Source of the DNA: Candidatus Johnevansia muelleri
GTDB taxonomy: Bacteria; Pseudomonadota; Gammaproteobacteria; Johnevansiales; Johnevansiaceae
Reading direction: 5' to 3'
Length of the DNA stretch: 32,000 bases
NCBI GenBank assembly: GCA_000953435.1
Contig: LM655252.1
Location: 210,001-242,000 of the forward strand
The number at the start of each line of letters is the position of its first letter. Position 1 is the stretch's first letter. The notes under the pieces were generated by a model that was not told the origin of the DNA, made no database searches, and saw only the letters and a program-made list of their open reading frames with translations. The position numbers were made by a program, and so were the translations under genes. Below are positions 1 through 32,000 of the stretch, in pieces.

Positions 1-1005
1 TCCAATACCACGTATATCTTTAAATATATTAAATTCATAATTTATTTCATTTATGCATTGCAAAAAAAAATCATTAAGGTTTTGTATACAACTTATAATT
101 TCAATAGACGATATAATCTCAAAAGATGTATTTCCTAATGCACAAGCTAGAGGGTTACCTCCATAAGTAGATCCATGATTTCCAACAATAAATATATCTG
201 CAATATTATTAGTAGTAAGCATAGCTGCTAATGGAAATCCTCCACCAATTGCTTTCGCTGATGTTAATATATCTGGTATAATATTATAGTGCATATAACT
301 ATAAAGTTTACCAGTACGCCCCATCCCACACTGTACTTCATCAAAAATTAATAATGCGTTATAAGCATCACAGAGTTTACGAATACCATTTAAAAAATCA
401 TTATTTGCAGTAATTACTCCACCTTCCCCTTGTATAGGCTCTAATATTACTGCACAAGTATTATTATTAATTAATTGGTATATACTCTCTAAATTATTAA
501 ATTCAGCATGAATTATACCATTAGGCAATGGTCCAAAACCATTAGAATATTTTTTTTGCCCACCTATACTCATAGTCAAAAAAGTACGACCATGAAAAGA
601 TTTTATAAATGATATTATTTGATATTTTTTTTTATTAATATTATTTGCATAACGACGTGCTAATTTAATAGCAGCTTCATTTGCTTCAGCACCAGAAGAA
701 CAAAAAAAAACCTTATCAGCAAATGTATTATATATTATTTTATTAGCTAATTGTATAGCTGGTTCATTAGTATATACATTAGATATATGCCAAATTTTAT
801 TTGATTGGTTTTTTAAAATTGATATCAATGCAGGATTACAATGACCCAATGAATTTACAGCTATTCCACTAGAAAAATCAATATATTCTTTACCATGTTG
901 ATCCCATAGGATACTACCATATCCTTTAATTGGAATAGCATACTGTGGATAATAAGTGTGTAATATATATCTATCGAAGTCTTCACGTTGGGGAATAAAA
1001 TTCAT
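1..1005 (-). CDS. argD: Class-III PLP aminotransferase, acetylornithine aminotransferase-like (ArgD); C-terminal end runs off the window
   Basis: Not in the ORF track because it is open at the window edge. I checked all 335 minus-strand codons from ATG (1005..1003) to position 1 and found no stop. The N-terminus reads MNFIPQREDFDRYILHTYYPQYAIPIKGYGSILWDQHGKEYIDFSSGIAVNSLGHCNPA. Positions 360..301 give NALLIFDEVQCGMGRTGKLY. Positions 300..241 give SYMHYNIIPDILTSAKAIGG, which carries the PLP-lysine motif. Both are hallmark class-III aminotransferase/ArgD motifs. Confidence 0.8.
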   Translation of the reverse strand, partial: MNFIPQREDFDRYILHTYYPQYAIPIKGYGSILWDQHGKEYIDFSSGIAVNSLGHCNPALISILKNQSNKIWHISNVYTNEPAIQLANKIIYNTFADKVFFCSSGAEANEAAIKLARRYANNINKKKYQIISFIKSFHGRTFLTMSIGGQKKYSNGFGPLPNGIIHAEFNNLESIYQLINNNTCAVILEPIQGEGGVITANNDFLNGIRKLCDAYNALLIFDEVQCGMGRTGKLYSYMHYNIIPDILTSAKAIGGGFPLAAMLTTNNIADIFIVGNHGSTYGGNPLACALGNTSFEIISSIEIISCIQNLNDFFLQCINEINYEFNIFKDIRGIG

Positions 1006-1115
1006 TTTTAAAAAATATATTTATATATAAATATTACTTTTATACTATATTTAATATAGTTAAAAAAAATAAATATCAAATTTTAAATGTATTGTTTTAA
1101 TTAAGGATCATAATT

Positions 1116-2600
1116 ATGAAAATTTCTATTGTTGAATTTAATTATAATAAATATTATACTCCATGTCTAATTATATTCTTATTTAAAAGTTACAATGACA
1201 ATAAAAAAAATTTTAAAAAATTTGATGATAATCTTGTTAATATCATTATACGTTTAATTAAAAATGGTTATTTTACTGCTAATATAGGTGTTACTTTACT
1301 TATTCATGAAATTAAATTAAGTTATACAAAAATAATTTTATTAATAGGATTAGGAAAAAATATAAATATATATAATATTAGAAATATTATAAATACAATG
1401 TTTAAAGATATTATAAAATTAACAATAAATAGAATAGCAATTGTTATTAATGAACATACATTTACAAATTATGAAATTGAATTTCAAACACGTATAATTA
1501 GTGAACTGGCAATTATATATTCATATAACTATAATTTTAAAAATAAAAGTAAACAATTTAATGTTAGTTTACAACATATAGATTTATTATTTAATAATAG
1601 TTCTAAAATACAAATTATAGAAAATGCTATATTTATAGGAAAAGCTGTTGGTGAAGGAATTAATTATGCTAGAAAACTTAGTAATTTACCTAGTAACATT
1701 TGTACACCTCAATATATTTCTGATGAAGCATTAAAATTAAGTAAAAAAAATAATTTAAATATTACTATATATGATGAATTTGATATTAAAAATTTAGGTG
1801 CTAATGCTATTTATGCTGTAGGTAAAGGGAGTGAACAACCCCCACGTTTAATTATAATTGAATATATAGGATCAAAAAAAACTGACTCACCACATGTATT
1901 AGTTGGAAAAGGTGTTACTTTTGATACTGGGGGAATTTCAATTAAACCAAGTAATAATATGGAAAAAATGAAATTTGATATGTGTGGTGCTGCTAGTATT
2001 TTGGGAACTATGAAAACTATCATAACTACTAAAATTAAAATTAATTTAGTTGCTATTATTGTAGCAGCAGAAAATATGCCAGATGGAAAATCAATTAAAC
2101 CAGGAGATATTATAAAAACTTTAAATGGTATTACTGTAGAAATTATTAATACTGACGCAGAAGGACGATTATTATTATGTGATGCTTTAACTTATGCTGA
2201 ACGTTTTAAACCAGCTAGTGTTATTGATATAGCTACTTTAACTGGAGCATGTGTAGTTGCACTAGGTCACCATGCTATTGGTTTATTTTCAAATGATAAT
2301 AATCTAACAGTTAATTTAATTAAAGCTGCTAATAAAACCTGGGACAGAGTATGGCCTATGCCATTATGGAAAGATTATCAAAATAAAATAAATTCTTGTT
2401 TGGCAGATATAGCTAATATAAGTAGTGGCTCAGATAGCGGGGCAATTACAGCAGCTTGTTATCTTTTACGATTTGCTCAAAAATATCCTTGGGCGCATCT
2501 GGATATTGCCGGGGTTGCTTTGAATGAAAATAATGAAGCTACTGGAAGACCAGTAGGTCTTATTACTCAATATTTATTCGATCGTGAAAAATATAAATAA
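1116..2600 (+). CDS. pepA: Leucyl aminopeptidase, M17 family (PepA)
   Basis: 494-aa ORF with the M17 signatures VGKGVTFDTGGISIKP, MKFDMCGAA and NTDAEGRLLLCDAL. AAGGA Shine-Dalgarno about 8 nt upstream. Adjacent to valS, as in gamma/beta-proteobacterial pepA-(holC)-valS synteny. Confidence 0.92.
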   Translation: MKISIVEFNYNKYYTPCLIIFLFKSYNDNKKNFKKFDDNLVNIIIRLIKNGYFTANIGVTLLIHEIKLSYTKIILLIGLGKNINIYNIRNIINTMFKDIIKLTINRIAIVINEHTFTNYEIEFQTRIISELAIIYSYNYNFKNKSKQFNVSLQHIDLLFNNSSKIQIIENAIFIGKAVGEGINYARKLSNLPSNICTPQYISDEALKLSKKNNLNITIYDEFDIKNLGANAIYAVGKGSEQPPRLIIIEYIGSKKTDSPHVLVGKGVTFDTGGISIKPSNNMEKMKFDMCGAASILGTMKTIITTKIKINLVAIIVAAENMPDGKSIKPGDIIKTLNGITVEIINTDAEGRLLLCDALTYAERFKPASVIDIATLTGACVVALGHHAIGLFSNDNNLTVNLIKAANKTWDRVWPMPLWKDYQNKINSCLADIANISSGSDSGAITAACYLLRFAQKYPWAHLDIAGVALNENNEATGRPVGLITQYLFDREKYK

Positions 2601-2618
2601 TTATTTAATTGAATTGAT

Positions 2619-6505
<3,887 letters not shown>

Positions 6506-8233
6506 TTATATAGTTTTTTCAATATTAATTATAAGATCATTTATAGATCCTAAAGGAATTTGCATAGGATAAACATGTTTATTATGGTCAATATAAATAT
6601 CTATAAAAATTAATTCATTTTTAAAAAAAGCTTTTTTTAATGTATAATCTAATTCTGATAATGTTTTTATTGACATTGTTTTAAAACCATAAGCATTAAA
6701 TAAATGTTTAAAGTTGGGTAATGATTCTATATTTGAATTAGAATATCTAGAATCATAATTTAAATTTTGTAATTGTCGTACCATACCTAAAGTTCCATTA
6801 TTTAAATTTATTATTTTTATAGGTATATTAAATTGTTTACATGTAGATAATTCTTGCATCATCATTTGAAAACTACCTTCTCCTGTAAATAATATAACAT
6901 GTTTTTTAGGGAAACATAGTTTAATCCCCATGGCTGCAGGTAACCCAAACCCCATTGTACCTAATCCTCCAGAAGTAATAAAAAATCTTGGTTTATTAAA
7001 TTTATAATATTGCGCAACAAACATTTGATGTTGTCCTACATCAGTTACTACAAATGCATCACCATTAGTTATTTTGTGTACTGATTCTATAACTTTTTTA
7101 GGATTTAATAAATCATTTTTATCATATAATTCATAAACTTTTATTTTTTTTCGCCATTCTTGAATACATTTCCACCAATATTCTAGAAAAATTTTTCTAT
7201 TTTTTATATATTTATAATTATTAAGTATAATTATAATATCATTTAATACATCTTTAGCATAACCTATTATTTTAATATCAGCATAAACAGTTTTAGATAT
7301 TGAACTAGGATCTATATCAATATGAATAATTTTTGCAAGTGGACAAAATTTTATCACATTATTAGTGACACGATCATCAAAACGTGCACCAATACAAATA
7401 ATTAAATCTGCATAATGCATAGCGTTATTAGCTTCAAAAGAACCATGCATGCCTACCCAACCTATATATTGAGAATTATCTTGAGGATAAGAACCTATGC
7501 CCATTAATGAAGTAATTACAGGTAAATTAAGGTATTGAACTAAAGTAAAAAGTTCTTTACTTGCATTATCAATTATTACTCCTCCCCCAGCAAATAATAC
7601 AGGTTTTTTTGAATTTAAAATAATCTTAATAGCTTTCTTAATTTGAGTATCATTATAAAAATTTAAATTGTTATTATTATAATAACTAATTTCAATTTTT
7701 TGTGGATAAATATATTCATATAATTCTGTAGGTAAAGTCATATCTTTAGGAATATCAATTAAAACAGGTCCAGGTCTTCCTGTTTTAGAAATATAAAATG
7801 CTTTTTTTAGTATTATTGGAATATCTAATGGATGATTAATAGTAAAACTATGTTTTACGATTGTACGCGTAATCCCTATTATGTCAATTTCTTGAAAAGC
7901 ATCTTCTCCAATCATATTACTAGCTACTTGTCCACAAATAACAATCATAGGTATAGAATCCATATAAGCAGTTGCTATTCCGGTAACTGCATTAGTAGCA
8001 CCTGGGCCAGACGTTACTAACACTACACCTGGATTACCAGTAGCCCTGGCATAACCATCTGCCATATGTGTAGCTGCTTGTTCATGACGTACTAAAATAT
8101 GTTTAATAAAATTTTGTCTAAATAATGCATCATATATATGTAATGCAGCTCCTCCAGGATATCCATAAACATATTTAATTCCTTCATCTTTAAGGAACCT
8201 AATAATTATATCTGCGCCTGATAACAGTTCCAC
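6506..8233 (-). CDS. ilvI: Acetolactate (acetohydroxyacid) synthase, large catalytic subunit
   Basis: 575-aa ORF with N-terminal GYPGGAALHIYDAL and the ThDP-binding region GGLGTMGFGLPAAMG...GEGSFQM. Adjacent to ilvC. Confidence 0.9.
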   Translation of the reverse strand: MELLSGADIIIRFLKDEGIKYVYGYPGGAALHIYDALFRQNFIKHILVRHEQAATHMADGYARATGNPGVVLVTSGPGATNAVTGIATAYMDSIPMIVICGQVASNMIGEDAFQEIDIIGITRTIVKHSFTINHPLDIPIILKKAFYISKTGRPGPVLIDIPKDMTLPTELYEYIYPQKIEISYYNNNNLNFYNDTQIKKAIKIILNSKKPVLFAGGGVIIDNASKELFTLVQYLNLPVITSLMGIGSYPQDNSQYIGWVGMHGSFEANNAMHYADLIICIGARFDDRVTNNVIKFCPLAKIIHIDIDPSSISKTVYADIKIIGYAKDVLNDIIIILNNYKYIKNRKIFLEYWWKCIQEWRKKIKVYELYDKNDLLNPKKVIESVHKITNGDAFVVTDVGQHQMFVAQYYKFNKPRFFITSGGLGTMGFGLPAAMGIKLCFPKKHVILFTGEGSFQMMMQELSTCKQFNIPIKIINLNNGTLGMVRQLQNLNYDSRYSNSNIESLPNFKHLFNAYGFKTMSIKTLSELDYTLKKAFFKNELIFIDIYIDHNKHVYPMQIPLGSINDLIINIEKTI

Positions 8234-8250
8234 AATTACATTACCTTAAT

Positions 8251-9147
8251 TTATTTTAATAATTTATACATATCCTGAGGCATAGGAGCATATATACTTA
8301 TATTTTTATAATATATAGGATGTATAAACCTTAATCTACATGCATGTAATGCTTGTCTTTTAAAATTTTTATGTAATTTTATATTATATATAGGATCACC
8401 TAATAATGGTAACTTACAATAATTCATATGTACTCTTATTTGATGTGTTCTTCCTGTTTCTAAATAACATTTAATATATGTATATCCATTAAAATTTTCA
8501 ATTACCCTATAATGTGTAATTGCAATTTTTCCATTATATATTACTGATTGTTTTTTACGATATTTAGGATTACGATCAATGGGGGCATTAATATAACCAT
8601 TTCCAGTAATATTACCTATTATGATAGCATCATATTCTCTAATAATATATTTTTTTTTAAACTGATTAACTAAAGAGATATATGCATTTAATGTTTTAGC
8701 TATTAATATTAATCCAGTAGTATTTTTATCAAGTCTATGTACAATACCTGCACGTGGTAATTTAGTAAAATTTGAATTATAATACAAAAGTGCATTAAAT
8801 AATGTACCTGTTATATTACCACAGGCAGGATGTACTATTAAACCATATGATTTATTTATTACAATAACACTTTTATCTTCATATACAATGTTAAATTCAA
8901 TTAATTCAGGCTTGTATTCAAATTCATATATTGTTTTTAAATAAACAGATAATATAATTAATTGTCCATAATTAATATTATAACTAGGCTTTACTATAAT
9001 ACCATTTATTGTTAAATTACCTTCTTTTATCCAACGTTTTATATTTTCACGTGAAAATTTATTAAATAACAAATTAGCTGCATTATCTAATCGCATACCT
9101 TTCATAAAATGAGGAATATATTTTTTATATTTAATATTGTTTAACAT
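8251..9147 (-). CDS. rluD: 23S rRNA pseudouridine synthase, RluA family with N-terminal S4 domain (RluD-like)
   Basis: 298-aa ORF. S4-like N-terminus (RLDNAANLLFNKFSRENIKRWIKEGNLTINGIIVKP), catalytic-Asp motif VHRLDKNTTGLILIAK, and GRTHQIRVH. Confidence 0.75.
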   Translation of the reverse strand: MLNNIKYKKYIPHFMKGMRLDNAANLLFNKFSRENIKRWIKEGNLTINGIIVKPSYNINYGQLIILSVYLKTIYEFEYKPELIEFNIVYEDKSVIVINKSYGLIVHPACGNITGTLFNALLYYNSNFTKLPRAGIVHRLDKNTTGLILIAKTLNAYISLVNQFKKKYIIREYDAIIIGNITGNGYINAPIDRNPKYRKKQSVIYNGKIAITHYRVIENFNGYTYIKCYLETGRTHQIRVHMNYCKLPLLGDPIYNIKLHKNFKRQALHACRLRFIHPIYYKNISIYAPMPQDMYKLLK

Positions 9148-9163
9148 ATTGTTTTTTTAATTA

Positions 9164-9607
9164 TTAATTATTATAAATAATATCATATATTATTATATAT
9201 AAACCAATAAGTATTCCAATATCAGATAAATTAAATACAATATAGCAAAATTTATTTAATTTGAAAGAAATAAAATCAGTAACATATCCATGTAATATTC
9301 TTTCTGATAGATTTCCTAATATACTTCCTATAATAATAGATATAGCTATTCCTAATAAATTTTTATTATTAATATTTAATAAAAGTTTATATAAATTATA
9401 AATTATAATTATACTTATAAATATAATTATATAATTTAAATTTTTAAATAAATTAAAAGCAGTACTATAATTATATATTAAAATTAAAGTTAAAAATTTA
9501 AATTTAATAGGAAAATTAAAACTTAATAATATTTTGGCTATTATTTTACTTAAATAATCTAAAAAAAACAATATTAATATAATTTTTATCCATAAACTTT
9601 TTATCAT
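9164..9607 (-). CDS. lspA: Lipoprotein signal peptidase (signal peptidase II), with a non-canonical residue at one catalytic position
   Basis: 147-aa, very hydrophobic ORF. The start overlaps the ileS stop (ATGA), which is the conserved ileS-lspA arrangement. Motifs: LDYLSK, GSILGNLSER (canonical GNxxDR) and VFNLSDIG (canonical FNxAD). Confidence 0.8.
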   Translation of the reverse strand: MIKSLWIKIILILFFLDYLSKIIAKILLSFNFPIKFKFLTLILIYNYSTAFNLFKNLNYIIIFISIIIIYNLYKLLLNINNKNLLGIAISIIIGSILGNLSERILHGYVTDFISFKLNKFCYIVFNLSDIGILIGLYIIIYDIIYNN

Positions 9608-12438
9608 ACATAATACCTATCTTCACCCGGACCTTCGGGTAGATTTAAAATAGACCTAGCACATAATGTGGGATGTTTATAATTAGTTCCTACATCTGAT
9701 CTACGTTCCCAACTACGTTCACATTTACAATAAGAACTTAATTTAATATTAAGTTTTAAACCATGTATTTCAGTTTTTATAGCTGACATACCTAAGTCAA
9801 TTGGAAATATTTTAGCTTCTGAAGTAATAAATACAAATCGTAATTCATTTTTTAATTTAGATAAAATTTTATAATAATATTTATCTACATAAAGAATAAC
9901 CTCAGTATCTATTGATGCTTTAATTAAACCAGAAAGTCTGTAATCTTCTATACATTTATTAACAGCTTGCTTAACAAGAATTATATTATTCCAAAAATCC
10001 CTATTCATATAATCATTATCTGATAACATAAATAAATCATCGTACCATGTTTCTAAAAAAACACTCTCTAAACGTTTACCAGGAATTTTTTCGTAAATTT
10101 CATCAGCTGTAAAAGATAAAATTGGTGTAATCCAAATATTTAGTGATTTTAAAATATGATATAATGCTGTTTGACAACTACGTCTAGCTATAGAATTTTT
10201 CTTTGTTGTATATTGTCTATCTTTTATAATATCAAAATAAAAAGCACCCATATATTTATTACAAAAAATATAAATATATTTATAAATATCTTTGAAGTTA
10301 TATTTTTCAAATGCATTTTTAATTTGTAATTGTGATAATGCTGTACAATCAATTGCCCATTTATCTAATGAAATCATTTTTTCAAAAGAAATAATATTAT
10401 ATTGTGGATCAAAATCATATATATTTGCTAACAAAAACCGTGCTGTATTACGTATTTTTCTATAAGCTTCTACTGTATTTTTTAAAATTTCATTTGAAAT
10501 TGTTATTTCTCCAGAATAATCTGTTGATGCAACCCATAAACGTAAAACATCTGCACCTAATTTTTCTATTACTTCCATTGGTCTAATAATGTTATTTTCT
10601 GATTTTGACATTTTTTTCCCGTTAGCATCAACAATAAATCCATGTGTTATTACATAATTATATGGTATAGCATTATATATTGCTATACTTGTTAATAAAG
10701 ATGACTGAAACCATCCTCTATATTGATCTAATCCTTCTATATACAAATCAGAATAATTATTTTTCATTGGATGAGATCCTGAGAACACATGATAATGTGT
10801 TGTTCCAGAATCAAACCAGACATCAAGTATATCTTCAAATTTATTATAATCTTTTAAGTCATATCCTAGTAAATCATTCTTATCAATATTAAACCAAGCT
10901 TCAATTCCACATTTTTCTATATTTTTTGCTACTAATTCTAGTATTTCTATTGTATTAGGATGTAATTTACCTGTTTTGTTATGTATAAAAAATGGAATTG
11001 GTACTCCCCAATTACGTTGTCTAGAAATACACCAATCAGGACGAGTTTTAATCATATTATATAATAGTGATTTCCCCCAATGTGGTAAAAATATTATTGA
11101 GTTAATTTTTTTTAATGCAATATTACGTAATGATTTTCCTTCAGAATTTTTTTTATCAATATTAATAAACCATTGAGGTGTAACACGATAAATTAATGGT
11201 GATTTATGTCGCCAACAATACATATAATTATGTATAATTTTTTTATGGTATAATAAATATCCTAATTTATTAAGTTTTTCTATAATTTTAAAATTAGCTT
11301 TCCATATTAACATACCTCCTACAATAGGAAATGATTTTATAAAATATCCATTACTTTGAATAGGATTAATAATTTTATTATTAATTAAATTATAATTATA
11401 AAAATCATCTGTACCATAAGCAGGGGCTGAATGAACTATTCCTGTTCCAGATGTACATTGTACATAATTAGCTAAACATATAATAGAAAATTTATTTATA
11501 AAAGGATGAATATATTTAATATCATATAAGGTATTACCTTTATTTGTTGCAATAATATTACCTTTAAGACCATAACGTGTTAAACATGTTTTTACAAGTA
11601 TTTCAGCTAATAATAATAGATAATTTCCTACATCTACTAATGCATATAAAACTTCTGGATTTACATTTAAAACTTGATTAACTGGAATAGTCCAGGGTGT
11701 TGTTGTCCAAATTACGGCTAACGTTGATTTATAAATTTTAATACCAAATACTTTTTCTAATTTATTTTTTTCAATTATAGGAAATGCAACATCAATAGCA
11801 TCTGATTCTTTATCATTATACTCTACTTCTGCTTCTGCAATTGCAGATTTACAATCAAAACACCAATTAACTGGTTTCAATCCATTAAAAATATATCCTT
11901 TTTTAAAAAGTTCTGATAAGGCCCTGATTTCACATGCTTCATTAATAAAATTCATTGTTAAATATGGATTAGTCCAATTACCTAAAACCCCTAATCGCAT
12001 AAAATCCAATTTTTGATTAATTACTTGATTTTTTGCATAAATACGACAGTATTCTCTTTTTTTTTTTGATGATAAAGTTTTACCATAAATAGTATCAATT
12101 TTATGTTCTATTGGTAATCCATGACAATCCCAACCAGGAATATAAGGAGTATCTAAACCTGATAATGTTTTATATTTTATAATAAAATCTTTTAAAATTT
12201 TATTAAATGCATGACCCATATGAATATTTCCATTTGCATAAGGTGGGCCATCATGTAATATAAATTTTTTACATTTTTTACGTGCTTTACGTAATTTTTC
12301 ATATAATTTAATATCACGCCAATTTATTATACGCTTAGGTTCTTGTATTGGTAATTTACCTCGCATTGGAAAATTAGTAATAGGTAAATTTAAAGTATTT
12401 TTATATTTATTAATATTATTAATCATAAATTTTAACAA
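9604..12438 (-). CDS. ileS: Isoleucyl-tRNA synthetase
   Basis: 944-aa ORF. HIGH region PPYANGNIHMGHAF, KMSKS loop KKMSKSENN, WCISRQRNWGVPIP, and N-terminal KNTLNLPITNFPMRG. The true start could be the second Met (12426). The C-terminal zinc-knuckle region is present but altered (see findings). Confidence 0.95.
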   Translation of the reverse strand: MLKFMINNINKYKNTLNLPITNFPMRGKLPIQEPKRIINWRDIKLYEKLRKARKKCKKFILHDGPPYANGNIHMGHAFNKILKDFIIKYKTLSGLDTPYIPGWDCHGLPIEHKIDTIYGKTLSSKKKREYCRIYAKNQVINQKLDFMRLGVLGNWTNPYLTMNFINEACEIRALSELFKKGYIFNGLKPVNWCFDCKSAIAEAEVEYNDKESDAIDVAFPIIEKNKLEKVFGIKIYKSTLAVIWTTTPWTIPVNQVLNVNPEVLYALVDVGNYLLLLAEILVKTCLTRYGLKGNIIATNKGNTLYDIKYIHPFINKFSIICLANYVQCTSGTGIVHSAPAYGTDDFYNYNLINNKIINPIQSNGYFIKSFPIVGGMLIWKANFKIIEKLNKLGYLLYHKKIIHNYMYCWRHKSPLIYRVTPQWFINIDKKNSEGKSLRNIALKKINSIIFLPHWGKSLLYNMIKTRPDWCISRQRNWGVPIPFFIHNKTGKLHPNTIEILELVAKNIEKCGIEAWFNIDKNDLLGYDLKDYNKFEDILDVWFDSGTTHYHVFSGSHPMKNNYSDLYIEGLDQYRGWFQSSLLTSIAIYNAIPYNYVITHGFIVDANGKKMSKSENNIIRPMEVIEKLGADVLRLWVASTDYSGEITISNEILKNTVEAYRKIRNTARFLLANIYDFDPQYNIISFEKMISLDKWAIDCTALSQLQIKNAFEKYNFKDIYKYIYIFCNKYMGAFYFDIIKDRQYTTKKNSIARRSCQTALYHILKSLNIWITPILSFTADEIYEKIPGKRLESVFLETWYDDLFMLSDNDYMNRDFWNNIILVKQAVNKCIEDYRLSGLIKASIDTEVILYVDKYYYKILSKLKNELRFVFITSEAKIFPIDLGMSAIKTEIHGLKLNIKLSSYCKCERSWERRSDVGTNYKHPTLCARSILNLPEGPGEDRYYV

Positions 12439-12445
12439 AATAAAA

Positions 12446-12715
12446 TTAATTAATAATTAATTTTTTAATTTTATATTGAATTCTTTTTTTAATACGTGCT
12501 ATTTTTTTTTTAGATATAATATCTTTATCAGCTATTCTATCCAAAATTGACTGTGATTTTTTAAATTCTAACATTGATATATTATAATTTTTTTGTTCAA
12601 TAGCTTTAAGTATACGTTTAATGAAAGTACGTAACATAGACCGTTGACTAGTATTATGTAGTCTTTTTTTTATTTTATTTTTTTCTCTATTACGAGATTT
12701 TTTAATATTTTTCAC
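12446..12715 (-). CDS. rpsT: 30S ribosomal protein S20
   Basis: 89-aa basic ORF. KSRNREKNKIKKRLHNTSQRSMLRTFIKR matches the S20 N-terminal signature (...SRRSMMRTFIKK...). Confidence 0.88.
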   Translation of the reverse strand: MKNIKKSRNREKNKIKKRLHNTSQRSMLRTFIKRILKAIEQKNYNISMLEFKKSQSILDRIADKDIISKKKIARIKKRIQYKIKKLIIN

Positions 12716-12743
12716 TAATTATTACTCCTTTTTTATAAAAAAA

Positions 12744-13829
12744 TTAATATTTTAATGATTCTTTTTGTATAATATTCCGTGTGTTTTTTTCTTTTTCTAA
12801 ATATTTTTTATCTTTCATAATTATTTTATATTGTTTATTTAACCATAAATATATAGCTTCTACAAGTTCTTTACATCCTTCACCTGTAATAGAAGAAATA
12901 GGAAAAATTGGACCTTTCCAATTAATATGTTTAATTATATATTTAACAAATATATATCTTTTTTTTTCATTTAATAAATCAATTTTATTTAAAATTAACC
13001 AATTTGGAAATTTGATAAACATATTTAAAGAAAATTTTTTTAATTCATTAATTATAATTTTAAATGATTCTATAGGATTACTATAACTTATATCAATAAA
13101 ATGAAATAACACTCTTGAACGTATTAAATGTTTAATAAAAGTAATACCTAAACCAGCCCCTTTGAAAGCTCCTTTAATTAAAGGAGGAATATCTATAATA
13201 ATAAAATTATCATATGCACCCATTTTAATAACTCCCAAATTAGGATATAACGTTGTAAATGGATAATTAGCTATTTTAGGATGTGCTCTAGAAATAACAC
13301 TAATTAATGTTGTTTTACCAATATTAGGTAAACCTAATATACCTACATCAGCTATTAACTTTAATTCAAGTATTAACTTACGATGTTGTCCTTTTTTACC
13401 GTTTGTTATTTTAATAGGTATTTGATTAATTGACGATTTAAAACACGTATTTCCTAAACCTTTAAATCCACCTTGTGCTATTTTAAAATATTGACCTGAT
13501 ATAATTATATCAAAAATTATTTCACTAGTTTCTATATCAATTACTGTTGTACCAATTGGCACTTTAATATATAAGTTTTTACCTTTTTTACCACTCATGT
13601 TATTATGTTGTCCAGGATGTCCATCTTCTGCTTTATAAAAATATTTAGATTTTAAATTACTTAATGTATTAATTGAATTATCACCAATAATAAAAATATT
13701 CCCCCCATTCCCCCCATTCCCACCATTGGGACCTCCTTTTGATATAAATTTTTCACGTCTAAAACTTAAACAACCGTTACCACCTTGACCAGCCTTAATA
13801 AATATTAAAGCTTTATCAATAAATTGCAT
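12744..13829 (-). CDS. obg: GTPase Obg/CgtA
   Basis: 361-aa ORF. Obg-fold N-terminus MQFIDKALIFIKAGQGGNGCLSFRREKF with a glycine-rich GGPNGGNGGNGGN stretch. G1 GLPNIGKTTL, G2 YPFTT, G4 NKID. Downstream of rplU-rpmA, as is conserved. The G3 motif is atypical (DIPP, see findings). Confidence 0.92.
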   Translation of the reverse strand: MQFIDKALIFIKAGQGGNGCLSFRREKFISKGGPNGGNGGNGGNIFIIGDNSINTLSNLKSKYFYKAEDGHPGQHNNMSGKKGKNLYIKVPIGTTVIDIETSEIIFDIIISGQYFKIAQGGFKGLGNTCFKSSINQIPIKITNGKKGQHRKLILELKLIADVGILGLPNIGKTTLISVISRAHPKIANYPFTTLYPNLGVIKMGAYDNFIIIDIPPLIKGAFKGAGLGITFIKHLIRSRVLFHFIDISYSNPIESFKIIINELKKFSLNMFIKFPNWLILNKIDLLNEKKRYIFVKYIIKHINWKGPIFPISSITGEGCKELVEAIYLWLNKQYKIIMKDKKYLEKEKNTRNIIQKESLKY

Positions 13830-13842
13830 TTATTATCCTTTG

Positions 13843-14094
13843 TTAAATAATATTAACGATTTTATTATTTTTTATTCCTTTATTTTTAAATTCTATTATT
13901 CCATTTTTTGTAGAAAATAAAGTATAATCTTTTCCAAGTTTTACACCATTTCCTGGATGAAATTTAGTACCTCTTTGTCTAATAATAATATTACCAGCTA
14001 CTACTGATTCACCACCAAATAATTTTAAACCTAATCGTTTAGATTTAGAATCACGACCATTACGTGAGCTACCAGTTGCTTTTTTTTGTGCCAT
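13843..14094 (-). CDS. rpmA: 50S ribosomal protein L27
   Basis: 83-aa [54 protein letters not shown], the canonical L27 sequence pattern. Follows rplU. Confidence 0.95.
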
Positions 14095-14132
14095 ATTTAA
14101 ATCTTAAAAAATTTTATCATATATATTATAAA

Positions 14133-14453
14133 TTAACAATTTATAAAATTATTATTAAGTTTATTTATTTTTATTATAGTAAAATTTTGTCTATGTCCTT
14201 GACATTTCATATGATGTTTTCTACGATGAAATTTTATAATTTTTATTTTTTTTTCTTTTTTATTAAAAATAATTTCTGTAATTACATAATTATTATTAAT
14301 ATATGGATAACCAATATTAATATTATTATTATTATTACTATATATTAATAATATTTTAATATTTATAAATTTACCAATATATTTTTCTATTTTAATGTAT
14401 TGTCCTATTTTTACATGGTATTGTTTATTTAATATGTTAATTATTGCATACAT
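14133..14453 (-). CDS. rplU: 50S ribosomal protein L21
   Basis: I trimmed the 147-aa track ORF, whose first 41 codons read through a tRNA gene. From Met42 (ATG 14453..14451) the protein begins MYAIINILNKQYHVKIGQ, the typical L21 start (MYAVIxxGGKQYKV). An alternative start at 14462 (MFNMYAI) is possible. Upstream of rpmA. Confidence 0.85.
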   Translation of the reverse strand: MYAIINILNKQYHVKIGQYIKIEKYIGKFINIKILLIYSNNNNNINIGYPYINNNYVITEIIFNKKEKKIKIIKFHRRKHHMKCQGHRQNFTIIKINKLNNNFINC

Positions 14454-14469
14454 ATTAAACATATCCTTT

Positions 14470-14542
14470 TGGAGCCAAGGAGAATTGAACTCCTGACCAC
14501 CTGCGTGCAAAGCAGGTGCTCTACCAGCTGAGCTATGACCCC
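14470..14542 (-). tRNA. tRNA-Ala (anticodon UGC)
   Basis: The reverse complement reads GGGGTCATAGCTCAGCTGGTAGAGCACCTGCTTTGCACGCAGGTGGTCAGGAGTTCAATTCTCCTTGGCTCCA and folds as a 73-nt cloverleaf. It has a 7-bp acceptor stem with the G3:U70 alanine identity pair, a GCTC/GAGC D stem, a CCTGC/GCAGG anticodon stem with loop TTTGCAC, and an AGGAG/CTCCT T stem with a TTCAATT loop. The discriminator is A. CCA is not encoded (followed by AAAGG). It is the only GC-rich island in the area. Confidence 0.95.
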
Positions 14543-14572
14543 AATAATATTTTATATTAATTATATAATAAG

Positions 14573-15415
14573 TCAATATATTATATTTTTAAGTTCATGT
14601 AATATAGCAATACTAGGTTCTACATTATTTAATGTATAAAAATGTAATCCTGGTGCACCTCCTTCAATTAAATTTTTACAAATTTTAATCATTATTTCTT
14701 TACTAAATTCTATAGCACTTTTATTATCATCACCATAAGCTTCAAATTTTTTACATATCCAACGTGGTATACTAGCACCACAGATATTTGAAAAATGCGA
14801 AATTTTATTAAAATTATTAATAGGCATTATTCCAGGTATAATAGGTTTTTCAAAACCTATTTTTTTTAAACATTCAATAAAATTAAAATAAGCTCTTGCA
14901 TCATAAAAATATTGTGTAATAGCTTTATTAGCTCCCACTTTCATTTTATTAGCAAAATTATTTAAATCTTTTTCAAAATTAAAAGCTTCTGAATGCATTT
15001 CTGGATAAGCGCCTACAATTAATTCAAAATAATTTCCTGATTCATCTCTAATAAATTGAATTAATTCATTAGCATAATGTAATTCTGCTATATAATTATT
15101 ATAATATTTATCACCTCGTAATACTACTATACTTTTTATTCCTGATACTTTATATTTATAAAGTAAGTTAATTAATTCATTACGTTTTATTGATATACAT
15201 GATAAATGAGGAACAATATTTACATATAAACATTTGTTTTTAATTTTTAAAACAGTATCAAATGTATTTTTATTACCACATGCTCCAAATGTAATTGAAA
15301 AAAATTTAGGATTAAATTTAATTAATTTATCAATTGATATTAATAAGTTTTTTTTTCCCAATTTAGTGATAGGTGGAAAAAATTCAAAACTGATATCCAA
15401 TTTTGTTAAAATCAT
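14573..15415 (-). CDS. metF: 5,10-methylenetetrahydrofolate reductase
   Basis: 280-aa ORF. The N-terminal ISFEFFPP motif and a length typical of bacterial MetF. TIM-barrel-like pattern with FSITFGACG and GAPGLHFYTLN near the C-terminus. Confidence 0.88.
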   Translation of the reverse strand: MILTKLDISFEFFPPITKLGKKNLLISIDKLIKFNPKFFSITFGACGNKNTFDTVLKIKNKCLYVNIVPHLSCISIKRNELINLLYKYKVSGIKSIVVLRGDKYYNNYIAELHYANELIQFIRDESGNYFELIVGAYPEMHSEAFNFEKDLNNFANKMKVGANKAITQYFYDARAYFNFIECLKKIGFEKPIIPGIMPINNFNKISHFSNICGASIPRWICKKFEAYGDDNKSAIEFSKEIMIKICKNLIEGGAPGLHFYTLNNVEPSIAILHELKNIIY

Positions 15416-15458
15416 AAATTTTTTAAATTTATAAATAAATTAAGGATGAGTTAATATT

Positions 15459-17459
15459 ATGTTATATATTAATCGTAGGCAGCTTGCAAATGCTATTCGT
15501 ATTATTTCTATAGATTCTATACAAAAAGCTAATTCTGGTCACCCTGGAATGCCTATGGGAATGGCTGATATCGCTGAAGTACTTTGGAATAATCATTTAA
15601 AACATAATCCGAATAATCCTAATTGGGAAAATAGAGATAGATTTATTATTTCTAATGGACATGGTTCAATGTTACATTATTCATTATTACATTTAACTGG
15701 TTATAATTTATCAATACATGATCTTAAAAATTTTAGACAATTAGAATCTAAAACACCAGGACATCCTGAATATAATCAGACATTAGGTATAGAAGCAACA
15801 ACAGGACCTTTAGGACAAGGTCTAGCAAATGCAATAGGAATGGCCATTGCTGAACGTATTCTATCGGCTAAATTTAATCGTAAAAATTATAAAATTATTG
15901 ATCATAGAATATGGACATTTGTGGGGGATGGCTGTTTAATGGAAGGTATTAGTCATGAAGTTTGTTCTTTAGCTGGAACTTTAGGTTTAGGAAATTTAAT
16001 AGTATTTTATGATAATAATGGTATATCTATTGATGGGAATACTAATGGGTGGTTTACTGATGATACATATAAACGTTTTGAATCTTATAATTGGAATGTA
16101 ATAGGACCTATAAATGGTCATAATGCTGAAGAAATAAATAAAGCAATTATAAAAGCAAAAATAATTACTAAAAAACCTTCTTTAATTATTTGTAATACTA
16201 TTATTGGTTTTGGATCTCCTAATAAATATGGAACATCTGAATGTCATGGTGCCCCATTAGGTGACATTGAAATAAAACTTGTTAGAAAACAACTTAATTG
16301 GAATTATGCTCCATTTAAAATACCTAAAAAAATTTATAATGCATGGAATGCAATAGATAAAGGTAATAAATTAGAATATAATTATAATAAAAATTTTGAA
16401 GAATATAAAAAAAAATATCCCCAATTAGCTAATGAATTAAAACGTAGATATAGAAAAAATTTACCAGAATATTTAGATAGTAATAAAATTATAAAAGAAA
16501 TTCAAGAAAAATGTGAATATATTGCATCACGTAAAGCTTCTCAAAATATTCTTAATATATTAGGACCTAGTATACCTGAACTTTTAGGAGGAAGTGCAGA
16601 TCTTACTCCATCTAATTTAACTATGTGGAAAGGTGCTAAACCAATTAGTAAAGAAAATTTTAATGGTTCATATATACATTATGGAGTACGTGAATTTGGT
16701 ATGGGAGCTATATCTAATGGAATTGCTTATCATGGAGGTTTTATTCCATATGATGCAACTTTTCTTGTATTTATGGAATATATGTATAATGCTATTCGCA
16801 TGTCTGCAATTTCTAAACTTCATATAATTCATGTTTTTACTCATGATTCAATAGGTTTAGGTGAAGATGGTCCTACACATCAACCTATAGAGCAATTAGA
16901 AGCATTACGTGCTATTCCAGAATTAAATGTTTGGAGACCCGCTGACTCTACTGAAACTGCTGCTGCATGGTTATCTGCAATAGAAAATAAAGAAGGACCA
17001 ACAGCAATAATTTTATCACGTCAAGAATTATCTATAAATAAACGTAATTCTAATCAAATTACTAATATAAAACTGGGAGGTTATATTATAAGAGATTGCC
17101 AATATTTACCTGATTTAATAATAATAGGAAGTGGGTCTGAAGTTATTATAGCAATTGAAGCCGCTAAATATTTAGAAAAAAAAAATAAAAAAATTCGTGT
17201 TGTTTCTATGCCTTGTACATCTATCTTTGATAAACAAAAAATAATTTATCGTAACTTTGTATTACCACCATATATACGTGCTAGAGTTGCTATAGAAGCT
17301 GGGTCACCTACAGGGTGGTATAAATATGTAGGTCTTGATGGAGAAGTTTTGGGTATTAATAATTATGGTTATTCAGGAAAACCTAAAGATTTATTTAAAA
17401 AATTTGGATTTACTGTTTCAAATTTAATAAAAACTTGTGAAAAAATGTTATTTAATTAA
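15459..17459 (+). CDS. tkt: Transketolase
   Basis: 666-aa ORF with SGHPGMPMG, the ThDP motif GDGCLMEGISHE, and HDSIGLGEDGPTHQPIE. AAGGATGA Shine-Dalgarno upstream. Confidence 0.95.
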   Translation: MLYINRRQLANAIRIISIDSIQKANSGHPGMPMGMADIAEVLWNNHLKHNPNNPNWENRDRFIISNGHGSMLHYSLLHLTGYNLSIHDLKNFRQLESKTPGHPEYNQTLGIEATTGPLGQGLANAIGMAIAERILSAKFNRKNYKIIDHRIWTFVGDGCLMEGISHEVCSLAGTLGLGNLIVFYDNNGISIDGNTNGWFTDDTYKRFESYNWNVIGPINGHNAEEINKAIIKAKIITKKPSLIICNTIIGFGSPNKYGTSECHGAPLGDIEIKLVRKQLNWNYAPFKIPKKIYNAWNAIDKGNKLEYNYNKNFEEYKKKYPQLANELKRRYRKNLPEYLDSNKIIKEIQEKCEYIASRKASQNILNILGPSIPELLGGSADLTPSNLTMWKGAKPISKENFNGSYIHYGVREFGMGAISNGIAYHGGFIPYDATFLVFMEYMYNAIRMSAISKLHIIHVFTHDSIGLGEDGPTHQPIEQLEALRAIPELNVWRPADSTETAAAWLSAIENKEGPTAIILSRQELSINKRNSNQITNIKLGGYIIRDCQYLPDLIIIGSGSEVIIAIEAAKYLEKKNKKIRVVSMPCTSIFDKQKIIYRNFVLPPYIRARVAIEAGSPTGWYKYVGLDGEVLGINNYGYSGKPKDLFKKFGFTVSNLIKTCEKMLFN

Positions 17460-18314
17460 TTTAAAATTTGACATATATTCAAAAAACCAAAAACAATATT
17501 TATTTAAAATAGAATATTTATTCATAATATTTTTAAAATAAAATTTATTAATATTCCTTTGTTTAATATAATAATTATAAATAGCTTTTATTGATTCTAA
17601 ATAAACTGTATGTTTCTTTATTATAATTTTTACACCATTTTTAGATAATAAAATAAGATTACTTAATTTAGTATTACTATAAGTTAATAATATTATTGGT
17701 ATATTAATATATATAAAAATTTTTTTTAAATGATTAATGTTTTTAATCCCACATATACATATTGCATCAGCTCCAGCTGATTGATAAGCAATAATACGTT
17801 CAATAATATCTTCATATATTAAATTATTAATATTAATTCTAGCAATAATATATAATGCTGTATCTGTTCTTGCTTTTATTGCAGAATAAATTTTATAAAA
17901 TGCTTCTTCTATAGAAATTATAATATTAAATTTTTTGTTAAATTGTATTGGTAATAAAGTATCTTCAATAGTAAGTGCAGATATACCAGTACGTTCTAAT
18001 TCATTAACTGTACGCATTACATTAATAGCATTTCCATATCCATGATTTGCATCAACAATAATTGGAAATTGAGCTAATCTACCTATCCTATTTACTTGTT
18101 CTACAAATTCACTGAGACTTATAAGTGTAAAATCAGGAGCGCCTAATACTTGTAAAGATATTACTGATCCACCTATTATACCAACTTCAAAACCTAAATC
18201 AAATGCCATTCTAGATGATATAGGATCAAAAATTGATGCTGCATCATAACATGATTCTGATTGTAATAATTTACGAAACTTTTTTCTTAATTTATTTGAT
18301 AAATTAATTACCAT
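17448..18314 (-). CDS. PEP mutase/isocitrate lyase superfamily protein, oxaloacetate decarboxylase-like (Pseudomonas PA4872 type)
   Basis: 288-aa ORF. CYDAASIFDPISSRMAFDLGFEVGIIGGSVISLQVLGAPDFTLISLSEFVEQVNRIGRL...IIVDANHGYGNAINVMRTVNELERTGISALTIEDT closely resembles, from my memory of the family, the ~287-aa PA4872-type members (DxDxGYG and EDT motifs). The subfamily assignment is from memory, not from an alignment. Confidence 0.65.
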   Translation of the reverse strand: MVINLSNKLRKKFRKLLQSESCYDAASIFDPISSRMAFDLGFEVGIIGGSVISLQVLGAPDFTLISLSEFVEQVNRIGRLAQFPIIVDANHGYGNAINVMRTVNELERTGISALTIEDTLLPIQFNKKFNIIISIEEAFYKIYSAIKARTDTALYIIARININNLIYEDIIERIIAYQSAGADAICICGIKNINHLKKIFIYINIPIILLTYSNTKLSNLILLSKNGVKIIIKKHTVYLESIKAIYNYYIKQRNINKFYFKNIMNKYSILNKYCFWFFEYMSNFKLIK

Positions 18315-18318
18315 AATT

Positions 18319-20697
18319 TTATATATTTATATTAGCAAATAAAGCATATTTTTTTATAAAATTAAATCTAGGTTCAACTTCTTTACCCATTAAAATATTA
18401 AAAATATTATCTGCAGTTGCTACATTTTTTATAGTTATTTTAAGTAACATACGCTTATTAGGATTCATAGTAGTTTCCCAAAGTTGTTGTGGATTCATTT
18501 CTCCTAATCCTTTATATCTTTGTATATTTAATTTACTTTTTGTTTCATTAATTAAATAATTTATTAATTCATTAAAATTATATATATTTTTTTTATATCC
18601 ATTATATAATATATATGAATTATTTTTAAATATATCTCTTATTCTCAAACAATTAATTTTAAAATAATCATATGAAAAAATAAAATTTAAATTAATTAAA
18701 TATTTTTTTATTTTACTATAAATTTTGATTATTATTAATGGCAAATAAATTTGATTTTTATAATCATAATATATTTGAAAGTTATATGTTTTTAATTCTT
18801 TATCTGTTAATTTACATTTTAATTCATTTATCCATATTTCTACAGATTTTTTATTTTTTAATAAATCTAAAGTTAAATTATTTATATAAATTATTTTATA
18901 TAAAATATTAATAATATAATATAAACTATTATTTTTTGTAAAAATATTAATATATTGAAAAATTAAAACTTTTAATTCTTGGCCTAAAATAAGTTTATTA
19001 TTTATATGTAATTTTGTAATATTAATTGATTTATTAATTAAATATTCTTTTAAAAAAAAATCATTTTTTAAATAAATAGTATTTTTTCCATTGTTAACTT
19101 TATAAAGTGGAGGTTGTGCAATAAATAAATAACCTTTCTTAATAATATAAGGCATATATCTAAAAAAAAATGTTAATAAAAGTGTTCTAATATGTGAACC
19201 ATCTATATCAGCATCTGTCATAATTATAATTGAGTGGTAACGTAATTTATGGGGTTTAAAATTTTTTCCAATACCACATCCTAAAGTAGAAATTAAAAAA
19301 TTAATTTCATCTGATGATAATATTTTATCAAAATTAGATTTTTCAACATTTAAAATTTTACCTTTAATAGGTAATATTGCTTGATTACTACGATCTCTAC
19401 TTTGTTTCGCAGATCCACCTGCAGAATCTCCTTCTACTATATAAAGTTCTGCTTTCTTAGGATCTTTTATTTGACAATCAGATAATTTTACTGGTAAATT
19501 AGATATATTAAAAATTCCTGTTTTACGAGTAATTTCACGTGCTTTACTAGCAGCATATCTTGCCATAGCTGATTTAATAATTTTCTTTACAATAATTTTT
19601 GATTGTTTTTTATTTTTTAGTAAATAATCATAAAACTTATTGCTAATTTCTTTTTCTACTGCTATTTTAACGTTAGAAGAAACAAGTTTATCTTTTATTT
19701 GTGATGAAAATTTAGGATCAGGTAATTTTATTGAAATAATAGCTGTTAAACCTTCTCTTATATCTTCTCCATTCGTTATAATTTTTCTTTTTTTTTGTAA
19801 ATGTTTATTATTAATATAATTATTAATAGTTCTTGTTAATCCTGTTTTAAACCCCACCAAGTGGGTACCACTAATTTGGGGGATATTATTAGTATAACAA
19901 TATATATTTTCTTTATATGAATTATTCCATTGCATTACAAAATTAATTTCAATATTATATTTTTTACAATAATTTGAAAAAAAAATTATATGTGAAATTA
20001 CATATTTATCTTTATTAAGATAATTAAGAAATTCACATAAACCACCTAAATTATAAAATATATTTTTTTTTTTCTTACGTTTATCAACAAGTTTAATATA
20101 TATTCCTGGATTTAAAAATGATAATTCTCTAAATCTCTTTTCAATAATTTCATAATAAAATTTTATTTTTGAAAAAATTTTGGAAGAAGGTTTAAAATGT
20201 ATTTTAGTACCTGATTTTTTAGTTTTTCCAATTAATTTTAATGGATTTACAGGTTTACCATTAATATAATTTTGTTCATAAATTTTACCATTTCTATATA
20301 TTATTAAATTTAATTTTTCAGAAAGAGCATTAACTACAGAAATACCTACTCCATGTAATCCCCCAGATATTTTATAAGAATTATTATCAAATTTACCTCC
20401 TGCATGTAAAATAGTCATAATAACTTCTGCTGCTGAAATACCTTCTTCTTTATGTATATCTGTTGGTATCCCTCTACCATTATCGTTAACAGTAATTGAT
20501 TCATCTGAATAAATAATTATACTAATATTATTACAATAACCTGCTAATGCTTCATCAATTGAATTATCTACTATTTCGAATACCATCTGATGTAGACCAC
20601 TTCCATCATTAGTATCACCAATATACATACCTGGTCTTTTACGAACAGCATCAAGACCTTTAAGTACTTGAATACTTGAAGAATCATATTTTATCAT
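18319..20697 (-). CDS. gyrB: DNA gyrase subunit B
   Basis: 792-aa ORF. GHKL ATPase motifs VFEIVDNSIDEALAG, DNGRGIP, GGLHGVG. Toprim motifs ELYIVEGDSAGGSAKQ and DADIDGSHI. Also PPLYK and RYKGLGEMNPQQLWETTM. Confidence 0.96.
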   Translation of the reverse strand: MIKYDSSSIQVLKGLDAVRKRPGMYIGDTNDGSGLHQMVFEIVDNSIDEALAGYCNNISIIIYSDESITVNDNGRGIPTDIHKEEGISAAEVIMTILHAGGKFDNNSYKISGGLHGVGISVVNALSEKLNLIIYRNGKIYEQNYINGKPVNPLKLIGKTKKSGTKIHFKPSSKIFSKIKFYYEIIEKRFRELSFLNPGIYIKLVDKRKKKKNIFYNLGGLCEFLNYLNKDKYVISHIIFFSNYCKKYNIEINFVMQWNNSYKENIYCYTNNIPQISGTHLVGFKTGLTRTINNYINNKHLQKKRKIITNGEDIREGLTAIISIKLPDPKFSSQIKDKLVSSNVKIAVEKEISNKFYDYLLKNKKQSKIIVKKIIKSAMARYAASKAREITRKTGIFNISNLPVKLSDCQIKDPKKAELYIVEGDSAGGSAKQSRDRSNQAILPIKGKILNVEKSNFDKILSSDEINFLISTLGCGIGKNFKPHKLRYHSIIIMTDADIDGSHIRTLLLTFFFRYMPYIIKKGYLFIAQPPLYKVNNGKNTIYLKNDFFLKEYLINKSINITKLHINNKLILGQELKVLIFQYINIFTKNNSLYYIINILYKIIYINNLTLDLLKNKKSVEIWINELKCKLTDKELKTYNFQIYYDYKNQIYLPLIIIKIYSKIKKYLINLNFIFSYDYFKINCLRIRDIFKNNSYILYNGYKKNIYNFNELINYLINETKSKLNIQRYKGLGEMNPQQLWETTMNPNKRMLLKITIKNVATADNIFNILMGKEVEPRFNFIKKYALFANINI

Positions 20698-20711
20698 ATA
20701 ATATTCCAGTC

Positions 20712-21848
20712 TTATAATAGCATTGCCATTATAATATGTTTTGATTCTATTTTATAAAAATAATTATTTTGTTCTTGAATAACTAATATACTTTTATTAT
20801 ATTTAGAAAATATAATACATATATATTCATTATCAAATACATTAAGTATATCAATTAAATAATTTATATTTAAACCGATTTCTAAATTATAAATTTTATA
20901 ATTAATTTTAATATTTTCTTCTGCTTCATCTTTTTGTATATTATTAAGTTGAACTATTAATTTATTATTAATAATACGTAATATTATACCACTATTTTTT
21001 TCAGTTAAAATTACTGAAATCCTTGATATTGATTTTAATAATTTCTTTCTATTAACAAATAATTTAGTAGCCATATTTATTAAAATAAGATTTTTATAAT
21101 CAGGAAAATTTCCATAAATTAATTTTGATGTAAAAAGATAATTATTCATATATAAATTAATATAATTTGATCCAAATATAATAGTAATTATATCATTATC
21201 ATTATTATTATCATTTAATAATTTTTTAATTTTTATAATACTTTTTCTGGGTATAATTATTTTTTTATAATTATCAATTCTATTTAGATAAGTAGAACAA
21301 ATAGCCATTCTATGACCATCTGTTGCTACAAAACTTAAAATATTTTTACAAATTTCTATTAGCATACCATTTAAATAATATCTAATATCTTTATTAGCCA
21401 TTGCAAAATAAGTATAATCAATTAACTTTTTAAGTATTTTTTTTTTAATAGATATTTTTATATCTGTTAGTGATTTTTTTATGTTATTTAGTTTAGGAAA
21501 TTTTTTGTATGATAATGTTGATAATCTAAATATAGAATAGCCAGATTTAATTACTACACGATTAGTTTCTTCAATGAAAATATTAATTTTCGCCCCGGGT
21601 GATAATGATTTACATATTTTTAATAATTTATATGCAGGAATATTAATATTTCCATTAATTTCTATATTATAAATTTTAACATATCCAGTTAATTCTATTT
21701 CTAGATCTGTACTACTAATTGTAAGTATTTTGTCTTTTACTTTTAAAAAAATATTAGAAAGTATATTTAATGTTTGTTTATTTTCTACTATGGTTACAAC
21801 TAAATAAATTATTTTTATTAATAATTCTCTTAATATTGTAAATTTCAT
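20712..21848 (-). CDS. dnaN: DNA polymerase III beta sliding clamp
   Basis: 378-aa ORF starting MKFTILRELLIK. The length and three-domain repeat pattern fit a beta clamp (ATDGHRMA motif present). The position immediately upstream of gyrB fits conserved dnaN-(recF)-gyrB synteny. Confidence 0.88.
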   Translation of the reverse strand: MKFTILRELLIKIIYLVVTIVENKQTLNILSNIFLKVKDKILTISSTDLEIELTGYVKIYNIEINGNINIPAYKLLKICKSLSPGAKINIFIEETNRVVIKSGYSIFRLSTLSYKKFPKLNNIKKSLTDIKISIKKKILKKLIDYTYFAMANKDIRYYLNGMLIEICKNILSFVATDGHRMAICSTYLNRIDNYKKIIIPRKSIIKIKKLLNDNNNDNDIITIIFGSNYINLYMNNYLFTSKLIYGNFPDYKNLILINMATKLFVNRKKLLKSISRISVILTEKNSGIILRIINNKLIVQLNNIQKDEAEENIKINYKIYNLEIGLNINYLIDILNVFDNEYICIIFSKYNKSILVIQEQNNYFYKIESKHIIMAMLL

Positions 21849-21933
21849 TTATATTTTATTCTTATTAAATAGATTTTAAAAATGTAAAATTAATTTTTAT
21901 AATAAATAATTAATATTTATTTTTAGGAATATT

Positions 21934-22068
21934 ATGAAACGTACATTTCAACCAAGTATTATTAAAAAAAATAGAAATTATGGTTTTAGATATCGTATGT
22001 CTTATAAAAATGGTATAAAAATATTATCACGACGTCGTAAAAAAATGCGGTATTATTTAACAATATAA
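21934..22068 (+). CDS. rpmH: 50S ribosomal protein L34
   Basis: Below the ORF-track size cutoff, so I translated it by hand: [44 protein letters not shown] (44 aa, TAA at 22066-22068). The canonical L34 start is [14 protein letters not shown] Shine-Dalgarno upstream. rnpA starts 2 nt after the stop. Confidence 0.93.
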
Positions 22069-22069
22069 T

Positions 22070-22357
22070 ATGAAATATAATTGTCATAAAAAAATATTAA
22101 AAATATTTAGTAATAATTTTATTATTTTTATTAATTTAAATAAAAAAATATTATTAATTTTTAAAAAAAAACACCATAAAAAAGCAATTGATCGTAATTT
22201 ATTAAAACGTTTATCTAGAGAATATATAAGATTACATAAAAATAAACTATCATCTATTATTATAATTTCTAGAAAAAGTTTTATAATAAATAAAAAAAAA
22301 ATATTTAAAATATTAAAATTTATTTTTCAACTAATTTATTTTTATAATAAAAAATAA
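22070..22357 (+). CDS. rnpA: Ribonuclease P protein component (shortened)
   Basis: 95-aa basic ORF directly after rpmH (conserved rpmH-rnpA pair). Contains the RNR-type motif AIDRNLLKRLSREYIRL. Shorter than the ~119-aa E. coli protein. Confidence 0.8.
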   Translation: MKYNCHKKILKIFSNNFIIFINLNKKILLIFKKKHHKKAIDRNLLKRLSREYIRLHKNKLSSIIIISRKSFIINKKKIFKILKFIFQLIYFYNKK

Positions 22358-22361
22358 TTTT

Positions 22362-23732
22362 ATGTATCATAAGCTATTTACAAAAATAAAAGATACTATT
22401 ACTGCACAATCTACTCCTTCAGGACGTGGTGGTATAGGAATTGTACGGGTTTCAGGAAATAAAGTTAAAAGTATTGCTAAAGGAATACTAGGATTTCAAC
22501 CTAAACCTAGATATGCCCATTATGGTTCATTTATTGGTAATAAATATGAAATTATTGATGAAGGCATTGCATTATTTTTTTTAAAACCCCATTCTTTAAC
22601 TGGTGAAGATATACTTGAAATTCAATCACATGGTGGTCCTATTATAATAGATTATATTATTGAAAGAACTATAAATTTGGGAGCTAGATTAGCACGTCCA
22701 GGTGAATTTTTAGAGAGAGCATTTATTAATAATAAAATTGATTTAATAAAAGCTGAAGGAATTAATGATTTAATAGAAGCAAATTCACGTATAGCTGCAC
22801 AAAATGCTATATATTGTATACAAGGTAACTTATCTAATATATTAAATACTTTAATAAAAGAATTTATTAAATTACGTATAAATTTAGAATATGCAATAAA
22901 TTTTCCTGATGAAAATATAGATTTTTTAAAATATAATATATTTAAAAAATTTTCTTTTTTAAAAAAAAATCTATCAAATTTATTAAATAAATCAACACAA
23001 AATTTAAAAATACGGGAGGGAATTAATGTTGTTATTATAGGACAACCTAATGTTGGTAAATCTAGTTTATTAAATGCACTAACTGAAAAAGAAAGTGCTA
23101 TTGTTACTGATATAGCAGGAACTACACGAGATGTAATACATGAATATATTTATATTCATGGAATACAAATTAATTTAATTGATACAGCTGGATTATGTGA
23201 AACATTAAATACAGTAGAAAAAATTGGAATTAAACGTGCCTGGACAGAAATAAAAAAAGCTGATCACATACTATTAGTAATTGATGCTAGTAAAGCTATA
23301 AACATTAATTTAAATCATCCGTCAATAAAAATTTTATTAAATTTACCTGATTTAAATAAAATTACAATAATATATAATAAAATTGATCTTATTAATCCAC
23401 AAATTAATGAATACTTATCATCTAGTATTCCAACAATTATTCCATTGTCAACCAAAAATGGGGTAGGTATAGAAAAATTAAAAATACATTTAAAAAAAAT
23501 AATGAAGTTAAATACTATTTATGGTAAATTTTATACTAATAGACGACACATAAATGTTATAGAAAATGCTTTAAAAATATTAGAAAAAAATAAAATTAAA
23601 AAAATAGATTATATTGAATTATTAGCAGAAGATTTGCGATATGCGCAAAATATTATTTCTACAATTACTGGCGAATTTACTTCAGAAAATTTATTAAATG
23701 AGATATTTAATAATTTTTGTATAGGAAAATAA
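22362..23732 (+). CDS. mnmE: tRNA modification GTPase MnmE (TrmE)
   Basis: 456-aa ORF. N-terminal TIxAQSTPxGRGGIGIVRVSG, G-domain motifs GQPNVGKSSLLN, GTTRD, DTAGL, NKIDL, and the C-terminal CIGK tetrapeptide. Confidence 0.95.
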   Translation: MYHKLFTKIKDTITAQSTPSGRGGIGIVRVSGNKVKSIAKGILGFQPKPRYAHYGSFIGNKYEIIDEGIALFFLKPHSLTGEDILEIQSHGGPIIIDYIIERTINLGARLARPGEFLERAFINNKIDLIKAEGINDLIEANSRIAAQNAIYCIQGNLSNILNTLIKEFIKLRINLEYAINFPDENIDFLKYNIFKKFSFLKKNLSNLLNKSTQNLKIREGINVVIIGQPNVGKSSLLNALTEKESAIVTDIAGTTRDVIHEYIYIHGIQINLIDTAGLCETLNTVEKIGIKRAWTEIKKADHILLVIDASKAININLNHPSIKILLNLPDLNKITIIYNKIDLINPQINEYLSSSIPTIIPLSTKNGVGIEKLKIHLKKIMKLNTIYGKFYTNRRHINVIENALKILEKNKIKKIDYIELLAEDLRYAQNIISTITGEFTSENLLNEIFNNFCIGK

Positions 23733-23759
23733 TATACATTTAATATATTTTGGATATAT

Positions 23760-24101
23760 ATGAAAAATTTACATAAATCATTAATTATTACTAATAAAGC
23801 AGCTAATTGTCTTAAAAAATTAATTAATGAAAAAAATTATAAAATTTTACGTATTGGTATTATAGGAGGTGGTTGTTCAGGGTTAAAATATAATTTTTAT
23901 TTTACTAAAAATTTAAATAATGATGATATAAGAATTAAAAATATTAATAATATTGAAATAATAATAGATTCATTTAGTTATCAATATTTACTTGGTTCAA
24001 CTCTTGATTATGAAGAAGAACTTCTTGGATCAAAATTTATTATTAAAAATCCTAATGCTATAACTACTTGTAGTTGTGGGGCATCTTTTAGTATTTCTTG
24101 A
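23760..24101 (+). CDS. erpA: A-type iron-sulfur cluster insertion protein (ErpA/IscA family)
   Basis: 113-aa ORF with GGGCSGLKY and the C-terminal NPNAITTCSCGASFSI, which give the three conserved Cys of the HesB/IscA family. The NPNA..C.CG.SF tail resembles ErpA. Confidence 0.75.
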   Translation: MKNLHKSLIITNKAANCLKKLINEKNYKILRIGIIGGGCSGLKYNFYFTKNLNNDDIRIKNINNIEIIIDSFSYQYLLGSTLDYEEELLGSKFIIKNPNAITTCSCGASFSIS

Positions 24102-24125
24102 TTATAAATATTTTAAAAATTAAAT

Positions 24126-26003
24126 ATGAGCATTAATAAATTTGACGTTATTGTAATAGGAGGAGGGCATGCAGGTACAGAAGCAGCATTAGCTTCTGCA
24201 CGTATAGGTGTTAAAACTTTACTTATTACACATAATATTAATACAATTGGTAAAACATCATGTAATCCAGCTATAGGTGGAATAGGAAAAAGTAATTTAG
24301 TAAAAGAAATAGATGCTATGGGTGGAGTTATGGCATTAGCAACTGATTTAGCAGGAATACAATTTAGAATATTAAACTCAAGAAAAGGTTCTGCAGTACA
24401 TGCAACTCGTGCACAAATTGATTGTAATTTATATAAATTAGCAATTCAATATTTTATTAAAAAACAAAAAAATTTATCAATTTTACAACAAACTGTTATT
24501 GATTTAATAATAAAACACGGACAAGTTTATGGTGTAATTTGTTTAAAAGAAATTTTTTTTTATAGTAAAACAGTTATTTTATGTACTGGAACTTTTCTCT
24601 CTGGTAAAATATATATTGGTTTATATAATTATACTGGCGGGAGAGCAGGTGATCCTAGTACTAAAATGCTTTCTATAAGATTACGTGAATTAACAAATAT
24701 TGCGCGCCTTAAAACAGGAACACCTCCCAGAATTGATGCAAGAACTGTAGATTTTTCATCTTTAGAAATTCAAAAAGGTGATATTCCTACTCCTATTATG
24801 TCATATATAGGTAATATTAAATTACATCCTAGTCAAATAAATTGTTTTATAACACATACTAATGAACATACTCACGAAATTATTAGAGCTAATTTAAATT
24901 ATTCACCTATGTATTGTGATTTAATTGAAGGTATAGGACCTAGATATTGTCCTTCTATAGAAGATAAAATATCAAAATTTCCTAATAAATTAAGTCATCA
25001 AATTTTTATTGAACCTGTTGGTTTAAATACATATGAACTTTATCCTAATGGTATATCTACTTCTCTTCCTTTTAATATTCAAATTAAAATGATTCGTTCT
25101 ATTAAAGGTTTTGAAAATTCACATATTATTAATCCTGGTTATGCAATAGAATACGATTTTATAGATCCTAGATATTTATATCCCTGGATGGAAACAAGAT
25201 TTATTAAAAATCTTTTTTTAGCTGGTCAAATTAATGGAACAACAGGATATGAAGAAGCAGGGGCACAGGGGATAATAGCAGGTTTAAATGCTGCTAGACG
25301 TGGTAAAAATTTATATATGTGGTATCCGCGTCGTGATGAAGCATATATGGGGGTTATGATTGATGATTTAATTTGTAAAGGTACTCAAGAACCATATCGT
25401 ATGTTTACATCACGTTCAGAATATAGATTATTATTACGTGAAGATAATGCTGATTTAAGATTAACAGAAATAGGTAGAAAACTATTATTAGTAGATGATA
25501 TACGGTTTTTAGCATTTGATTTGAAATATAAAGCTCTAAAAATAGAAAAAGAATTATTTATAAAAAATTGTATTAATATTGAACATTTAAATATATTAGA
25601 AAATAAACTTTTTATTATTTCAAAAAAATATTCTTTATTTTATTTATTACATAATACTGAATTAAATTATAAAAATATTATTTTTTTAAAAAAAGGATAT
25701 TTTATTAAAATAGATGTTATTTCAAAACAAATACAAATTAAAGAAAAATATGCAGGATATATAGAGAGACAAAAAAAAGAAATTAAAAATTTACATATAT
25801 ATGAAAAAACTATAATACCTTTAAATATAGATTATAATAATATATATGGTTTATCTATAGAAATTAAACAACAATTAAATAGAATTAGACCACAAACATT
25901 AGCTCAAGCAGGAAGAATTACAGGAGTTACCCCATCTGCAATTAATTTAATTATATTTTATATAAAAAATTATAATAATATTAAAATCCAAAATGTTTTA
26001 TAA
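24126..26003 (+). CDS. mnmG: tRNA uridine 5-carboxymethylaminomethyl modification enzyme MnmG (GidA)
   Basis: 625-aa ORF. FAD-binding N-terminus FDVIVIGGGHAGTEAA, plus SCNPAIGGIGKSNLVKEIDAMGG, GPRYCPSIEDK and AGQINGTTGYEEAGAQG. Confidence 0.96.
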   Translation: MSINKFDVIVIGGGHAGTEAALASARIGVKTLLITHNINTIGKTSCNPAIGGIGKSNLVKEIDAMGGVMALATDLAGIQFRILNSRKGSAVHATRAQIDCNLYKLAIQYFIKKQKNLSILQQTVIDLIIKHGQVYGVICLKEIFFYSKTVILCTGTFLSGKIYIGLYNYTGGRAGDPSTKMLSIRLRELTNIARLKTGTPPRIDARTVDFSSLEIQKGDIPTPIMSYIGNIKLHPSQINCFITHTNEHTHEIIRANLNYSPMYCDLIEGIGPRYCPSIEDKISKFPNKLSHQIFIEPVGLNTYELYPNGISTSLPFNIQIKMIRSIKGFENSHIINPGYAIEYDFIDPRYLYPWMETRFIKNLFLAGQINGTTGYEEAGAQGIIAGLNAARRGKNLYMWYPRRDEAYMGVMIDDLICKGTQEPYRMFTSRSEYRLLLREDNADLRLTEIGRKLLLVDDIRFLAFDLKYKALKIEKELFIKNCINIEHLNILENKLFIISKKYSLFYLLHNTELNYKNIIFLKKGYFIKIDVISKQIQIKEKYAGYIERQKKEIKNLHIYEKTIIPLNIDYNNIYGLSIEIKQQLNRIRPQTLAQAGRITGVTPSAINLIIFYIKNYNNIKIQNVL

Positions 26004-26265
26004 TGATAATTCATCTATTGTAATAAATTGTATTTTAGGTGGATGTATAAATATAATTATTATTGTTTTTTATTATATATATTTATTTAAAACTAAATAT
26101 AATATTTATATTGCAGAATATGGTAAATTTTTCTTAAATATAGCCCTATTTTATTTGGTATTTAAGTTTTTTTATATTTCACATCCAATATTTTTCTTTG
26201 GCACTTATATATTTATATCATTTATTAATTTTGTTTTATTCTTTCTTATAAATACATACCAATAG
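25993..26265 (+). CDS. Small hydrophobic membrane protein in the atpI position (putative AtpI-like)
   Basis: 90-aa ORF with about three predicted hydrophobic segments. It overlaps the mnmG 3' end by 11 nt and ends 12 nt before atpB, which is where atpI sits in proteobacterial atp operons. I recognise no sequence motif, so the call rests on position and hydrophobicity only. Confidence 0.35.
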   Translation: MFYNDNSSIVINCILGGCINIIIIVFYYIYLFKTKYNIYIAEYGKFFLNIALFYLVFKFFYISHPIFFFGTYIFISFINFVLFFLINTYQ

Positions 26266-27105
<840 letters not shown>

Positions 27106-27209
27106 ATTAAATAAATATTTAATTTATTTAATAAAATTAATTAATCTTGATTTTTTAATATAAATATGTTTAATTAAAATTAAACTACAAATATTTAAGG
27201 AATATATAA

Positions 27210-27449
27210 ATGGAAATTATATATATATCTTCATCTATTCTTATAGGATTGGGTGCTATTGCTACTGGAATAGGTTTTGGGATTTTAGGTGGTAAATTAC
27301 TAGAATCTACCGCTCGTCAACCGGAACTCAGTAACTTATTATTAAATAGGACATTTTTAATTACAGGATTACTTGATGCTGTACCTATGATAGGTGTAGG
27401 TATTGCATTATACTTAATATTTGTTGTTGCTCCTCATTATCATACTTAA
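27210..27449 (+). CDS. atpE: F0F1 ATP synthase subunit c
   Basis: 79-aa hairpin protein with the glycine-rich helix [16 protein letters not shown], the polar loop ARQPE, and the proton-binding carboxylate in [21 protein letters not shown] Shine-Dalgarno upstream. Confidence 0.95.
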
Positions 27450-27458
27450 AACTTTTAT

Positions 27459-27929
27459 ATGAATGTTAATTTAACAATTATAGGACAAATAATAACTTTT
27501 ATAATTTTTCTATTATTTTTCCTTAAATATGTTTGGCCTCCTATATATAAAAATTTGAATGAACGTACACAAAAAATTTCTGAAGGTATTAAATCTGCTG
27601 ATTTAGCTAATAAAGAATTTTATAATGTTAAAAAAACTATTAATAAAATACTTAATAAAACAATAAAAGAATCAAATAAAATTATTATAAATGCAAATTT
27701 AAAGTCCAATTTAATTATTACTGAAGGGAGGGAAATTGCTTTTATAGAAAATAAAAGAATACTTAAAAATGCAAAAATATTAATTTATAATGAAATAGTT
27801 CATGTAAAACAAGTATTACGTAATCATATAAGTGAAATCATTATAATGTGTACTGACCAGATACTCCAATCAGCTAGTGATTATAAATCACATAGTAAAA
27901 TTATTAATAAATTTCTTCTTTTTTTTTAA
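27459..27929 (+). CDS. atpF: F0F1 ATP synthase subunit b
   Basis: 156-aa ORF. MNVNLTIIGQIITFIIFLLFFLKYVWPPI matches E. coli b ([29 protein letters not shown]), followed by a charged helical region. Confidence 0.9.
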   Translation: MNVNLTIIGQIITFIIFLLFFLKYVWPPIYKNLNERTQKISEGIKSADLANKEFYNVKKTINKILNKTIKESNKIIINANLKSNLIITEGREIAFIENKRILKNAKILIYNEIVHVKQVLRNHISEIIIMCTDQILQSASDYKSHSKIINKFLLFF

Positions 27930-27940
27930 AGGTAATTATT

Positions 27941-28513
27941 ATGATACAATATAAAATTATTGCTATACAATATGCTAAAGCTGCATTTGAATTTGCATTA
28001 GAGCATAATAATTTAGATTTATGGTATAATATGTTTAAGTTTTTAACAAAATTAATAAATAATAATTGTTGTATTAAATATATTATTAAAAATATTAAAA
28101 TAGAAAGTAATAAAAAATTAGAATTACTAATTAATATATATAATGATTTTATGCATAATAAAAGTGATATTTACCATCTTAATTTTATAAAAATTATTGC
28201 TAAACAAAACCGTATTACACTTTTACCTATAATAGAAGAACAATATAAAATTTTATATGATTCTTATTATAAATATTTTTCTATAAAATTAGTAAGTGCT
28301 TATGAACTTAGTACTTATGAAAAAATTGAAATTCTTAAATCGCTTAAAAAGCGATATAATAGTAAGAATATATATATTATTAATATTTCAATTAATAAAT
28401 CATTAATTGGAGGGTTAATTATATATATCAATAATACAGTTATTGATTGCTCTTTATTGAGCAAGATTTTAAAATTAAAATATATTTTAAAAGGCAATAT
28501 ATTATGCAAATAG
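27941..28513 (+). CDS. atpH: F0F1 ATP synthase subunit delta
   Basis: 190-aa ORF. N-terminal [22 protein letters not shown] matches E. coli delta (VARPYAKAAFDFAVEH). Operon position between atpF and atpA. Confidence 0.88.
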
Positions 28514-30060
28514 ATAATTCTGAAATCAGTAATATAATAAAAAAACGTATTAAACAAGGTAATATTAAATATGCAGAATCACATAATGAAGGTACTATTA
28601 TTAGTATTATAGATGGTATTGTTAGTATTTATGGACTTGATGATGCAATGTATGGAGAAATGATTCTATTTCCAGGTAATATTTATGGAATGGTGCTTAA
28701 TTTAGAACGTTATAGTGTAGGGGTTATTGTTTTAGGAGACTATAAACAACTTCAAGAAGGTATGATCGCAAAATGTACAGGTAAAATTTTAGAAATACCA
28801 GTAGGACCAGAATTAGTAGGTAGAGTTGTAGATGCATTAGGTAATCCTATAGATAATAAAGGTGAAATATATACTAAAGTTATGGATGCTGTAGAAAAAA
28901 TTGCCCCTGGTGTTATTTCACGTAAAAGTGTAACTCAACCGATTCATACTGGTTTAAAAGCTATTGATGCAATGGTACCAATTGGTATGGGTCAGAGAGA
29001 ATTAATTATAGGTGATCGTCAAATAGGTAAATCTTCAATAGCTATTGATACAATAATTAATCAAAAATATAAAGATATTATTTGTATATATGTGGCTATA
29101 GGTCAAAAACAATCAAATATTGCTAATATGGTTAGTAAACTTGAAGAATATGGTGCTATGAATCATACTATTGTGGTTATAGCAGGAGCTTCTGATCCTG
29201 CTGCTCTGCAATATTTAGCACCTTATAGTGGTTGTACTATGGGGGAATATTTTCGTGATAGAGGACAAGATGCTTTAATAGTGTATGATGATCTTACAAA
29301 ACAAGCTTGGGCATATCGTCAAATTTCATTATTACTTAAACGGCCACCTGGAAGAGAAGCTTATCCAGGTGATATTTTTTATTTACATTCACGTTTACTT
29401 GAACGTGCATCAAGAGTTAGTGCTAAGTATGTTGAAAATTTTACTAATGGAGAAATTAAAGGTAAAACAGGTTCATTAACTGCACTTCCAATTATTGAAA
29501 CTCAAGGTGGTGATGTATCTGCTTATGTTCCAACTAATGTAATATCAATTACTGATGGTCAAATTTTTTTAGAAACATCTATGTTTAATTCAGGAATTAG
29601 GCCTGCAATTAACGCAGGATTATCAGTATCACGTGTAGGTGGTTCTGCGCAAACTAATATAATAAAAAAATTAGGTGGACATATTAGACTTTCATTAGCA
29701 CAATATCGTGAGTTAGCTGCCTTTTCTCAATTTGCATCAGATCTTGATGAAAATACTCGTAAACAAATTGAACATGGTAAACGTGTTACAGAACTAATGA
29801 AACAAAAACAATTTAGACCTATGTCTGTTTCTGAAATAGCAATATCCTTATTTGCAGCAAATGAAAATTTTCTTAGTAATATTTCTGTCGATAATATTTT
29901 AAATTTTGAATCTAAACTTCTTGAATATATGCATATGGAACATAAATCTTTAATTTATGAAATAAATATAACTGGGGATTATAATAATCAAATTGAAAAT
30001 GAATTACGAAAATGTATTAAAAAATTTCAAAAAATTTATAAAAAATGTAATAATGAGTAG
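28504..30060 (+). CDS. atpA: F0F1 ATP synthase subunit alpha
   Basis: I trimmed the track ORF (28447..30060) to Met20. [18 protein letters not shown] aligns with the E. coli start MQLNSTEISELIKQRI, which gives a 10-nt overlap with atpH. Walker [16 protein letters not shown], and conserved [30 protein letters not shown]. Confidence 0.95.
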
Positions 30061-30064
30061 TTAC

Positions 30065-30384
30065 AAAACTGTATTGAACCATTTAAAAAAAACTGTATTG
30101 AACCATTTAAAAAAAAAACTGTATTGAACCATTTAAAAAAAAACTGTATTGAACCATTTAAAAAAAAACTGTATTGAAAAATTTAAAAAAAAACTGTATT
30201 GAAACATTTAAAAAAAAACTGTATTGAACCATTTAAAAAAAAACTGTATTGAACCATTTAAAAAAAAACTGTATTGAACCATTTAAAAAAAACTGTATTG
30301 AACCATTTAAAAAAAAACTGTATTGAACCATTTAAAAAAAAACTGTATTGAACCATTTAAAAAAAAAACTGTATTGAACCATTT
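30065..30384. repeat. Tandem direct repeat array: 13 copies, period 24-26 bp, core CTGTATTGAACCATTT plus an A8-10 linker
   Basis: Hand-counted core starts are 30069, 30093, 30119, 30144, 30169, 30194, 30219, 30244, 30269, 30293, 30318, 30343 and 30369. Eleven cores are identical. Copy 5 is CTGTATTGAAAAATTT and copy 6 is CTGTATTGAAACATTT. The linkers are pure A runs of 8, 10, 9, 9, 9, 9, 9, 9, 8, 9, 9 and 10 nt. The array lies entirely in the atpA-atpG spacer. Confidence 0.97.
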
Positions 30385-30397
30385 TATTATAAATTTT

Positions 30398-30402
30398 AAG
30401 GA
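30398..30402 (+). promoter_or_regulatory. Shine-Dalgarno sequence for atpG
   Basis: AAGGA lies 6 nt upstream of the atpG ATG (30409). The same AAGGA/AGGA element precedes pepA, tkt, atpE, rpmH and atpD in this window. Confidence 0.55.
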
Positions 30403-30408
30403 AAACTT

Positions 30409-31263
30409 ATGATTATAACAAAAGAAATAAAAACACAAATTAAAAGTATTGAAAGTATTAAAAAAATTACTAATGCTATGGAAATGGTATCTGCATCTAA
30501 AATGCGTAGATCACAAGAACGTATGTACGCATGTATACCTTATATGCATAAAATTACGAAAATATGTAAAAATATTGCAATTAATAATAATAATAATACA
30601 TATTTTATTAATCGTCCTATAAAAAATATAGGATATATATTAATTACTAGTGATCGAGGTCTTTGTGGGGGATTAAATATTAATGTATTTAAAATTATTT
30701 TAAATGATATACAAAAGATGTATAAATTAAATATAAATCATTCATTTTGTGTATTAGGAAACAAAGGTATAGATTTTTTTAAAAAATATGGCGGTAAGTT
30801 AATAGCTACTAAAGAAGACATTGGATATACACCTAGTATAAATAATATTATTGGACCCGTTAAAGTAATGTTAAATGCTTTTAATGAAGGTAAAATTGAT
30901 TGTTTGATGTTAGTTTCAAATAAATTTTTAAATACTATGATACAAAAACCTTTTTTACAAAAATTATTACCTATTCACTTTAAAAATTTAAAAAAAAATA
31001 ATCAAAATAATTATATATATGAAACTACAAATTATTCTAATTTAATAGATTGTATTATAGTAAGATATATTGAATCACAAGTTTATAAATCAATTATCGA
31101 AAATATTGCTTGTGAACAAGCAGCACGTATGATGGCTATGAAAAATGCAACAGAAAATGCATTTAACATCATTAAAGAATTAAAATTAATTTATAATAAA
31201 GCTAGACAAGCAGCCATTACTCAAGAAATTTCTGAAATAGTTAATGGTGCTGCTGCTGTTTAA
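30409..31263 (+). CDS. atpG: F0F1 ATP synthase subunit gamma
   Basis: 284-aa ORF. N-terminal KEIKTQIKSIESIKKITNAMEMVSASKMRRSQ and C-terminal YNKARQAAITQEISEIVNGAAAV are the canonical gamma-subunit termini. Confidence 0.94.
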   Translation: MIITKEIKTQIKSIESIKKITNAMEMVSASKMRRSQERMYACIPYMHKITKICKNIAINNNNNTYFINRPIKNIGYILITSDRGLCGGLNINVFKIILNDIQKMYKLNINHSFCVLGNKGIDFFKKYGGKLIATKEDIGYTPSINNIIGPVKVMLNAFNEGKIDCLMLVSNKFLNTMIQKPFLQKLLPIHFKNLKKNNQNNYIYETTNYSNLIDCIIVRYIESQVYKSIIENIACEQAARMMAMKNATENAFNIIKELKLIYNKARQAAITQEISEIVNGAAAV

Positions 31264-31276
31264 ATAATTTAAATAA

Positions 31277-32000
<724 letters not shown>

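What the first reader, a model, noticed from the sequence alone, without database searches (positions are those of the whole stretch)
30061..30408. Near-perfect 13-copy ~25-bp tandem array fills the atpA-atpG spacer of an otherwise gap-free ATP synthase operon
Read directly from the sequence:
- The spacer between the atpA stop (TAG 30058-30060) and the atpG ATG (30409) is 348 bp. It is the largest non-coding stretch in the window and about one third of all intergenic DNA by my calls. Other atp junctions range from a 10-nt overlap to 104 bp.
- 316 bp of the spacer is a head-to-tail array of 13 copies of the 16-nt core CTGTATTGAACCATTT, joined only by A runs of 8-10 nt.
- The periods are 24, 26, 25, 25, 25, 25, 25, 25, 24, 25, 25 and 26 bp.
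- Eleven cores are identical. Copies 5 and 6 are adjacent C-to-A variants (..GAAAAATTT and ..GAAACATTT).
- The last core runs straight into the unique sequence TATTATAAATTTTAAGGAAAACTT-ATG, which carries the atpG Shine-Dalgarno.
- There is no ATG on the + strand of the array. On the - strand each unit has an ATG (AAATGGTTCAATACAG), but the 25-bp period rotates the frame into TAA after about 24 codons.
- I saw no other tandem array in the 32 kb.
- A weak echo of the unit (AAAAGTATTGAAAGTATTAAAAAAA, sharing GTATTGAA plus a poly-A run) lies inside atpG at 30442-30466.

Why it matters: genomes this compact normally purge non-coding DNA and repeats. A long, almost uniform array inside an essential operon is therefore either a very recent slippage expansion or is being maintained.

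Hypotheses (inference only):
(a) a hypervariable VNTR with no function;
(b) an array of binding sites for a DNA- or RNA-binding protein;
(c) an mRNA element (12 A8-10 tracts) that acts as a processing or decay site or a translational uncoupler. It would separate atpIBEFHA from atpGD(C) expression;
(d) an internal promoter cluster. Each unit offers TTGAAC, then 17 nt, then TATTGA from the next unit, which is a weak sigma-70-like match;
(e) an assembly artefact in a low-complexity region.
Basis: partly seen in the sequence, partly recalled or inferred. Interest (0 to 1): 0.7.

Follow-up and report, generated by a model that had tools for sequence, protein, structure and literature searches.

The report
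Minisatellite in a symbiont's ATP-synthase operon
A real 13-copy, 25-bp tandem repeat sits between two ATP-synthase genes of the moss-bug symbiont Candidatus Evansia (Johnevansia) muelleri, but it looks like an ordinary, recently expanded slippage repeat, almost certainly one of eight tandem repeats the genome's authors already counted, and nothing points to a function.

Summary
There are 13 cores of CTGTATTGAACCATTT joined by A8-10 runs at window 30065-30384, inside a 348-bp atpA-atpG spacer (TRF score 587; the next best in the window is 78). The window comes from Ca. Evansia/Johnevansia muelleri (357,498 bp). [quoted passage not shown] Every functional idea I could test failed. No promoter-like or terminator-like site lies in the array. 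The RNA is far less structured than its shuffles (z = +6.2). There is no Rfam hit. Only short ORFs without Shine-Dalgarno sequences are present. The 25-bp period puts the A-tracts out of helical phase, so the array is predicted to be the straightest segment in the window. Evansia lacks rho, rne and pnp, which removes the RNase E and Rho versions of the mRNA hypothesis and explains why the array is tolerated. It keeps recA, recBCD and ruvC, which can homogenise repeats. Free-living relatives have a 76-77-bp spacer with a GC hairpin; Evansia without its 12 extra units would have 48 bp. Best explanation: a young, neutral minisatellite that is passively co-transcribed. No sister genome exists to test copy-number variation. 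Interest is low.

The parts
28504..30060 (+). atpA (F1 alpha). The likely ATG start at 28504 overlaps the end of atpH by 10 nt. The stop is TAG 30058-30060.
   Evidence: NCBIfam TIGR00962, 781 bits. Start inferred from the translation and from where the profile alignment begins.
30061..30408 (.). atpA-atpG intergenic spacer, 348 bp, 19% GC. It is the largest non-coding stretch in the window.
30065..30384 (+). Tandem array: 12.8 copies of the 25-bp unit AAAACTGTATTGAACCATTTAAAAA, that is 13 16-nt cores joined by 12 A8-10 linkers.
   Evidence: TRF score 587; 13 cores.
30169..30209 (+). Two adjacent variant units. Copy 5 has CC>AA and copy 6 has CC>AC. The nested C>A changes imply that a unit was duplicated after it had mutated.
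   Evidence: the duplication history is inferred.
30061..30068 (+). Unique left flank TTACAAAA. Its last four A's are the partial first linker.
30385..30408 (+). Unique right flank TATTATAAATTTTAAGGAAAACTT. It carries the atpG Shine-Dalgarno AAGGA at 30398-30402, 6 nt before the ATG.
30409..31263 (+). atpG (F1 gamma), 284 aa, 100% identical to the Ca. Johnevansia muelleri protein.
   Evidence: NCBIfam NF004144/TIGR01146; P0001.
31289..32000 (+). atpD (F1 beta), the 5' part, which runs off the window. It has its own AGGA Shine-Dalgarno.

Best explanation
The array is a young, lineage-specific minisatellite (a VNTR-type tandem repeat). It arose inside an ordinary short atpA-atpG spacer of about 48 bp.

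Proposed history (inferred):
- A roughly 20-bp piece (AAAA + CTGTATTGAACCATTT) was duplicated.
- The A-linker grew to about 9 nt.
- The resulting 25-bp unit was then amplified one unit at a time by replication slippage and/or RecA-dependent unequal exchange.
- The same processes keep the copies nearly identical.

The array has no sequence-specific function. It is transcribed passively as part of the atp polycistronic mRNA and is tolerated for four reasons:
- It contains no terminator, no stable RNA structure, and no start codon with a ribosome-binding site.
- atpG has its own Shine-Dalgarno in the unique sequence downstream.
- The genome has no Rho factor, so a 348-nt untranslated stretch cannot cause polarity.
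- Loops of 25 nt escape MutS/MutL mismatch repair (established E. coli knowledge).

Shown directly: the anatomy, the absence of signals, and the gene content. Inferred: the slippage and recombination history, and neutrality.
For: - Head-to-tail, near-identical units with sharp boundaries at unique flanks.
- The only substitutions are nested C>A changes in two adjacent copies. The most parsimonious history is a mutation, then duplication of that unit, then a second mutation. All changes go in the direction of the genome's AT bias.
- The genome paper reports eight tandem repeats of 100-330 bp spread around this genome and likens them to Portiera's. Related symbiont genomes carry 10-111 tandem repeats. 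This points to a genome-wide mutational process rather than something specific to atp.
- Free-living relatives have 76-77-bp spacers without any array. Evansia minus 12 x 25 bp gives 48 bp.
- No promoter-like or terminator-like site lies in the array. There is no Rfam match. The RNA MFE is -10.6 against -34.2 kcal/mol in shuffles, z = +6.2. No curvature is predicted. Only ORFs of 32 aa or fewer, without SD, lie inside the array.
- Evansia keeps recA, recBCD, ruvC, mutS, mutL and dnaQ, and lacks rho, rne, pnp, nusA and nusG. The paper calls its recombination machinery complete.
- A/T runs of 8 or more are common: 52 lie outside the array in 32 kb.
- Wolbachia intergenic VNTRs show the same signature, with 98-99% identical periods attributed to slippage plus concerted evolution.
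Against: - Neutrality is inferred from absence of signals, not measured.
- No second Evansia genome exists: the nearest AtpG is 54% identical and the metagenome scan found nothing. The defining VNTR property, copy-number variation, is therefore untested.
- A coding density of 94% implies deletion pressure, so a 300-bp insert inside an essential operon must be either very recent or not strongly deleterious.
- The array replaces a conserved GC hairpin that follows atpA in relatives, so this junction may have a regulatory role.
- I could not inspect the other seven arrays to see whether they share the unit.
- That this array is among the paper's eight is inferred from its size. The paper gives no coordinates in the text or in the supplements I searched.
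Confidence: 0.75

Rival explanations
1. Functional mRNA spacer. The long, unstructured, A-rich untranslated stretch decouples atpG translation from atpA, or acts as a ribosome standby or landing zone. It would help set the 3:1 alpha:gamma ratio and take over from the GC hairpin that follows atpA in free-living relatives.
For: - The RNA is exceptionally unstructured (z = +6.2), and the atpG SD stays unpaired.
- Relatives carry a strong hairpin at exactly this junction (dG -39.7 and -30.6 kcal/mol), so the junction looks like an operon punctuation point.
- The hairpin is gone in Evansia.
- Every other atp junction here is 104 bp or shorter.
Against: - Low structure follows automatically from repeating a unit that is not self-complementary, so it is not evidence of selection.
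- A 48-bp AT-rich spacer would leave the SD just as open.
- Function would not require 13 near-identical units.
- Eight such arrays exist elsewhere in the genome.
- Evansia has no rne, pnp or rho with which to read such a signal.
Confidence: 0.1
2. An array of binding sites for a DNA- or RNA-binding protein. This could be iteron-like, a nucleoid organiser, or a DnaA-independent replication or recombination site in a genome that has lost dnaA.
For: - The format of 13 identical 16-nt sites at regular spacing resembles iterons.
- dnaA is missing from its ancestral place about 8 kb upstream.
- The genome has no clear GC skew, so the origin is unknown.
Against: - The 25-bp period places successive sites about 137-150 degrees apart around the helix, unlike iterons, which lie on one helical face.
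- There is no rep-like gene: the flanks are atpA and atpG.
- The core matches nothing else in the window.
- Two variant copies are tolerated.
- The array sits inside a transcribed essential operon.
Confidence: 0.04
3. An internal promoter cluster that drives atpG-atpD, using TTGAAC of one unit and TATTGA of the next.
For: - rpoD is present.
- TTGAAC matches 4 of 6 positions of the -35 consensus at 17-nt spacing.
- A-tracts upstream could act as UP elements (inference).
Against: - The scan finds no promoter-like site in the array. The region as a whole has fewer hits (4) than its shuffles (9.1 +/- 2.2).
- The proposed -10 hexamer TATTGA matches 3 of 6 positions and lacks the near-invariant final T.
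Confidence: 0.04
4. Partly an artefact. The array is real, but its copy number and the A-run lengths of 8, 9 and 10 are consensus or polishing errors, or they hide within-host heteroplasmy.
For: - The DNA was MDA-amplified from pooled material.
- 454 homopolymer errors were 'corrected' with 100-nt Illumina reads, which cannot be placed uniquely inside a 320-bp array.
- The deviations cancel out (8+10 and 8+9+9+10), as expected for noise around A9.
Against: - 454 reads averaging 800 bp at 253x span the whole array with its flanks.
- The two variant units give internal landmarks.
- This reading concerns details only, not the array's existence.
Confidence: 0.07

Closest known systems
Intergenic VNTRs/minisatellites of endosymbionts (Wolbachia VNTR-105 and VNTR-141; Riegler et al. 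2012, PMC3287509)
   Same: Both are non-coding head-to-tail arrays in an intracellular symbiont. Periods are 98-99% identical within a locus. The accepted explanation is slipped-strand mispairing plus concerted evolution, with no demonstrated function.
   Different: The unit here is much shorter (25 bp against 105-141 bp) and has no internal hairpins. The array lies inside an essential operon rather than between unrelated genes. Copy-number variation is not documented because only one genome exists.
Tandem repeats of the sister symbiont Portiera (Sloan & Moran 2013, PMC3673631; Santos-Garcia et al. 2020, PMC7821994)
   Same: Both belong to the same Halomonadaceae-derived symbiont clade, and the repeats concentrate in intergenic DNA. 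The Evansia genome paper itself draws the parallel.
   Different: Portiera from Bemisia tabaci has mostly 7-bp microsatellites. These are linked to loss of dnaQ and repair genes and to greatly enlarged spacers. Evansia keeps dnaQ, mutS/L and recA/recBCD, is 94% coding, and has only eight arrays.
Plasmid/phage iterons
   Same: Both are regular direct repeats of about 17-25 bp with AT-rich surroundings.
   Different: This array has no Rep gene nearby. Its period is out of helical phase. It sits inside a chromosomal operon, and its linkers are pure poly-A.
Phased A-tract curved DNA (for example kinetoplast-type bends, or upstream curved activating regions)
   Same: It contains 12 A8-10 tracts at regular spacing.
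   Different: The period is 25 bp, not about 10.5 or 21 bp. Wedge models give an end-to-end/contour ratio of 0.98, the straightest 348-bp segment in the window, against 0.36-0.39 for a phased control.
Intercistronic REP/BIME-type elements and post-cistron hairpins
   Same: All occupy an intercistronic position inside an operon. Relatives have a strong hairpin directly after atpA.
   Different: REP elements act through stable stem-loops. This array is the opposite, with almost no predicted structure.

Membership tests
Bacterial minisatellite / VNTR | Head-to-tail tandem copies of a unit of roughly 10-100 bp with high identity between units | tested here: met
   Period 25, 12.8 copies, 96% matches, TRF score 587; 11 of 13 cores are identical.
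Bacterial minisatellite / VNTR | Array is derived relative to the orthologous locus in relatives | tested here: met
   Halomonas and Marinobacter have atpA-atpG spacers of 77 and 76 bp without a repeat.
Bacterial minisatellite / VNTR | Copy number varies between strains or individuals | not testable with these tools
   Only one genome exists. The nearest AtpG is 54% identical. The metagenome scan found 0 hits. The source genome is not in the contig index.
The eight tandem repeats reported for Ca. Evansia muelleri (PMC4122945) | Tandem repeat of 100-330 bp in this genome | tested here: met
   The array is 316-320 bp and the paper gives a range of 100-330 bp. The identity is inferred, because no coordinates are given in the text or the supplements searched.
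Iteron array (replication origin) | Repeats on one helical face (period about 11 or 22 bp), next to a rep gene | tested here: not met
   The phase advance is 129-180 degrees per unit. The flanks are atpA and atpG.
Intrinsically curved phased A-tract DNA | A-tracts repeated in phase with the helix, with predicted planar curvature | tested here: not met
   End-to-end/contour ratio is 0.976-0.979 against 0.355-0.394 for the positive control. All other 348-bp windows are more curved. The wedge parameters were recalled from the literature.
Sigma-70 promoter (cluster) | -35 and -10 hexamers spaced 16-18 nt, at least 9 of 12 matches, with the conserved A2 and T6 of the -10 | tested here: not met
   No site inside 30065-30384.
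Intrinsic terminator / stabilising hairpin / REP-like element | Stable GC-rich stem-loop, with or without a U-run | tested here: not met
   0 terminator-like sites; MFE -10.6 kcal/mol over 391 nt, z = +6.2.
Known structured RNA (Rfam 15) | Match to a covariance model | tested here: not met
   No match at E <= 10 in 29500-31000. At gathering score, the whole window yields only tRNA-Ala.
CRISPR array | Repeats separated by unique spacers of similar length | tested here: not met
   The linkers are A8-10 homopolymers.

The most novel reading that the evidence does not exclude
The array is maintained by selection as an unstructured, A-rich intercistronic module. It would replace the ancestral post-atpA hairpin and tune atpG (gamma) output relative to atpA (alpha), in a symbiont that has lost Rho, RNase E, PNPase and NusA/G. 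That would be a repeat-based form of operon punctuation, with copy number acting as an expression rheostat.
Probability: 0.06. Interest if true: 0.55.

Novelty: already known. Interest (0 to 1): 0.18.

Why it matters
As it stands, this matters little. It is one more slippage-generated tandem repeat in an AT-rich endosymbiont genome, and the original genome paper already counted such repeats. Its practical value is as a likely hypervariable marker for typing Evansia populations or moss-bug lineages. It also shows that a 94%-coding genome with intact recombination and mismatch repair can still carry a 300-bp repeat inside an essential operon, plausibly because loss of Rho removes the polarity cost of untranslated intercistronic RNA. 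It would become interesting only if the array turned out to be conserved across moss-bug symbionts or to change the atpA:atpG expression ratio.

Tried and rejected
1. Scanning genome contigs with the bare 16-mer. This was a poor choice. At 596 Gb, about 280 chance hits are expected. The other seven Evansia arrays could therefore not be examined.
2. Exact-protein look-ups of AtpG to fetch the source contig: not on record.
3. Metagenome scan with a two-unit pattern: 0 hits.
4. The paper's supplements for a list of repeats: nothing.
5. Rfam at a permissive E-value and at gathering score on the whole window: nothing at the array.
6. Structured RNA or DNA element: rejected. The array is less structured than all 100 shuffles.
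7. Curved DNA: rejected.
8. Promoter cluster or terminator: rejected.
9. Small peptides: ORFs lying inside the array are 21-32 aa with no SD, and the frame rotates every unit. Rejected as coding.
10. Origin of the unit from elsewhere in the window. The best alignment scores 25, against a shuffled-unit mean of 25.5, so there is no donor.
11. The atpG 'echo': at chance level.
12. By eye, LexA (CTGT-N8-ACAG), Pho-box, DnaA-box and IHF consensus sequences do not fit the core. This is my reading only, with no tool test.
13. A possible remnant similarity between the core and the Halomonas spacer (..GGTCGAACAGGATT..) was noticed. It is too weak to claim.

Full report
OBSERVATION. The array is real and is exactly as described. 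Reading 29900-30600 shows the atpA stop TAG at 30058-30060, the atpG ATG at 30409, and between them 13 copies of CTGTATTGAACCATTT joined by A-runs. Tandem Repeats Finder reports 30065-30384, period 25, 12.8 copies, 96% matches and score 587; the next-best score among 123 rows for the window is 78. A search allowing up to 3 mismatches finds 13 matches, all inside the array, against 1.02 expected; none of 100 shuffles reaches 13. It also gives the unique flanks: TTACAAAA on the left and TATTATAAATTTTAAGGAAAACTT on the right.

GENE CONTEXT. NCBIfam identifies the surrounding genes as mnmE, erpA, mnmG, a 90-aa ORF, atpB, atpE, atpF, atpH, atpA, then the array, then atpG and atpD. The genome paper annotates the 90-aa ORF as atpI. 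With all genes of the window called, the 348-bp spacer is the largest gap. The next largest is atpB-atpE at 104 bp, and most gaps are under 30 bp. After rpmH is recognised inside the apparent 221-bp dnaN-rnpA gap, the spacer accounts for about 38% of all intergenic DNA.

TWO SMALL CORRECTIONS. Copy 5 has lost the - strand ATG, so 12 of 13 units carry it, not all. The 'echo' GTATTGAA in atpG is at chance level, with 2 non-array occurrences against 2.56 expected.

SOURCE AND PRIOR KNOWLEDGE. AtpG is 100% identical to the protein of Candidatus Johnevansia (formerly Evansia) muelleri, on a 357,498-bp contig. The next-best hit among 5.8 billion proteins is 54% identical, so no sister genome is available. 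The genome paper (Santos-Garcia et al. [quoted passage not shown] Portiera from Bemisia tabaci'. At about 320 bp, this array is almost certainly the longest of those eight. That identification is inferred, because no coordinates are given and the supplements say nothing on the point. Tandem repeats are routinely tabulated for this symbiont clade: 10, 31, 3 and 111 in four Portiera genomes and 11 in Uzinura. The premise that a compact symbiont genome should hold no such array is therefore too strong.

IS IT AN ARTEFACT? The genome was assembled from MDA-amplified DNA, using 454 Titanium reads (average 800 bp, 253x) and 2x100 Illumina reads (557x). Homopolymers were polished with the Illumina reads. 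Reads of 800 bp span the array together with its flanks, so its existence and approximate copy number are credible. The 8/9/10 variation in the A-runs is less trustworthy. 454 miscounts homopolymers, and 100-nt reads cannot be placed uniquely inside a 320-bp array. The deviations also cancel out (8+10, 8+9+9+10).

TESTS OF FUNCTIONAL READINGS.
- Promoter cluster. The sigma-70 scan of 29800-30700 finds four sites, none in the array, against 9.1 +/- 2.2 in shuffles. It finds no terminator-like site.
- Structured RNA or DNA. The 391-nt transcript segment folds at -10.6 kcal/mol, against -34.2 +/- 3.8 for shuffles (z = +6.2; all 100 shuffles fold better). The - strand as DNA gives z = +5.4. This is the expected consequence of repeating a unit that is not self-complementary, and it is not evidence of selection. 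It does exclude hairpin-based mechanisms such as a terminator, a REP-like stabiliser or an RNase III site.
- Known RNA families. None match, even at E <= 10.
- Coding. ORFs lying inside the array are 21-32 aa; the longest that overlap it, 43 and 44 aa, run out into atpG and atpA. None has a Shine-Dalgarno, and the frame rotates with the 25-bp period.
- Curvature. A 25-bp period advances the helical phase by about 129-180 degrees per unit, so the 12 A-tract bends cancel. Two wedge models give an end-to-end/contour ratio of 0.976-0.979. That makes the array the straightest 348-bp segment in the window (others 0.84 +/- 0.10). A phased A6 control gives 0.355-0.394 (the wedge parameters were recalled from the literature).
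- Dispersed element. The unit has no relative elsewhere in the 32 kb. The best alignment scores 25, against 25.5 for shuffled units.

GENE CONTENT CONSTRAINS THE MECHANISM. Table S2 of the genome paper lists rpoD, dnaQ, recA, recB, recC, recD, ruvC, radA, mutS, mutL, mfd and rnc for Evansia. In contrast, rho, rne, pnp, nusA, nusG, greA and yidC appear only on the 'Portiera_strain' sheet, meaning they are absent from Evansia. Three consequences follow.
- An RNase E or PNPase processing or decay site, or a Rho-dependent attenuator, cannot be the array's role.
- Without Rho there is no polarity penalty for a 348-nt untranslated stretch inside an operon. This helps to explain why the array is tolerated (inference).
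- Recombination is intact; the paper calls it 'complete, and probably active'. Unequal exchange and gene conversion can therefore both expand the array and homogenise it. Loops of 25 nt lie beyond the range of MutS (established knowledge for E. coli).

COMPARATIVE ANCHOR. In Halomonas (L121) and Marinobacter (L122) the atpA-atpG spacer is 77 and 76 bp. It starts with a strong GC hairpin directly after the atpA stop: -39.7 kcal/mol with z = -3.9, and -30.6 kcal/mol with z = -2.2. Evansia has lost that hairpin. Removing the 12 extra units leaves a 48-bp spacer. The array is therefore a lineage-specific expansion within an ordinary short spacer.

HISTORY OF THE ARRAY (inference). The left flank ends in AAAA and the array ends exactly at a core. 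All the linkers are about A9. This suggests that a segment of about 20 bp was duplicated, the linker grew, and the resulting 25-bp unit was then amplified. The variants are nested: the consensus is CC, copy 6 is AC and copy 5 is AA, and the two are adjacent. The simplest account is a C>A change, duplication of that unit, and then a second C>A change. This points to unit-by-unit turnover, with substitutions that follow the genome's AT bias. Poly-A/T runs of 8 or more are common throughout the window (52 outside the array), so the linkers match the genome's mutational habits.

BEST EXPLANATION (about 0.75). The array is a young, neutral or nearly neutral minisatellite, generated and homogenised by slippage and unequal recombination. 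It is passively co-transcribed with the atp operon. It is harmless because it has no terminator, no structure and no competing start site. atpG also has its own AAGGA Shine-Dalgarno 6 nt before its ATG, and the genome has no Rho.

RIVALS.
- Functional unstructured spacer or translational uncoupler that replaces the ancestral hairpin (about 0.10).
- Details of copy number and linker length are artefactual or heteroplasmic (about 0.07).
- Protein-binding or iteron-like array (about 0.04).
- Internal promoter cluster (about 0.04).

COMPARISON WITH KNOWN SYSTEMS. The array works like, and most probably is, a bacterial VNTR of the kind described for Wolbachia. Those are intergenic, their periods are 98-99% identical, and they are attributed to slippage plus concerted evolution. 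Similar repeats are known for Portiera. It differs in its short, hairpin-free unit of core plus poly-A, in lying inside an essential operon, and in occurring in a genome that still has dnaQ, mismatch repair and recombination. The defining VNTR property, copy-number polymorphism, cannot be tested because only one genome exists. The array fails the tested criteria for iterons, curved DNA, promoters, terminators or REP elements, CRISPR arrays and every Rfam family.

VERDICT. This kind of feature is already known and was already counted in this genome's own paper. Interest is low (0.18). What remains open is whether the array is conserved or variable among moss-bug symbionts, and whether it changes atpA:atpG expression. 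The steps listed above would settle both questions.

Noticed in passing
window 20712-22068: dnaN (- strand, 20712-21848) and rpmH (+ strand, 21934-22068, MKRTFQPS...) are divergent neighbours separated by only 85 bp of AT-rich DNA. dnaA, which normally lies between them beside the ancestral oriC, is absent. The genome paper never mentions dnaA and reports no clear GC skew, so how and where replication starts is open.
   Followed up: partly
window 22070-23732: rnpA (95 aa, a weak match below its cut-off) is followed 4 bp later by mnmE. yidC, which normally sits between them, is missing. This agrees with Table S2 of the genome paper, where yidC is Portiera-only.
   Followed up: partly
L121 2924-2960 and L122 2925-2958: In Halomonas and Marinobacter a strong GC-rich hairpin (GGCCCGCC...GGCGGGCC; -39.7 and -30.6 kcal/mol for the whole spacer) follows the atpA stop codon directly, with no U-run after it. 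It looks like a conserved intercistronic punctuation element, either an mRNA stabiliser or an attenuator. It is lost in Evansia.
   Followed up: partly
window 6440-6452, 12057-12067, 20063-20073: Very long homopolymers lie inside intact genes: T13 near the 5' end of ilvC (A13 on the sense strand), T11 in ileS and T11 in gyrB. In all, 52 A/T runs of 8 or more lie outside the array. These are candidate sites for transcriptional slippage, or for residual 454 homopolymer error.
   Followed up: no
window 30323-30412: A 29-aa + strand ORF starts at a TTG inside the array, with no Shine-Dalgarno. It ends in a TGA that overlaps the atpG start (ATGA), the geometry of translational coupling. This is probably coincidence.
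   Followed up: no
window 13698-13727: A GC-rich 9-bp tandem repeat (ATTCCCCCC x3.3, 95% matches) lies inside obgE on the - strand. It presumably encodes part of the glycine-rich N-terminal domain of Obg. It stands out in a window of about 23% GC.
   Followed up: no
window 27106-27209: The atpB-atpE spacer (104 bp) is the second-largest gap in the window and the only other sizeable gap in the atp operon. It precedes the most highly expressed subunit (c), where E. coli has a translational enhancer (from memory, not tested).
   Followed up: no
window 17448-17459: The convergent genes tkt (+) and a prpB/PEP-mutase-like gene (-, below the equivalog cut-offs) overlap by 12 nt at their 3' ends.
   Followed up: no
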